From positions 75,559 to 139,558 of the forward strand of contig JBBATH010000002.1 of the NCBI GenBank assembly GCA_040398845.1: a stretch of DNA of 64,000 nt, written 5' to 3'. The position numbers were made by a program, and so were the translations under genes. The stretch comes from Candidatus Nanopelagicales bacterium (GTDB lineage Bacteria > Actinomycetota > Actinomycetes > S36-B12). Positions 1 to 64,000 of this stretch are shown one piece after another; the first letter of the stretch is position 1; each line of letters opens with the position of its first letter. A model generated the notes under the pieces. It ran no database searches, was not told the DNA's origin, and saw nothing but the letters and a program-made list of their open reading frames with translations.

Positions 1-680
1 CTTGTTGACATTCGCGCGGCGTCCGCCTTGTTTCGCATGTTGCCGAGTTCGACGATCACCGTCGGGACGTCGCTGAAGTTCAGCGTGGTCTGATCACCGC
101 GGATCGACAGCGTGCTCGACAGGTAGGTTGCGGGCTCGGCACCGGCGCGAGTCATGCCGCTGATCATCGCGCGGGCCAGCTGGCGGCCCGGCTTCGCGAC
201 GTCGGTCGTCCAGCCCTTAATGGCGCTAGGCGCAATGACGTGGAACCCGCGACCGCTCGCGGGGGCGCCATCAGCGTGGATGCTGATCATGGCGTCGGCC
301 TTGGCCTCAGTGCCGATCTTGGCCCGGTCCCAGGTGCAGGGGCCCCAGGCATCACGCGAGTTCGATGAACGGGTGAACACCACGGTCGCACCCTGTTCCT
401 CGAGCAGGGTGCGGAGCCGCTTGGCGACCCGCCAGTTGAAGGTCACCTCGGGCAGCCCGGCATTCGTTGCGGTGCCGGTCGTGTTGCAGCCCTTAACTAT
501 CGAGCCGTTGAACTTTGTCGCGCTCATCTCCTTGGCGAACTTCGGGTTCGAGTTGCCGAGCTGATGGCCGGGATCGAGGACGATGATGCGCCCAGCAAGC
601 GGCTTCTCGGCAGCAGCGGCCGGCGCCTGGAAAGCCAGTCCGAGCAGGGAGGCAGCAAGGACCGCGGGGATAAGCCTCAT
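1..680 (-). CDS. N-acetylmuramoyl-L-alanine amidase (Amidase_3-like), secreted; 3' end lies beyond the window start
   Basis: Absent from the ORF track because it is open at position 1. My reverse translation from the ATG at 680-678 reads [43 protein letters not shown]...KADAMISIHADGAPASGRGFHV...VIVELGNMRNKADAARMST, with no stop down to position 1. It has a signal peptide plus DPGH and SIHADG motifs. Its ATG overlaps the TGA of the upstream GNAT gene (ATGA). Confidence 0.75.
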   Translation of the reverse strand, partial: MRLIPAVLAASLLGLAFQAPAAAAEKPLAGRIIVLDPGHQLGNSNPKFAKEMSATKFNGSIVKGCNTTGTATNAGLPEVTFNWRVAKRLRTLLEEQGATVVFTRSSNSRDAWGPCTWDRAKIGTEAKADAMISIHADGAPASGRGFHVIAPSAIKGWTTDVAKPGRQLARAMISGMTRAGAEPATYLSSTLSIRGDQTTLNFSDVPTVIVELGNMRNKADAARMST

Positions 681-1186
681 AGCACCAGCAGCATACGGTG
701 GTTGCCGAGCGTGTTCGGCTTCGCACGCTCAAGCCCCAGCATCTCGGCGACACCCTCGTCATATGAGTCGAGCAACTGCTCGTACACCGCATGATCGACG
801 GGCACACCGTCGATTTCCACGAACCCGTGGCGAGCAAAGAACTCGGTCGCGAAGGTCAGGCAGAACACTCGTTTGATGCCGAGGGTGCGAGCCCTCGCGA
901 GCAATGCAAGGAGGACAGCGGACCCGATGCCAGTGCGCTGGGTGCCCGGCACGACGGCGACGGTGCGCACCTCAGCGAGGTCCGCCCACAGGACGTGTAG
1001 CGCCCCGCAGCCGAGCACCTCACCACCTGAGGTCCCATCGACTGCCACGACGAATTCCTGCACATCCTCGTAAAGCGTCACCATGCTCTTCTTCAGCATC
1101 CGCGGGCCGTCGCCCGCAAAGCTGTCGACGAGCGCCCGGATCGCTCGGACATCACCGGTCTCGGCCGGCCGAATGATTGCGTTCAT
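677..1186 (-). CDS. GNAT family N-acetyltransferase (ArgA-like amino-acid acetyltransferase)
   Basis: 169 aa. Acetyl-CoA binding region [28 protein letters not shown]. The start overlaps the lysS stop by 4 nt. Confidence 0.75.
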
Positions 1187-2700
1187 CGCTCTGGTTTCAC
1201 GAGCGGGAACAGAATGGTCTCGCGGATGCCGAGCCCAGTGAGCGTCATGAGAAGCCGGTCGATGCCGATGCCCACGCCTCCTGACGGCGGCATGCCGTAT
1301 TCCAGTGCTCGCAGGAAGTCCTCGTCGAGGCGCATCGCTTCGGCATCGCCCCCTGCGCCGAGCGCGGCCTGCTCCACGAGCCGCTGGCGCTGGATGACGG
1401 GGTCGACGAGCTCGGAGTAGCCGGTGGCCTGCTCATAGCCGTTGACGTACAGGTCCCATTTCTCCACCTTGCCGGCATCCGTGCGGTGGTCGCGCACGAG
1501 CGGCGAGGTATCGACCGGGAAGTCCATGACAAAGACTGGTCGACCCTCGAAGGTGTCGATAACGTGATGTTCGAACAGCTCCTCCACGAGCTTGCCGGCA
1601 ATCGCCGACGACTGCACCTCGATCCCCGCCTTCGAGCAGAGGGCGAGCAGTTCCTCCCGACTCGTCAGCGGGGTGATCTCGACCCCGACGGCGTCCGAGG
1701 TCGACCCATAAAGCGAGATCTCCGGCCACACCCCCGAGAGGTCGTGGACCGAGCCGTCCGCGTGCACCACCTCGAGGGTGCCAACGGCCGCTAGGGCTGC
1801 CTCTTGGATGAGCTCACGGGTGAGCGCCGCTACGTCGCGATAGTCGGCATAGGCCTGATAAAACTCGAGCATCGCAAACTCTGGTGAATGGGTGGAGTCG
1901 GCGCCCTCATTACGGAAGTTTCGGTTGATCTCGAAGACCCGCTCGATTCCGCCGACGACTGCTCGCTTCAAGAACAGCTCCGGTGCAATCCGAAGAAAGA
2001 GCTCAAGGTCAAAGGCGTTGGACGTTGTCACGAACGGACGGGCCGTGGCACCGCCGTGCATCGTCTGGAGCATCGGGGTCTCGATCTCGAGGAACCCCCG
2101 GGAATCGAGGCTGCGGCGCAGGGCTGCCACCGCCGCCACGCGAGTGCGCGCCATCTGGCGGGCCTCCGGCCGCATGATGAGGTCGACGTAGCGCTGGCGG
2201 ACCCGGGTGTCCTCGCTCAGGGGCTTATGGGAGACCGGTAGCGGACGCAGTGCCTTCGCGGCCATCGACCACGTGTCGGCGAGCACTGAGAGTTCGCCCC
2301 GTTTTGAGGTGATGACCTCACCGTGGACGAACACATGATCGCCGATATCTACCAGCGCTTTCCAAGAATCAAGCTGCTCCTCGCCGACATTTGCCAGCGA
2401 CAGCATCGCCTGGAGTTCGACGCCCTCGCCGGAACGAAGGGTGGCGAAGCAGAGCTTGCCGGTATTGCGGACGAACATAACTCGCCCAGCGACACCCACC
2501 TTCTCACCGGTCGCCCCATCGGGTTCGAGATCAGGGTACGCCGCGCGAACACCGGCAATGGTCGAGGTGATCGGTACCTGAACCGGGTAGGGATCCATAC
2601 CCGCTTCGGTGAGGCGCTCGCGCTTATCGCGCCGGATCCGCATCTGCTCGGGAAGGTCTTCCTCCGGCTCGACGACAACCTCTGCCTGCTCAGTGCTCAC
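1183..2700 (-). CDS. lysS: lysine--tRNA ligase (class II)
   Basis: 505 aa. N-terminal OB-fold region, then class II core ([30 protein letters not shown]). Confidence 0.95.
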
Positions 2701-2862
2701 GGAGCACAGGGTATGCGATCGATGGAAGACCCCTCCTCACTCACGACGTGAGGAGTCTCGTGGGACAGGACCTTCGGCCATGGAGTCCCTACGAAGGTCA
2801 CTATCTGACGCCCTGCGATCTACGCGACAGTGCACTCACCAAACCTAATGAGGAGAAAAACC

Positions 2863-3327
2863 ATGGCATCACAAGGAAAATCCCCCGCTGCATCCTGGAT
2901 CTCCATCGTGCTGATCGTCGTGGGGGCAGTCTTGGCCATTACGGGCACCGTCAGCTACGTAATGGTCGGCTCAACCCTCGCTGATGAGCGCATCACTGTC
3001 TCGGAGGATGCCTGCCTCGGCGGCAACACCGTGAGCGGACCCTTCCAGGCCTACTGCGAGGCCATGATCATCGAGGTCCATGCGACCGAGGCGACCGGCG
3101 GCAAGACCTACGCAGAGCTCGATCGTGAGGATCCGCTTCGCCAGACGGCGATGACCGGCTCCTTCCTTCGCGCCTCACTGTTCACCTCCGTGGTCGCCTT
3201 CGGAGTCTCGGCCCTCGTTGTCGGACTCGGCGCCCTGTTCATCCTCACCGGCTTCGGCCTGCGCAGTCTCACCGATCGCAAAGAGGACGCCACGCAGGCC
3301 CCGGTTCCGCCCGCGGCAACCGCCTAG
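2863..3327 (+). CDS. small membrane protein, unknown function
   Basis: The ATG at 2863 is preceded by gaggag. Two hydrophobic helices (WISIVLIVVGAVLAITG and FGVSALVVGLGALFILTGF). The longer 2830 start lacks an RBS. Confidence 0.5.
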   Translation: MASQGKSPAASWISIVLIVVGAVLAITGTVSYVMVGSTLADERITVSEDACLGGNTVSGPFQAYCEAMIIEVHATEATGGKTYAELDREDPLRQTAMTGSFLRASLFTSVVAFGVSALVVGLGALFILTGFGLRSLTDRKEDATQAPVPPAATA

Positions 3328-3357
3328 TTGGTCTGTGGGCCGCACTACGCTCATTCT

Positions 3358-4047
3358 ATGAGTTGTGCGGCCCACATTTGCGTCCCGCCCGTCACGGGCG
3401 TCATCTTCGATATTCACTCAACACTCATCGATCAGGGAAACGCGAGCCATTGGCTCGATGCCGCACTTCTCAGGTCTCCGACCCCGCTTGCGGCCGATGA
3501 GCGCGCAGCACTCGAGTCCTTCCTCGACCTCATCTGGGAGGGCGCACGGATCAGCGATCCCGAGAGCACACGAGACCTATCCTTCGCCGCCCATGAACGA
3601 GTGTTCCACGAGCTCCTCGCTGCCGGCCCCGGCATCGACCCGGCGCTCGGTGCGGCCCTCTACGGGGTCATGCTCGACGTGTGGCATGCATATGAGGACA
3701 CGGTCCCCACCTTGGAGGCCCTACAGGAGTTGGGGGTCAAGGTGTGCCTGCTGTCCAATGCCGGGGTCCCGATCCGGACGGTGCTCGATCGCGAGGGCCT
3801 CACACCGCTCATCAATGGAGTCGTCCTCTCATGCGAAGTGGGCCTGGTGAAGCCGGATATTCGAATCTTCCAAACAGCCCTTGACGCAATCGCCTGCCCT
3901 GCAAACGAAGCGCTCATGGTTGGCGACAGCGGTCGCGATGACAGCGGGGGCACCGCGCTCGGCATCCGCACGCTCATCCTGCCGAGAACCAGCGGGCCAG
4001 TTCACGGACTGGGCGCTGTTGTGTCACTCGTGCGCCCCAGCCACTAG
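3358..4047 (+). CDS. HAD-superfamily hydrolase
   Basis: Motif I-like VIFDIHSTLID near the N-terminus, LLSNAG (motif II), and K...VGDSGRDD (motifs III/IV). The start is chosen to place motif I about 17 aa in. The TAG stop lies inside the CTAG at the IS boundary. Confidence 0.7.
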   Translation: MSCAAHICVPPVTGVIFDIHSTLIDQGNASHWLDAALLRSPTPLAADERAALESFLDLIWEGARISDPESTRDLSFAAHERVFHELLAAGPGIDPALGAALYGVMLDVWHAYEDTVPTLEALQELGVKVCLLSNAGVPIRTVLDREGLTPLINGVVLSCEVGLVKPDIRIFQTALDAIACPANEALMVGDSGRDDSGGTALGIRTLILPRTSGPVHGLGAVVSLVRPSH

Positions 4048-4618
4048 GGCGTGTCTCCAATGTTGAGCGGGTGTGAGGCCTGATCATGGTGATAGGTCAC
4101 GTACCGCTGTTCTTTCTGAGGAGATGTGGGCTCGTATTGAGCCGTCGCTGCCTCCAGTGAAGGGGGAGATGGGCAGGCCGATGCGGTCTGAGAACCGCAC
4201 GCTGATTGAGGGGTAGATCTAGCGTCTTCGAACGGGGTGCGCGTGGCGTGATCTGCCAGCGGAGTTCGGGCCGTGGCAGACGGTCTGGAAGCGTCACGCT
4301 CGCTTCTGCAAGGACAGGACGTGGGACGCGGTCCTGATCGCTGTCCAGGCCGAGGCGGATGCCAAGGGGGAGATCGCCTGGAATGTGTCGGTCAACTCCA
4401 CGATGGCCCGTGTTCACCAGCATGGGGCTACTGCTCCGAGGTCTGACGTGAAGGTCACCGCTCACACAGGGGGCTCGGTCGAATGACAAAGCATCGCTGG
4501 GTAGCGGGAACGAACCGAACGATCACGCCATCGGTCATTCCCGGGGTGGCCTGACGACCAAGACCCATGCACTGGTCAACGGCCGTGGGCTGCCGCAGGT
4601 CCTGATCCTGACGACCGG
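4044..4618 (+). mobile_element. Truncated copy (left 575 bp) of a decayed IS5-family / IS427-group-like insertion sequence
   Basis: By eye, base-for-base the same as 8305..8879 (offset 4261); the ORF track gives identical translations for 4097..4489 and 8358..8750. It starts with the IR ctagggcgtgtctcc. It encodes a DUF4096-type transposase N-terminus, LSEEMWARIEPSLP...RLRTGCAWRDLPAEFGPWQTVWKRHARFCKDRTWD, broken by in-frame stops (LIEG*I*). Homology ends abruptly at 4618. Confidence 0.85.
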
Positions 4619-4839
4619 AGGCAGTCAGCAAGGTCGGACCGGTCATGAAGAATCTGGACCTCAAGAACCCACTCGTCCGTGACGCAATCCTGCCAGGGCA
4701 CAAGTCGCCGCTGGATTACTACGAGTGCAACATCGCCATCGTCGCCGATTACACGTACACCTAATCCAGAACCTGTTTGGCCCCGAGCAACAAATTGACA
4801 TTCCAGATTTCATGAATACACGTGTGATAGGGTTCAGAC

Positions 4840-5886
4840 ATGGTAGTAAGCGTCCCTGCCCTGCTACAGGATGAGCTTGCCCGTCGTGACTGGCGACAGG
4901 CGGACCTCTGCCGCGTGCTCGGTTGGTCGACGCAGTCACTCTCTGAGCTCATGCAAGGCAAACGCCGGCTTGATACATCGATGGCTTTGGACCTCGAGTG
5001 CCTCACCTGCGAAGGTGCTGAGTACTGGCTCAACGCCCAACTCGCTGCTGACCTCGACAGTGCCCGGCGCAAGGACAGCCTCGCTGATCGAAACTCCAAC
5101 ATCCGTGCACGAGCCGAAGTGGAGTCGCTGGCACCAGTTCGCGAACTCATCCGCCGCCATTACGTCACAGCCAAGGAGCCGAGCGATCAGCTTGAGCAGG
5201 TTCGCCGACTCATCGGTGACGATGTGGCCTTCGGCGCCTTCGCAAAGCGAAGTGTCAATGGCACACCATTCACCCGAACGCAGGCTGCGTGGATGGCGAT
5301 TGCCCGGGACGTGGCCCACACGAGGGTTAGTAACGCCTTCAATTGCGAGCTCTTCGCGAAGTTTGCTGCCGAGCTGCCAAGGACTGTCCGTGACCCCGAA
5401 CACTTCCGTCGTCTGCCCGCTGACTTCGCAAGCCTAGGTGTTCGCATCGTATACGTGAAGCCGTTTCCCGGTGGCCGCATCGATGGCGTGTCCATGCGCC
5501 TAGACGACAAACCGATGATCGCCTTGTCGGGGCGAGGCAAGCGCCTCGACAAAGTTCTCTTCGCCCTACTTCACGAGTGTGCTCACATTGTCAGTGGAGA
5601 TTGGCTTCTCGGTCCTCGCGTGCACGAGGACAATCACGAGCAAGTCGTTGGTGATGATGCATCCGAAGCCGCCATTAGCGCTCTGGCGACTGACTGGGTA
5701 TTCCCCCGTGGGATGACCTTCCGTGGCCCACCCACGCGCCAGATCGTCCAAGATGTGGCCGATGAGTTCAACGTGGCGCCAGCAATCGTCGTAGGCCATC
5801 TCCAGCACTCCGGTGTTATCGATTGGTCATCCATTCTCAGCCGAGGACTACCCACCGTGGAGGAGCAGCTGATGTCTTGGACATAA
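4840..5886 (+). CDS. Xre/HigA-like HTH fused to an ImmA/IrrE (COG2856) zinc metallopeptidase
   Basis: 348 aa. N-terminal HTH RQADLCRVLGWSTQSLSELMQGKRRL. C-terminal HExxH in ALLHECAHIVSGD, typical of ImmA/IrrE peptidases. Confidence 0.8.
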   Translation: MVVSVPALLQDELARRDWRQADLCRVLGWSTQSLSELMQGKRRLDTSMALDLECLTCEGAEYWLNAQLAADLDSARRKDSLADRNSNIRARAEVESLAPVRELIRRHYVTAKEPSDQLEQVRRLIGDDVAFGAFAKRSVNGTPFTRTQAAWMAIARDVAHTRVSNAFNCELFAKFAAELPRTVRDPEHFRRLPADFASLGVRIVYVKPFPGGRIDGVSMRLDDKPMIALSGRGKRLDKVLFALLHECAHIVSGDWLLGPRVHEDNHEQVVGDDASEAAISALATDWVFPRGMTFRGPPTRQIVQDVADEFNVAPAIVVGHLQHSGVIDWSSILSRGLPTVEEQLMSWT

Positions 5887-5891
5887 AACAC

Positions 5892-5924
5892 GTCCGGATG
5901 GGTGCACGAAGCACCCACCCGGAC
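5892..5924 (+). terminator. Strong hairpin directly after the HTH-ImmA stop (possible terminator or attenuator)
   Basis: GTCCGGATGGGTGC acgaa GCACCCACCCGGAC: 14-nt arms with 1 mismatch and a 5-nt loop, beginning 6 nt after the stop. No U-tract follows. Confidence 0.45.
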
Positions 5925-5991
5925 ATTGCCAAAGCGGCTGCAACCGCTAGGCCCCCTCCCAGCCACGCGAAGAACCGAAAAGGACTTCATC

Positions 5992-6696
5992 ATGCTAACC
6001 CCTGACCGCTCCTGCTGTTCGTGCGATCCACCCCTTTGGCGTGCGGCGCGCGAAACTCTTCTCACCAGAGATCTGTTTTGGTACCCACCCGGCTTTCCTG
6101 TTGTGGGCGAATGGCAGATGCCTCTTTTGCCTGCACCCTCGCTCGACACGAGCCCGAGCCACTTCGCCCCCTACGACAAGAGAGCCGCGAACGAGGAACC
6201 TTCCTCGACGCTACTCCACGGGTACACGGCCAACCGGAAGCTACAGAGCCAACTGACTCGGCCCCACGAGTGGAGCGAGCGATTCGAAGGCTTTTGGGGA
6301 ACCGTCACACCAGACTTCTCCATGTGGGTCGACGACCCACTCGACATCAAGGTCTTTGCTACGCGCATGAGTCGCTCCGTCGGCGCTTTTCACGCCAGTC
6401 GCGGTCACCGTGTGCTACCCGGCATTCGCTGGACCGGACCCGCTGATTACGCATTCTGCTTCGATGGCATCACCCGGGGATCCGCAGTATCGGTGTCCAA
6501 CTACGGGTCGTGGAGGGATCCGGAGATGAGAGACCGCTTCCTCATCGGACTACCCGTGATGGTCGAAGTCCTCGAACCGTCAGTCGTCTTCGTTCACGGC
6601 ACTATGGATCACCGCTTATTCAGGATCCTCCAGAGCAAGACAGCCTTTATCCCACTGCAGACGCGCTGGAACAGCATGACAACGCAGGCTGGCTGA
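5992..6696 (+). CDS. DUF4417-like protein
   Basis: The ATG at 5992 is preceded by aaaagga. From memory of the DUF4417 profile it matches at FWGTVTPDFSMWVDDPLDIKVFATRMSRSVGAFHASRGHRVLPGIRWTGPADYAFCFDGITRGSAVSVSNYG (PDFS...YR.R..G...G..ViP...W....y.fcFdGi..gs.v.vS). Not verified by a search. Confidence 0.6.
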   Translation: MLTPDRSCCSCDPPLWRAARETLLTRDLFWYPPGFPVVGEWQMPLLPAPSLDTSPSHFAPYDKRAANEEPSSTLLHGYTANRKLQSQLTRPHEWSERFEGFWGTVTPDFSMWVDDPLDIKVFATRMSRSVGAFHASRGHRVLPGIRWTGPADYAFCFDGITRGSAVSVSNYGSWRDPEMRDRFLIGLPVMVEVLEPSVVFVHGTMDHRLFRILQSKTAFIPLQTRWNSMTTQAG

Positions 6697-7082
6697 TGGG
6701 CGGGCATTCTGGAGGTGGTTTCGCCGCCGGATCGCCTCGCTCCCCGCAAGCTTTCGAGAGGAACGCTTCTGCGCTTCTTCGTCGCTTCCCAGTGAACCAA
6801 CAGGGCCTCTTCGGCGTTCCAGGCCGTGGCAGCACGCGCCGGCTGTACAGCGACGACCCTGCGGCCACGGCCCGATACTTCTACGACACCCTCGGTCGTG
6901 GCGGTGCGCTACGCCGCATCGATCGTGGTTACATCCGCACTTTCGATGACGGTACGCACGTCACCTACCGCCCAGTCTCAGGATCAGACGGGAGTCCGGC
7001 CATCCAGATCACTGTCCGAAACCCAAACTCTCCCCTGGCCCGGTACCAAAAAATCCACTTCATGAAAGGCTCCGACCAATGA
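6696..7082 (+). CDS. hypothetical 128-aa protein (candidate small toxin-like module)
   Basis: Its ATG shares one base with the upstream TGA (TGATG at 6694-6698). Sequence MGGHSGGGF...IRTFDDGTHVTYRPVSGSDGSPAIQITVRNPNSPLARYQKIHFMKGSDQ. No domain recognised. The long 6510 start would overlap the DUF4417-like gene by 187 nt. Confidence 0.5.
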   Translation: MGGHSGGGFAAGSPRSPQAFERNASALLRRFPVNQQGLFGVPGRGSTRRLYSDDPAATARYFYDTLGRGGALRRIDRGYIRTFDDGTHVTYRPVSGSDGSPAIQITVRNPNSPLARYQKIHFMKGSDQ

Positions 7083-7666
7083 AACACGTGAACGTCACCC
7101 TCGCTCAGCGCGACATGTCCATGCTCGCGCCGCTCATCGGCGGACGTTGGGTCTTTATGGCCGGTGAAGCAATGACCCCTCACATGTTTTCGCCCGTGGA
7201 TGTCATCGTGAACACGACCAACGGTGCCGTGCGCATCGTGTCGGAGACGTTCGACTCCGACTTCGAAGGTGGCGAGGACGATACATACGCGCGCTTGTGG
7301 ATTTCCGATGACGTGAGCAGTCTGCGCGTCGCCCGACGCGAGGGGAACGTCTACGTCCACCACAGGGATGAACTCATTGATGACGTTCTCGTCGTGAGAG
7401 ACACCGTGTCGGCCATTGAGTCCGGGGAGACCCTGTGGACGTTGACTACCGATGTCGCCATCGTGTTCCAACTCAGCGGTAGCGTCATCTCGATTGCAAA
7501 AGGCAGTCACCACACTGAGATGCTCAGCGTGACCATGGCCCGCGGTCTGAAGTTGCTTGAGATCCCTGACTGTGTCGATGAATGGCAGGACGATCTGACC
7601 ATCCGCCACGAGTCCAGTCGAGAGTTGATCCCTCTAGCGACCTTGATGGCAGACGGGCCGAGGTGA
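7079..7666 (+). CDS. hypothetical 195-aa acidic protein (candidate cognate partner/immunity)
   Basis: Its ATG overlaps the upstream stop (ATGA at 7079-7082). Acidic, with no signal peptide or TM segment. No recognisable domain. Confidence 0.5.
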   Translation: MKHVNVTLAQRDMSMLAPLIGGRWVFMAGEAMTPHMFSPVDVIVNTTNGAVRIVSETFDSDFEGGEDDTYARLWISDDVSSLRVARREGNVYVHHRDELIDDVLVVRDTVSAIESGETLWTLTTDVAIVFQLSGSVISIAKGSHHTEMLSVTMARGLKLLEIPDCVDEWQDDLTIRHESSRELIPLATLMADGPR

Positions 7667-7737
7667 CTAAGGATGCGCGAATTAACAACGTAGGTTTTCG
7701 CGTGTGAGGGGCGTACGGCCGTATTACGTCCGCGAGC

Positions 7738-8304
7738 GTGGAACTTGTCGATTCCGTCGGGCGACGGTACGAGGTGTTACGGCCGCATCTGGATGAGCGT
7801 CAGCGTCGGTTGCTTCCCGGGGCGGAGGCAGGGGTGCTGGGGCGTGGCGGGATCAAGGTGGTCGCGGTGGCGACGGGCACTCACCCGGACACGGTTGCTC
7901 GGGGGGTGCAGGACTTGGAGGGCATTGACGAACCGGTGGTGCGGGTGCCGTTGCCGGGCGGTGGTCGCAAGAAGTTGTCGGTGAGTGACCCGCAACTGCT
8001 GGCGGAGTTGAAGGCGTTGGTGGATCCGGAGACCCGGGGGGATCCGATGTCGTTGCTGGTGTGGACGACGAAGCCGACGAGGAACTTGGCTGCGACGTTG
8101 ACCCAGTCGGGTCATCGGGTGTTGGACCGTACGGTGGCCAAAATGCTGCGTGACTTGGGTTTCGGGTTGCAGGAGAATGCGAAGGTGACTAAAGGTCGTC
8201 AGCATGAGGACCGTGATGCCCAATTCGGCTACTTGGCGGGGCAGGTCGCCGAGCAGGCGCGAGATGGCCAACCGGTGATCTCCGTTGACACCAGGAAGAA
8301 AGAA
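7738..8304 (+). pseudogene. ISAzo13-family (DDE_Tnp_ISAZ013) transposase, N-terminal fragment interrupted by the IS5-like element
   Basis: RRYEVLRPHLDERQRRLLPGAEAGVLGRGGIKVVAVATG...RGDPMSLLVWTTKPTRNLAATLTQSGHRV...RQHEDRDAQFGYL...QPVISVDTRKKEL matches the N-terminal third of ISAzo13-type transposases as I remember them. The frame runs straight into the IS inverted repeat at 8305. Only GEF continues after the IS. Confidence 0.75.
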
Positions 8305-9222
8305 CTAGGGCGTGTCTCCAATGTTGAGCGGGTGTGAGGCCTGATCATGGTGATAGGTCACGTACCGCTGTTCTTTCTGAGGAGATGTGGGCTCGTATTG
8401 AGCCGTCGCTGCCTCCAGTGAAGGGGGAGATGGGCAGGCCGATGCGGTCTGAGAACCGCACGCTGATTGAGGGGTAGATCTAGCGTCTTCGAACGGGGTG
8501 CGCGTGGCGTGATCTGCCAGCGGAGTTCGGGCCGTGGCAGACGGTCTGGAAGCGTCACGCTCGCTTCTGCAAGGACAGGACGTGGGACGCGGTCCTGATC
8601 GCTGTCCAGGCCGAGGCGGATGCCAAGGGGGAGATCGCCTGGAATGTGTCGGTCAACTCCACGATGGCCCGTGTTCACCAGCATGGGGCTACTGCTCCGA
8701 GGTCTGACGTGAAGGTCACCGCTCACACAGGGGGCTCGGTCGAATGACAAAGCATCGCTGGGTAGCGGGAACGAACCGAACGATCACGCCATCGGTCATT
8801 CCCGGGGTGGCCTGACGACCAAGACCCATGCACTGGTCAACGGCCGTGGGCTGCCGCAGGTCCTGATCCTGACGACCGGCAATGCGAGTGATTCTCCTGC
8901 GCTGCCAGTGCTGCTGAACCAGCTCCGGATCCCGCGCTGCGGCCCTGGCCGGCCTCGGACAACCCCGGACGCGTTGCGCGGTGTCGAAGCTTACTCGACC
9001 AAGGCCCACAGCGAGAACAAAGGCTGCCGCGGTGGCCAGCCGATCGGCTTCGACCCCGAGGACGACAAGAACCGCAACCTCATCGAACGCGCCTCCAACA
9101 AAGCAAACACTGGCGCCGACTCGCGACCCGCTACGACAAGCACGCATTCATCTACAGAGGCGGCATGGTCCTCGCATCATCCATTCTGTGGCTCACCGTC
9201 TGAGTTCGGAGACACGCCCTAG
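8305..9222 (+). mobile_element. Complete-ended but decayed IS5-family / IS427-group-like insertion sequence (918 bp)
   Basis: Perfect 15-bp terminal inverted repeats: ctagggcgtgtctcc (8305-8319) and ggagacacgccctag (9208-9222), with CTAG at both junctions. The transposase frame has at least 3 in-frame stops (LIEG*I*, GGSVE*). It also has a late frameshift, where QSKHWRRLATRYDKHAFIYRGGMVLASSILWLTV reads in another frame. The segment between KAHS and RGG is shortened. Confidence 0.85.
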
Positions 9223-9306
9223 GTGAGTTCCCGACACCACTACCGCAACAGGTGGGGGGAACGGACGGGACTGCGGCGTCTAGTTGGCGGCGTACGATTT
9301 CGCGCT

Positions 9307-9882
9307 ATGGGCGACAACGCGGGGTCCACGTCTCGCAGCATCGGGGATGTGCGTTGGGCAGTCATTGTCAACGGCCCACCGGGTTCTGGGAAGACCACGA
9401 CTGCTCACGCGCTTGCGGCGGTGCTGCGGCTCCCCGTGTTCTCCAAGGATGCGGTGAAGGAAACGCTGCTCGACGGGTTGGGCTACGCGAGCCGTGAAGA
9501 TTCACGCGCCATCGGCGCGGCGAGCGGCGAAGTCGTCTGGACGCTGCTGCGGGACTGCCCGACACCTGCCATCGTGGAGTCCTGGTTGGCACCCCACACG
9601 CGAGACATCGTTCGCGCGGGCCTGCGTCGAGCGGCAGTCGAGAGGGTCATCGAGGTGTGGTGCTCCTGTCCATTCGACGAGAACCGACGCCGATACGCCG
9701 AGCGCGAGCGCCATCCGGGGCACTACGACGTCGCACTGCTCCCCGAGTTGGACGAGGTGCTCCGGACCGCTGAACCTCTGGGTCTTGGCGAAGTCCTCCG
9801 AGTGGAGACCGACCGCGACCTGGACGCAATGGGCTTGGCGCGGTCTGTTCTGGCTGCCGCCCGGCTAGAACCGCAAGGCTAA
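9307..9882 (+). CDS. P-loop NTPase / AAA_33-like kinase family protein
   Basis: Walker A VIVNGPPGSGKTTTAHAL. About 190 aa from MGDNAGS. The longer 9223 start begins at the IS junction, so it is unlikely. Confidence 0.6.
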   Translation: MGDNAGSTSRSIGDVRWAVIVNGPPGSGKTTTAHALAAVLRLPVFSKDAVKETLLDGLGYASREDSRAIGAASGEVVWTLLRDCPTPAIVESWLAPHTRDIVRAGLRRAAVERVIEVWCSCPFDENRRRYAERERHPGHYDVALLPELDEVLRTAEPLGLGEVLRVETDRDLDAMGLARSVLAAARLEPQG

Positions 9883-10029
9883 GCGCCCAGCGAAGGGAGC
9901 GCGCAAGGCCGCCGACATCGAGCTCCGCCCTACCGCTGTCCAACACACCTACCGCTACCAGCTCCGCAGGCCGGCAGGGTGACGTCGCTCCTGTCGTGCC
10001 CGGTTCCTTGCGTGAACGCGATCGTCGGG

Positions 10030-10443
10030 ATGCTGGCCCTGCTCGAGTCCGACTTTAGGGTGCGTCTGGTAAGCGGCGAAGGAAGCGAACGTGTCCTCCC
10101 ACCGCAGATGAAGGTGATTCTCCGCCGAGCAGGCGAGATCATGGGTCAGGGCCACGACGTCGATGTGCTCGACGCCAGCAGTGAAACGCTCACTCCGAAC
10201 GAGGCGGCAGACCTCATCGGAATCAGCCGGCCCACCCTTCTCAAGCTCATCGATGAGGGAGTGCTCACGGCGACCAATGTTCCTGGGAGCTCGCATCGCC
10301 GTCTCGACCGCCTTGAGGTTGAGGCTTTCCGGGACAGCCGCCTCGAGATGCAGCCCGGTCTCAACGCCGCCGCTGCCGAGGCAGGCGCGACTGGGCTCTT
10401 CACTCGTCTACCTCGCAAGGCCCGGGCGCGGAACGGTCGGTAA
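10030..10443 (+). CDS. helix-turn-helix (excisionase/MerR-like) antitoxin of a PIN toxin pair
   Basis: RVRLVSGEGSERVLPPQMKVILRRAGEIMGQGHDVDVL...TLTPNEAADLIGISRPTLLKLIDEGVL...HRRLDRLEVEAF matches the HTH antitoxin family that precedes PIN toxins in actinobacteria. Its stop overlaps the next ATG (TAATG). Confidence 0.65.
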   Translation: MLALLESDFRVRLVSGEGSERVLPPQMKVILRRAGEIMGQGHDVDVLDASSETLTPNEAADLIGISRPTLLKLIDEGVLTATNVPGSSHRRLDRLEVEAFRDSRLEMQPGLNAAAAEAGATGLFTRLPRKARARNGR

Positions 10444-10927
10444 TGAGCCGCCGGGTCGTCGTCTACGCCGACACGAACGTCCTGTACCCGTACTACATCT
10501 CCGACCTGCTGCTATGACTGGCGTCAGACGGGGTCAGACGGAGGCGACTCACCCGCGACGTTGGGCGAGACGAGAGGTCCGTGCACAGCCAGTCGGACGC
10601 GGCTCGCGCGCACCTCAAGCGCGGGCGAGGGTGAGCGAGGCCCAATGGCGGACGAAGATGAGGCTCACCACTGGACCGGATGCCGATGACCACCCTCACC
10701 AGGCTGCGGCCATCTGCGCGCGGGCCGACTACCTCCTGACTCACGACAGCAGGGGATTCCCTGTTGGTCCCTTGCGCGAACAGGGTGTCACCGTCACGAG
10801 TGTGGATGACTTTCTCTGCGGCATCTTGGCCGAGCAGCCGGATGACGTCCTAGACACCGTGCAGAGTCGGGCCAGAAGCCTGAAGCAGCCACCGATGACT
10901 CTCGAGCGTTACCCAGGGAAGCACTGA
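10443..10927 (+). pseudogene. PIN-domain toxin, disrupted
   Basis: Opens MSRRVVVYADTNVLYPYYISDLLL, then hits an in-frame TGA. The family C-terminus (DADDHPHQAAAICARADYLLTHDSRGFP...VDDFLCGIL...SLKQPPMTLERY) is readable only in another frame, inside track ORF 10163..10927. Confidence 0.65.
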
Positions 10928-11356
10928 TTTCCCTATCCCTACTCATCCCCAAGGTTTTCACTTGAGTCATATCCACCGTGAATCCCGATGAGTTATGCAC
11001 TCACGAGGGACTCGTCGGGATTCGGGGTGGATCTGTCCGAATCGGCGCTCACTCGACTCACCACGCATGCCCGGAAACAGCCTGCGCGGCAAACAGCCTG
11101 ATGATCAGCGCTTCCCTAGAGGCTCTCGCGCTGCCAGCCCCTCGGTTCGCCGAACTGGTTGACCACGCATCGGACACTCACCTGTCCCGACTCGTTCGAC
11201 TACTCGTGCGTCTGCGCAAAATATCCAAATAAAGGCACGACGCCACCAGCGCCGCTTTGTGGAGTCAGTTTCGTGCGGCAGGTGCTCTATCTCGTAAACC
11301 TGAGCCACCCATGGGCTACGGTCCTTTATGCAGGCTGCGCGAAGGGAGGACCGGTC

Positions 11357-11974
11357 ATGAAGCATCGGACGACGGCTGGACTGATCGCGGCTACGGCCCT
11401 CTTGGGCAGCATTGCTACTGTCGTGTCAGCGTCTGCAGCCCCGGTGGGCGAGTTCACCACCTCCAACCAGATCGACGGAAGTTCGACTCCTCTCGGTATC
11501 GCGAAGAGCGCTGACGGGAGCATGTGATGCGCCCAGTGGGGCGGCAACAGCATCGGGCGCATCACCCCGGGCGGGGTGGTCACGAAGCACGCGGTGCCCA
11601 CCCCAGGTGTGGACCCGATGGGGATCGCGGCTGGTCCGGACGGGGCAATGTGGTTCACGGAGCGTGTTGCATCTCGGATTGCCTCGGTGGGCACAGGAAG
11701 GTGCAGGTCGGTGACGGCCCGTGTTACCGGCCGGACTGAGGTCGGCTCGACATTGCGGTGTGCGCTCGCCAACAATTCGGGATGGACGATCGCGGCAACC
11801 TCCCAAGTCTGGCTCAGAAACGGTGCGGTGATCCCGAGAGCAAATGGGCGAACCTACGTCGTCAAGGGCCAAGATGCAGGCAAGAACCTCACGTGCCAAG
11901 CGACGGTTACATTCAGTCCAGCGTTGAACCAGATGGGTGCCCAGTCCAAGACAAGGCCGATCGGCCACAGGTAG
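11357..11974 (+). pseudogene. secreted Vgb/NHL-like repeat protein with a single in-frame TGA (paralog of 25936..26448)
   Basis: RBS gaagggagga and a signal peptide (MKHRTTAGLIAATALLGSIATVVSASA). The TGA at 11525-11527 interrupts ...SADGSM*CAQWGGNSIGRI, and the same frame continues through 11974. The stop sits where the repeat motif has Trp (GPDGAMWF later in this protein, GPNGAMWF in the paralog). Confidence 0.7.
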
Positions 11975-11998
11975 TCCCTTTGGTTGCAATGCTGGGAC

Positions 11999-13237
11999 CT
12001 ACGTCTTCCCGCTGGGCCAGTCACGGTCAGGAGCGGCACCTGGTGCCGGCAACGTGACGCCGGCTTCGAGGTCGGCGAGGAGGTCAAGCAGGCCGGTGGC
12101 TTCCCAGGTGCGGTTGCGCTTGCCTTGCGACGCCCGGGTGAGCACGCCCGCGGATTCAAGTTGGAGGAGGGCGTCGTTGACAACGGCCTTGGTTCGCCCG
12201 GTGGCGGCCACCGCGACGGGGCCGGAGATCATGGGGTGCGCGGGCATGACATCGATGAGAGCCCAGGCTACGGAGTCCGCGCGCGGATTCGCGGCCGTGC
12301 CAAGCATCGCCCGCCACTGGTCCTGGAGGGCCTCCACCCGCGCGAGGTAGCGGCTGGCCAGCCCCGCGGACTGGGCAGTCGCCGCGGCGAAGGTCGTCAG
12401 CCAGGCGTCCACGTCCCCGCGCGCATAGGCGTCCAGCCCCGCGATGTAGGCGCCCGTGTCGCCAGCGAGCACGACGCTGATCGGCGGCACGTACATCGGG
12501 GTCAGCCCACGCCGCCGGAGCACGACGTGGATAAGGGCCCGGCCGATGCGTCCGTTGCCGTCCAGGAACGGGTGGATGACCTCGAACTGAGCATGCACCA
12601 GGCCGGCCTGGATCACCGGCGGCAGCGCCACATCGTTGATCGAAGCGCACAGGTCCTCCAGCAGTCGTGGGACCTCCTGCGGCGGTGGTCCCACGAAGCT
12701 GGCCCCGCACGGGTTGTAGTTGTTCCCGCCGATCCAGATCTGCTCGGTGCGCACGACGCCGGCGACGTGGGCGTTCGCGACCGTAGCCATCAGCGCGGCG
12801 TGAATGCTCACCAAATCGTTGAGCGTCACCGCGCTCGAACTGGTGGCATGGTCGATGGCGAGCTCCATCGCGTCGATGTTCGCCAGGATCTCCGCCGCCG
12901 TGGATCCGACCTTCCGCCCAGTCTCGAGCCGCGCCTCCGCACGCGCCAGGTCGCGGGCGTCGACCTGCATGCCCTCCACCTTCGAGGATGCGATCGACTC
13001 CGTGCGCAGCAGCAGCCGGGCCAGCGGCGGCAAAGCAGGCAGGGCGCGCGCATTCAACCGGTGGACGGCAGTCTCCGCATCGGATACCACCCCCACCAGG
13101 TCCGCTGAAAACAGCTCGTCGAAATCGGACAGCTCGTGAGGAACGAACGACTCGTAATGGCAGGCACGCCGGAACCTGGGCGGCGCATACCGAGCAGGGT
13201 CGTACTCCCACGCCCGACGCACCAGAGTGCCGCGCAT
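11999..13237 (-). CDS. Fic family protein (AMPylase-type) with N-terminal inhibitory helix and C-terminal wHTH
   Basis: Fic motif HPFLDGNGRIGRAL. Upstream motif SSKVEG fits (S/T)xxxE(G/N). 412 aa. Confidence 0.85.
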   Translation of the reverse strand: MRGTLVRRAWEYDPARYAPPRFRRACHYESFVPHELSDFDELFSADLVGVVSDAETAVHRLNARALPALPPLARLLLRTESIASSKVEGMQVDARDLARAEARLETGRKVGSTAAEILANIDAMELAIDHATSSSAVTLNDLVSIHAALMATVANAHVAGVVRTEQIWIGGNNYNPCGASFVGPPPQEVPRLLEDLCASINDVALPPVIQAGLVHAQFEVIHPFLDGNGRIGRALIHVVLRRRGLTPMYVPPISVVLAGDTGAYIAGLDAYARGDVDAWLTTFAAATAQSAGLASRYLARVEALQDQWRAMLGTAANPRADSVAWALIDVMPAHPMISGPVAVAATGRTKAVVNDALLQLESAGVLTRASQGKRNRTWEATGLLDLLADLEAGVTLPAPGAAPDRDWPSGKT

Positions 13238-13374
13238 ATCCCCGACTCACTGAACCACATCGAATGTATTAGTACTCAAACCATACTATGGAGATTCCTC
13301 AGACACCATGCGCGACGGTAACCGGTGCCCACCCACGAAGCGTCACGACCCCGTGGCACTGAACACCACCCGGG

Positions 13375-13461
13375 GTGGAGAACTCGCTGACGGACGCCGG
13401 CCGCGCCTTCGAACCGGTGCTCGCGGCACTTTCCCGCTGGGGTCGCACCCACACCTTCTAG
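13375..13461 (+). pseudogene. C-terminal remnant of an HxlR-type winged-helix regulator
   Basis: VENSLTDAGRAFEPVLAALSRWGRTHTF* resembles the HxlR C-terminus (VEYsLTe.G..L.pvl..L..Wg). A stop lies immediately upstream in this frame, so only about 28 codons remain. Confidence 0.35.
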
Positions 13462-13467
13462 ACGGAG

Positions 13468-14226
13468 CTAGTCGGCGTTCTTCTCATAGAGCAGCCGCAG
13501 GCCGAGCAGGGTGAGATCTGGCTCATGATGGGTAATGGTGAGCGACTCAGGGACCACGATCGGTGCGAGACCACCGGTCGCGACAACCGCGGTCACGTCG
13601 CCAAGCTCCTCGATGATCCGGTCGACAAGTCCGTCGACCTGTCCAGCAAAGCCATAGAGCGCGCCGGACTGGAGCGCCTCGACGGTGTTCTTGCCGATAA
13701 CCGACTTGGGTCGGACGAGCTCGACCTTGCGAAGTTGCGCGGCGCGCTGGGCGAGTGCATCAAGGGAGATCTCGATCCCCGGAGCAAGAGCGCCGCCGAG
13801 GAACTCTCCCTTCGCCGACACGACATCGAGGTTCGTTGAGGTCCCAAAGTCGACAACGATGCATGGCCCGCCGAAAAGATGGTGGGCCGCAATCGTATTG
13901 ACGATGCGATCGGCACCCACCTCCTTGGGGTTGTCGGTGAGCACCGGCACGCCGGTCTTGATCCCCGGCTCGACGATGACCGTCGGAACATCGTCGAAAT
14001 ACCGTCCGAGCATCATCCGCATCTCGCGCAGCACAGCCGGGACTGTGCTGCACAACACGATCCCGGTGACCGGCTCCTGATCGGCGAGGAGTCCGCGAAA
14101 GGTGAGGACCATCTCGTCGGCGGTCGTGCGGGCATCGGTCTTGATGCGCCAGGAATTCAGGAGGATGTCGCCGTCGAAGAGACCCAGGACAGTGTTCGTG
14201 TTTCCGACGTCAATCGCGAGCAGCAC
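13468..14226 (-). CDS. coaX: type III pantothenate kinase
   Basis: MLLAIDVGNTNTVLGLF..., DFGTSTN, ATGGLA motifs. 252 aa. Confidence 0.9.
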   Translation of the reverse strand: MLLAIDVGNTNTVLGLFDGDILLNSWRIKTDARTTADEMVLTFRGLLADQEPVTGIVLCSTVPAVLREMRMMLGRYFDDVPTVIVEPGIKTGVPVLTDNPKEVGADRIVNTIAAHHLFGGPCIVVDFGTSTNLDVVSAKGEFLGGALAPGIEISLDALAQRAAQLRKVELVRPKSVIGKNTVEALQSGALYGFAGQVDGLVDRIIEELGDVTAVVATGGLAPIVVPESLTITHHEPDLTLLGLRLLYEKNAD

Positions 14227-15114
14227 TCACGTCTCCTGTCGTAGGTCGGCGCCAATGTCGAGCACCGGCGCTGAGTGGGTGAGTGCGCCGACCGCGATGT
14301 AGTCGACTCCTGTCGCCGCGACCTCCGCCGCGTTCATGAGGTTCAGGCCGCCCGACGCCTCAAGCCGGGCGCGTCCGGCGGTCCGCTCGACCGCAATGAT
14401 CATTTGGGCGGACGTGAAATTGTCAAGCAATACGAGGTCGGCTCCCGCCTCGAGCACCTCGTCCAACTGCTCCATCGAGTCGACTTCGACCTCTACCGGG
14501 ACATCGGGAAAAGCCCGCCGCACGGCCTCGAACGCCGCGGCAACCCCGCCGGCTGCGAGCACGTGGTTGTCCTTCACCAGTGCAGCATCAGACAGTGACA
14601 TTCGGTGATTCTGCCCCCCACCGCACCGCACCGCGTACTTCTCAAGCCGGCGCATGCCGGGTGTGGTCTTTCTCGTATCGCGGACGGCAGCCTTCGTCCC
14701 GACGACGGCATCAGCCCACGCCCTCGTCAGGGTGGCGATGCCGCCGAGGTGGCCGAGCATGTTCAAAGCCGGGCGTTCTGCCCGGAGAAGCTCGTGGGTG
14801 AGCCCGGTCACCGAAATAAGGACGTCGCCCGGCTCGACCCGGTCGCCATCGCTCGCGCCGAACATGATCTCGAGGTCGTCGTCGCCGCTGACCGCCATGA
14901 ACACTGCTGCTGCAACAGGAATCCCCGCCGCAATGCCAGCCCCGCGGGCCACGAGGTCCAAGGTGGCGCGCTGACCCGGCGGGACTGTCGCCACAGTCGT
15001 GACGTCGACTCCGCCGTCAAGATCCTCCTCGATCGAGGCGAGAACCAACGACTCGAGGGCTTTGGGATCAAGCTGCGCATCCTCGAGCATGCGCGACACC
15101 GTCGCACCGAACAT
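14227..15114 (-). CDS. nadC: nicotinate-nucleotide diphosphorylase (carboxylating)
   Basis: TRKTTPGMRRLEKYAVRCGGGQNHRMSLSDAALVKDNH. The start is trimmed to Met-29 of the track ORF to clear the nadB stop at 15152; the exact start is uncertain. Confidence 0.85.
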   Translation of the reverse strand: MFGATVSRMLEDAQLDPKALESLVLASIEEDLDGGVDVTTVATVPPGQRATLDLVARGAGIAAGIPVAAAVFMAVSGDDDLEIMFGASDGDRVEPGDVLISVTGLTHELLRAERPALNMLGHLGGIATLTRAWADAVVGTKAAVRDTRKTTPGMRRLEKYAVRCGGGQNHRMSLSDAALVKDNHVLAAGGVAAAFEAVRRAFPDVPVEVEVDSMEQLDEVLEAGADLVLLDNFTSAQMIIAVERTAGRARLEASGGLNLMNAAEVAATGVDYIAVGALTHSAPVLDIGADLRQET

Positions 15115-15151
15115 TGATGAGGCCGTCACATTTGACCTGCGTCGGGCAGCA

Positions 15152-16831
15152 TTATTCGGGTCCTCCGATGGGCTCGGTTCTCGTGTGCAGCGCACCATTC
15201 TCGTCGATCGAGGTCACGAGCCGGGTTTGCCACCGAGCATCATCGCGCTCGGGGAAGTCCTCGCGCCAATGGGATCCCCTCGTCTCCTCTCGGAGCAGTG
15301 CATGACGAGTGAGGACGCAGGCGAGGGCGTGGATGTTCGTTGTCTCCCAGTCCTCCGTGCACGGCCTGGCCCCAGCCACAGTCGAGAGTGGCCACAACTC
15401 CCCCTCGGCGAGGTCGAGCGAGGCCTGGCTGCGCAGGACACCAACATGCTCGTCCATCGTCTGCTGCATGGCACGCCGGACGCTGTGAGGCAGCAACCCG
15501 GGACGCTGTCGGCCCACGGCTGGATCGCGAACAATCGCCTCGGTTCCTGCGAGCACCTCACCGATCCTTCCTGCGAATACCAACCCCTCGAGTAGTGAAT
15601 TCGATGCCAGCCGATTCGCGCCGTGTACCCCCGTGCACGCGACCTCGCCGCACGCAAACAGGCCGGGGATCGAGGCCCGACCCCAGTGATCGGTACGGAC
15701 CCCACCCGACACGTAGTGCTGCGCTGGCGCGACTGGAATGAGATCTGTTACCGGATCGATGCCACGCGTGCGACATGACTCGAGGATTGTTGGGAACCGG
15801 CTGATCCACATGTCGGCACCGAGGTGTCGCCCATCAAGCCACACATGGCTCGATCCTGAGGCCCGCATGCGACGCATGATCGCCTTCGCGACGACATCGC
15901 GAGGAGCGAGATCGGCCATCGGGTGCACGGCCTCCATGAACCGGGTACCGTCGATGTCGCGAAGGCAGGCGCCCTCGCCGCGGACAGCTTCTGAGACGAG
16001 GGGCTGCTGTCCCTGGGCCAGCGGTCCGAGCCACATGACGGTCGGATGGAACTGCACGAATTCAAGATCGGCGATCTCGGCGCCCGCCCGCATCGCCACG
16101 GCAACACCGTCGCCCGTTGAGACGTAGGGATTCGTCGTCTGACCGAAGACCTGACCAAACCCACCGGTCGCGAGCACGACATTCGGTGCGAGCGCCGCAC
16201 CGACGCCGCCGCGCTGGCCGGTGCCCATGACGTGCAGGGTGACGCCCTGCGCAGCACCGGTGCTGTCGAGGAGCAGATCGAGCACGAGGGCATTCTCGAC
16301 GAGCTCGATTCCGGCGTCGCGTGCGACCGCAGCGACAAGCGCCCTGGAGACCTCGGCCCCGGTAGCGTCACCACCTGCGTGCGCGATCCGGTCATGATGG
16401 TGGCCACCCTCACGGGTCAGTGAAATCGCACCGGTGGCATCGGTGTCGAATCGGGCGCCGAGTGCGATGAGCTGCCTGAGCGCCGGCGGCCCTTGGGTCA
16501 CGAGGATCCGGACTGCCTCCTCATCACACAATCCGACGCCTGCAACGAGGGTGTCGGCGAGATGCTCCTCGGGAGAGTCGTCGTCGGCGAGCGCGGCGGC
16601 GATGCCACCCTGCGCCCACTGGGTCGAGCCCTCGCTCACGCGGGCCTTCGTCACGAGCAGAACGGTCTTGCCGGCTGCACGAGCATGAAGGGCGGTCGTA
16701 AGGCCGGCGATGCCCGAACCTACGACGATGACATCTGCTCTTGTGGTCCACCCCGGCTCATCAGCGGAAAGCCTCGTCGGGATAAGTGCCGATGCGCTCA
16801 ACTCAGGCACGCCACCATGGTGATTGTTCAT
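15152..16831 (-). CDS. nadB: L-aspartate oxidase
   Basis: FAD motif DVIVVGSGIAGL; flavoprotein core HYVSGGVRTD and ACTGVHGANRLASNSLLE. 559 aa. Confidence 0.9.
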   Translation of the reverse strand: MNNHHGGVPELSASALIPTRLSADEPGWTTRADVIVVGSGIAGLTTALHARAAGKTVLLVTKARVSEGSTQWAQGGIAAALADDDSPEEHLADTLVAGVGLCDEEAVRILVTQGPPALRQLIALGARFDTDATGAISLTREGGHHHDRIAHAGGDATGAEVSRALVAAVARDAGIELVENALVLDLLLDSTGAAQGVTLHVMGTGQRGGVGAALAPNVVLATGGFGQVFGQTTNPYVSTGDGVAVAMRAGAEIADLEFVQFHPTVMWLGPLAQGQQPLVSEAVRGEGACLRDIDGTRFMEAVHPMADLAPRDVVAKAIMRRMRASGSSHVWLDGRHLGADMWISRFPTILESCRTRGIDPVTDLIPVAPAQHYVSGGVRTDHWGRASIPGLFACGEVACTGVHGANRLASNSLLEGLVFAGRIGEVLAGTEAIVRDPAVGRQRPGLLPHSVRRAMQQTMDEHVGVLRSQASLDLAEGELWPLSTVAGARPCTEDWETTNIHALACVLTRHALLREETRGSHWREDFPERDDARWQTRLVTSIDENGALHTRTEPIGGPE

Positions 16832-17679
16832 TTGGTGGCCACCGTGCAGGCCATGTTGTCGAGGAGTCGGGTCGCACCCACTCGAACAGCGACGAGGGCT
16901 CGGCCGGCTCCCGGACGTGCCAGGCCCAGCGCCGGATCAGTGACGACGAGGTAGTCGACCTCAAGTCCTGGGCTTCCCGACAGCAGTGCGAGTCCTGCTC
17001 GCACCCCGGCGTCGGCGCCCTCAACCTCAGCCACGCGGACGGTCTCCTCGAGAGCCCGAGGAACCAACGACGCAAGAGATCGCTCGACTGCGCTCAGGTA
17101 GCGATTGCGGCTGCTCATTGCCAGCCCATCGTGCTCGCGCACTGTCGGGACTGGTACCACCTTCGTCGGAAAGTTCAACTGAGACACCATTTCCTTGATG
17201 AGGATGAACTGTTGGTAGTCCTTCTCCCCGAAGAGTGCGAGGTCCGGTGCGGTGAGGTGCAAGAGTTTCGCCACCACCGTAAGCATGCCCCTGAAGTGAC
17301 CGGGGCGCACGGCGCCCTCAAGAATCTCGCCCACGGAACCTGGATCGACGGTGATCGAGGCGGCGGTCGAACCCTCTCCGTAGATCTCGGCCACCGTCGG
17401 CGCGTAGACGAGATCCGCGCCCGCAGCGCTGCAGATCCTCACGTCATCCTCGAGTGACCGCGGATACCGGTCAAAATCCTCGCCCTTACCAAACTGCATT
17501 GGGTTGACGAAGTCGGTGACGATGACGCAGCCGTCAGCACCGATCGCAGCACGCGCGTCCCTCACCAGGGCCGCGTGCCCCTCATGAAGGGCGCCCATCG
17601 TCATCACGACGGCGCACGGAACCGCCGGGGAGCGAGCCGCGACGAGGGCTCCGTGTGAATTCACGAGCACGGCACTCAT
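16828..17679 (-). CDS. panC: pantoate--beta-alanine ligase
   Basis: TMGALHEGHAALV (HxGH) and FGEKDYQQ motifs. Overlaps both neighbours by 4 nt. Confidence 0.9.
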   Translation of the reverse strand: MSAVLVNSHGALVAARSPAVPCAVVMTMGALHEGHAALVRDARAAIGADGCVIVTDFVNPMQFGKGEDFDRYPRSLEDDVRICSAAGADLVYAPTVAEIYGEGSTAASITVDPGSVGEILEGAVRPGHFRGMLTVVAKLLHLTAPDLALFGEKDYQQFILIKEMVSQLNFPTKVVPVPTVREHDGLAMSSRNRYLSAVERSLASLVPRALEETVRVAEVEGADAGVRAGLALLSGSPGLEVDYLVVTDPALGLARPGAGRALVAVRVGATRLLDNMACTVATK

Positions 17680-18566
17680 CGGCCCCTCCGCTCGCCGAGG
17701 ACTTCGAGTAGTGCCTCGGCATCGCGGGCCTTCAGCAGACCGGCACCGACGGCGCGGTCAGCAGTTAGGCGCCCGAGCGCTCGGTACGCGCTCGCCGCCT
17801 CTGGTGAGACCTCCTCGATCGCCCGAACATGATCTGCTACCGAAGCGGCGTCACCGCGGGCCACCGGTCCGGTGAGCGCCTGATCACCCCACCTGAGTGC
17901 GTTGTCGAGCGATGCACCAAGGAGCGGTGCCACGAGTCGCTGTGGGTCCGCAATTCCGGCGTGACGAAGCAGGTCTAGGCACTGGCTCACGAGCGTGATG
18001 AGGTAGTTGGAGCCGTATGCGAGGGCCGCGTGATAGGTCGACCGGTGCTCCTCCGGGACCCAGAACGGATCCCCACCCATCTCGACCACGAGGGCCTCAG
18101 CCACCGGACGAAGCACCTCCGGAGCCGTCACCCCGAAGGGGCAGTCACTTAGCCGGCTCAAGTCCAGGCTGGTGCCGGTAAACGTCATGACTGGGTGTAG
18201 GGCAAGGGGTAGTGCGCCCATTCGCGTCGCCGGGTCAAGCACCTCAATGCCAAACCGTCCTGCCGGGTGGCACCAGAACTGCCCCGGATGAATATTCCTC
18301 GTCTCCGCGAGGCCCGCGATGAGTCCTGGCAGGGCGTCATCGGGGACCGCCACGAGCACCAGATCGACATCGAGCACCACGGCAGGAAGATCGAGGATCG
18401 GCACACCTGGCAGCAGCGCCTCGGCTCGAAGCCGCGAGACATCAGAAACGGCGGTGACCGCCACGAGTTCATGTCCGGCGCGACGCAGCGCAGCGCCGAG
18501 CACCGCGCCGACGCGTCCGGTGCCGATGATGCCGACGCGCAGTCTCGGCGGGCCCAGATCGCTCAC
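17676..18566 (-). CDS. Rossmann-fold / DUF2520 oxidoreductase-like protein (pan-cluster associated)
   Basis: GIIGTGRVGAVLGAAL dinucleotide fold, and a C-terminal TGPVARGDAASV segment typical of DUF2520. Confidence 0.7.
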   Translation of the reverse strand: MSDLGPPRLRVGIIGTGRVGAVLGAALRRAGHELVAVTAVSDVSRLRAEALLPGVPILDLPAVVLDVDLVLVAVPDDALPGLIAGLAETRNIHPGQFWCHPAGRFGIEVLDPATRMGALPLALHPVMTFTGTSLDLSRLSDCPFGVTAPEVLRPVAEALVVEMGGDPFWVPEEHRSTYHAALAYGSNYLITLVSQCLDLLRHAGIADPQRLVAPLLGASLDNALRWGDQALTGPVARGDAASVADHVRAIEEVSPEAASAYRALGRLTADRAVGAGLLKARDAEALLEVLGERRGR

Positions 18567-18594
18567 AGGTGGAGCCTAGAGCCCGGTACCGTCA

Positions 18595-19473
18595 GTGGTC
18601 GTGCCGGATGAACTCACGCTCGTAGATGCCTGGGAGGAATCCCTTACCGGCGTTCGCTCGTTCTACCGCGGAGCCCACGGCGACCCCTACCGACATTTCG
18701 CAACCGATATCGCGAGGGGCGGGGAGATCATTCCCCTCATTCGTGAACTCTTTGCCTTCGCAAGCGATTGCCACGGTGGGCCTCTCACTGTCATTGATGT
18801 TGGATCGGGCACCGGGGGGCTCCTGACGAGACTCGCGATTGCCGGCATCGACGCCAGGCTCATTGGCATCGACCTGCGACCCCGACCCGCGGGGCTCGAC
18901 GCTGGTATCGAGTGGATGACCGGAGACGCCCGACTGCTCGCCCGTGAGATTCGCGGAGTTCGGGGCATTGTCGTCGCCCACGAATTCCTCGACGACATCC
19001 CGTGCCCGGCAGTTGAGGCGGGCGAGGACGGATGTCCGCGGCTGATCCGCGTGGACCCCTCAAGCCGCAGGATCGTCGTTGGCGAACCGCTCGAGGACCC
19101 CGCCGATCTCGGGTGGCTTGATCGTTGGTGGCCCGTCACCCGCCCGTTTATGCGAGCTGAGATCGGCCGGAGCCGCGACGAAGCATGGTCCGATATCACC
19201 GGGATGCTCAACTCAGGGGCCGCCCTCGCTATTGACTACGGCCACACCCGCCCCGAACGGCTGGCCGGCACGTGGGACGGCGGCACCCTCGTCGGTTATC
19301 GCGAAGGTCGAGTGGTCACCCCGGTTGCTGACGGCTCATGCAACCTCACTGCCCACGTGTCGATTGATTCGGTTGCCGAAGCCGCGCGCACAGCGCAGTC
19401 GACGCGGATCACCCATTGGTCGTCAGTACCCGGACGCGCAGACTTCGTCAGCCTCGTCCAGACCTTCACCTGA
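18595..19473 (+). CDS. SAM-dependent methyltransferase, MidA/NDUFAF7 (COG1565)-like
   Basis: FYRG...HFAT, VIDVGSGTGGLL (SAM motif I), AHEFLDDIPC, GAALAIDYGH and GTLVGYREGRVV...NLTAHVSIDSV follow the MidA family order of motifs as I remember it. Alternative (GTG) start. Confidence 0.6.
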   Translation: MVVPDELTLVDAWEESLTGVRSFYRGAHGDPYRHFATDIARGGEIIPLIRELFAFASDCHGGPLTVIDVGSGTGGLLTRLAIAGIDARLIGIDLRPRPAGLDAGIEWMTGDARLLAREIRGVRGIVVAHEFLDDIPCPAVEAGEDGCPRLIRVDPSSRRIVVGEPLEDPADLGWLDRWWPVTRPFMRAEIGRSRDEAWSDITGMLNSGAALAIDYGHTRPERLAGTWDGGTLVGYREGRVVTPVADGSCNLTAHVSIDSVAEAARTAQSTRITHWSSVPGRADFVSLVQTFT

Positions 19474-19485
19474 CACACTTGCCCA

Positions 19486-20610
19486 GTGACGTCACGCAAA
19501 GTCCTCGTCGCGCTCGGGGCAGCCCGTCACCTTGACGCAGATCTCGTCCTCGATCTCGGCGACCTCCACCCTGCCCAGCACGGCGCCCTCCAACTGGCCC
19601 TCGAACTCGATGACGACACCATCACCGCAGCCGATGCCCGCGTCGGCCTCCTGCATCGCAGCGCCGAGAAACTCTTCGAGGCACGCGATTATCGACAGAT
19701 CCTCATGCTCGCGAATCGGCACGACTGGCTATCTGCCTTCTCCTCAGAACTAGGAGTTGCCCTCACCATCGAAGCGGCGATGGGCATCGTTCCCCCCGAA
19801 CGCGCCACCTGGTCGCGCACCCTGCTCGCCGAGGTGAATCGCATCACGGCATCGCTCCTCCTCGTTGGGGCAGCCGTGCCCGATGCCGCGCCGAGCCTCG
19901 CTGTGCGAGAGGAGCTTCAGGAACTCCAAGAGCGGGCCACCGGCGGCCGAGTCCACCCGATGATCACTCGAATCGGCGGGCTCGCGCATCCGCTCGATAC
20001 ACCTTGGCTTGACGATCTCGTGCGAGTGCTTGCAGGGCTCACCTCACAACTGCCCGCTGTCCGCGAGTCCGTGACTACCGCCATGCAGGCTCACTCAGGA
20101 GTCGCCGTTCTCACCACCGCCGATGCACTTTCGATCGGGGTGAATGGGCCGGTCGCCCGAGCAAGCGGCGTCGACCTCGACCTCCGTCGTGATGCGGAGC
20201 TCCTCGCCTACCCGGAACTCTCGTCGCTGATCGACGTTTCGATCGCCACCGCGGGCGACATCCCCGCGCGTTACGAGGTCCTTCTCGGCCAGATACCCGT
20301 GAGCATTGCCATCGTCGGGGCCGCCAGCGCCCGGCTACGCGAACTTGGCGAAGGGCCGGTGAACGTACCGCTGCCCAAGGTCGTTCGGGTCCCCGAGAGC
20401 ACGAGTTACGGAGAGTTCGAAGGCCCGCTCGGACGCAGCGGCTACCTGCTCAGTAGCGTCGGCGAGAAGACTCCGTGGCGCCTGAAACTCCGCACGCCCT
20501 CATTTACCAATGTCCAAGCGCTGGCACGGGCTCTGCCAGGCACTCCCCTGCATGCCCTTGGGCCTGCGGTGACATCGTTCTTCTTCGTCGTCGGCGACAT
20601 CGACCGCTGA
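19486..20610 (+). CDS. stand-alone NuoD / complex I 49-kDa (NDUFS2)-like protein
   Basis: LHPAQHGALQLALELDDDTITAADARVGLLHRSAEKLFEARDYRQ aligns to the NuoD motif QHPxxHGvLRLvLEL.Ge.v...dphIGyLHRg.EKl. The C-terminus RTPSFTNVQAL...VVGDIDR aligns to R.PSF.Nlq.l...vmGevDR. No other nuo genes lie nearby. Confidence 0.7.
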   Translation: MTSRKVLVALGAARHLDADLVLDLGDLHPAQHGALQLALELDDDTITAADARVGLLHRSAEKLFEARDYRQILMLANRHDWLSAFSSELGVALTIEAAMGIVPPERATWSRTLLAEVNRITASLLLVGAAVPDAAPSLAVREELQELQERATGGRVHPMITRIGGLAHPLDTPWLDDLVRVLAGLTSQLPAVRESVTTAMQAHSGVAVLTTADALSIGVNGPVARASGVDLDLRRDAELLAYPELSSLIDVSIATAGDIPARYEVLLGQIPVSIAIVGAASARLRELGEGPVNVPLPKVVRVPESTSYGEFEGPLGRSGYLLSSVGEKTPWRLKLRTPSFTNVQALARALPGTPLHALGPAVTSFFFVVGDIDR

Positions 20611-20622
20611 CGAATGGCTCGG

Positions 20623-20919
20623 CTACTTCTCGTGATCGCGAATGTAGGTCGCTAAGCGAGCCCGCAGGAGCGCCTCGGTCGTGGGATCGAGATCCTTGTC
20701 ACCGAGCATCTCGCGCACTGCCCTGACCGTCTCGATGAAGGTGCCACCGATAGCACCCAGGTCGCCACCCTCGCCCTCAATTGCCACCATGCCGGGCATG
20801 TGTGCGAACAGATCAGTGAAGAAGCCGATATCGACGCGCTTCTCGGCCAGGTGGAAGGCTCGGTGACGAAGTTCGTCGAAGGGCAGGTCCTCAAGGCTCG
20901 TTGCATCGCTCATGGTCAC
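20623..20919 (-). CDS. conserved hypothetical protein (98 aa)
   Basis: Coding-like high-GC3 codon use. Its start overlaps the upstream gene's stop by 4 nt. No recognised domain. Confidence 0.5.
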   Translation of the reverse strand: MTMSDATSLEDLPFDELRHRAFHLAEKRVDIGFFTDLFAHMPGMVAIEGEGGDLGAIGGTFIETVRAVREMLGDKDLDPTTEALLRARLATYIRDHEK

Positions 20920-21413
20920 GAGCCTATACGCGCGATCGCGCCCCCCGGCCCATCACGATCGCGATCGACAGGCAGCCGACACTTCCGCTCAAGCCACAGC
21001 GCCGACGCTACGAGTGCGAGCGACCCGAGGGTCGTGATGAGCGCGGCCGCTACGGAGACGCTGCCCGCCTCGGTCATCCTTGAGGGCAGGGTCCCGATCG
21101 CGATCCCCGCATAAAACCCGGCGACGAGCGAACCGGTCCGTGAGGCGGCCATGGCCAGCGCTGCTGTTCGCGCGGCGACGAGCGGTGGCAACGGTCGCGA
21201 GCCCGGCTTACGTTGGAGTCGCGGACGGCTCAGGACGGTCCAGATGAGCAGGGCCAGAGCAAGGAACCACATGGTTGCGCCTGCGAGCCAGGGCACTGGA
21301 ATCACCCGACCAGTCCGCCCCTCGACGAGCGTCGCGGCGCCCCAGCCAACCGCCGCCGCGATCACGGCGAGGCCGGCGAGCAGCCGAATCCGGGTTGGCG
21401 TCATGGCATTCAC
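20916..21413 (-). CDS. DUF3180 membrane protein (fol-cluster associated)
   Basis: Four predicted TM helices. It sits immediately downstream of folK, like the M. tuberculosis Rv3605c-type protein. Confidence 0.7.
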   Translation of the reverse strand: MNAMTPTRIRLLAGLAVIAAAVGWGAATLVEGRTGRVIPVPWLAGATMWFLALALLIWTVLSRPRLQRKPGSRPLPPLVAARTAALAMAASRTGSLVAGFYAGIAIGTLPSRMTEAGSVSVAAALITTLGSLALVASALWLERKCRLPVDRDRDGPGGAIARIGS

Positions 21414-21907
21414 GTGATGGACATCCCCTCACTCGATCCCCGCACCCCTGACGTGTCAATCGCCAGCCCGCGGATTGGCCCGTGGCCGGAGAGCACCGCT
21501 TCGGGCTCGATCTCCAACCAAGGCACGATGACGAAACCGCGCTCATGCGCCCTCGGGTGCGGAAGCGTCAACGCTGGGTCATCGCTCACCTGGCCCCCCA
21601 CGTCAATGATGTCGATGTCGAGGGTGCGAGGACCCCAGCGCTCCAGCCGCGTGCGATCCCAGTCGGACTCAAGTTCGTGCGCGCGGTCAAGCAGCGCCCT
21701 CGCGGAGAGGGCCGATCTCACCCGGATCACGGCATTGGCATAGTTAGGCTGCTCCGGGCCGCCGACCGGGTCCGTTTCATAGACGGACGAGACGGCGATG
21801 ATCTCGACCCCGGGAGTGGCTCTCAGTCCGTCGAGCGCTCCCTGCAGGGCCGCGTGGCGGTCGCCGAGATTCGCACCGAGTGCGATCACGGCATTCACCG
21901 GCGGCAT
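21410..21907 (-). CDS. folK: 2-amino-4-hydroxy-6-hydroxymethyldihydropteridine diphosphokinase
   Basis: VIALGANLGDR...GPRTLDIDII...LPHPRAHERGFV. The ATG at 21907 is preferred because aaggagg lies 5 nt upstream. Confidence 0.9.
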   Translation of the reverse strand: MPPVNAVIALGANLGDRHAALQGALDGLRATPGVEIIAVSSVYETDPVGGPEQPNYANAVIRVRSALSARALLDRAHELESDWDRTRLERWGPRTLDIDIIDVGGQVSDDPALTLPHPRAHERGFVIVPWLEIEPEAVLSGHGPIRGLAIDTSGVRGSSEGMSIT

Positions 21908-21918
21908 GGGCTCCTCCT

Positions 21919-22275
21919 TCACGGCCGTTCAATGGTGACTGAGACGTCAGCAAAGGGGACAACGATCGGTGCCGACGGCTTGTGCACGGTTACCACGACA
22001 CCCTGAACTCCATCCATTGCCAAGAGTGAGGCCGAGATGCGCTCGGCAACCGTCTCGATGAGATCCACTGGTTCGCCGACGAGGATGGCGTGGACCCGGT
22101 TTGCGGCGTCGCCGTAATCGACGCTCGCCGCCAGATCGTCGGTGCGGGCTGCCTCGCGGGTCGACACCTCAAGTTCGACGTCGGCAATGAACTCCTGACC
22201 CTCGCGGCGCTCATGGTCGAAGACTCCGTGGAACCCGAACCCTCGGATCCCGGTGATCGTGATGCGATCGCTCAT
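21919..22275 (-). CDS. folB: dihydroneopterin aldolase
   Basis: DRITITGIRGFGFHGVFDHERREGQEF. 118 aa. Confidence 0.9.
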   Translation of the reverse strand: MSDRITITGIRGFGFHGVFDHERREGQEFIADVELEVSTREAARTDDLAASVDYGDAANRVHAILVGEPVDLIETVAERISASLLAMDGVQGVVVTVHKPSAPIVVPFADVSVTIERP

Positions 22276-23141
22276 GCGCAGCCCCTTGCCCAGGCACGTC
22301 CGACGAGGACTGCGTCGCGGGAGTTCGCGACGTCATGGACCCGGACCCCCCAGGCACCCGCGGCAGCAGCCAGTGCTGAGACGGCATCGGTCGCCGGATC
22401 GCGGTCGCGCATGCCCCTCGGCTCCCCAGTTCCCCCGGCCTTCGGGTCAGCAAGAAGGGAACCGAGGAATCGCTTGCGCGATGCGCCCACGAGCACCGGG
22501 AACCCCAAGGTCTGTAGGGATCCAAGATTTCGAAGGAGCTCCCAGTTGTGATCAGCCTCCTTCGCAAACCCTAGGCCAGGGTCGACGATGATCGAGGCAG
22601 GATTGATACCTGATGCGACCGCATCAGCAGTGCGAGCGCCAAGTTCCGCCACGACATCGGCGACGACGTCGACGTACACCGCCTGTCGATCCATCGTGAT
22701 GCTCGGGCCCCGCCAGTGCATCACCACATACGCAGCGCCAAGGCCCGCGACTGCGCGATACATCTCATCGTCGGCCATGCCACCGCTTACATCATTGACG
22801 ATGCGCGCGCCCGCGAGCACCGCCGCCGCCGCAGTACTCGCCCGCATGGTGTCAATGCTCACGGCTACCCCTGCCTGCGCGAGGGCCGTCACGACCGGCA
22901 GCACCCGATCCTGTTCCTCCCCGGCTGTGATGCGCTGAGCCCCGGGCCGGGTTGATTCACCGCCGACATCGACGATGTCAGCGCCCTGCAACTGCATCGC
23001 GAGGCCGTGCGCAATGGCCGCCTCGGCAGCGAGATGCTCTCCGCCATCGGAGAAGGAGTCGGGCGTGACGTTGAGGATGCCCATGATGAGCGGGCGATCG
23101 GCGCCGGCTAAGGCGGCCGGGAGACCTCGTAGCAGTGCCAT
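22272..23141 (-). CDS. folP: dihydropteroate synthase
   Basis: IMGILNVTPDSFSDGG, DVGGESTRPGA, VNDVSGG. The start is trimmed to Met-28 (MALLRG), which clears the folE stop. Confidence 0.9.
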   Translation of the reverse strand: MALLRGLPAALAGADRPLIMGILNVTPDSFSDGGEHLAAEAAIAHGLAMQLQGADIVDVGGESTRPGAQRITAGEEQDRVLPVVTALAQAGVAVSIDTMRASTAAAAVLAGARIVNDVSGGMADDEMYRAVAGLGAAYVVMHWRGPSITMDRQAVYVDVVADVVAELGARTADAVASGINPASIIVDPGLGFAKEADHNWELLRNLGSLQTLGFPVLVGASRKRFLGSLLADPKAGGTGEPRGMRDRDPATDAVSALAAAAGAWGVRVHDVANSRDAVLVGRAWARGCA

Positions 23142-23151
23142 GACAGGTGCT

Positions 23152-23763
23152 CTAACGACCTTGGATGAGTGACATTGCCTCGGCGCGGGGCGCAGCCTCG
23201 CGGAAGATGCCGCGGACAGCACTCGTCACGGTCTTCGACCCAGGTTTGCGAACGCCGCGCATCGACATGCACAAGTGCTCAGCCTCGATGACGACGATTG
23301 CCCCGCGCGGTTCGAGGATGCGCATGAGGGAATCAGCAATCTGGGTGGTGAGCCGCTCTTGGACCTGCGGCCGCTTCGCGTAGACGTCGACAAGCCGCGC
23401 GAGCTTCGAAAGCCCGGTGACGCGTCCGCTCTCGTTGGGGATGTATCCGATGTTCGCGACGCCATGGAACGGAACGAGGTGGTGCTCGCAGGTGCTGTAC
23501 ATCTCGATATTGCGGACGATGACCATCTCGCCGTGGCCAATGTCAAAGGTCGTCGTGAGGACGTCCTCCGCCGTTGACCGAAGGCCCGCGAACATCTCGC
23601 TGTAGGCCCGTGCCACCCGAGCGGGGGTGTCCTGCAGGCCCTCCCTCGCGGGATCCTCGCCGATCGCAACAAGGAGGTCGCGAATCGCCCGCTGAACCCC
23701 CGCCTCGTCATACGGCCTCGACGGTCCCTCATTGACCAGGGTCACCGGATTGATATCGGTCAC
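23152..23763 (-). CDS. folE: GTP cyclohydrolase I
   Basis: [14 protein letters not shown] and [12 protein letters not shown] motifs. Confidence 0.92.
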
Positions 23764-25742
23764 GAAGGCTCGTCGTCCGTCGATTCACCGCTCGGATGAT
23801 GGCCATTCGAGGACTCCGCCGTCACCGCAAGGGTCTCGATCGGAGTCAGGACCACGGTGGCGATCGGGCCACGCTCATCAGGCAGCCGGCGTGCTGAGCC
23901 CGTCCACGCCGGTCGCCTCTCGCGCAGGGTGAGCGCCTCGAACACCGCCTCGATCTGGGCCTTATCGAGCGTCTCCTTCTCAAGGAGTTCAACGACGAGG
24001 GCGTCGAGGATGTCGCGATTGGCGACGAGGCAGTCGTAGGCCTCCTGATGTGCTGACTCGATGAAAGTCCGGACCTCCTCGTCAATGGCCGCAGCCACCT
24101 CCTCCGAGTAGTCGCGCTGGTGGCCCATGTCGCGTCCGAGGAAGACCTCTCCCTGCTCCTGGCCGTAGCGGATGGCACCGAGCCGCTCGGTCATGCCGTA
24201 CTGGGTGACCATCGCACGCGCCAGGGAGGTCGCCTTCTCAATGTCGTTCGAGGCACCGGTCGTTGGGTCGTGGAAAATGAGCTCCTCAGCAGCCCGGCCT
24301 CCGAGCATGTACGCCAGTTGGTTTTGCATCTCGCTTCGAGTCGTGGAGTACCGCTCCTGCTCGGGCAGGACCATCGTGTAGCCGAGAGCGCGCCCCCGAG
24401 GGAGAATCGTGATCTTGTGTACCGGGTCGTTGCCGGGCAGCGCCGCTGCAACGAGAGCGTGACCAGCCTCGTGGTACGCGGTGATCTTCTTCTCGTGATC
24501 GTCCATTGCCCGCGTACGTTTCTGCGGACCCGCGATGACCCGATCGATTGCCTCGTCGAGTTCGGCGTTATCGACGAACGAATCGCCCTGTCGGGCGGTG
24601 AGCAGTGCGGCCTCGTTCAGGACATTGGCGAGGTCGGCCCCGGTGAAGCCAGGTGTCCGCTTCGCGACAGCGCGCAGGTCGACCCCCGGCGCCATCGGTT
24701 TGCCCTGCGAGTGGACTTTCAGGATCGCCTCGCGGCCATTGAGGTCGGGGCGGTCAACGGCGATCTGGCGATCGAACCGGCCAGGGCGTAGAAGGGCAGG
24801 ATCGAGAATATCGGGTCGGTTCGTCGCGGCAATAAGAATAACGTTCTGGCTAACGTCGAACCCGTCCATCTCGACAAGCATCTGATTCAGGGTCTGCTCA
24901 CGCTCATCATGACCGCCACCGAGACCGGCGCCGCGGTGACGACCCACGGCATCAATCTCATCGATGAAGATGATTGCGGGGGCGTTGGTCTTGGCTTGCT
25001 CGAAAAGATCGCGGACTCGACTAGCACCGACGCCGACGAACATCTCTACGAAGTCCGAGCCTGAGATCGAGAAGAATGGCACACCAGCCTCGCCGGCGAC
25101 CGCGCGCGCTAGCAAGGTCTTGCCCGTGCCGGGCGGGCCATACAGGAGAACACCCTTCGGGATCTTCGCGCCGACTGCCTGGAACTTGGCCGGCTCGGCA
25201 AGGAACTCCTTGATCTCCTGGAGCTCCTCTACCGCCTCCTCGGCCCCGGCGACATCGGCGAAGGTCGTCTGCGGCATGTCCTTGGAGACCATTTTCGCCT
25301 TGGACTTGCCGAAGTTCATGATGCGGTTGCCACCGCCCTGCATCTGGCCCATGAAAAAGAAGAGCAGAAAGATGACAAGGGCGATCGGCAAGAGCGACAC
25401 GAGCAGAGTGACGAGGAGGTTATCGGTCGGCACGACAACGTTGTAGCCGCCTGGAAGTGCGCCTGAGTCGGCCTTTTGCTGGAGCATCTCCTGGAGGTTC
25501 ACGCCCTGGCCGGTGATGTAGGAGGTGCGGACCTTCGAACCGTCCTTGAGGGTCATCTCAAGGACCTGATCGCGGTCGATGATGGTGGCTGTATCGACCT
25601 GGCCGCCTTGAATCTCGCCCACTGCCTGACTGGTATCGACCTGGGTTGGGCCCCCAATGCCGGAGATCAGACTCGAGCCCAGCAGGACGAACATCACCGC
25701 CAGTAAGATCCAGAAGATGGGGCCTCGAACGAACCGCTTCAT
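23760..25742 (-). CDS. ftsH: ATP-dependent zinc metalloprotease FtsH
   Basis: [18 protein letters not shown] (Walker A), [16 protein letters not shown] (zinc site). The start at [14 protein letters not shown] is preceded by aaggggtgg. Confidence 0.95.
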
Positions 25743-25935
25743 ATCCACCCCTTGAGGGTAGTACGCCGACGCAAATCCTCCCGCCGACCGAAGCAATGTC
25801 CGCGCAAAGCGAACCCCCAACTTCATCTGGCCCCGATTCTGGGCCAGTTGAAGGATTAGGCGCCGTAATCGGCGACATTCGTTCATCCCGCCCATCGGGG
25901 GGACATCTTTTCGCGCAGAACCCCTGGTCTTGGGC

Positions 25936-26448
25936 TCAAGACCCCTTGATTGGCTTGGCCTTCACGCCGAGTTGGACCAACGTTGAGCTGAACGTGACCG
26001 AGGCTTGGCAAGTTATCAGCGCGCCAATGTCGCGAACCCTCAGCCGGTACGTTCGCCTTGTCGCATCGGGGATTGGCATGCCGTCACGTCGCCACACCCG
26101 CGCTGTCGAGGCCACCTTCCATGGAGAGCTGTTCGCGTTGGCGCAGCTCAGCCTCGAGCCGGCTGTCGACCTTCCGTTGGCCGATGTTGTCACGAGCCTG
26201 CCATTTCCGGTTCCCACTTTGGAGAGCCGCGACGTGCCCTGTTCCGCGAACCACATGGCCCCATTAGGGCCCGCTGCGATCCCGCACGGCGCCGACCCGA
26301 CGAATGGGACCGGCTTGTACGTCTCGAATGAGCCAAGGGGCATGCCCGAAGCAGCCTGTGCAGTGGTAGCAGCAAGCGCACCCAGCACGCCCACCAGTGC
26401 TGGGACCAAGATGCGACGGCTTGTGCGGGTTTTCAGCGAACTCCCCAT
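25936..26448 (-). CDS. secreted Vgb/NHL-like repeat protein (intact paralog of 11357..11974)
   Basis: Signal peptide [41 protein letters not shown] repeat. The C-terminal module RLSC...[36 protein letters not shown] aligns with the 11-kb copy. Confidence 0.65.
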
Positions 26449-26750
26449 GTTTGCTCCAAGTTCAGGGTCGGTCCCTGCAGCGCGCAGCATCACCGCCCAC
26501 CACTCGAAGGTCAAGGGTCACCGATATGCGATGGACCGTGCGTCAGGAGAGGAAAACATGCGAACTGTCGTAGGTAGACGAGATATTGCGTTCGCCAACA
26601 CGTCGTCGGCGTCCAAGGTGACGAAAATGCACTCCATGCGTCGTCGCCCTTCTAGGCCCCGCGGGAGTGAGCGTACGAACCTGACGGACACGAACCAACA
26701 AGTGCTCCTGGCAGGAACTTACGGGTTGTTCGCGAGCCCGACGCCGTGGA

Positions 26751-26822
26751 TGAAATGACCAAATACCTAATCAAATGACCAGAAATCTGGTCATTTAAGC
26801 CGGATTCCGGACGAAATGACTG
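26751..26822. repeat. AT-rich variant of the palindromic intergenic repeat family
   Basis: AAATGACCAG aaat CTGGTCATTT (26773-26796) and GTCATTT aag CCGGATTCCGG acg AAATGAC (26790-26820), plus an extra AAATGACC at 26753. It shares the CAGAA(A)TCTGG and CCGGAATCCGG cores with the 47.7-kb and 57.9-kb elements. Confidence 0.6.
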
Positions 26823-26831
26823 GGGGAGGGG

Positions 26832-27386
26832 TTAGCCGCCGTAGACGTGCTTGGCTAGCGTTCCTACGCAGCGCAGGTTCCGATACTGCTGGTCATAGTC
26901 GAGCCCGTACCCGACAACGAATTCATTCGGAATGTCGAAACCGACGTACTTCGGGGTGACCTGCACCTTCATCGCCTCGGGCTTTCGCAGCAGCGTGAAG
27001 ACCTCGACCGACGCCGGGCCCCTGGAGGACAGGTTCGTCATGAGCCACGACAGCGTGAGACCCGAGTCGAGGATGTCCTCAACGAGAAGCACATTGCGGC
27101 CCGCGAGGTCGCAGTCGAGGTCCTTGAGGATCCGCACAACCCCACTGGACTTAGTACCGGAGCCGTATGACGACACCGCCATCCAGTCCATCTCTGAGCT
27201 GCGACCGAGCGCACGGGCCAAATCAGCCATGATCATGATCGCGCCCTTGAGCACACCCACGAGAAGGAGGTCGCGTCCCTCGTAGTCGCGCTCGATCTGC
27301 GCGGCGACCTCACTGATCCGCTCGAGAATCTGATCCTCCGTGAGGAGCACGTGATCAAGATCGCCGTCAATGTCTTCAGGGCGCAA
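26832..27386 (-). CDS. hpt: hypoxanthine phosphoribosyltransferase
   Basis: [20 protein letters not shown]-binding motif. 184 aa. Confidence 0.92.
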
Positions 27387-27389
27387 GGC

Positions 27390-28406
27390 CTACTCCTGGG
27401 TCGGTGGGACGTCCGGTGCACGCACACGCGGTGCTGCGTGCCAGACGCTAACCCATCCTCCTGCACGGCTCACCGTGATCCCTCCCGGAAGGCTTATCGG
27501 GCCCTGACCGCTCCACTCCGAGACGATCCGATCGACCGCCACCACGTGGTCGTGCGACAGGTCCCCGGCCGGGCTGCCAGCCTCAATGCACATGCGCCGC
27601 AGCACCCGTGTCCGAACCGCCCGGGGCAGTGCCGCCAAGACGGATGCCTCGATTCGTCCGTCAAGAACCCACCTGTCGCACTCGCGCTGGGCCCAGTCAT
27701 CAAGGGCATCGGCATCGTCTCGAAGAAGCGAGGCCGAACGTGCGAGCCCACCGACCATCCCGGCGCCGAGCGCCATCGCGAGCGTGTCCATCGACTCCCG
27801 CACCCGCACCCGGGCAAAGCGGACATCTGCATTATGAGGATCAATCCAGGGAGTCTCGCCGACGTTCGCCAGCACCTCACTCGCCGAAGCATGAACAACG
27901 GCACGGGATATCCCGAGAAGTGGTCTGCGCCACAGGCCGCTCCTTGGAGCCATGGCTGCCAGCGAGCGAGCTCCTGACCCGCGCGCAAGCCTTAGGAGCA
28001 CTGTCTCGGCCTGATCTTCGAGGGTGTGGCCAAGAAGTACGGCGACCGCGCCCGAGTCTTGGGCCTCACTGCGCAGGCCCTCGTAGCGTGCATCGCGCGC
28101 GGCCGCCTCCGGCCCACCCTCCGAGCCGACGCTCACTGATCGAACCGCAATCGGCGCGAGCCCAAGCTTTCCGCACACCGCCGCCGCCCAATTGGCGACC
28201 TCACCAGAACCCGGCTGCAGCCGGTGATCGATGACAACGCCGCCAGCCCGCCATCCGGCTCGTGGAGCCACGAACGCTGTCGCCGCGGCCAGCGCCAGCG
28301 AGTCAGGTCCGCCCGAGCACGCCACCAGAATACGTTCCCCCGGCTCGATATCGGCGAGTGCGCGTCGCACGGCGTCGCGCACTGCAAGCGTCGCTCGCTC
28401 CGCCAC
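27390..28406 (-). CDS. tilS: tRNA(Ile)-lysidine synthase
   Basis: PP-loop VACSGGPDSLAL. 338 aa. Position next to hpt as in other actinobacteria. Confidence 0.9.
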   Translation of the reverse strand: MAERATLAVRDAVRRALADIEPGERILVACSGGPDSLALAAATAFVAPRAGWRAGGVVIDHRLQPGSGEVANWAAAVCGKLGLAPIAVRSVSVGSEGGPEAAARDARYEGLRSEAQDSGAVAVLLGHTLEDQAETVLLRLARGSGARSLAAMAPRSGLWRRPLLGISRAVVHASASEVLANVGETPWIDPHNADVRFARVRVRESMDTLAMALGAGMVGGLARSASLLRDDADALDDWAQRECDRWVLDGRIEASVLAALPRAVRTRVLRRMCIEAGSPAGDLSHDHVVAVDRIVSEWSGQGPISLPGGITVSRAGGWVSVWHAAPRVRAPDVPPTQE

Positions 28407-28412
28407 CGGTGA

Positions 28413-29450
28413 TCAGCCGGCCGTCCGAGCGAGCCACAACTCTGGCGCCTTGATCTCGGCGCGGCTCGGTAGCAGCCCCGGAGACGTCCAGACTTCGTTG
28501 AAGCCACTCATCCCTACTGAGGCAACCACCGTCCGAACGAAATCGGCACCTTCGCTGTATTGACGGAGCTTGACGTCCATCCCGAGCACCTTGCGCGCGA
28601 CCGAATCAACGGGCGACGGATTGGAGCGGCGCTTGGTGAACCGCTCGCGGATCAGCGCGACGCTCGGAATCACCTCCGGTCCCACCTCATCCATGACAAC
28701 GTCAGCGTGGCCCTCAAGAAGCGACATAAGACCGGTTATGCGATCAAAGACCGCTCGCTGAGCGGGGCTCTGGAGCGCCTCCATGATCGGTTCCCTCGGC
28801 CCCCCGTGCGGTCCCATGCCCCCTTTCACCACCTGAGCGAGGCTCTTGAGTACCTGACCAAACCCCAGCTCGGACGCCTCCACGAAATCCCCGACGAGTG
28901 AGGCGAGATGGCCGGCGAGCCATGGGACCGCGCCAAATTGCACCCGATGGGTCTCCTCATGCAGGCACACCCACAGCCTGAAATCACGTGAAGGCACCTG
29001 CAGTTGCTGCTCGACATGCACGATGGTCGGGGCAACGAGCAGGAGTCGGCCCTGCTCGCCCGGATCGGTGAAGACCTCGTACTGGCCAAGCACCTTGCCT
29101 GAAAGCCAAGCGAGCACCGCACCGATCTGCAGCGCCGTTCCGCGGGACCCAAGATCGCGGATGAAAGCCGGGGGCTCGCGGCCATCGACCCGTTCGAGAA
29201 GAGGACCCATCGCGATGCGCATCCCGGTGACATTCGAGGCGATCCACGCCGGGCGATCGACGACGGCCGCTCGCCCGTCGCCGGGAACCTCCAACCCGGT
29301 GACGCGACGCACCGGTTCTACTGCCTCGGATGACAGGTCGCGCAGCATTGCAACCGCCTCGCGTGCCTGGGCCCTCGGGAGATCTGGTCCCCTGGGTGCG
29401 AGGCGCGTTGCGGTGACGACGGCCAAGCGCCAATCGACTGATTCGCCCAT
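28413..29450 (-). CDS. zinc-dependent metalloprotease, DUF2342 family
   Basis: HExxH in CLHEETHRVQF. Its position between tilS and dacB matches the M. tuberculosis Rv3626c-type protein. Confidence 0.7.
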   Translation of the reverse strand: MGESVDWRLAVVTATRLAPRGPDLPRAQAREAVAMLRDLSSEAVEPVRRVTGLEVPGDGRAAVVDRPAWIASNVTGMRIAMGPLLERVDGREPPAFIRDLGSRGTALQIGAVLAWLSGKVLGQYEVFTDPGEQGRLLLVAPTIVHVEQQLQVPSRDFRLWVCLHEETHRVQFGAVPWLAGHLASLVGDFVEASELGFGQVLKSLAQVVKGGMGPHGGPREPIMEALQSPAQRAVFDRITGLMSLLEGHADVVMDEVGPEVIPSVALIRERFTKRRSNPSPVDSVARKVLGMDVKLRQYSEGADFVRTVVASVGMSGFNEVWTSPGLLPSRAEIKAPELWLARTAG

Positions 29451-29453
29451 GGG

Positions 29454-30500
29454 TCAGCGCGGATTAGCCGGGGAGTCGGGCGACGGCGGGCGGCAGGCGA
29501 CGGCCCGCACATCGCCTTGCAGGTTCCAGGTGCCGGCCGCGAACGGCATGAGCGCGACGTCGCCACGGACGATCTCAACGGATGCCTCGTCCGAGTGGAT
29601 GACGCCGCTGCCCTCGAGAACAAGGACGACCGAGAACCCAGCCTCAACCTCCACCGGTCCCGCACTCGTGTCGATGCGGTGCGCCCGGAAGTAGGCGTCG
29701 GCCTGCGATGGCATGATCGAGGTCAGGCCAGCCCCTTCGATCTGCTCCCTGGCCAAGACGAGCCGGTCTAGGTCCTGCTCAGATACCGAACTTCGGTCGA
29801 CGGCCTGCAGCGCCGTCTCGAATCCAAGGTTGAGGTGGCCGTCCTTCACGCCATCCACAGCGAAGTCCTGCCATTCGAGGAGGATCGACAGATCCGTCGG
29901 CTCCTGCAGTTCGAGGACGAACACCCCCGACTGCACGGTGTGGGGTAGGCCCGCCGGAACAAGCATGGCGTCGCCCGGACGCACTACCTTCGTTCGCAGT
30001 GCCCCCAGAAGCGCCGCACTGTCGCGGTCGCGGACCCAGTCGCTCACCTGCTCGAGGGACATCGCCTCCTTGAAGCCGACGCCGACCTCGGCACCCTCGG
30101 GCGCATCGAGCACGAACCACGCCTCGGTCTTGCCGTGCGCCAGCCCGAGGTGCGCACGAGCGAACTCGCGATTCGGATGCAGATGGACCGGGAGCCGCTG
30201 GTCGAGATCGAGGAGCTTGATGAGGACCTCGGTGCTCGTGCCGTAGCGGGCAACATGATCTGGGCCAAGCCATGCGACCGGATTCTCGTCGATCGCCTCG
30301 ATGAGGAGTCGCCCGTCCGGCAACCGACTGAAGCCCTGGGGTGCCTGACCGAAACGAGCGGTCGTCGACCCGATCCACTCCTCGGGTCGCTGAGGACCGC
30401 CCGGCCCACGCCGCAGCGCGCCGATGCGATCACCACCGCGGTAATAGTGGTCAAACTGGTTCACCGGCAGCAGGACCGGAGCGGCGGATTTGGCCGTCAT
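29454..30500 (-). CDS. class I mannose-6-phosphate isomerase-like (cupin) protein
   Basis: QRLPVHLHPN...HGKTEAWFVLDA cupin metal-site motifs and an LVPAGLPH segment. Start uncertain (Met-5 of the track ORF chosen). Confidence 0.55.
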   Translation of the reverse strand: MTAKSAAPVLLPVNQFDHYYRGGDRIGALRRGPGGPQRPEEWIGSTTARFGQAPQGFSRLPDGRLLIEAIDENPVAWLGPDHVARYGTSTEVLIKLLDLDQRLPVHLHPNREFARAHLGLAHGKTEAWFVLDAPEGAEVGVGFKEAMSLEQVSDWVRDRDSAALLGALRTKVVRPGDAMLVPAGLPHTVQSGVFVLELQEPTDLSILLEWQDFAVDGVKDGHLNLGFETALQAVDRSSVSEQDLDRLVLAREQIEGAGLTSIMPSQADAYFRAHRIDTSAGPVEVEAGFSVVLVLEGSGVIHSDEASVEIVRGDVALMPFAAGTWNLQGDVRAVACRPPSPDSPANPR

Positions 30501-31912
30501 GAACACCCACATTTCGCTAGTCGGGAGGCAAACTGGTCGAGCGTGTCACGAGCTACTTCGAGCGACGGTACGTCGTTCGCAAGTACAGCGAACACCAGAA
30601 CACGTCCATCCAAATCTTTGACGGTACCCGCGAGACCCACGACACCGCTGAGCGTGCCCGTCTTTGCCCGGACATAGCCGGCGGCATCGGCGGTCAAGCC
30701 CGCCTTGTAACGATCCGACAGAGTTCCGGTGAAGCCGGCAACCGGCAACCCGGAACCGATGGGCCACAGCGCCGGATCGGACTGCCGCGACACGCTCACC
30801 AGGAGTTGCGCAAGAGCGATCGGCGGGACCTTGTCACGCCCAGATAGACCGCTCCCATCAACGACCGACAGACCGTCGACCGCGATGCCAAGTTTGGCCG
30901 CAGACTCCTGCACCCCCTTCGCCCCCGAGGCGAAGGTGAACTTGCCGTTGGCTCGCCCACCAATCAGGTGTCCGAGCGCCTCGGCGAGGTCATTCTCCGA
31001 ATCGGTGAGCATACGCTCGATGAGGTCGCGGATGGTCGGCGACTCAACCCTTCCAACCTCCGTTGCGCCCTCCGGCGCCTTGCCCACTCCTGTCATCGTG
31101 ACGGTGAGGCCGCGCTTCTTGAGCAGCCCCGCAAGAACCTGAGCCGCTTGGCGCGAGGGATTATCGACCCTCGATGTCGCGCCCGGCCGTACGCGGCCCT
31201 GGTCGACCATGAGCGCGGTCACCGGTGCCACGACTCCGTCAAGGGGGAAGGACGAGGGCCAGCCCGGAGCGAGGACCGGGCCGGTGAAGAGTGAGTCGTC
31301 GTACTGCAGGTCAACGGCATTCGCTGCAACGTTCTGCTCCACCTGGTCCGCAAGCGACTCAAGCGTCGCCGCCTCGACCCCCGGTTGCTCCTTGCGCGCA
31401 AGCGTTGCGTCACCGCCCCCCACAAGGGTGAGCGTGGTGGACTTCAAGAGAACGACCGTGGCCAGTCGCTCGCCGGGATCAAGGACCGAAAGGGCCGCGC
31501 TCGCGGTGAGCAACTTGATCGTCGATGCCGGGGTGCGTGGCCGGCCCGCGCGGACGTCGAGGAGGACCGTCTCGGTCGCCGGATCGATGACGACCGCACT
31601 GAACTGCCCCAGGGTGCTCGCCTTGAGCAGCGGAGTCACCGACCTTTGGATGCCCGTGGGTGTTGGAGCATTGGCCGTCGAGTTGGCCACCGCCGTTGGT
31701 GTGAGCACGCTCGGGGCGGGCGATGCAGGAGGACTCGACCCTGGCGCCACGACATTGTCAACGGAGGCGGCCGGCTCGAGAGACGAGAACATCAGGGCGA
31801 GCACGATGAGCAATCCAGTGCTTCCCGCACGTCGAACGGCGCTAAAGCGCCGACCGTGACCTCGCCGTCCGTGAACCCGCACCCGGTGTCCCCTCTCCAT
31901 TGAATCCCTCAT
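30497..31912 (-). CDS. dacB: D-alanyl-D-alanine carboxypeptidase/endopeptidase (PBP4, peptidase S13)
   Basis: SxxK active site in PASTIKLLTA, an N-terminal signal/anchor, and the KTGTLSGV motif (KTG). Confidence 0.85.
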   Translation of the reverse strand: MRDSMERGHRVRVHGRRGHGRRFSAVRRAGSTGLLIVLALMFSSLEPAASVDNVVAPGSSPPASPAPSVLTPTAVANSTANAPTPTGIQRSVTPLLKASTLGQFSAVVIDPATETVLLDVRAGRPRTPASTIKLLTASAALSVLDPGERLATVVLLKSTTLTLVGGGDATLARKEQPGVEAATLESLADQVEQNVAANAVDLQYDDSLFTGPVLAPGWPSSFPLDGVVAPVTALMVDQGRVRPGATSRVDNPSRQAAQVLAGLLKKRGLTVTMTGVGKAPEGATEVGRVESPTIRDLIERMLTDSENDLAEALGHLIGGRANGKFTFASGAKGVQESAAKLGIAVDGLSVVDGSGLSGRDKVPPIALAQLLVSVSRQSDPALWPIGSGLPVAGFTGTLSDRYKAGLTADAAGYVRAKTGTLSGVVGLAGTVKDLDGRVLVFAVLANDVPSLEVARDTLDQFASRLAKCGCS

Positions 31913-31929
31913 GGTGAAGACTAGCCATC

Positions 31930-32436
31930 ATGACCCCCTTGGACTTTGACGTCACCATCGAGATCCCCGCGGGAAGCCGCAACAAGTATGAGATGGATCA
32001 TGCGACCGGTCGGATCCGCCTCGACCGCATGCTCTTCACCTCAACCCGGTACCCGCATGACTACGGCTTCATCGAGAACTCGCTTGGCCTCGATGGTGAT
32101 CCACTCGACGCCCTTGTCCTCACCCAGGAGCCCACGTTCCCCGGAGTGCTCATCCGCTGTCGCACCGTCGGCATGTTCCGCATGACCGATGAGGCCGGCG
32201 GCGACGACAAGGTGCTTTGCGTTCCTGCTGGCGATCCACGCATGGAGCATCTACGCGATATCCATCACGTGCCGGAGTTCGACCGCATGGAGATCCAGCA
32301 CTTCTTCGAGGTCTACAAGGAACTCGAGCCGGGTAAGAGCGTCGAGGGCGCCACGTGGGCCGGCCGAGCCGACGCCGAGGCCGAGATACACGCCTCCTGG
32401 GCCAGGTTCACCGATGGGGACGGCACGCACGCCTGA
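31930..32436 (+). CDS. ppa: inorganic pyrophosphatase
   Basis: [31 protein letters not shown] motifs. 168 aa. Confidence 0.95.
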
Positions 32437-32440
32437 GCGA

Positions 32441-33547
32441 TTACGTCTCGACCGTGGTGAGGGCGTCCTCGACAACGTTGGTGCGGTGCAGGTAGGTCCC
32501 GACGAAAGCTTTCACGGTTGCGGCGAGCGGCAAGGCGAGCACTGCCCCGATGGGTCCGAGGATCGCACCGCCCGCGAGTACCGAGAGGAACGACACCGCG
32601 GTGTTCAACTCCATCGCCTTCGCCGACACCCTCGGCTCGATGGTGAGGTTCTCGACCTGCTGGTAGGCGAGGATGAAGGCCAGCGTCCCCACGCCCTGGA
32701 TCGGGGACTGCGCGAACGCAAGGACGATCGGGAGCAGCCCACCGAGATAGGTGCCGATCGTCGGCACGAAGGCAGAGACGATCCCGGTGAAAGCGCCGAG
32801 AACAAGCGCATTGTCGACCCGGATGATGAAGAGGAAGATCGTGGTCGCCGAGCCACAGACGACGGCGAGGATGGATCGCGAGACGAGGTAGCTCGAGGTC
32901 TTGTCGATCGCCACCTCCCACACTGCCAACAACTCGCGCTGACGGGCCTGCGGGAACAGCGAGCACACGCTTCGCCTGAACCTTGGCCCGTCCGCAACGA
33001 GGTAGAAGGTGACGAGAAGCACTGTGAGCGACCCGACAATGAAGGCTAGGAAGGAATCCACGATGCCGAGGACGCTGTTTGCGATGGTTTGAATCGCCAC
33101 GTCCCAGTACTCGCTGATGAGGTCGCTCGGCTCCGGCAGGGTGATTCCGAAGGATACATCGACACGGTCTCGGATACCCTCATAAAGATCCGGCACCTCT
33201 CTCGCGAGGCTGATCACCTGCGTGACGAGTAGGTTGCCAAACAATGCGATGAATCCGGCGATCACGAGGAATCCAGCGCCGTAGATGAGTAGGGTCGCAC
33301 GCGAGCGCTTCCATCCGCGGGCACTGAGCCTGTTCACGGTCGGTTCGATCGCGAACGCCAGAAAGAAGCAGATTGCCACGGTGATCATGAGGTCGGTGAG
33401 TCTCGAGGCGACGTACCAGCCGCAGATGCTCAGGGCAATAGCGAAGATCGCATACCAGATGCCCTTGACGTACCAACGCGGAAGACGCGTCGAGTCTGAA
33501 CTATCGACGGGACGCTCCACCGAACCCTGCTCCATCACAGGAACCAA
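32441..33547 (-). CDS. AI-2E family transporter (PerM/UPF0118)
   Basis: 368 aa, about 8 TM helices, with the characteristic long central loop and C-terminal GPIGAVLALPLAA segment. Confidence 0.7.
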   Translation of the reverse strand: MVPVMEQGSVERPVDSSDSTRLPRWYVKGIWYAIFAIALSICGWYVASRLTDLMITVAICFFLAFAIEPTVNRLSARGWKRSRATLLIYGAGFLVIAGFIALFGNLLVTQVISLAREVPDLYEGIRDRVDVSFGITLPEPSDLISEYWDVAIQTIANSVLGIVDSFLAFIVGSLTVLLVTFYLVADGPRFRRSVCSLFPQARQRELLAVWEVAIDKTSSYLVSRSILAVVCGSATTIFLFIIRVDNALVLGAFTGIVSAFVPTIGTYLGGLLPIVLAFAQSPIQGVGTLAFILAYQQVENLTIEPRVSAKAMELNTAVSFLSVLAGGAILGPIGAVLALPLAATVKAFVGTYLHRTNVVEDALTTVET

Positions 33548-33586
33548 CGCTAGGGCATCAAGGAGTTGGTCGACGCTCGAGTGTCA

Positions 33587-34774
33587 TCAGTTCGAAGGAG
33601 CCGCAGACTCTCCATCGCCCTGAACCGTCACCTTCAGCGGGATGAACGTCTTGACCCGAATGGGCTCGGGCATTGGGGTGACGCCGAACGTCTCGAGCGA
33701 GCCCTGCCCTGCCAAACGTACGACATATTGCGCGAACGAAACGGGCAAGGGATCAGCCGCATCGTCGCAGATGAGCAGGTGCGCATACCCGACCACCGGC
33801 CAGCCGATAAGTGCCTGGTTCTCACCGAGAACGATCTTCGAGGAGGCGATGTCGAAGTTGCCCTCAACCGGCACACCACCAATTGCAGGGCTCGCCAGGA
33901 TGTTTCCGCGCTCGTCAGTCGTGACGTTCGTGGCACCCGACCCAACCTTGTAGAGCTGCACATCATCCGCGGTCACGATGACCTCAACGGCCTTGCCGTC
34001 ATTGCCGGTAACCGTGATGGGCAGGTTCGCGATAGCGAGCACGTTGTTCATGGCCTGGAAGATAGGCAGGACGGCGATTGCGCCCTCGGTGACGGTCAAC
34101 TCGCCAATGAGGTCGGTTACCGTCGGGAGACGGGTGCCAGCCTCAAGGGTGCCGACAGTGCCGGCGGTCCAGGCATCCGGCGCGTATTGGGAGGTCCAGG
34201 TGGTCATCGCCTCGACGGCACCCTGAGTGGTTTCGACGGACATCAACGTGATCGGGGGCAGACCGCTGAGGTCGAAGTCGGGATTAGCCTCGGCGAGCAA
34301 TGGTGCATCCCAGGTGGTAACGGTTCCGGCAAGGATTCCGGCTACCGCCTCCGGTGTCATGACCAAGCCTTCCAGCCCGGGAACGTTGTAGGCCAAGCTC
34401 ACCGGGTACGCGAAGGCTGGAACGACGATCGTAACGCCTGCAGGGCAGTTGGTGGAGCCGAAGGACGTGATGTCGACTGCCGTCGGCGTACGGTCCACCA
34501 GAGCCATCGCTGCGGAATCGGCAGGCGGTAGTTCGGCGAGAATCTGCTCCGGGCAGATCGAAGTTAGGGCATCCCCAACGGCGGTCATTGCACCGGCGAA
34601 GGTCTCTGCCACCGCGACATCCACGGTGCCGGAAGCGCATTCGATCTGCGACTCGGCGCGAGCCGCGAGCACATCGGGGGGCATTGGGGGCGTGCATGCG
34701 GCAATGATCATGACCGCAAAGGGAACGAGGACGATGCCCCGGGTTCGCATTGACATCCGGGACATCGTCCTCAT
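33587..34774 (-). CDS. divergent PstS-like (PBP type 2) substrate-binding lipoprotein
   Basis: Lipobox VMIIAAC. AYPVSLAYNVPGLEGLVMTPEAVAGILAGTVTTWDAPLLAEANPD resembles the PstS core. The SGTT phosphate-binding segment is not recognisable (LMSVETTQGAVEAM instead). Confidence 0.5.
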   Translation of the reverse strand: MRTMSRMSMRTRGIVLVPFAVMIIAACTPPMPPDVLAARAESQIECASGTVDVAVAETFAGAMTAVGDALTSICPEQILAELPPADSAAMALVDRTPTAVDITSFGSTNCPAGVTIVVPAFAYPVSLAYNVPGLEGLVMTPEAVAGILAGTVTTWDAPLLAEANPDFDLSGLPPITLMSVETTQGAVEAMTTWTSQYAPDAWTAGTVGTLEAGTRLPTVTDLIGELTVTEGAIAVLPIFQAMNNVLAIANLPITVTGNDGKAVEVIVTADDVQLYKVGSGATNVTTDERGNILASPAIGGVPVEGNFDIASSKIVLGENQALIGWPVVGYAHLLICDDAADPLPVSFAQYVVRLAGQGSLETFGVTPMPEPIRVKTFIPLKVTVQGDGESAAPSN

Positions 34775-34813
34775 CCTTCGTTCGTTTAATCAGTTATGAC
34801 TTACAGACTTCAA

Positions 34814-35869
34814 CTACTTGATCTTGACGACGAGACCCTTAGCCACCGTGAGCACCTTGCCGGCAACCGGCACGTAGCCGAGCGAGGCCGCACGTGCAGG
34901 ACCGCACTTCTGGATTACATAGTCCTGGAACTGGCGGACACCGAGGCCATTGGGGCCCTTACCGTCGGTACGCACCAGGGCGTAGCTGAAGATCGACATC
35001 GGGTAGGCCCCCGAGACTGCCACCTTGTAGTCCAGCTGCACGAGACCGAGTGCGTCGACGTTCGTCTGGTTCGCCAGGTTCTTCGCGGCCGAGGCAGACG
35101 ACGGTGCGATGAACTCGCCCTTCGCGTTCTGGATGCGTGCCGACGGGTAGCCCTTGGCGTCGCCGAGGTCAACGTAGCCGAGGGTGCCTTCCTTTGCGAG
35201 CACATTCGCCATTACGCCCGAGTTGCCCTTGCCTGCAACAGAGTTTGCCGGAGGCTTGCCACCGGGGAATGCGGTGGTCATGTCGTCCTGAACCTTCGGC
35301 CAGATGGTCGGCGCCCAAGCGTTGAGGTACTGAAGGAAGTTGTTCGTGGTACCCGAGCTGTCCGAGCGGTAGGCGATGGTGATCGGCGTCGCCGGGAGCG
35401 CCGCCGAGATGCGGGGATTGTCCTTGACGATCTCGGGGTGGTTCCAGGTGGTGATGACGCCTGAGTAGATCTTCGCGAGCGTGACCTGCTTGAGCTGGAT
35501 CGAAGATCCAAGGGTGCGGCCAGTGGTCGCGTTCTTCAGGTTGATCGGCACGGTGAGCGCTCCACCGATGTTCGGGATGTACTCCCACTCCCAGGTCGGC
35601 TCGCCCGAGGTGTACTTCGAGTCAGTCTGCGCGTAGGCGAAGGTGCCCTTCGAGAAGTTGCCCTTGCCAGTGCCCGAACCTGTCGATGTGTACTGGATGG
35701 TGAAATCGCTCTGCGACGCATTGAAGTCCGCAGCGCACTGCGACAAGAACACGTAGGGGAACGACGCACCGCCACCGGCGATGCTGTTGGCCGCGTTGGC
35801 CGGGGCGGCCAGCGCAACCGCTGAGGTTACGAGAACGCTGCTAGCGACGATCGCGAGAGTGCGACGCAC
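34814..35869 (-). CDS. pstS: phosphate ABC transporter substrate-binding protein
   Basis: Signal peptide. GGGASFPYVF, ITTWNHPEIVKDNP and YRSDSSGTTNNFLQYL motifs. Confidence 0.9.
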   Translation of the reverse strand: MRRTLAIVASSVLVTSAVALAAPANAANSIAGGGASFPYVFLSQCAADFNASQSDFTIQYTSTGSGTGKGNFSKGTFAYAQTDSKYTSGEPTWEWEYIPNIGGALTVPINLKNATTGRTLGSSIQLKQVTLAKIYSGVITTWNHPEIVKDNPRISAALPATPITIAYRSDSSGTTNNFLQYLNAWAPTIWPKVQDDMTTAFPGGKPPANSVAGKGNSGVMANVLAKEGTLGYVDLGDAKGYPSARIQNAKGEFIAPSSASAAKNLANQTNVDALGLVQLDYKVAVSGAYPMSIFSYALVRTDGKGPNGLGVRQFQDYVIQKCGPARAASLGYVPVAGKVLTVAKGLVVKIK

Positions 35870-35902
35870 GGTATCTCCTTTGTCATGGACGTTGCTTACG
35901 TA

Positions 35903-35991
35903 GATGAACCTACGAGCCTGTTCTTTACGTTTGGAGTGCTTTCGGTGTTACTTCGACAACGCCTCGGTGAACAATCGGGGGCGAGATGAAC
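35903..35991 (-). promoter_or_regulatory. GTTCAYC heptamers upstream of pstS (possible PHO-box units)
   Basis: On the minus strand, GTTCATC (35991-35985), GTTCACC (35972-35966) and GTTCATC (35909-35903) lie in the 128-nt pstB-pstS spacer. Their spacing is not the canonical 11 nt. Confidence 0.3.
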
Positions 35992-35997
35992 AACGGG

Positions 35998-36834
35998 TTA
36001 ACCGAAACGACCACTCACGTAATCAAGGGTGCGCTCATCCTGCGGGTTACCAAAGATTTCGGTTGTTGCACCCTGCTCGATGACGCGCCCCGGCTCGTTC
36101 TCGGCCGCCAGGAAGAATGCGGTGTTATCGGCGACGCGCACTGCCTGCTGCATGTTGTGGGTCACGATGATGATCGTGACCTCCTTGGAGAGTTGGCGGA
36201 TCGTCTCCTCGATCTTCAGCGTTGACGCCGGGTCGAGCGCTGAACACGGCTCATCCATAAGGAGCACGTGCGGCTGTACCGCAAGGGCTCGCGCGATGAC
36301 CAGCCGCTGCTGCTGTCCACCTGAGAGTTCGCCGCCCGCACGATCGAGCCGATCCTTGACCTCGGTCCAAAGTCCCGCCGCTGTGAGGGTCTCCTCGACG
36401 ATGTCGTCGTGGTTGCTGCGCTTCATCCCGGACAGCTTCAGACCCGAAAGCACATTGCCTCGAATGGTCATGCTCGGGAATGGGTTGGGCTTTTGGAAAA
36501 CCATCCCGATGGCGAGCCGGATGTGCACCGGGTCGACGTCACGTGAGTAAATGTCGCGTCCCTCATAGAGGATCTCGCCCGCGAGTGCTGCACCAGGAAG
36601 GAGCTCGTGCAAGCGATTGAGGGTCCGGATGAAGGTCGACTTCCCACAGCCGGAAGGACCGATGAGCGCGGTCACCGAGTTCTTCGGGAAGGACATGTTC
36701 ACGCCCTCAAGCACCTTGCGCTGCCCGAACCAGACGCTCACGTTCCGCGCCTCGAGTTCCGTACTAGCAGCCGCTGCGGGTGTGGTTATCTCGGACTCAA
36801 GCACATCGACACTCTCGAATTCGGCGGTGGACAT
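35998..36834 (-). CDS. pstB: phosphate ABC transporter ATP-binding protein
   Basis: GPSGCGKST, LSGGQQQRL, LLMDEPCSALD. 278 aa. Confidence 0.95.
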   Translation of the reverse strand: MSTAEFESVDVLESEITTPAAAASTELEARNVSVWFGQRKVLEGVNMSFPKNSVTALIGPSGCGKSTFIRTLNRLHELLPGAALAGEILYEGRDIYSRDVDPVHIRLAIGMVFQKPNPFPSMTIRGNVLSGLKLSGMKRSNHDDIVEETLTAAGLWTEVKDRLDRAGGELSGGQQQRLVIARALAVQPHVLLMDEPCSALDPASTLKIEETIRQLSKEVTIIIVTHNMQQAVRVADNTAFFLAAENEPGRVIEQGATTEIFGNPQDERTLDYVSGRFG

Positions 36835-36848
36835 TACGTGCTCCTTCT

Positions 36849-37931
36849 CTATCGGCCCAAGCGCCCGCGACTGAGCACGCGGGCGAGGGTGAACAAAATG
36901 GCGACGAAGATCATGAGAGCAAGTGCTGCTCCCCAGGCTCGGGTCACAGCATCCGGATACGGGAGTGCAACGTTATTGAAGATATAGGTCGGAAGCGAAG
37001 CCACAGGTGATCCGGTGGGATTGAGGATCGTCTGATCGCTATTGCCCGCCGCGAGGAGGAGAGGTGCCGTCTCGCCGATGATCCGGGCGATCCCAAGGAT
37101 TATCGCCGTTACGATGCCCGTTCGAGCCGCTGGCAGGACGACCCGAAAGACGGTTCGCGCACGCGTCGACCCGAGGGCCAGTGCCCCCGTCCGGAGTTCA
37201 TCGGGGACAAGGCGGAGCACCTCCTCAGTGGTGCGGGCAACGGTCGGGAGCATGAGGATGGCGTAGGCGAGGCCGCCAGCGAGTGCGCTCTGGGTGAGTG
37301 CACCCGTGACGATGAGGGTCGTGAGGATGAACAGACCGGCGACCACGGAGGGAACGCCGCTCATCGACTGGACGAAGAACCGCACATACGGCACGGCTCG
37401 TCCGCGCACCTCGGTGATGTAGATGGCGGTCGCGATGCCGATGGGCACCGCGACGAGGGATGCCAGAAAGACGATGAGCGCGGTGCCGAGAACCGCGTGC
37501 CCGATACCGCCGTACTCCAGCGGTGTGCTCGGACTGATGTAGATGTTGTTCTGTAGCAGGAAGGACGGCGACAGTGCCTTCCATCCGCGGACGATAAGTG
37601 CGCCGATGAGCGAGAGGAGGATCACTAGGCTGAAGACAGTCGCACCGATTGCGCTCACGATGACGATTGAGTCCGCGATGCCACGGCGGCCCCGGGTCAC
37701 GATTGATGCCAGCGTGGATGCAATGAGCTGCATCGGCAGGTAGATGGCCACGAGGAGCACCGGCGTTGGAATCGTGCTCGTCTGCCAAAGGAACCAGGTG
37801 ACCACCGCTGGGATTATGACGGCAAGAACGACCGCCAGCTTGAATCGTGGGGTGCGCTTGCGCCACGGGCGCTGCGGTCGTTGCTCGGTTAGGTTCGGCA
37901 GCGCCGTCGGGTCAAGGGTCTGAGTAGTCAC
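36849..37931 (-). CDS. pstA: phosphate ABC transporter permease PstA
   Basis: YITEVRGRAVPYVRFFVQSMSGVPSVVAGLF, and the EAA-loop region ALGSTRARTVFRVVLP. Confidence 0.9.
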   Translation of the reverse strand: MTTQTLDPTALPNLTEQRPQRPWRKRTPRFKLAVVLAVIIPAVVTWFLWQTSTIPTPVLLVAIYLPMQLIASTLASIVTRGRRGIADSIVIVSAIGATVFSLVILLSLIGALIVRGWKALSPSFLLQNNIYISPSTPLEYGGIGHAVLGTALIVFLASLVAVPIGIATAIYITEVRGRAVPYVRFFVQSMSGVPSVVAGLFILTTLIVTGALTQSALAGGLAYAILMLPTVARTTEEVLRLVPDELRTGALALGSTRARTVFRVVLPAARTGIVTAIILGIARIIGETAPLLLAAGNSDQTILNPTGSPVASLPTYIFNNVALPYPDAVTRAWGAALALMIFVAILFTLARVLSRGRLGR

Positions 37932-38899
37932 TTCTGCAACCGTCCAGTCCGGTTAACGATGAGATTTGCTAGGACGTTGACGATGAGGGTCATGATGAAC
38001 AGGAAGAAGCCGGAGGCGAGGAGCAACTGCAACTCGTACGGGCCGCTGATCTCTCCGAAGCGTGAAACGATGAGCGTGGCAACCGACCCGCCGCCTGACT
38101 CAATGATGTTGTACCAGTTAGTGTCGAAGACGATCTTCAAGACGAAGAAGACCGCGATCGTTTCACCGAGCGCCCGGCCAAGCCCCAGCATGATGCCGCC
38201 GACGATGCCGCCGCGGCCATACGGGAGTGCGACAAACCGCAGCATCGTCCACATCGAGCACCCGAGGGCCTCCGAGGCGTTCACCAAGTCCGGCGGGGTC
38301 CGACTAAGCACCTCACGCGTGACCGATGTGACGATGGGGATCATCATGATTGCGAGGACGAACCCGGCGATGAACGGGGTGCCGAGAAAGTTGCCCGAGG
38401 CGTTCTGGAAGATTGGAATCCAACCGAGGTACTGGTTGAGGAGCTGCTGCCAAACCTCAGCGGTGGGGTTGAGGACGTAGAACGCCCACAGGCCGAGGAT
38501 GACACTCGGGATCGCTGCCATGAGGTCGATGAGGTTCGTGAGCATCGAAGCGAGTTTCTTCGGGGCGAGAAACACCATGAAGATCGACATCATGAGCGAG
38601 GCCGGAACCGCAATGACCAACGCGACTACGGCGAGGAGGACCGAGCCGTACAGCATGCCCCAGATGCCCGCTGTGGGCGGATCAGTGTTGATGTCCCACG
38701 CAGTGGTCGTGAGGAAGGACAGGCCCTGGGTCTGAAGCACCGGAATCGTCTGCGCCCCGAGGAAGATCGCAATCCCGGCGAGGACGAATAGCGCCGAGAA
38801 CGCCGCGGCGGTGATCGTCCGGCTGAACACCCGGTCGCCGCGGTGAGCCGTCGCCGAGGCAGACAGGTTCCGTCGTTCTTGCACGTCCAAATCGGCCAT
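37928..38899 (-). CDS. pstC: phosphate ABC transporter permease PstC
   Basis: IDLMAAIPSVILGLWAFYVL and ASEALGCSMWTMLRFVALP. Overlaps pstA by 4 nt. Confidence 0.9.
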   Translation of the reverse strand: MADLDVQERRNLSASATAHRGDRVFSRTITAAAFSALFVLAGIAIFLGAQTIPVLQTQGLSFLTTTAWDINTDPPTAGIWGMLYGSVLLAVVALVIAVPASLMMSIFMVFLAPKKLASMLTNLIDLMAAIPSVILGLWAFYVLNPTAEVWQQLLNQYLGWIPIFQNASGNFLGTPFIAGFVLAIMMIPIVTSVTREVLSRTPPDLVNASEALGCSMWTMLRFVALPYGRGGIVGGIMLGLGRALGETIAVFFVLKIVFDTNWYNIIESGGGSVATLIVSRFGEISGPYELQLLLASGFFLFIMTLIVNVLANLIVNRTGRLQK

Positions 38900-38960
38900 G
38901 TGATGAGTCTTGCGAAGATCGGCATCGCAGGAGGGCGCTCAGCGTTAACGCTCGTCGACA

Positions 38961-38982
38961 ACTACATGAACGGAGGATGAAC
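38961..38982 (-). promoter_or_regulatory. PHO-box-like pair of 11-nt direct repeats upstream of pstC
   Basis: The minus strand reads GTTCATCCTCC GTTCATGTAGT, two exactly 11-nt-spaced units. They end 62 nt upstream of the pstC ATG. This matches the Streptomyces PhoP repeat-unit core GTTCAYY. Confidence 0.5.
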
Positions 38983-38990
38983 GAGCTCGA

Positions 38991-39497
38991 TTACGGCCGT
39001 TCCACCGCGTTTTTGACCCCCTTGGCTCCCATGCTCACCACGAGCATCCGCACGGTCTCGACACCCGTGTTCGTGCCGTTGTGCCACACGCCGACCGCTT
39101 CGATCAGGGCCGATCCAGCCCGGAACTCCTTCACAACTCCCCCGTCGTATTCAACGGTGATGGCGCCCTCGAGCACATACACATAGGTCGGCACCGGATT
39201 CTTGATCCAGCCAGTCTCCTGTCCAGGTTCGATCACCATAATCGAACTCGACACCTGCGCCTTGCCCTTGGTCGGATATCGAAGGGGCTGGTCCAGGACG
39301 GTGAGCCGTTGAGCATCAAAGAGGACTCGCGGTCCGCTGGCCGCAGCACCTCCCTGGGTCAGCACGCTCACAACGGCGGGGTCGTTGGACCCGCATCCCG
39401 TCACGATGCCCGCGCTCATGACGAAAGAAGCGACGAGGAATACACCGGATCTCCGCACCCTTCGACGATAGCCCATGGCCCGAGCAGCATGGCGCAT
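38991..39497 (-). CDS. cupin-domain lipoprotein
   Basis: Lipobox IVTGC after a basic N-terminus. Cupin-like YVYVLEGAITVEY...GVWHNGTN. Start uncertain. Confidence 0.5.
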   Translation of the reverse strand: MRHAARAMGYRRRVRRSGVFLVASFVMSAGIVTGCGSNDPAVVSVLTQGGAAASGPRVLFDAQRLTVLDQPLRYPTKGKAQVSSSIMVIEPGQETGWIKNPVPTYVYVLEGAITVEYDGGVVKEFRAGSALIEAVGVWHNGTNTGVETVRMLVVSMGAKGVKNAVERP

Positions 39498-39526
39498 GTT
39501 CGCCCTGTGGTTATTTCGTTCTGTGG

Positions 39527-40252
39527 TTGTATCCGCAGATGGACATCCTCAGTTGGCTCAGGCCGGCGCGCACCGTTCCGATCACCCGTTGGCGTTCGTC
39601 CTCACGCTGGCGCGCACGTCCCGGCACCCTCTCCATCCTCGCGCTGGGCCTCTATCTCTTCGGCACCGGCGACGCGATGCTCGTCCAGTCTGGGCTAGGA
39701 GTCAGCCCCTGGACCGTCCTCGCCCAGGGCCTCGCCGCCCGGCTTGGCGTATCCATTGGCCTCGCGACATTCATCGTGAGCGTCGCCGTCCTCCTGCTCT
39801 GGATCCCACTCCGTGAGCGACCCGGCCTCGGGACTATCTCCAACGCGGTCATCATCGCGGTCGCTCTTCAGGTCGGCGTGACGTTCCTGCCGAGCCCCTC
39901 GAACGTGTTCACTCAATTCGCCTTCGTGATCGGGGGGATCCTCATCATTGGGCTGGGCAGCGGCCTCTACCTCACTACCCGCATGGGCCCAGGGCCGCGT
40001 GACGGCTGGATGACCGGCATCCATCTGCGCACCGGGTGGCCGGTGAGTGGCGTCCGCTTGGGTATCGAGGTCGTCGTGCTCGCCGCGGGCTGGCTGCTCG
40101 GCGGGACCGTCGGCATTGGCACGGTCATGTTCGCCATCCTCATCGGACCTTCGGTCGGATACGGACTCATGCTCGTTGGAGCCGTCGGACGCGACCCGAA
40201 CGCCGCGATTCCGGTCGAACAGGACCCCGACTTTCCAGAGCTCGACGCCTAA
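39527..40252 (+). CDS. YczE/YitT-like integral membrane protein
   Basis: About 6 TM helices. Resembles the YczE family in GTGDAMLVQSGLGVSPWTVL and GPGPRDGWMTG. Confidence 0.45.
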   Translation: MYPQMDILSWLRPARTVPITRWRSSSRWRARPGTLSILALGLYLFGTGDAMLVQSGLGVSPWTVLAQGLAARLGVSIGLATFIVSVAVLLLWIPLRERPGLGTISNAVIIAVALQVGVTFLPSPSNVFTQFAFVIGGILIIGLGSGLYLTTRMGPGPRDGWMTGIHLRTGWPVSGVRLGIEVVVLAAGWLLGGTVGIGTVMFAILIGPSVGYGLMLVGAVGRDPNAAIPVEQDPDFPELDA

Positions 40253-40366
40253 GGTCCACCCACTTGGCATGACCATGTCTCCCGGAAACGAACCCACGGT
40301 GCCCCCGCTTCGGCGCCCTCAAGCGAGGCGTCCCCGCCAGCCCGCGTGTGCAGCTCAGCGAGGCTC

Positions 40367-41218
40367 CTACTTGATCGTCGTCCGACTGAACTTGCGCACC
40401 GAGAGCGTCGCAAAGACCGCAATGATGAGCGCGCACGCCATGACGGTGTAAGGGATCGGATGCTGCAGCGGCCAGTAGTCGGGCTGGATACCAGTTGGGT
40501 TACCGAAGAGCTCACGGGTCGCAAGAACAAGGGTCGAAACCGGATTGAAGGCAGCGAATGCCTGCAGCCAATCGGGCATCGACGAGATGGGCACGAAGGC
40601 ATTTGACAGGAAGGTCACGGGGAAGAGCCAAGCGAGCCCGGCGGTGCTCGCCGTCTCCGGATTCGGCATCGCCAAGCCGATCGTCGAACCCACCCATGAC
40701 ACGGTGTACGCGAACAGCAGAAGCAGCAAATAGGCGTAGATCGCGTTCAGGAGTCCCCCGGTGATGCGCCAGCCGATGATGAACCCGGTGATGCTCAGCA
40801 CGGCGAGGACGAGTGTTTGTCGCGCAGCGTCGGCGAAGGTGCGGCCGATGAGCACTGCGCCGTGCGCCATCGGCAGCGCCCTGAATCGGTCAATGAGGCC
40901 CTTGCGCATGTCCTCCGCTATGCCGACAGTGCTGGCAGCCGCGGCAAACGCCACCGTCTGCCCAAAAATCCCAGGCATGAGGTAGTTGCGATAGGCATTG
41001 GCCGCCTCCTCGGGATTCGCCCCGTCCCCAGGAATGGGGATCGCCCCGCCGAAGACGTAGGCGAAGAGGAGCACGAAGATGACCGGCTGGACGAGGGAGA
41101 AGAACAGCGACTCAGGTACCCGGATCGACTGGATGAGGTTGCGGCGCGCGACAACAATGCCATCGTGAATGGCCCAGCCAACGATTGGCCGGCTCCGCAC
41201 CGGTGCAACGGTGGTCAT
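40367..41218 (-). CDS. ABC-2 type transporter permease
   Basis: 283 aa, 6 TM helices. Overlaps the upstream ATPase gene by 4 nt (DrrB-like arrangement). Confidence 0.75.
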   Translation of the reverse strand: MTTVAPVRSRPIVGWAIHDGIVVARRNLIQSIRVPESLFFSLVQPVIFVLLFAYVFGGAIPIPGDGANPEEAANAYRNYLMPGIFGQTVAFAAAASTVGIAEDMRKGLIDRFRALPMAHGAVLIGRTFADAARQTLVLAVLSITGFIIGWRITGGLLNAIYAYLLLLLFAYTVSWVGSTIGLAMPNPETASTAGLAWLFPVTFLSNAFVPISSMPDWLQAFAAFNPVSTLVLATRELFGNPTGIQPDYWPLQHPIPYTVMACALIIAVFATLSVRKFSRTTIK

Positions 41219-42213
41219 GATTGACGTCCCCTTCGGCCGCGCTTGGCTACGACTGGTGTTTCTTCCTCGGCAGCGTGGCCGGTGAGCGACATGAAGACAT
41301 CATCGAGGGTGGGCCTTCGGAGCAAGAGGTCACTCACCTCGATCCCGGCAACGTCCAGTGCTCGAATCGCATTCACGAGAACTGTCGAGCCGCCCGAGAC
41401 AGGAGCCGAGACCCGCCCCTCCTCGATCGCGGGCTCACCGGTGCTCACTGTTCGCAGAACATCTGCAGCGGCGCTGGCCTGACCGAGGTTCACGACCGTG
41501 ACCTCAATACGGTCACCGCCGATCTGGTCCTTGAGCACCTCGGCAGTGCCGTGCGCGATGACACGTCCGTGATCAATCACCACGATGTCCTGAGCAAGCT
41601 GATCGGCCTCCTCGAGGTACTGGGTCGTGAGGAGCACTGTCGTGCCCTCGGCAACGAGGCCCTCGATCACCGCCCACATTCCGAGCCGCGATCGAGGATC
41701 AAGGCCGGTGGTCGGCTCGTCAAGGAAGAGAATGGACGGCCGCGCGATGAGACTGGAAGCAAGGTCGAGCCTTCGTCTCATACCACCGGAGTAGGTGCGA
41801 ACGGATCTATCGGCGGCCTCCGATAGATCAAACGAGTCGAGGAGCTCCTGGGAACGGCGCTTTACGTAATTGGGTTCGAGATGGTAAAGATCACCGAACA
41901 TTCGCAGATTTTCACGGCCGGTGAGGTACTCGTCGACCGCTGCGTACTGCCCCGTAAGGCCAATCGCGCGGCGCACCTCATCCGGCTGGGTCACAACATC
42001 GAATCCGGAGACTCGGGCAGTGCCCGCGGTCGGGGTGAGAAGGGTCGAGAGGATCCGGACCATCGTGGTCTTGCCTGCACCATTCGGGCCGAGCAGTCCG
42101 ACCACCTGACCCCGCTCGACCGTGAGATCCATACCGTCGAGCGCGACAACGTCACCGAACTTCTTCACCACACCTTCAGCAAAGACTGCCGTGTCATCAC
42201 TCATATCGGGCAC
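41215..42213 (-). CDS. ABC transporter ATP-binding protein (DrrA-like)
   Basis: GPNGAGKTT, YSGGMRRRL, ILFLDEPTTGLD. Confidence 0.9.
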   Translation of the reverse strand: MPDMSDDTAVFAEGVVKKFGDVVALDGMDLTVERGQVVGLLGPNGAGKTTMVRILSTLLTPTAGTARVSGFDVVTQPDEVRRAIGLTGQYAAVDEYLTGRENLRMFGDLYHLEPNYVKRRSQELLDSFDLSEAADRSVRTYSGGMRRRLDLASSLIARPSILFLDEPTTGLDPRSRLGMWAVIEGLVAEGTTVLLTTQYLEEADQLAQDIVVIDHGRVIAHGTAEVLKDQIGGDRIEVTVVNLGQASAAADVLRTVSTGEPAIEEGRVSAPVSGGSTVLVNAIRALDVAGIEVSDLLLRRPTLDDVFMSLTGHAAEEETPVVAKRGRRGRQS

Positions 42214-42232
42214 CCTACCGAAGGCACACGAC

Positions 42233-43465
42233 TCAGCCGAAATCGTGGCTGATCAACTGCGAGACCACGCGATACTCAGCTTCGAGGACCCCGAGCACCT
42301 CATCGCAGTGCTCCGCGCCGCGCGTTTCCATCTGCACCACAATGTCGACCTCATCAACCCCGAGGCCCACATCGAGTCGATCGTGTCGAACCTCGAGAAC
42401 ATTGGCCCGCAGGTCCTTCACCTCCGCCAGAAGTCGGGCGAGGGACCCGGGTTTGTCCGGTACCCGCACCGAAACCGTGAGGTAACGTCCGGCGGCTGCC
42501 AAACCATGTCGAATGATCCGGAGGAGGAGCAGGGAGTCGACATTGCCACCCGAGATGACGACGGCAACGGGCGGCTCGAAGGACTGCGGGTTCGCAAGGA
42601 CGGCCGCAGTTGCCACCGCCCCAGCCGGCTCGACGAGCAGCTTCGCACGCTCAAGCAGGAGAAGTACCGCCCGAGAGATCTCCACCTCCGAGACCGTCTC
42701 AATGTCATCGACATAGTCCTGGACGATGGCAAACGGCACGGCGCCAGGTCGTCCGACAGCGATGCCGTCCGCCATCGTCGCCATCCGCTCGAGGGGCAAT
42801 GGTCTTCCCGCCGCCAGTGACGCAGGGTAAGCAGCAGCCTCCTGCGCCTGAACCCCCACCACGCGCACATCAGGACGCTGAGACTTCACCGCCATTGCGA
42901 TGCCAGCAAGCAGGCCACCCCCGCCCGTGCACACCACGATTGTGCGGACATCAGGGATCTTTCGAAGGATCTCCAGCCCGACCGTGCCCTGGCCCGCGAC
43001 GATGTCGACGTGATCGAATGGATGGATGAGCACAGCGCCGGTCTCATCGCCGAAGGCAATGGCCGCCGACAGCGCCTCGTCGATCGTCGACCCGGCGAAT
43101 CGAACCTCTGCCCCATAGGCACGTGTCGCTTGCACCTTGGGGATAGTCGCACCCTCAGGCATGAACACGGTCGCCCGGACCCCCAGAAGCTGAGCTGCCA
43201 GCGCAACCCCCTGGGCGTGATTGCCCGCACTTGCAGCCACAACACCTCGCCCGCGCTCCTCCTCGGACAGGAGCGAGATCCGGTTATAGGCGCCCCGGAT
43301 CTTGAACGAGCCGGCACGTTGCAGGTTCTCGGTGATGAGATGCACCCGGCCGCCTACCCGGTCATCGAGCCATCTGGCCCCGGCAATCGGCAACTCTCGG
43401 ATTACCCCCGATAGTCGCTCGGCCGCTGCTTCGATGTCACCGAGCGTCACAGTGGTTGTGCTCAT
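42233..43465 (-). CDS. ilvA: threonine ammonia-lyase
   Basis: PLP lysine motif GSFKIRGA, SAGNHAQG, and a C-terminal ACT-like regulatory domain. 410 aa. Confidence 0.9.
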   Translation of the reverse strand: MSTTTVTLGDIEAAAERLSGVIRELPIAGARWLDDRVGGRVHLITENLQRAGSFKIRGAYNRISLLSEEERGRGVVAASAGNHAQGVALAAQLLGVRATVFMPEGATIPKVQATRAYGAEVRFAGSTIDEALSAAIAFGDETGAVLIHPFDHVDIVAGQGTVGLEILRKIPDVRTIVVCTGGGGLLAGIAMAVKSQRPDVRVVGVQAQEAAAYPASLAAGRPLPLERMATMADGIAVGRPGAVPFAIVQDYVDDIETVSEVEISRAVLLLLERAKLLVEPAGAVATAAVLANPQSFEPPVAVVISGGNVDSLLLLRIIRHGLAAAGRYLTVSVRVPDKPGSLARLLAEVKDLRANVLEVRHDRLDVGLGVDEVDIVVQMETRGAEHCDEVLGVLEAEYRVVSQLISHDFG

Positions 43466-44271
43466 GGGCTCGATCCTTGCACCGGCTTCTTGCCAGGCAG
43501 AGCTTGCTGCGCCGCGAGCCTCGCCAAGGACGCGGCCCTTCGCCCAGCATTGCCCGAGGATCCGCCGTCACCTCGCACTCCACCCGTGTACCCGGCCCAG
43601 GACCCACGAGCCTTCGAGGTGCTGCAATGGAAGTCGCCGATCTCCTCCGACTTCTCGCGCAGCACGAGCGACCGATCAATTCCATCGGGCTCCGCCGGTG
43701 CCCGATACGCCTGCTCAGTGGCCGCCTCGCGAGCCTCGGACAGGCGCTCATGAATCCTTGGGACGTACGCCTGATAAAACGCCACCCTCGCCGTCTGGGC
43801 TGTGTGCTGCTTCACCACCTGACGGGTGCGTGCACCCTCCTTGACCACGGCGACGTATGTTTCCCGCCGCCACGGGCCAACCGCAAGCCAGGTCTGTGCC
43901 GCCGCCGTCATCTGCACTGCTAGCGATGAGAACAGTGCATTCACCACCTCTAGGTCAGAGGGCATTCCGTAGGCAATAACGAAGGTTGAATCTGACGCGA
44001 CGTCGAGCTTGACGTCATTCGCCTGTGACACCGCGATGAACAGCGAGATGAGGTGACGGTTCGCGCGCTTGCCCTTGTCGCCAATGATGACGGTGCGCAT
44101 CTCGGGTTGCTCCCGCTGCTCCTTTTTTGCCGTGCGAGACCTCGCCATCGCCAGATCGATGCTCGCGGCAGTCGCCAGGGACTGTGCCTTCATCAGGTAG
44201 GCATCGGCCTCTTCTGCGTTGTCGGTGCGCTCTGCCTTGGCCAGCAGGGCAGCGATTCGGTCAATCGACAT
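43462..44271 (-). CDS. DUF2786 domain protein
   Basis: IDRIAALLAKAERTDNAEEADAYLMKAQSL is the DUF2786 signature helix pair. Start trimmed to MSIDRI. The stop overlaps the ilvA start. Confidence 0.65.
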   Translation of the reverse strand: MSIDRIAALLAKAERTDNAEEADAYLMKAQSLATAASIDLAMARSRTAKKEQREQPEMRTVIIGDKGKRANRHLISLFIAVSQANDVKLDVASDSTFVIAYGMPSDLEVVNALFSSLAVQMTAAAQTWLAVGPWRRETYVAVVKEGARTRQVVKQHTAQTARVAFYQAYVPRIHERLSEAREAATEQAYRAPAEPDGIDRSLVLREKSEEIGDFHCSTSKARGSWAGYTGGVRGDGGSSGNAGRRAASLARLAAQQALPGKKPVQGSSP

Positions 44272-44761
44272 GGGCGGGAACCACCAGTCCCTTCGACTCA
44301 AAGCAGCTCCGCAGGAGGAGAGCAGACTCCAGCGTCTGAGCACGACCAACGAGCTCGACCATCACGGCGCGAAATCGGGGGCCGTGGGCCGCTTGTGGAG
44401 CATGAGAGCCCTGGCAGAAGGCGGAATTGCGGTGATGGGCGAACTCGTGCAGCAAAACCGACTCCCGGCAGGCCCAGGTCGCAGCCATCGGAATGGCGAT
44501 CACTCCGTCTGAGTAATGCGCTCGGGTATCGCCGCGTCGATGCCGCGCCGAGACCGGCGAAATGTCCGGATACATCGTCACCAAGTTCTCGACATACTGC
44601 TGAACCGCAGGCAACGATCCGAACCGGGTCTGCACTGGCAACTCGAGGCGAGAGCCGAAGAAGTCGATGACACCGCCTCGATCAATCGCCGCGGACCATT
44701 GGTCCTCGGCTGCGTAGACCGCCGCGCGATCGACGTCCCTGCTCATCGTGGCACCTGCCAT
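44261..44761 (-). CDS. putative HExxH metallohydrolase (TIGR04338-like)
   Basis: LLHEFAHH zinc motif. About 160 aa. Overlaps the DUF2786 gene start by 11 nt. Confidence 0.55.
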   Translation of the reverse strand: MAGATMSRDVDRAAVYAAEDQWSAAIDRGGVIDFFGSRLELPVQTRFGSLPAVQQYVENLVTMYPDISPVSARHRRGDTRAHYSDGVIAIPMAATWACRESVLLHEFAHHRNSAFCQGSHAPQAAHGPRFRAVMVELVGRAQTLESALLLRSCFESKGLVVPAHVD

Positions 44762-44799
44762 CGAACCTCCCCTGAATGTACCGAGGATAAGGTCACCGG

Positions 44800-46104
44800 G
44801 TGGGTCCTGTTACTCGCCTGCAGGGCGCAATCCGAAGCACGCCGATGCTTCGCGATCTTCCGCGCGAGGTCGCAGTGCTCTCCGCCGTCGCATTCTGCGT
44901 CGCGCTCGGATTCGGGATCCTAGCGCCCGCCCTACCCGTCTTCGCTCGGACCTTCGACGTCACCGCCCTTCAGGCAAGTGCCGTCATCTCCGTGTTCGCT
45001 CTCGTCCGCTTCGTCACATCACCGATCTCCGGTGTCATGGTCGATCGCTGGGGCGAACGAGTCGTACTCACGAGCGGACTCATAATTGTCGCAGTCTCCA
45101 GTGCCGCAGCGGGATTTTCACAGTCGTACCATCAACTCCTGGTCCTACGCGGCATTGGCGGCCTCGGATCGTCCATGTTCACGGTCTCGGCCCTCGCACT
45201 GCTCCTGCGCGTCGTTCACTCCTCTCAGCGCGGCCGAGCCGCAGGCGCCTTCCAAGGTGGTTTCCTCCTCGGTGGAGTCACAGGTCCCGCTGTCGGCGGT
45301 CTCGTCGTCGCCTGGTCCATCAGGGCACCGTTCTTCGTCTACGCAGCCACCCTCGGGCTCGCCGCCGTCGTCGCGGTCGGATTCCTCGCCAAGGCGCACC
45401 TTGCTGAGCGCGAGCAGGAGGTCTCGCACGGGGAGGCAGGCAAGTTTGAGCGACTTCGCGAGGCCTTCCAGGATCGTGGATACCGGGCAGCCCTCGGGGT
45501 GAGCCTCGTCACGGGGTTCGTCGTCTTCGGAATGCGCGCCTCCATCGTTCCGCTGTTCATCACCGAGGGCATGGACAAGAGTGCGTCCCTCGTCGGCATC
45601 GGTTTTCTCATCGCTGCTGCATGCCAGGCCGTGCTCCTCCTGCCTGCCGGACGAATGGCCGATACGGAGGGCAGGCGCAAGGCAATGCTCATCGGCACGG
45701 TCACCACGGCGGTCGGCATGTTGGCGCTCACCGCAGCCGACGTGGTCGTTAACGGGTGGGGCACTACCGCAGTTGCCGCCACGGCGTTGTTCCTGCTCGC
45801 CATGGCAATTCAGGGAGTCGCGGGAGCGTTCCTTGCCTCCGCTCCAGCGGCGGTCGTCGGTGACGTCGTGGGTGGGCGCAAGGGAGGTGTCGTCGTCGCG
45901 ACCTTTCAGATGATGTCTGATCTCGGTGCCGTGCTCGGACCCCTCATCGCCGGAGTGCTCGTCGACATGTTCGATTTCGACTGGGCATTTGCAGCGGGTT
46001 CGGCTTTGAGCGTCGGAGCGGTTATCTTGGTTCTCGTGATGCCTGAAACGTTGCATCGCACAACCGCATCAAATGACGATCACTCCGAGGAGAACGTTTC
46101 GTGA
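44800..46104 (+). CDS. MFS transporter
   Basis: About 12 TM helices. MFS motif A in both halves (GVMVDRWGERV and AGRMADTEGRRKA). Confidence 0.85.
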   Translation: MGPVTRLQGAIRSTPMLRDLPREVAVLSAVAFCVALGFGILAPALPVFARTFDVTALQASAVISVFALVRFVTSPISGVMVDRWGERVVLTSGLIIVAVSSAAAGFSQSYHQLLVLRGIGGLGSSMFTVSALALLLRVVHSSQRGRAAGAFQGGFLLGGVTGPAVGGLVVAWSIRAPFFVYAATLGLAAVVAVGFLAKAHLAEREQEVSHGEAGKFERLREAFQDRGYRAALGVSLVTGFVVFGMRASIVPLFITEGMDKSASLVGIGFLIAAACQAVLLLPAGRMADTEGRRKAMLIGTVTTAVGMLALTAADVVVNGWGTTAVAATALFLLAMAIQGVAGAFLASAPAAVVGDVVGGRKGGVVVATFQMMSDLGAVLGPLIAGVLVDMFDFDWAFAAGSALSVGAVILVLVMPETLHRTTASNDDHSEENVS

Positions 46105-47678
46105 CTGCTATGCCCCCACGCAAATTGTGGACCGTCGCCGTAACGGCAGGCGTGACCTCCCTAGGGATCATTGCAGCGGCCGGAATCTTCTCAGCGAGCG
46201 CCTGGTCCACACCGCATCGCGAGATCACCGCCGGAAGCGGGGCGATGACGGCGCTCAATCCCGGACTCGGTCCCCTGCCGGAGCAGGCAGTTGTCACCGA
46301 TGAGCAATTCCAGTCGAAGATCGACAACATCGTTTTTATCCTCGCTGATGATCTCGACTGGGCCACCTTTCGCCAGGTCCCGCGACTCAATGCTCTGCAG
46401 GCCAAGGCGACAACCTTCACGAATGCCACGGTGACCGACTCCCTCTGTTGCCCGTCGCGCGTCTCGATCCTGCGCGGGCAGTATGTCCACAACCACAAGG
46501 TTGTCTCCAATGAACCGGCTTCTGGCGGCGGCTGGCCCACCTTTTATCGCCTCGGCGAGGAGAAGGACTGCCTGCCGGTCTGGCTCTCGTCCGTCGGCGT
46601 GCAGACAGCATTCATGGGCAAGTACCTGAATTCCTACCCCGACGGCGCGAAGAACCCCGCCTACGTCCCACCGGGCTGGGATCGATGGGTCGTTCCGGTG
46701 ACCCAGCCGGAGATGTACCGCGGCTACGGCTACACGCTCAATGTCGACGGGACCCTGAAGACCTACGGCACCAATTTGAAGGACTTCCTCAGTGACGTCC
46801 TCGTTGGCGAGGCCGCCAAATACATCGTTTCCGCTCGGGAGCCCTTTTACCTGCAACTGAGCCTCACGAACCCGCACCGGCCATCCCCGGTCGCCACCCG
46901 GCACCTCACGAGCAGCAAGTCTGCGACCGTGCCGAGGTCAAAGGGCTACAACGCGACGGGCCTGAATGAGCCGGCATGGCGCAGCGGCCTGCCAGTGATG
47001 AGCCCTCGGCGACTCGCCACCTACGACAAGCGCTGGCGCGAGCGTGTGCAATCCGCCGAGTCCATCGCCGATGCGTACGATTCCGTCGTCGCTGCCCTGT
47101 CGAAGGCCGGCAAACTGGATACGACCCTCATCGTGGTCGGATCCGACAACGGGTACCACGCGGTCGTTCGTCGACTCCCCCCAGGTAAGCGCACCCCCTA
47201 CCTTGAGGACACCGTCGTGCCCTACCTCTTCATTGGGCCGGGGGTGGAGGCCGGGGCCAAGGTGACCGCGATGAGCTCGACGATCGACCTCGGGCCGACC
47301 TTCGCTGCGCTCCTTAACGCCAAGGTCCCCGAGTGGACCGACGGCCGCTCCCTCGTGCCCTTCCTTGCCCGCGGCACGGTTCAGGACTGGCGCACCGGGG
47401 TCATATCCGAGAGCCTGTCCCAAGCCCGGCCGGGCGACCCGGATTACGAGGCCTTCAAGCCGCCTCGGTTTACGGCGCTGCGGACCGAGCAGTGGGTGTA
47501 CGTCGAGTACGAGGACGGCACGAAAGAGATCTACAACCGGGTCACCGACCCCGACGAGCTCAACAACATTCTGTCGACTGCTGATCCGGACCTCGTCAAG
47601 TCCCTCAATCGTCAACTCCTCGCCCTGCGCACCTGCGTTGGCCCCACCTGCCGAGTAGCAGACTCCCTACCCGACTAA
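46101..47678 (+). CDS. sulfatase (formylglycine-dependent)
   Basis: Signal peptide. The CxPxR signature is in SLCCPSRVSILRGQY. Overlaps the MFS gene stop by 4 nt. Confidence 0.85.
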   Translation: MTAMPPRKLWTVAVTAGVTSLGIIAAAGIFSASAWSTPHREITAGSGAMTALNPGLGPLPEQAVVTDEQFQSKIDNIVFILADDLDWATFRQVPRLNALQAKATTFTNATVTDSLCCPSRVSILRGQYVHNHKVVSNEPASGGGWPTFYRLGEEKDCLPVWLSSVGVQTAFMGKYLNSYPDGAKNPAYVPPGWDRWVVPVTQPEMYRGYGYTLNVDGTLKTYGTNLKDFLSDVLVGEAAKYIVSAREPFYLQLSLTNPHRPSPVATRHLTSSKSATVPRSKGYNATGLNEPAWRSGLPVMSPRRLATYDKRWRERVQSAESIADAYDSVVAALSKAGKLDTTLIVVGSDNGYHAVVRRLPPGKRTPYLEDTVVPYLFIGPGVEAGAKVTAMSSTIDLGPTFAALLNAKVPEWTDGRSLVPFLARGTVQDWRTGVISESLSQARPGDPDYEAFKPPRFTALRTEQWVYVEYEDGTKEIYNRVTDPDELNNILSTADPDLVKSLNRQLLALRTCVGPTCRVADSLPD

Positions 47679-47700
47679 CCCACCCCACAAAGAACCCACC

Positions 47701-47793
47701 CGTTCATCTGGCCCGGAATCCGGGCCAGATGAACGAATCAGCGCGCAATACTGCTCAGTTCGTTCATCTCACCCAGAATGTGGGCCAGATGCG
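47701..47793. repeat. palindromic REP/MITE-like intergenic element (full copy)
   Basis: CGTTCATCTGGCCCGG aat CCGGGCCAGATGAACG (perfect 16-nt arms, 47701-47735), a 25-nt spacer, then CGTTCATCTCACCCAGAATGTGGGCCAGATGCG (47761-47793). It lies between the convergent sulfatase and Cys/Met PLP enzyme genes. Confidence 0.7.
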
Positions 47794-47800
47794 AAGGGGG

Positions 47801-48952
47801 TTAGGCGAGGGCTTGTTGTAGGTCGTCTGCTAGGTCTTCGAGGGTTTCTATCCCGACCGAGAGCCGGATGAGGTCGGACGGAACTTCGAGTGGACTGCCC
47901 GCTGCCGATGCGTGCGTCATCCGCCCGGGGTGCTCGATGAGCGACTCGACCCCGCCGAGCGACTCGCCGAGGGTGAACACCTTGGTTCGGCCACACACGT
48001 CGACCGCGTGCTGCTCCCCCCCACTCACCCGGAACGAAATCATCCCGCCGAAGTCGCGCATTTGACGCTTCGCGACCTCATGCCCCGGGTGCATGGGTAG
48101 GCCCGGCCACATGACCTGAACCACCGAGGGGTGGGCGAGGAGCAGATCAACGATCGCTCGCGCGTTCGCGCAGTGACGGTCCATGCGGACGCCTAGGGTC
48201 TTGATACCGCGCAGGACGAGCCAACTGTCAAACGGCCCGGCGATGGCGCCCATGGCGTTCTGGTGGAATCGCAGCCGCTCGATAAGCGCCGCATCGGTGG
48301 CAACGAGTGCTCCTCCGATGACGTCGCTGTGCCCGCCGAGGTACTTCGTCGTGCTGTGCACCACGATGTCGGCCCCGAGCGCAATCGGCTGCTGCAGGTA
48401 GGGCGAGGCGAAGGTGCTGTCAACGACAAGCAGGGCGCCTGCCGCGTGGGCCACGCCCGCCAGCGCGGCGATATCGGCGATATTGAGGAGCGGATTGGTC
48501 GGCGTCTCGATCCAGACCAGCTTGGTGCGTCCGGGGACGATGGCCGCGGCGACGGAAGTTGGGTCGGTGACGTCGGCCGGAGTGTGATCGACCCCCCACG
48601 GGCCCGCCACCTTCGAAAAGAGCCGGTAGGTGCCTCCGTAGGCGTCGTTGGGGATGACTGCGTGGTCGCCGGGCCGGCAGACGGTACGGATGACGGTGTC
48701 TTCGGCTGCGAGGCCCGAGGCGAATGCCAGACCGGCAGCGCCGAGCACCCCGGGCGCCTCGAGCGCTGCCAGGCACTCCTCGAGCGCCGTACGGGTCGGG
48801 TTGCCGCTACGCGAGTACTCATAACCCCCGCGCAGTCCACCAACACCGTCCTGGGCGTACGTCGAGACCTGGTAGATCGGGGGCACGACGGCCCCGGTCA
48901 GCGGGTCTGGCTCCTGGCCGGCATGTATCGCGCGTGTGTCGAATCCACTCAT
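47801..48952 (-). CDS. cystathionine gamma-synthase / gamma-lyase family PLP enzyme
   Basis: PLP-lysine motif HSTTKYLGGHSD. 383 aa. Exact specificity (MetB versus CGL) cannot be decided by eye. Confidence 0.85.
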   Translation of the reverse strand: MSGFDTRAIHAGQEPDPLTGAVVPPIYQVSTYAQDGVGGLRGGYEYSRSGNPTRTALEECLAALEAPGVLGAAGLAFASGLAAEDTVIRTVCRPGDHAVIPNDAYGGTYRLFSKVAGPWGVDHTPADVTDPTSVAAAIVPGRTKLVWIETPTNPLLNIADIAALAGVAHAAGALLVVDSTFASPYLQQPIALGADIVVHSTTKYLGGHSDVIGGALVATDAALIERLRFHQNAMGAIAGPFDSWLVLRGIKTLGVRMDRHCANARAIVDLLLAHPSVVQVMWPGLPMHPGHEVAKRQMRDFGGMISFRVSGGEQHAVDVCGRTKVFTLGESLGGVESLIEHPGRMTHASAAGSPLEVPSDLIRLSVGIETLEDLADDLQQALA

Positions 48953-48970
48953 GCGTCGTACCCTACGGGC

Positions 48971-49627
48971 ATGAGCATGTTCGGATTTTCGAAGTCGTCA
49001 ATGATCACCCCCGACAAGGCCCTCCCGGGTCATGCGACCCGGCCATTCACGGTGGGCGATACCCACGCGGTACTCGGGAGCTCGTTGACCGGTCCCTGGC
49101 CCGACACGTCGGTCTCGATCTACCTCGCGATGGGCTGCTTTTGGGGTGCAGAGGAGATCTACTGGCGCCTGCCGGGAGTGCTCTCGACGAGCGTGGGCTA
49201 CATGGGGGGCTTCACGCCGAACCCGACCTACGAGGAGGTCTGCACGGGCCTCACCGGCCACACCGAGGCCGTGCGCGTCGTCTACGAGCCAGCGAACCTC
49301 ACCACTTACGACGTCCTGAAGACCTTCTGGGAGAACCACGACCCGACGCAGGGCTACCGGCAGGGCAACGACATGGGCACCCAGTATCGAAGCGCCCTGC
49401 TCTACACGACCGATGAGCAGCGCGATCTGGCCGAACTCACGAGAGCGGCGTACCAGAAGGTCATCACCGAGCGAGGCTACGGCGACATCACCACTCAGAT
49501 CGCCCCGGCATCAGACTTCGGGTACTTCTACGCGGAGGATCACCACCAGCAGTACCTCTACAAGGTGCCCAATGGGTACCGCTGCCACGCAAACACCGGC
49601 CTAGCACTCCCCGCACTGGCGGTCTAG
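48971..49627 (+). CDS. msrA: peptide-methionine (S)-S-oxide reductase
   Basis: Catalytic GCFWGAEE. The start is taken at MSMFGF (48971), because the 5' part of the 454-aa track ORF is antisense to the preceding gene. Confidence 0.9.
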   Translation: MSMFGFSKSSMITPDKALPGHATRPFTVGDTHAVLGSSLTGPWPDTSVSIYLAMGCFWGAEEIYWRLPGVLSTSVGYMGGFTPNPTYEEVCTGLTGHTEAVRVVYEPANLTTYDVLKTFWENHDPTQGYRQGNDMGTQYRSALLYTTDEQRDLAELTRAAYQKVITERGYGDITTQIAPASDFGYFYAEDHHQQYLYKVPNGYRCHANTGLALPALAV

Positions 49628-51004
49628 TTACCTCGAGAGGTAGCCGAGGACATCTTGGCGGGTGATGACCCCGGTCGGCTTGCCGTCATCAACAACGACC
49701 GCGGCGTCGGACGCCTCGAGGGCTGCCACGGCAACCTTGATCGGCTCACCAGCCCCGATCATCGGCAGCGCAGCCGACATGTGGGCCGACACCGGGTCAG
49801 CCAATTGCGCCTTCCCCGAAAACAGTGCATCGAGGAGATCCCGCTCAACGACAGCCCCGACAACCTCAGCGGCCATCACGGGCGGCTCGGCGCGCACGAC
49901 CGGCATCTGCGACACCCCGTACTCGCGCAGGATGTCGATTGCATCGCGGACGGTCTCGGTCGGGTGGGTGTGGACGAGCCTGGGCATGGCACCCGACTTG
50001 CCAAGGAGGACGTCGCCGACGGTGCGCTCAGTATCAGACTGAAGGAATCCGTAGGAACTCATCCACTCGTCATTAAAGACCTTCGAAAGGTAGCCACGAC
50101 CGCTGTCTGGGAGCAGCACGACGATGACGTCGTCCGGACCCGCCGTGGCAGCGACGCGAACGGCCGCGACCATCGCCATACCGCATGAGCCACCAACGAG
50201 GAGTCCCTCCTCCTTGGCCAGACGCCGAGTCATGGCGAAGGATTCCTTGTCACAGACGGCGATGATCTCGTCGCACACGGTCGGGTCGTAGGCGGTTGGC
50301 CAGAAGTCCTCACCGACGCCCTCGACGAGATAGGGCCGGCCAGTGCCCCCTGAGTAGACCGACCCTTCCGGATCGGCGCCGATGACACGAACCGCTCCGT
50401 TGCTCATCTCCTTGAGGTAACGCCCCGTGCCGGAGATCGTCCCACCGGTACCCACACCGGCGACGAAGTGCGTGACTCGACCCTCGGTCTGCTTCCAGAT
50501 CTCCGGACCGGTGGTTTCGTAGTGGGAGCGGGGATTGTTCTGGTTGGAGTACTGATCGGGCTTCCAGGCGCTTGGGATCTCACGTGCGAGCCGCTCGCTC
50601 ACGGAGTAGTAGGAACGCGGGTCCTCTGGGTCAACAGCGGTAGGGCAAACGACGACGTCGGCCCCATAGGCCTTGAGCACATTGCGCTTGTCCTCGCTCA
50701 CCTTGTCGGGGCACACGAAAACGCAGCGATAACCGCGCTGCTGGGCGACGAGCGCAAGCCCGACGCCGGTGTTGCCGCTTGTCGGCTCGACGATGGTCCC
50801 GCCGGGCTTGAGGGAACCATCAGCTTCTGCCGCGTCGATCATGCGTGAGGCAATTCGATCCTTGACCGAGCCCCCCGGATTGAAGTACTCGACCTTGGCA
50901 ATGAGCAGCGGACCAGGCTCAGGGACCACCCCTCGCGTCACCGCGTGAATGCGGACGAGCGGGGTATTGCCAATGAGGTCAGTGACCGAATCATGTATCT
51001 CCAC
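49628..51004 (-). CDS. cbs: cystathionine beta-synthase (PLP fold plus tandem CBS domains)
   Basis: NPGGSVKDR, PTSGNTGVGLA, GTGGTISG, then a C-terminal CBS pair. 458 aa. Confidence 0.85.
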   Translation of the reverse strand: MEIHDSVTDLIGNTPLVRIHAVTRGVVPEPGPLLIAKVEYFNPGGSVKDRIASRMIDAAEADGSLKPGGTIVEPTSGNTGVGLALVAQQRGYRCVFVCPDKVSEDKRNVLKAYGADVVVCPTAVDPEDPRSYYSVSERLAREIPSAWKPDQYSNQNNPRSHYETTGPEIWKQTEGRVTHFVAGVGTGGTISGTGRYLKEMSNGAVRVIGADPEGSVYSGGTGRPYLVEGVGEDFWPTAYDPTVCDEIIAVCDKESFAMTRRLAKEEGLLVGGSCGMAMVAAVRVAATAGPDDVIVVLLPDSGRGYLSKVFNDEWMSSYGFLQSDTERTVGDVLLGKSGAMPRLVHTHPTETVRDAIDILREYGVSQMPVVRAEPPVMAAEVVGAVVERDLLDALFSGKAQLADPVSAHMSAALPMIGAGEPIKVAVAALEASDAAVVVDDGKPTGVITRQDVLGYLSR

Positions 51005-51036
51005 AGTGCTACCCTAGGACCTCGTAGGCTCAGGTC

Positions 51037-51231
51037 ATGGGGAACCCTGCCGTCGTGCTCGTCCCAGGGGTCGTCCATACCCCGGGCTATACCCCCGGCT
51101 ATACCCCCGGCGACTCCATCCTCGCCGGCCTCGAGGACGGCATCGCCGCGTTCAAGCACGGCCCCGAACTCAGTGACCACGCACGTGAACGGATCCGCGA
51201 CTTCCTTCGTGCGAAGGGCAACCATGAGTGA
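51037..51231 (+). CDS. hypothetical small protein (64 aa)
   Basis: High-GC3 codon pattern. Contains the PGYTPGYTPG tandem duplication. No homology recognised. Confidence 0.35.
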   Translation: MGNPAVVLVPGVVHTPGYTPGYTPGDSILAGLEDGIAAFKHGPELSDHARERIRDFLRAKGNHE

Positions 51232-51526
51232 CGGCGCCGCCGAGTTCGCCAGAGAACTGGGCCGAGTCGTCGACCGCCTTCGTGGCATGCCGCTCACCAA
51301 ACTCGCCGCCAGCGCAGAACTCGCATTCAGGGCGTGCGAGCGACTGCTCTCGATGGCCATAGCGGCAGGTGACTGCGCGCCCGCCCTCCTGCCCCGCCTC
51401 GGCGACCACGCCTCGGGCGACCAACTTTCGGTCATCGGCCGTGACTTCGCGTCACTTCAACCTGATGTCGTCGCCTACCTGCAAGCAACCGACATCCTCG
51501 CCGAGCTGCGCCGCGCGCTTCCCTGA
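51225..51526 (+). CDS. hypothetical protein (100 aa)
   Basis: Starts MSDGAAEF, overlapping the previous ORF by 7 nt. Coding-like codon use. No domain recognised. Confidence 0.4.
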
Positions 51527-51633
51527 CCCCTCACCAACGACAAACGCACCCCGAATCTCGATGACGGGGCCGCGAGGGGCTCGCTCATCGGGATTCAGGG
51601 TGCGTTTGATCGCCGCGACGCAGCGGTTGAGGA

Positions 51634-52494
51634 CTAGTTGCGGCTGAAGATCGCGATCAGCCGCAGGAACTCAAGGTAAATCCACACGAGGGTGACGAGC
51701 AGGCCAAACGCCATCCGCCACGACTCGCGCTCCGGCGCACCGAGCGCGATGCCCTGCTTGATGGCCTCGAAGTCGAGCATGAGGAAGAAGGCGGCGATCA
51801 GGACACCGAACACGCAGATGAGCAGGCCGATCATGCCGACTCCGTAGAAGCCCCAGCCACCACCGACGCCAAACATCGAGGCGATGAATGATGCGAGGCC
51901 GAGCACGAGGTAGGAGACCGCTGCAACCATCAGGATGCTCTGGAACTTCTTCGTGACCTTCACGACGCCCGTGAGGTAGAGCGTGAGCATGACGGCAAAG
52001 GTGGTCATCGTCGCGACGACCGCCTGGAGGACGATGCCGTTGTAGTCAGATGATTGTGCGTACTGGTCGAAGATATTGCTGATCGCGCCGAGGAACACGC
52101 CCTCGAAGACCGCGTAGAGGATCATAAGTGGCGGCGAGACGCGCTTCTTGAGGGCGTTGACGAAGCCGAGGACGGTCGCCACGATGAGCGCCGGCAGGAT
52201 GATGATCGGGGCTGCATCGACCAGGTTCCAGCCGAGGATCGCGAAGACAACGACGACGACGAACATCATCATCGTCTTGACGATGACATCGTTGATCGTG
52301 AGTCGGACGCCACCTGCGGCCGTGATCGCCTGGAATTCGGCGTTCGTATCTGCTGGCGGTGCACCGACAGGAGCGGTCGCGACAGGCGTCGCACCGCTGG
52401 CTGACGCATAGGCCGTGCGGCCTTCATCAAAAGCGAAGCCGGCCTCGCCGGGCTTCTTCTCGTAGCGGGCAAGGACAGGGTTATTTGACTGCAT
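51634..52494 (-). CDS. Bax inhibitor-1 / YccA family membrane protein
   Basis: N-terminus MQSNNPVLARY..., a low-complexity linker, then 7 TM helices, as in actinobacterial BI-1 proteins. Confidence 0.75.
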   Translation of the reverse strand: MQSNNPVLARYEKKPGEAGFAFDEGRTAYASASGATPVATAPVGAPPADTNAEFQAITAAGGVRLTINDVIVKTMMMFVVVVVFAILGWNLVDAAPIIILPALIVATVLGFVNALKKRVSPPLMILYAVFEGVFLGAISNIFDQYAQSSDYNGIVLQAVVATMTTFAVMLTLYLTGVVKVTKKFQSILMVAAVSYLVLGLASFIASMFGVGGGWGFYGVGMIGLLICVFGVLIAAFFLMLDFEAIKQGIALGAPERESWRMAFGLLVTLVWIYLEFLRLIAIFSRN

Positions 52495-52544
52495 GGAAAC
52501 ACGTTAACCGAACAGCGACGTTTCGACAATCGCGACCTACAAAT

Positions 52545-52621
52545 TGGTGCCCCCGATGGGATTTGAACCCATACTGTGCCGGGTTTAAGCCGGGTGTCTC
52601 TGCCAGTTGGACTACGGGGGC
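52545..52621 (-). tRNA. tRNA with anticodon UAA (Leu by the code), class I geometry, encoded CCA
   Basis: The minus strand reads GCCCCCG TA GTCCAACTGGCAGAGAC A CCCGG CTTAAAC CCGGC ACAGT ATGGG TTCAAAT CCCAT CGGGGGC A CCA. It has a 7-bp acceptor stem, a perfect T arm, U33, and anticodon U34-A35-A36. The variable loop is only 5 nt and the anticodon stem has a C-C mismatch. Confidence 0.8.
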
Positions 52622-52649
52622 GCGATGCCAACCCTAGGTGCCTCGAAGG

Positions 52650-53342
52650 TCAGTCCCGCAGGGACCGGCACTCACGAATGTGGTCGATTGTGCGTCGCCA
52701 CGCCGCTACGGCGTTCGACTCCTGAAAGACCTCAGGACGGTCATCATTGAAGAATGCGTGCACCGAGCCCGGGTATTCAATGACCGTGGCCGCTCCACCG
52801 TGCTCAGTGATGGCTTCCGCGTAGGTAGCGATCGCGGGTCCGGCCCAGGATTCATCGGACTCGGCCTTGTGGATGAGCGCTGACTTGCCGGCGTACTGCG
52901 ACCAGTCCGGCGCGAAGTCGGGCCACGGCATGGCAGGGTAGAACGCAACGGAGCAGCAGACGTCAGCGCTTACCGTCGGCGCGAGGAGCGCGAGGCCGCC
53001 CCCCATGCAGAAGCCAACGACCGCGATCCCGTCTCCCTCGACCTCGGGAAGCTCCGCAAGGGTTCGGGCTGCATACGCAAGATCATCGGTAACGCGTTCG
53101 ATATTCAGGCCGAGCATGAGCTTTTGCGCCTCGTCAGGTTCCGTTGTCTCGACTCCCCGATAGTGGTCAACGGCCATTGCAACGAAGCCCTCGTCTGCGA
53201 AACGCTGGAGTACGTCGCGAATGTGCGGGACAAGGCCCCACCACTCCTGCACGACGATAACACCGGGACCGCCACCGGAGGCGGGACGCGAGATCAGGGC
53301 CGGGACCATGTCACCGCGGATGTCGATCGAGATGCGCTTCAT
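52650..53342 (-). CDS. dienelactone hydrolase family protein
   Basis: GVIVVQEWWGL, GFCMGG nucleophile elbow, YPGSVHAF. Start trimmed to MKRISI. Confidence 0.75.
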   Translation of the reverse strand: MKRISIDIRGDMVPALISRPASGGGPGVIVVQEWWGLVPHIRDVLQRFADEGFVAMAVDHYRGVETTEPDEAQKLMLGLNIERVTDDLAYAARTLAELPEVEGDGIAVVGFCMGGGLALLAPTVSADVCCSVAFYPAMPWPDFAPDWSQYAGKSALIHKAESDESWAGPAIATYAEAITEHGGAATVIEYPGSVHAFFNDDRPEVFQESNAVAAWRRTIDHIRECRSLRD

Positions 53343-53402
53343 CCGCCAAGTGTGCATCACCGCAGCCCGATCCACAGCCCCTTCAGCCACAACGGAGTCA
53401 GG

Positions 53403-54413
53403 TCACCCGGTCGCGGCAGTTGTCGATCCGCGAACGAAGAGTCGGGTCGGCAGCTGGCATGACGGCACTGCCGCCGCCACCGTCCCCGCCGTGATCTGTT
53501 CGAGCAGGGTCTCGGCGGCCATCCGACCGAGCTCGACGACCGGCTGGGCCACCGTCGTCAGATCGAGGAGTTCTGACATGTCGTGGCCATCGACACCGAT
53601 GAGGGAGAGGTCTGTGCCAGCCACCAGGCCGTGGCTGCGGAGCGAACGCATCGCGCCGAAGGCCATCTCATCGGACATCGCGAAGACCGCAGTGGGTCGG
53701 TTGCGTTGAGTGAGGAGCGACGTCATCGCCTGCTCGCCGCCTGCGACCGTGAAGTGCCCGGTTGACTCCAAATGCGGATCCACCTCGAGGCCCGCCTCGG
53801 ACATTACCTCCCGAAATCCTCGCTGACGATCCTGATCCGCCGTGGACGGGGAGTTCGTTGCCGACCCCCCGATGATGCCGATGCGCCGATGGCCGAGGTT
53901 GACGAGGTGCTGGGTCGCAATGCGGGCGGCAAGGACGTCGTCGATCGTCACACTTGGCACACCGTCCAACGAGACCCCGATAAGACTGGTCGGCATGCCG
54001 AGGTCGATCACCTCACGGAGTTCCGGTTCGCTCGGCGGTACCGCGATGACGAGCACTCCATCCACCCGTCGTCTGAGCCTCGGCGCCGGCGGCTGCCGTA
54101 GCTGAGCGTCGGGATTCGAGACGCTCATGAGGAGCAGGTCCATGCCCGCGCTCTGGAGTACTGACTCGATCCCAGAGATGACGGTTGAGAAGAACCATCG
54201 TGCGATGTACGGCGTGATGACGGCGACGCTGCCGGTCCGGCCGCTCGCGAGTCGTGATGCGCTCGGCGAAATCACGTAATCGAGGTCGCCAGCGATCCTC
54301 TGCACGCGCAATCGGGTCTGCTCGTCGACATTCGGAAGTCCGCGCAGCGCCCGCGAAACGGTCGCTGTTGAGACGCCGGCCGCTTGGGCGACGTCGCGAA
54401 TCGTGATGCCCAT
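53403..54413 (-). CDS. LacI family transcriptional regulator
   Basis: N-terminal HTH ITIRDVAQAAGVSTATVSRAL, then a periplasmic-binding-protein-like effector domain. Confidence 0.88.
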   Translation of the reverse strand: MGITIRDVAQAAGVSTATVSRALRGLPNVDEQTRLRVQRIAGDLDYVISPSASRLASGRTGSVAVITPYIARWFFSTVISGIESVLQSAGMDLLLMSVSNPDAQLRQPPAPRLRRRVDGVLVIAVPPSEPELREVIDLGMPTSLIGVSLDGVPSVTIDDVLAARIATQHLVNLGHRRIGIIGGSATNSPSTADQDRQRGFREVMSEAGLEVDPHLESTGHFTVAGGEQAMTSLLTQRNRPTAVFAMSDEMAFGAMRSLRSHGLVAGTDLSLIGVDGHDMSELLDLTTVAQPVVELGRMAAETLLEQITAGTVAAAVPSCQLPTRLFVRGSTTAATG

Positions 54414-54466
54414 TCTCGGGAGTGTAGACAGGCGCCCCTGCCTTCCACAATCGGTTACATTGTGAA

Positions 54467-55417
54467 TCAGCGAGGTTGCTTGGAGCTCAGCGAAGCCAGC
54501 CTATACACGATGCCGTCGAGGATGTCGGTCTCACTCGCGATGACCTCCTGCTGATCAAAGGCCCGCATGAGCGCTCGAAGCACCATCGCTCCGCCGGCGA
54601 TGACATCGATCCGTCCCTCATGCATGAAGGGCAACTTTGCGCGCTGCGCCCGTGTCATCGCGAGTAGCCGCTCGGTCACGTGCTCCACCTCGTCACGGGT
54701 GACGACCGCACCATGCAGGAGCGCCGGATCATATTCTGCGAGGTCAAGCACCATCGCAGCGACCGTTGTCACCGACCCCGCGACTCCGACGAGGGTGCGC
54801 GCCTCCCCTACCGGAACCGCGCTCGCGACCGTCGCGAGGGCGTCGGCAAGGTCGGCTTCAACCAGGTCGATCTCACGGGTGCTCGGCGGATCTGAATGCA
54901 AGTGACGTTCGGTCATACGGACGCATCCGATGTTCACGCTGATGCTGTGGCTCGGGAGTTCACCGCCGAGGACGAACTCAGTCGATCCGCCACCAATGTC
55001 GACAACGAGGACTGGTTGCGTAAGTAGGCCCTGCGGCAGGCCGCGCACTGCGCCGAGAAATGAGAGTTCCGCCTCCTCTGCGCCGGGGATGACATCAGGT
55101 TCAACCCCGAGCCGGGCCTTCACTCCAGCCACGAATTCAGCACGATTGCCGGCATCGCGGGTCGCCGAGGTGGCGACGAATCGCAGGGGCGGATTGCCGT
55201 ACTTCGACAGTAGAGCGGCGTAGTCATCGCACGCCGCGAAGGTCCTTTCGAGCGCCCCCTGCGAGAACTCGCCAGTGCTATCGACTCCTTCACCGAGGCG
55301 CACGACCCGCATGATGCGATCGAGGTTGCGCAGTTCACCCGTCACCCCATCGACGTCAGCAGTGAGGAGCCTGATCGAGTTAGTGCCGCAGTCGATCGCC
55401 GCCACCACCAGCGTCAC
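54467..55417 (-). CDS. ppx: Ppx/GppA family phosphatase (exopolyphosphatase)
   Basis: AAIDCGTNSIRLL and VVDIGGGSTEF motifs. The GTG start at 55417 overlaps the TGA of the upstream gene (GTGA). Confidence 0.85.
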   Translation of the reverse strand: MTLVVAAIDCGTNSIRLLTADVDGVTGELRNLDRIMRVVRLGEGVDSTGEFSQGALERTFAACDDYAALLSKYGNPPLRFVATSATRDAGNRAEFVAGVKARLGVEPDVIPGAEEAELSFLGAVRGLPQGLLTQPVLVVDIGGGSTEFVLGGELPSHSISVNIGCVRMTERHLHSDPPSTREIDLVEADLADALATVASAVPVGEARTLVGVAGSVTTVAAMVLDLAEYDPALLHGAVVTRDEVEHVTERLLAMTRAQRAKLPFMHEGRIDVIAGGAMVLRALMRAFDQQEVIASETDILDGIVYRLASLSSKQPR

Positions 55418-55929
55418 GTCGCTTCGTCCTCGGATGAAGCGGAACAGGGATTCGTGACCCACCAAGGACCGAGCGCCGCGACCACCTCGTCACCGAGCGG
55501 GTTCACCCCTGCACCCCGCGCGAGGGCATGTGCTGCAAGGACATGCAGGCACTTCACCCGGTTTGGCATCCCACCTGCGCTGATGCCCTCAATCTCCGAG
55601 ACGTCGCCAAGGCTGCCGCGATCGGCGAGATAGGCCTCGTGCGCGGCCCCGTACGAAGCGGCGAGATCTTCATCAGTGGCGAGCCTGGACTCCATGTCGC
55701 GCATGAGCCCACTCGCCTCAAGCGTGCCAATTGCCCCATTGAGCCTAGGGCAGGTGAGGTAGAAGGTCGTTGGGAACGGGGTTCCGTCGGGGAGTCGGGG
55801 AAGCGTCCGGACGACATCGGGGGCGCCGCAGGCGCACCGGTGGGAAACCGCCACCATCGCCCGCGGCGCACGTCCGAGTTGTCGCTCGACGCACGCGACG
55901 TCGGTCGGGGACAGCGCTGCGTCCGTCAC
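55414..55929 (-). CDS. DUF501 domain protein
   Basis: Conserved position between the ftsB-like gene and ppx (M. tuberculosis Rv1025-type). Cys-rich segments CACG...LTCPRL. Confidence 0.65.
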   Translation of the reverse strand: MTDAALSPTDVACVERQLGRAPRAMVAVSHRCACGAPDVVRTLPRLPDGTPFPTTFYLTCPRLNGAIGTLEASGLMRDMESRLATDEDLAASYGAAHEAYLADRGSLGDVSEIEGISAGGMPNRVKCLHVLAAHALARGAGVNPLGDEVVAALGPWWVTNPCSASSEDEAT

Positions 55930-56405
55930 TGGCCATCCTCTGCATTCGTCACGGCCTTGTCACCTACAGATGCGCCTTTCTTCTTCTTGCCTTGATCGAG
56001 GGTTCCATCGGCCTCCGCTATCGATTTCCAAAGCCGCTCGTACCACAACTGCGGGGCAATCTCCTGTACCTCGGCGACGGCGAGCTCCTCGGGGAGATCC
56101 ACCGTCCCGATGGTCGTGTAGCCGATCTCACCCGGCCGAACGAAGTGCAGCCGACGACGGGCCTGCGCAGCGATGAACGCCGGATCAGCCCAGCGCAGCT
56201 TCTCGATACGCAACTCCTCGACAAGCATTTGCCCGGACGCCACCTGGTCCTCAAGTTCAGCGATCTCTTCGCGCTGATCCAACCAAGCGCGTACTGGGAC
56301 CGCCAAGGTCGCCACCAAGACCGCCGCGACAACAGTGGCCATCGCTGCTCGACCGGTATGCGATCCCCCACGCCTCGGCGTGATCAGCAGCGGGGTCTCA
56401 CTCAC
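55926..56405 (-). CDS. septum formation initiator (FtsB/DivIC-like)
   Basis: A single TM helix, then the coiled coil REEIAELEDQVASGQMLVEELRIEKLRW. Position downstream of eno. Confidence 0.7.
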   Translation of the reverse strand: MSETPLLITPRRGGSHTGRAAMATVVAAVLVATLAVPVRAWLDQREEIAELEDQVASGQMLVEELRIEKLRWADPAFIAAQARRRLHFVRPGEIGYTTIGTVDLPEELAVAEVQEIAPQLWYERLWKSIAEADGTLDQGKKKKGASVGDKAVTNAEDGQ

Positions 56406-56428
56406 ACTGGCGATCGTCCCATGAACGG

Positions 56429-57724
<1,296 letters not shown>

Positions 57725-57937
57725 CTAGGGGTGAGCGTGGCCGGGGAGGCAACGGCTGAATCGATAGCGCTGGGATCTGTGCTGGTGGACTGGCGGAGCG
57801 CTACTGCCCCCCGAGAAGGAGCGCTCCACCAGCCGCTGAAGGCCGATGGACTCGACCCGCGTCGGCGAGCTGCAGCAAGGCATCCCGCGACAGGAACACA
57901 CTCCCAGCAGGGTCTGACAATCCCCCATCCCTCATCC

Positions 57938-58010
57938 CGCATCTGGCCCAGAATCTGGGTGTGATGAACGAGGCGGGCTCCAAAACGGGCAGATTCGTTC
58001 ATCCGGCCCA
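57938..58010. repeat. palindromic REP/MITE-like element, inverted partial copy
   Basis: CGCATCTGGCCCAGAATCTGGGTGTGATGAACG (57938-57970) is the reverse complement of 47761-47793 with 3 mismatches. An identical-length 25-nt spacer follows, then CGTTCATCCGGCCCAC. Confidence 0.7.
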
Positions 58011-58106
58011 CTCGCAGAGCTACAAATGCGTCGCCGAGGCGGTCTGAATACGGATGCCACCATCGTGCCTCGTATAAAGAAAGCCACCCTCATAGGGGAA
58101 GAGAAA

Positions 58107-58535
58107 CTATTGCCAGGCTCCAAGGATTCCGCCCATGACGACAAGCGCCGCGATATCGCCACCGACTTCGATTGCCCACACGACGAAACCCTGACCACCC
58201 ATGAGCCGGTGGCCCAGCGACGTGGTGGCCGAGAACCCGACTCCGACGATAAGTCCCATCACGGCACCGAGCATGAGGCCAACCTCGGTGCCGCTGTCGC
58301 GAAGCACGCCGATGATGAGGGCAAGGACGACTGCCTGAACGAACGCGGCAACACCGATGAGACCGAATGTCACGGCCATCGAACCGGAGCCCCCCGGCTT
58401 GTCCTCCGGCGAACGGCCGATTGCCTTCCACCAGATCGGGTAGAACGTCCTTGGCCCGAACCATATTGAGCCCACGACGAATGCTGCGATCGTGCTCACC
58501 ACAACGGCGAGCCAGTTGACAGTAGTGAAATCCAT
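58107..58535 (-). CDS. DUF1761 membrane protein
   Basis: MDFTTVNWLAVVVSTIAAFVVGSIWFGPRTF is the typical DUF1761 N-terminus. 4 TM helices. Confidence 0.65.
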   Translation of the reverse strand: MDFTTVNWLAVVVSTIAAFVVGSIWFGPRTFYPIWWKAIGRSPEDKPGGSGSMAVTFGLIGVAAFVQAVVLALIIGVLRDSGTEVGLMLGAVMGLIVGVGFSATTSLGHRLMGGQGFVVWAIEVGGDIAALVVMGGILGAWQ

Positions 58536-58573
58536 GGCGCGCACAGTAGCAGCCGGGCCCTGGAATGGGCCGA

Positions 58574-59275
58574 CTATTTAGCCTGCGGGGAACTCCGGCC
58601 GAACAGTTGCGCCGGCCTTCCCCGTCGTCCCTCAGCGGCAGCCGGCAGCGACTCAAGTTCGTCGATCATGACCCGGCGAAAGGTGTCCTTTTGGAGCTCG
58701 CGGCCAGCCACCGCCTCGTGCACGACGCGCAGGTCGGCGATGGTGAAGGAATCCGGCAGCAGCCTGCGTGGGTCCGGGAGCGCTCGATACTCCTGTCGTA
58801 GTCGCTCGGTCGCGAGATCGATGATTGCGAGGTGGTCGTATGGCAAGCGCAGTCGCGACGGGAGTACCCCGATGCGCGTGTGAGCCGGTTTTCGCAGCCG
58901 TTCCAGGTCAGCGAACGCGAGCACATCGAGGTGGGCGACCGAAAGCACCCAGCCGCGATCATCTCGCGCCGGGTCGTCGAAGACATGGAGTTGCTGCGGC
59001 TCCCGACCCGTCACCCCTGCCTTTACTTCAAGGGATCGGCGCACGGCTTCGGCGAGGGTCTCCCCCTCATGGAGGAAGGTGCCCGGCAGCGCCCAATCCG
59101 CGAGCGCGCCAACCGATTGTGGGGGTCGCCGAACGAGCAAGATGCCCAGTCGCGCAGCGTTGCCAACGGCAGGGGGGATCACGGTCATGAGGGCCGTATC
59201 TACCGCAACTGACGGCCGCGGATAGTGAGCCAACGCTCGACCGTCGCCGTCACGAAAAGCCTCGTCCCGAACCAC
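58574..59275 (-). CDS. NrtR-like regulator (degenerate Nudix domain plus C-terminal winged helix)
   Basis: Nudix box GTFLHEGETLAEAVRRSLEVKAGV lacks the REx2EE glutamates. The C-terminal FTIADLRVVHEAVAGRELQKDTFRRVMIDEL matches the NrtR wHTH (FTL..LQ.vyE.ilg..ldkrNFRRK). Confidence 0.75.
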   Translation of the reverse strand: MVRDEAFRDGDGRALAHYPRPSVAVDTALMTVIPPAVGNAARLGILLVRRPPQSVGALADWALPGTFLHEGETLAEAVRRSLEVKAGVTGREPQQLHVFDDPARDDRGWVLSVAHLDVLAFADLERLRKPAHTRIGVLPSRLRLPYDHLAIIDLATERLRQEYRALPDPRRLLPDSFTIADLRVVHEAVAGRELQKDTFRRVMIDELESLPAAAEGRRGRPAQLFGRSSPQAK

Positions 59276-59295
59276 CAGTCCATTGTGTCGGACAG

Positions 59296-59351
59296 TTGCG
59301 CTACTGTCTTCCTTATTAGCGCAATTTTAATCTAATTAGTCAGGTTGCGCT
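59296..59351. promoter_or_regulatory. candidate operator repeats in the AT-rich divergent spacer
   Basis: TTGCGCT (59296-59302) and AGCGCAA (59318-59324) form an inverted repeat. CTAATTAG (59332-59339) is a palindrome. A third TTGCGCT lies at 59345-59351. Confidence 0.35.
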
Positions 59352-59379
59352 TTCCGGGTCCGAGGAGAGCAAGGAGCAC

Positions 59380-60276
59380 ATGATGACGAGGACGAGACAG
59401 ATCCCCCAACTGCATGTCGGACGCGGCACACAGGCCGGACCGCTCACCGTGTTTCCCGTCTGGTCGAGTGAACCGGAGCTGACCAGCCTGTCAATGGGCG
59501 TCAGCGCCCAGATCGAGGCAGGTGAACGCGAAGGCAGCCCCGTGGTCGGCGAGCTCATCGTCAAGAACACCGGATCCACCACCGCGCTGCTCGTCGAGGG
59601 TGAACTGCTCGAAGGCGGCTGGCAGCACCGGGCACTGCAGCACGACCTCATCCTCAAACCGGGCAGCACCATGGTTGCCCCAGTCGTCTGCGTTGAGGCA
59701 GGCAGGTGGAGCGGTGACGGCAGGGTCCTTACCCGCAATGCGCGACGCGCATCAGGCAACGTCCGCGCAGCCATGCGCTTACACGACGACCACGTCCGTC
59801 AAGGTCGCGTGTGGAGCGAGGTGTCGGCCTACGATCATTCGATGGGGGCTTCGCGGACCTCGTCCTACGTCGATCATCTCGACCGACTCCACTCATCGAA
59901 TGACCGTCCAAAGACCCCGGTCCTTGATGGCCAGCGCGGGGTCATCGTCGGCCTTGCCGGCCAGCCGGTGCTCCTCGAGGTTTTCCCCTCGCAAGCATGC
60001 CTCGCCGCAGGACTCCCAGACCTCCTCGCCGCACTCATGTTCGATGCACTCGCAAGCGGCGGCCCGTCCGAGTTGACCCCAGGTCGGCGGGCAAGACGCC
60101 TCGTCGAGCGTCTCGACGGCCGGCACGCGCACCGCTCACCCGCGGTCGATGCCGGATCCGGCGAAGCCTTCGTCCTCGACACTCAATACGCAGCCCTCCG
60201 AGGAGTTGCCCTTGATGATTCTTGGGCCCACCTCACTGCGTTCAATCGCCGCCACCGACTCGTGGAGGTCTCATGA
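59380..60276 (+). CDS. ARPP-like protein (ARG and Rhodanese-Phosphatase-superfamily Associated Protein family, from memory)
   Basis: 298 aa with RBS aaggag. The N-terminal LHVGRGTQAGPLTVFPVW motif is what I recall from proteins encoded next to ARG genes. The stop overlaps the next ATG (ATGA). The family call is unverified. Confidence 0.55.
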   Translation: MMTRTRQIPQLHVGRGTQAGPLTVFPVWSSEPELTSLSMGVSAQIEAGEREGSPVVGELIVKNTGSTTALLVEGELLEGGWQHRALQHDLILKPGSTMVAPVVCVEAGRWSGDGRVLTRNARRASGNVRAAMRLHDDHVRQGRVWSEVSAYDHSMGASRTSSYVDHLDRLHSSNDRPKTPVLDGQRGVIVGLAGQPVLLEVFPSQACLAAGLPDLLAALMFDALASGGPSELTPGRRARRLVERLDGRHAHRSPAVDAGSGEAFVLDTQYAALRGVALDDSWAHLTAFNRRHRLVEVS

Positions 60277-61787
60277 CCATCGCCAAGCCCAGCGCACCAT
60301 CGCTCTCCACGGTTCAAGCCGACCGCGCCGCCGGCGTACTCCTCGGCCTCGCATGCGGTGACGCACTCGGGGCCGGCTACGAGTTCCAGCCGGCGCGAAT
60401 CCATGGCGAGCCTGTCGACATGGTCGGCGGCGGCGGATTCGGCTGGGCACCCGGAGAATGGACTGACGATACGTCGATGGCGGTCGCGATCGCGGAAACG
60501 TCATCCACGGGCGTCGACCTCAGATCATCCACGGCCCTCGACGCCATCACGGTGCGCTTCGTCAACTGGGCCAAGGATGCACCAGATGTCGGCATCCAGA
60601 CAGGGTCCGTCCTCCGCTCGATCGCAGCCGATCCAACGAGCGCTGCCGCCGCAACCAGCGCCCGCGAGCACTTCGCCAGGACAGGCCGCACTGGCAACGG
60701 ATCCCTTATGAGAACAGCGCCTGTCGCCCTTGCGTACCTGCATGACCCCGAGGCACGGGGGCAGGCTGCCCGCTCCATCAGCGGGCTCACCCACGGTGAT
60801 GATGATGCTGGCGACGCGTGCGCCCTGTGGTGCGATGCCATCGCCCATGCAGTGATTCACGGCAATCTCGAGGGCCTAAGGCTCGCACTCGCGGCCCTAC
60901 CGGCAGACCGGGCTCGAGTCTGGTCCGAACGACTGGACCACGCCGAGTCGGTTGCACCGCACGAGATCCCACACAACGGCTGGGTTGTCGCGGCACTCCA
61001 GGCTGCCTGGTCGGCCATCACCAGGACACCGGTCCCCACCGATGATCCGGCCAACGGCCGCTTCCCCGCCCAGCACCTCACCCTGGCCCTCGATACCGCC
61101 GTACGCGCCGGCGACGATACCGACACCGTTGCCGCCATCGCCGGCGGACTCCTCGGGGCACGGTGGGGAGCATCAGCGATTCCCACGCAATGGCAACGGA
61201 TTCTGCACGGCTGGCCGGGAGTTCGAGCCCGTGACCTCATCCGCCTCGGGCTGCTCACCGCCCGCGCTGGCACGCCCGACGCTTCCGGCTGGCCCCTCGA
61301 AGCAATTCACGATTACTCGGGCTACCCCGGGGCCGATGCCCTCGCGACTCACCCACACGACTCCGGCGTCCTGCTCTCCGGCGTCCGGCATCTCAGGCAT
61401 CTGCCGGAGGGGGTCGATGCCGTCGTATCCCTCTGCCGGCTCGGAGCGGACGAGGTACCACCGTCCGGGGTAACGGCCGGTGATCACCTCGAGGTCTGGC
61501 TCGTCGACAGCGACGACCCTGCCGTCAACCCGAACCTCTGCTGCGTTCTCACTCAGGCAGCCGATGCAGTCGCCGCGCTGCGCGCCGAGGGTCGAACGGT
61601 GCTTCTGCACTGCGTTCAGGCGCAGAGCCGGACACCTGCTGTCGCCGCCCGGTACTCCGCCCGGCACCGCGGAATCGCGATCAGTCAGGCGTTCGCAGAC
61701 GTGCAGTCGGCACTCCCCCACGCCCATCCGAACGCCACTTTCCGAGCCGCCCTCGAAAGCCTGTCACCCGGACTTCCCGCCGGCTAG
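60273..61787 (+). CDS. ADP-ribosylglycohydrolase fused to a CX5R (dual-specificity/PTP-like) phosphatase domain
   Basis: ARG motifs GLACGDALGAGYEF, GEWTDDTSMAVAIAE and GDDTDTVAAIAGGLLGARWGASAIP. The C-terminal P-loop is VLLHCVQAQSRTPAV (Cys-X5-Arg). 504 aa from the ATG at 60273. Confidence 0.8.
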   Translation: MTIAKPSAPSLSTVQADRAAGVLLGLACGDALGAGYEFQPARIHGEPVDMVGGGGFGWAPGEWTDDTSMAVAIAETSSTGVDLRSSTALDAITVRFVNWAKDAPDVGIQTGSVLRSIAADPTSAAAATSAREHFARTGRTGNGSLMRTAPVALAYLHDPEARGQAARSISGLTHGDDDAGDACALWCDAIAHAVIHGNLEGLRLALAALPADRARVWSERLDHAESVAPHEIPHNGWVVAALQAAWSAITRTPVPTDDPANGRFPAQHLTLALDTAVRAGDDTDTVAAIAGGLLGARWGASAIPTQWQRILHGWPGVRARDLIRLGLLTARAGTPDASGWPLEAIHDYSGYPGADALATHPHDSGVLLSGVRHLRHLPEGVDAVVSLCRLGADEVPPSGVTAGDHLEVWLVDSDDPAVNPNLCCVLTQAADAVAALRAEGRTVLLHCVQAQSRTPAVAARYSARHRGIAISQAFADVQSALPHAHPNATFRAALESLSPGLPAG

Positions 61788-64000
61788 CCCGCCAGCAATT
61801 GCGAGGCCAGGGTGAAGTCGGCCGGCAACGGTTCGTCCAGTCGCCATACGAACGACACTGGACGCTCACCCTGGTGCGACACGTACTGCGCTGAGCCCAG
61901 GAAAAGATAGGGCCTGGTGCCAAACTCCCAGTCCGGGCTCTCCCGCGCAAACAGGAGTATGCGGTGCCCCTCCGCAGCATGCCGGATGTATCGCTGGATT
62001 TTCGCCGACCTCTCGCGGTCGGCATGCTGCGACTGCCAATGGATGAGGCGGTCCGAAATGGCATAGTCGCGGTACATGGTGTGAGGTGAATACCGGCCCT
62101 CAACCTTCTGCCAGGTCATGTTGAACACGTCAGCATCAAACGCTCTGGCATGCACGACCCCCTCACGATTGTCGTACGGCGACTTGACCATGCTTCCCTC
62201 ACCCACCGCGGTGAGCATCTCCGCGCGGCTGTAACGGGCGTGGATGCTCAGGGGTAGGTCTGGAACCCTCGGACCGATCGGTGTCGTGACATGGGAAAAG
62301 CGGTCAGCCACCACCTCCCACGCCTGGAGGAGTTCCTCCCGGAAGGCCCCGCAGACATGGGCCGCCAACAGACCATCAACAACGGATCCGTGCCCAATCT
62401 TCGGCCAGATTGCGTGGTAAAGCATGAGTGCGAGGCGCTGCTCCGTGGCACTGAGATCGGGAATCGACCGCACGTAGTCGGCCTCGCCGATGAACCGGCG
62501 GTACGCATCGAGCCGTGGCTGATCGTCGATATGGAGCATCGATGCAACCCGCTTCAGCAACCTCGACTCGCCGTCGGTCGACGGCGCCGTCGTGATCCCA
62601 GCCATGCGGACGAGATCGGTCCAGTTGCGTCCGGTCGATCCGTAGATGTCTGCGAGGTCTAAGCCCGACTCTGCCAGATAGTTTGTGAGCCGATACTCGA
62701 TCGCACTACTCCGACCAGCATGCTCGCGAATATCCGCTGCGATGGCGGCCTTCGAGGATGGGAGTGCGGACTTGATGTTCTCGAGGACAAGCCGCGAAGC
62801 AACCTCATCCATCCGGATAAACGCGCCCGACGGCAGATAGGGGAAGCCCTGGGCAATCGCCTGTTCGAGTCGACGGCGGCCGATACCGGTGAGCGCACGA
62901 AACCGGATGTCGTAGCGAAACTCCTTGCGCTGCATCCCAACGAGGTCGAGCACCGTGAGGAACGACTTGGCGGAGGTCTTACGCAAGCCTCGCCCAAGCT
63001 GCTGCAGAAAAACGGTGCCCGACTCGGTCGGGCGGAGCATGACGACCGTATCGACCTCGGGGATGTCGACGCCTTCGTTGAAGATATCGACCGAGACGAT
63101 GGCCGAGATGGCCCCCGCCCGCAGGTCTCGGATCGCTTGGGCACGAACCGGCTTCGGCGTTTGCGCGTCAAGGGCAATCGACGCAATGCCCGCCTCGTTG
63201 AGCCGCAGGGCGACGAAGCGCGCGTGACGCACCCCGCCCGCGAAGACGAGCGCCTTCATCGTCAGGGGGTCCGTCACCACGTGGGCGATCTCGCGCAAGA
63301 CCCAATTCATGATGACGTCATTGCCGGTGAGGACCTCATCGAGATCATCAGCGTTGTAACGTCCAGCGTTCCAACGGGCCCGGCTAAAGTCGAGTTCTTC
63401 GCTCCCGACTGCGAAATAGTGGAAGGGCACAAGGAGGTTGCGCTCTAGTGCGTCCCAGAGCCTCAGCTCCGAGGCAATGCGGCCGTCGAACCATTGCGTG
63501 ACGTCGATGCCGTCGGGCCGCTCAGGGGTCGCGGTGAGACCGAGCATGATCTTGGGCCGCAGGTAGTCGAGGAGTCGTTGGTACGAAACGGCTCCGGCAT
63601 GATGGAATTCGTCGACGATGACGATGTCGTAGTAGTCAGCAGCCACCCCGACCAGACGACTCGATGCCGAGAGGGACTGGATCGACGCGAACACCTGATC
63701 GCCCGCAACCGGTTCATGCCCGTCGACGAGCAGCTCGCCGAACGAGGCATCCTTGAGTACCTGCCGGAAGACCCCAAGCGATTGGGTGAGGATTTCCTTG
63801 CGGTGCGCGACGAACAACAACCGCGGGTAACGACCCGGAGTGCTCGCCCACCTGCGTTCCTCCGCCAATCGCCGATAGTCGAATGCAGCAACGAGGGTCT
63901 TGCCCGTGCCAGTTGCAGCGACGACGAGATTGCGGTGTCGTTGGTAGACCTCGCGTTCGCGCCGCAGATCGTCGAGCATCTCCTGCTGAAACGGATACGG
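61784..64000 (-). CDS. DExH-box helicase with C-terminal DUF3427-like domain; N-terminus beyond window end
   Basis: Motif I AATGTGKT, II DEFHH, III TATPER, VI QQLGRGLR. The C-terminal HARYSRAEML...YRDYAISDRLIHWQSQ...ILLFARE...YLFLGSAQYVSHQGERPVSFVWRL fits my memory of DUF3427. The frame stays open to 64000 (PYPFQQEMLDDL). Confidence 0.8.
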   Translation of the reverse strand, partial: PYPFQQEMLDDLRREREVYQRHRNLVVAATGTGKTLVAAFDYRRLAEERRWASTPGRYPRLLFVAHRKEILTQSLGVFRQVLKDASFGELLVDGHEPVAGDQVFASIQSLSASSRLVGVAADYYDIVIVDEFHHAGAVSYQRLLDYLRPKIMLGLTATPERPDGIDVTQWFDGRIASELRLWDALERNLLVPFHYFAVGSEELDFSRARWNAGRYNADDLDEVLTGNDVIMNWVLREIAHVVTDPLTMKALVFAGGVRHARFVALRLNEAGIASIALDAQTPKPVRAQAIRDLRAGAISAIVSVDIFNEGVDIPEVDTVVMLRPTESGTVFLQQLGRGLRKTSAKSFLTVLDLVGMQRKEFRYDIRFRALTGIGRRRLEQAIAQGFPYLPSGAFIRMDEVASRLVLENIKSALPSSKAAIAADIREHAGRSSAIEYRLTNYLAESGLDLADIYGSTGRNWTDLVRMAGITTAPSTDGESRLLKRVASMLHIDDQPRLDAYRRFIGEADYVRSIPDLSATEQRLALMLYHAIWPKIGHGSVVDGLLAAHVCGAFREELLQAWEVVADRFSHVTTPIGPRVPDLPLSIHARYSRAEMLTAVGEGSMVKSPYDNREGVVHARAFDADVFNMTWQKVEGRYSPHTMYRDYAISDRLIHWQSQHADRERSAKIQRYIRHAAEGHRILLFARESPDWEFGTRPYLFLGSAQYVSHQGERPVSFVWRLDEPLPADFTLASQLLAG

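Follow-up and report, generated by a model that had tools for sequence, protein, structure and literature searches.

The locus consists of an NrtR-like regulator gene and, divergent from it, two coupled genes encoding ARPP and a fusion of an ADP-ribosylglycohydrolase (ARG) domain with a Cys-phosphatase domain (Table 1). All positions refer to the window, the whole stretch of 64,000 nucleotides that was analysed. Our preferred reading, held at about even confidence, is that the three genes form an ADP-ribose-responsive, ARG-centric module of the class predicted by Iyer, Burroughs, Anantharaman & Aravind (2022, Viruses 14:1977, PMC9503650), acting as proposed below. The ARG-centric gene set, the name ARPP and the proposed role as a counter to viral ADP-ribosylation all appear in that work. 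Because the exact gene set appears there, the operon class is already described, computationally only. No experimental study of any of its members was found in the literature searched, in agreement with an earlier sequence-only reading of this DNA, which knew of no characterised member of the ARPP association. The discovery is modest, since both the architecture and the hypothesis are published. If the 2022 prediction is true, the operon class would be the first in bacteria known to reverse phage- or toxin-imposed ADP-ribosylation, and ARPP, as an enzyme or a reader, would have a fold without any solved relative. The window offers a compact test case, in which a single operator and a single sensor go with a pair of translationally coupled genes, and natural controls exist in a close relative that lacks the phosphatase domain and in sister operons that carry TY-Chap1 in place of ARPP.

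Table 1. Features of the ARPP/ARG locus, in window coordinates
Feature	Position	Strand	Remarks
NrtR-like repressor gene	58574..59275	-	Nudix-like sensor domain and NrtR winged-helix domain
Predicted operator, 20-bp imperfect palindrome TTAGCGCAATTTTAATCTAA	59316..59335	.	within the 104-bp divergent intergenic region
AAGGAG ribosome-binding site of ARPP	59371..59376	+	direct sequence reading
ARPP (Pfam ARPP-1; RefSeq name DUF6569)	59380..60276	+	298 aa or 297 aa; Pfam 3e-59
Invariant Cys104 codon of ARPP	59689..59691	+	
ATGA overlap of ARPP stop and fusion start	60273..60276	+	translational coupling
ARG-phosphatase fusion gene	60273..61787	+	504 aa
ADP-ribosylglycohydrolase (ARG/ARH) domain	60333..61187	+	fusion residues 21-305; Pfam 5e-52
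Linker and DUSP-type Cys-phosphatase segment	61268..61781	+	DSPc match; exactly the segment absent from L001
Phosphatase P-loop HCVQAQSRT	61608..61634	+	Cys447 codon 61611..61613
PLD-helicase-DUF3427 gene, 3' two-thirds	61784..63979	-	type IV restriction model match; N-terminal PLD nuclease past window end

The coupled ARPP and fusion genes

The sequence-only reading had described a 298-aa open reading frame of the ARPP family that overlaps, in ATGA, a 504-aa frame joining a complete ARG domain to a Cys-phosphatase, and it took recurrence of the pair as neighbours elsewhere as a test. Both frames and the overlap are present, and each of these assignments is borne out by the results that follow. 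The first product matches Pfam PF20208 (ARPP-1) over profile positions 1-297 of 297, scoring 201 bits where the cut-off is 27. The AAGGAG lies 3 nt from the first ATG (59380) and 6 nt from the second (59383); because this spacing favours the second ATG and the nearest homologues have 297 aa, the start is probably 59383. The fusion gene begins at the ATG within the ATGA and is preceded by GGAGG at 60264-60268. At least 16 of 24 related loci keep an (A/G)TGA overlap, and a single case of an ARPP, ARG and DSPc triple fusion (P0262) was found. A word-indexed search gives 484 ARPP homologues at E ≤ 1e-5, an exhaustive search at E ≤ 1e-3 gives 6,971 clusters formed at 50% identity, and the fusion protein has more than 6,800 relatives. 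Such homologue numbers, together with the recurrent overlap, place the predicted pair far above chance.

In alignments, residues E49, Q82, R84, C104, E106, R109, W110, Q141, W145 and Q185 of ARPP are invariant across the family. Conservation of C104, Q82, Q141 and Q185 reaches 95% or more among 139 sequences with 24-47% identity to the window ARPP, and the four residues are invariant in the homologue alignments A1 and A2. Absolute conservation of a Cys and of Gln is the ARPP feature named by Iyer et al. (2022, PMC9503650). A further trait expected of the family is a core of beta-meander type into which a beta-rich subdomain with the conserved residues is inserted. The AlphaFold2 model of ARPP (pLDDT 90.8, pTM 0.90) places N- and C-terminal strand sets around a beta-rich segment (residues 37-104), and going by its secondary-structure order only, which would be compatible with such a core, the region of this segment would carry E49 to W110. 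The ARPP profile has no match among PDB sequences at E ≤ 1, and Foldseek finds no relative of the model among solved structures. An exact-sequence look-up of the window ARPP returns no match, and no ARPP was found in 50,697 phage genomes. NCBIfam includes no ARPP model, and PADLOC includes none for any of the three core genes (ARPP, fusion protein or regulator).

The second gene encodes both enzymatic domains. The motifs GEWTDDTSMAVAIAE, GDDTDTVAAIAGGLLGARWG and HCVQAQSRT, which the sequence-only reading had quoted, are found as such in the window. Residues 21-305 match ADP_ribosyl_GH (PF03747), and the model of this domain superimposes on 2yzv with a TM score of 0.83 and also matches Tri1 (6dre) and DraG. 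The metal-binding motifs T64-D65-D66-T67 and D282-T283-D284-T285, as well as Glu37, are invariant among homologues. With metal-binding and catalytic residues all present, the ARG domain is intact as far as its sequence indicates, and hydrolase activity is predicted. It shares the ARH fold and the TDDT/DxDT motifs with DraG and Tri1 (best matches 6dre, 2woc and 2cwc/2yzv). However, it scores far below the equivalog cut-offs, has no cognate transferase (DraT or Tre1) nearby, and is unlike them in being fused to a Cys-phosphatase and encoded by a gene coupled to ARPP.

Residues 417-494 match DSPc (PF00782) slightly below the cut-off of 33.5 when the whole protein is scanned (32.1 bits), and the domain scanned alone passes it with 34.6 bits. 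A profile search of PDB sequences with this domain finds DUSP28 (5y16, 2e-9). Among 61 homologues, H446, C447, R453, T454 and D412 are invariant or almost so. The HCX5R motif and the invariant Asp mark the C-terminal domain as a predicted DUSP-type Cys-phosphatase, and the structure models of both domains are confident. The atypical DUSPs (DUSP28, DUSP12, DUSP22 and VHR) have in common with it the HCX5R(S/T) P-loop, the upstream general-acid Asp and the DSPc match; in contrast to theirs, the P-loop of the window protein lacks the usual Gly, and an invariant GWP...DY...HPHD extension links the phosphatase to ARG.

The regulator and its predicted operator

The regulator matches the Pfam models NrtR_WHD (4e-11) and NUDIX (3e-7). 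It scores 84 bits against the NCBIfam NrtR model (NF050029), for which the cut-off is 400, and is therefore an NrtR paralogue rather than the NAD-biosynthesis equivalog. The sequence-only reading had combined this regulator and the convergent helicase with the pair in one system. The first half of that claim stands, as the regulator gene is ARPP's divergent neighbour at 24 of 34 related loci, which indicates that it belongs to the ARPP/ARG unit; the second half does not, the helicase family being present in only 2 of 80 surveyed loci. The REUxEE (Nudix) box reads RRSLEV in the window and has degenerated in each of the 31 aligned orthologues, so the regulator probably gives no help in degrading ADP-ribose.

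The predicted operator was scored with a weight matrix trained on 24 orthologous loci only, the consensus of which is TTAGCGCAnATnTGCGCTAA. At 22.6 bits it is the best site in the window, the runner-up in the 64 kb reaching 11.8. In 21 of the 24 loci a site precedes the ARPP start by 20-102 nt, and in all but one of them by no more than 75 nt. The idealised operator pattern by itself is not significant, with 2 matches in the window against 1.8 expected, and a search of the intergenic region revealed no sigma-70-like promoter. By this prediction, the regulator gene and the ARPP/fusion operon share one conserved palindromic operator.

This arrangement resembles that of the known NrtR regulons (Rodionov 2008; MsNrtR, eLife 2019), in which the same Nudix-like and winged-helix repressor is divergent from its target, a palindromic operator lies in the common intergenic region, and ADP-ribose is the anti-repressor of the family. 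However, the targets in the window are not NAD biosynthesis genes, and its operator differs from published NrtR boxes in being a 20-bp TTAGCGC-N6-GCGCTAA without the GT-N7-AC core. Rodionov et al. (2008, PMC2330246) list in Actinobacteria an nrtR-draG operon and a nrtR<#>nrtX-nrtY divergon with no function assigned, and the regulator and operon of the window may be their 'nrtR2<#>nrtX-nrtY' divergon, the nrtX-nrtY genes of that paper being those of Kineococcus, Frankia and Proteus.

Genomic context and natural variants

In the nearer ARPP clade, homology-based neighbour counts place ARG next to ARPP on the same strand at 23 of 36 loci, and the phosphatase domain is present at 20 of these 36. 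The partners are modular and are swapped for non-homologous ones, ARPP alternating with TY-Chap1 and DSPc with HD_4. In sister operons TY-Chap1, a chaperone unrelated to ARPP, fills the same coupled slot; a remote homology between the two was considered and rejected (hhalign probability 0.1%). The window and its close relative L001 align up to 61267 and again from 61782 on, which points to a clean loss of the phosphatase domain from L001, where it would be dispensable. Distant ARPPs occur without ARG and without NrtR (0/30 and 0/38 loci), which argues for an ARG-independent function of ARPP, and they often adjoin WYL regulators instead. On a Pimelobacter plasmid ARPP is accompanied by a 94-aa gene, ARG and a RecB-like nuclease.

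The locus itself adjoins the core genes eno, divIC and ppx. Two near-identical, syntenic metagenome contigs, L081 and L082, were reached through a 99%-identical fusion protein (P0121). No ADP-ribosyltransferase is present among the called genes of L081, and genes of NAD biosynthesis or salvage are missing from the operon and from the neighbours called there. Rfam detects only a distant tRNA.

The stop codons of the fusion gene and the convergent PLD-helicase gene overlap in CTAG. The latter matches the PADLOC model mREase_IV (1e-193, profile positions 226-936 of 945), and its full-length form (1067-1072 aa, with PLDc_2) is found in L001 and L081; the gene also occurs on L082. With PLDc_2, ResIII/Helicase_C and DUF3427 it presumably resembles the SauUSI-type type IV restriction enzymes. 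The two surveyed loci that carry the family are L001 and the distant L058; L024 has a weak, distant helicase match only. The helicase was accordingly rejected as a core component. It is a variable neighbouring defence gene outside the ARPP/ARG core, and the enzyme probably acts on its own. In seven other loci the convergent slot abutting the operon holds a ThsA-like SIR2 gene. Of 80 related loci, 10 (about one-eighth) contain ThsA-like SIR2_2 genes, as does L086, and none is present in the window. Related loci also contain NERD-UvrD helicases (12 of 80) and HD_4, vWA and MBL genes. In L001, which is syntenic with the window, a Schlafen-like helicase lies beyond the PLD-helicase gene.

Proposed function and alternatives

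In the preferred reading, an ADP-ribose mark would be set on a macromolecule by a transferase encoded outside the locus, for example by a phage or as a toxin. NrtR repressors are released from the operator by ADP-ribose (PMC2330246), so the operon would be off by default and come on as ADP-ribose accumulates. By analogy with the family, free ADP-ribose would bind the Nudix-like domain, which, being catalytically dead, would act as a sensor only, and the repressor would leave the operator. The translationally coupled ARPP and fusion protein would then act jointly, probably as a complex. The ARG domain would cut ADP-ribose from the modified macromolecule (its nearest characterised relatives, Tri1 and DraG, are arginine-specific), the ADP-ribose set free would further de-repress the operon, and the fused Cys-phosphatase would take a phosphomonoester off the released product or the substrate. 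The phosphorylated ADP-ribose derivative that the sequence-only reading had proposed is a putative substrate. The weakest step concerns ARPP, which may recognise the substrate or carry out thiol-dependent processing of the ribose or ADP-ribose moiety. Such a role is suggested by the invariant Cys, Glu, three Gln, Arg and Trp within the putative inserted beta-rich subdomain, and by the operon slot that ARPP shares with the peptide-binding chaperone TY-Chap1. Besides the family assignments, the predicted operator and the conserved gene order and coupling, this reading is favoured by the conflict-type neighbours, by the lack of an ADP-ribosyltransferase among the genes called in L081 and by the absence of ARPP from the phage genomes. 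Against it weigh the lack of PADLOC models for the core genes, the strong conservation of the fusion protein, the core genes beside the locus, the dispensable phosphatase domain in L001, the distant ARPPs that occur with neither ARG nor NrtR, and the deviation of the operator from published NrtR boxes.

A more ambitious version, which we consider unlikely, gives ARPP a new fold and the role of a thiol-dependent enzyme or a reader of ADP-ribose. Together with the ARG-phosphatase it would provide the first demonstrated host eraser immunity against foreign ADP-ribosylation, induced by ADP-ribose and wired functionally to the convergent effector. If this is true, ADP-ribose produced by an NADase or a phage transferase would be both the signal and the product that gets cleared, and the effector would be a SIR2 NADase in the seven loci mentioned and the PLD-helicase restriction-like enzyme in the window.

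The module could alternatively serve nucleic-acid end repair, a doubtful proposal to which we assign a low probability. ARG would strip ADP-ribose from DNA or RNA phosphate termini or bases, the Cys-phosphatase would trim the exposed terminal phosphate, ARPP would handle the sugar or lesion, and nucleases and helicases would be natural partners. ARH-like hydrolases are known to undo phosphate-end ADP-ribosylation of RNA, and a role as an end-repair unit has been proposed for an operon of PARG with an HD-phosphatase/kinase (PMC11833690). The richness of ARPP neighbourhoods in NERD-UvrD, PDDEXK, RecB-like, REase-ARP and MBL/RMMBL genes, the pairing of distant ARPPs with WYL regulators and the HIRAN association of ARPP reported by Iyer et al. 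(PMC9503650) all agree with this function. However, Tri1 and DraG act on protein arginine, and the locus has neither a ligase nor a kinase.

Somewhat less probable still is an NrtR-controlled housekeeping clearance or salvage of ADP-ribose-derived metabolites without a role in conflict, for which O-acetyl-ADP-ribose, ADP-ribose-1''-phosphate and 2'-phospho-ADP-ribose are candidate substrates. NrtR regulons are classically metabolic (PMC2330246), the locus lies among core genes, and a glycohydrolase-phosphatase fusion would suit a small phosphorylated metabolite. The fusion protein is also well conserved throughout Actinomycetes, and its 60-65% identity between genera is more in keeping with a housekeeping role than with an arms race. 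However, the lack of NAD biosynthesis or salvage genes noted above, the non-homologous exchange of partners, the recurrent defence-type neighbours and the loss of the phosphatase domain in L001 speak against such a role.

It seems quite improbable that the locus erases regulatory ADP-ribosylation of the cell's own making, in a DraT/DraG-like cycle whose writer enzyme would be encoded at another genomic site. This reading draws on the similarity of the ARG domain to DraG and Tri1 and on the Streptomyces nrtR-draG operon, which Rodionov et al. (PMC2330246) tied to reversible protein ADP-ribosylation, but no cognate transferase is nearby and ARPP, the phosphatase domain and the nuclease and SIR2 neighbours would be left unexplained. 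It is very improbable that ARPP is a repressed harmful effector whose action the ARG-phosphatase modulates or reverses, by toxin/antidote or abortive-infection logic: lone ARPPs beside a WYL repressor in distant lineages and the tight translational coupling of ARPP to its partner would be compatible with this, but no similarity of ARPP to known toxin folds was found and a chaperone-like protein takes its place in the same slot.

Relation to the described ARG-centric systems

The ARG-centric systems of Iyer et al. (2022, section 3.8) have the same Nudix-HTH (NrtR-type) negative regulator, a fusion of ARG with a domain of the rhodanese-phosphatase superfamily, ARPP, and variable nucleases or helicases, and like the window they are Actinobacterial and have no linked ADP-ribosyltransferase. 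The window likewise combines the regulator and a coupled phosphatase with the absence of a linked ADP-ribosyltransferase or classical sirtuin, and no difference in kind separates its operon from theirs. The comparisons made here add several details to that description: the degenerate Nudix box, the alternation of ARPP and TY-Chap1 in the coupled slot, the absence from a close relative of the phosphatase domain that the window has, and the presence of SIR2_2 next to approximately one-eighth of ARPP operons.

The coupled ARPP and ARG-phosphatase genes

The module consists of two translationally coupled genes, an ARPP gene (ORF1) and a gene fusing an ADP-ribosylglycohydrolase (ARG) to a DUSP-type Cys-phosphatase (ORF2), with an NrtR-like gene divergent from the pair. 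The sequence-only reading had placed both ORFs correctly; its finding is real and its interpretation correct, and the identity of the parts can be stated with high confidence. This kind of system had already been described: section 3.8 of Iyer, Burroughs, Anantharaman and Aravind 2022 (PMC9503650) presents the same gene set, names ARPP and predicts its fold. Neither ARPP/DUF6569 nor the fusion is the subject of an experimental study in the literature searched, in line with the claim that no member has been characterised.

Features of the module and its surroundings (window positions)
Feature	Position	Strand	Description
tRNA gene	52548-52621	-	Rfam 55 bits; ~6 kb upstream of the module
DUF1761 membrane-protein gene	58107-58544	-	30 nt downstream of nrtR, same strand
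NrtR-like gene	58574-59275	divergent from ARPP	NUDIX and NrtR_WHD domains
Inverted repeat	59290-59309		GGACAGT-N6-ACTGTCT, between nrtR start and operator
Putative operator	59316-59335		20-bp palindrome
AAGGAG	59371-59376		3 nt to first ATG of ORF1, 6 nt to second
ORF1, ARPP	59380-60276	+	end-to-end match to Pfam ARPP-1 (PF20208), E 3e-59
ORF2 start	60273-60276	+	ATG within ATGA overlap, preceded by GGAGG
Segment absent from L001	61268-61781		phosphatase-encoding
CTAG stop overlap	61784-61787		fusion (+) and PLD-helicase (-) genes
Cut in helicase ORF	63979-64000	-	window end

Because of the spacing of AAGGAG to the two ATGs, and a length of 297 aa in the nearest homologues, ORF1 probably starts at 59383. 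A word-indexed search finds 484 ARPP homologues at E<=1e-5, every one PF20208 and none named; clustered at 50% identity, the matches of an exhaustive search form 6,971 clusters at E<=1e-3 and 4,317 at E<=1e-10. Relatives of the fusion number over 6,800, among them a metagenomic copy at 99% identity. Of 24 loci, at least 16 join ARPP to ARG through an (A/G)TGA overlap. One protein, P0262, is a predicted single chain of 782 aa comprising ARPP-1, ADP_ribosyl_GH and DSPc, with one cluster on record; the chain is either genuine or produced by a one-base error at the ATGA overlap, and an assembly artefact is possible.

The proposed ARG and C-terminal phosphatase fusion is borne out by Pfam, which matches ADP_ribosyl_GH (residues 21-305, E 5e-52) and DSPc (residues 417-494) in the 504-aa product of ORF2. 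Against a cut-off of 33.5 bits, DSPc reaches 32.1 bits when the full protein is scanned and 34.6 bits for the domain by itself. The ARH metal-binding and catalytic residues (E37, T64-D65-D66-T67, D282-T283-D284-T285) are invariant in 61 fusion homologues, as are H446, C447, R453, T454 and D412 of the phosphatase; the Cys-X5-Arg loop is intact. The AlphaFold2 model is a very confident single body, linker included (pLDDT 94.5, pTM 0.94), and the phosphatase profile matches atypical DUSPs (DUSP28, 2e-9). The ARG half superposes on 2yzv/2cwc, Tri1 (6dre) and DraG; Tri1 and DraG, both arginine-specific, are also its closest solved or curated relatives by sequence.

Conservation and modularity

Loci were surveyed with one genome per species (568 found, 80 kept), and the nearer clade was defined as at least about 35% identity to the window ARPP, counting loci with enough flanking sequence. 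The gene set recurs in this clade: ARG is the next same-strand gene after ARPP in 23/36 loci and bears the phosphatase domain in 20/36, and NrtR is divergent and adjacent in 24/34. The more distant clade has neither ARG (0/30 loci) nor NrtR (0/38); its commonest neighbours are WYL/WCX regulators. This absence argues that ARPP has a function independent of ARG. ARPP was not found in 50,697 phage genomes. Two Pimelobacter plasmids carry it, in the order ARPP, 94-aa gene, ARG, RecB-like nuclease.

Among 139 ARPP sequences only 24-47% identical to that of the window, G14, P26, E49, G74, Q82, R84, C104, V105, E106, R109, W110, Q141, W145, Q185 and G187 are at least 95% conserved, and H284 and D222 85-95%. 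Most of these residues fall in a beta-rich segment (residues 37-110), and this clustering points to an active site or ligand pocket. The pattern fits the conserved Cys and Gln that section 3.8 of Iyer et al. 2022 places on an inserted beta subdomain.

The ARPP position is itself replaceable. A 72%-identical ARG-phosphatase gene has ARPP upstream, and in 4/4 sampled 60-65%-identical genes (Pengzhenrongella, Friedmanniella, Microlunatus and one metagenome contig; L083, L084, L085, L088) the gene directly upstream is instead the chaperone family TY-Chap1 (PF22551), overlapping by 4 nt in L083 and L088. TY-Chap1 was considered as an ARPP homologue and rejected, the comparison showing no homology; by these sequence comparisons it is a non-homologous replacement. 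It was never seen inside ARPP operons, and TY-Chap1-linked genes nest among ARPP-linked ones in an ARG-domain tree (neighbour-joining, no bootstrap). In some loci an HD_4 phosphohydrolase stands in place of the ARG-phosphatase. In L001, a close relative with 86% nucleotide identity, precisely the phosphatase-encoding segment is missing (corresponding L001 positions 2333-2348), and several samples contain ARG-only proteins of 335-338 aa at 88-89% identity (P0151, P0152, P0160, P0164). Between the window and L001 the presence or absence of the entire segment is clean.

Regulator and putative operator

Matches to both NUDIX and NrtR_WHD uphold the flanking NrtR-like regulator. The protein scores far under the NAD-repressor equivalog cut-off, and is predicted to be a sensor rather than a hydrolase because its Nudix box is degenerate in 31/31 aligned orthologues. 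Upstream regions of orthologous operons share the palindrome TTAGCGCAnATnTGCGCTAA. With a weight matrix trained without the window, the putative operator scores 22.6 bits, the runner-up in 64 kb 11.8 bits, and equivalent sites occur in 21/24 loci. The predicted motif is unlike published NrtR boxes. ADP-ribose releases NrtR proteins from DNA (PMC2330246), and the same 2008 paper lists, for Actinobacteria, nrtR together with draG in an operon and a functionally unassigned nrtR<#>nrtX-nrtY divergon.

The neighbouring inverted repeat, flagged as terminator-like, appears altered on both sides of the stem in L001 (GGACGGT/ACCGTTC) and L013 (GGACGAG/CTCATTT). It may represent a further site for a protein, or a hairpin in the nrtR 5'-UTR. 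The placement of the DUF1761 gene is shared by the closest relatives alone (L013, L081, L082); the gene may be co-transcribed with nrtR.

Proposed function

Iyer et al. 2022 (section 3.8) propose ADP-ribose-induced operons that reverse viral ADP-ribosylation. Such an ADP-ribose-inducible 'eraser', in which ADP-ribose would induce the operon and the module would then act, is tentatively favoured over its rivals. Removal of ADP-ribose from nucleic-acid ends might instead be the activity, a reading supported by analogy in PMC11833690. The other main rivals are that the module clears a metabolite, that it runs an endogenous regulatory cycle, or that ARPP is an effector.

Flanking genes

The helicase had been thought part of a self-contained system; it is not conserved core, the convergent position being variable between loci. 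The gene, truncated by the window end, has a PADLOC mREase_IV match (1e-193), and its stop overlaps that of the fusion gene with no intergenic terminator. Full-length copies in L001 and the near-identical contig L081 (1067-1072 aa) carry PLDc_2, ResIII, Helicase_C and DUF3427, the architecture of SauUSI. The complete gene lies at 11512-14730 in L081, and the missing N-terminus (~340 aa) bears the PLD nuclease domain. A Schlafen-like helicase lies beyond it in L001, and the same helicase family occurs near a distant ARPP in L058.

A ThsA-like SIR2_2 lies within 6 kb of ARPP in 10/80 loci, seven of them convergent and abutting the operon 3' end. SIR2_2 genes (STALD-type) stand beside ARPP operons, some without ARG, in about one locus in eight (SIR2_2 loci: L014, L015, L018, L019, L023, L024, L026, L029, L059, L062, L086); in L086 the gene and nrtR share a strand, with nrtR first. 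SIR2 NADases produce ADP-ribose, the presumed inducer of the operon. Section 3.8 of PMC9503650 makes no mention of this association. In L014, L015, L023 and L024 SIR2_2 convergently overlaps the ARG-phosphatase 3' end, by 24-35 nt as measured in L015 and L014; convergent overlap of operon and neighbour makes transcriptional interference possible. Other recurring neighbours are NERD-UvrD helicases (12/80), HD_4 (9), vWA (7), HDAC-like (6) and MBL (5) genes. On the other side, a core-gene block (lacI-ppx-DUF501-divIC-eno) stands between the tRNA gene and the module, in a window of ~64% G+C.
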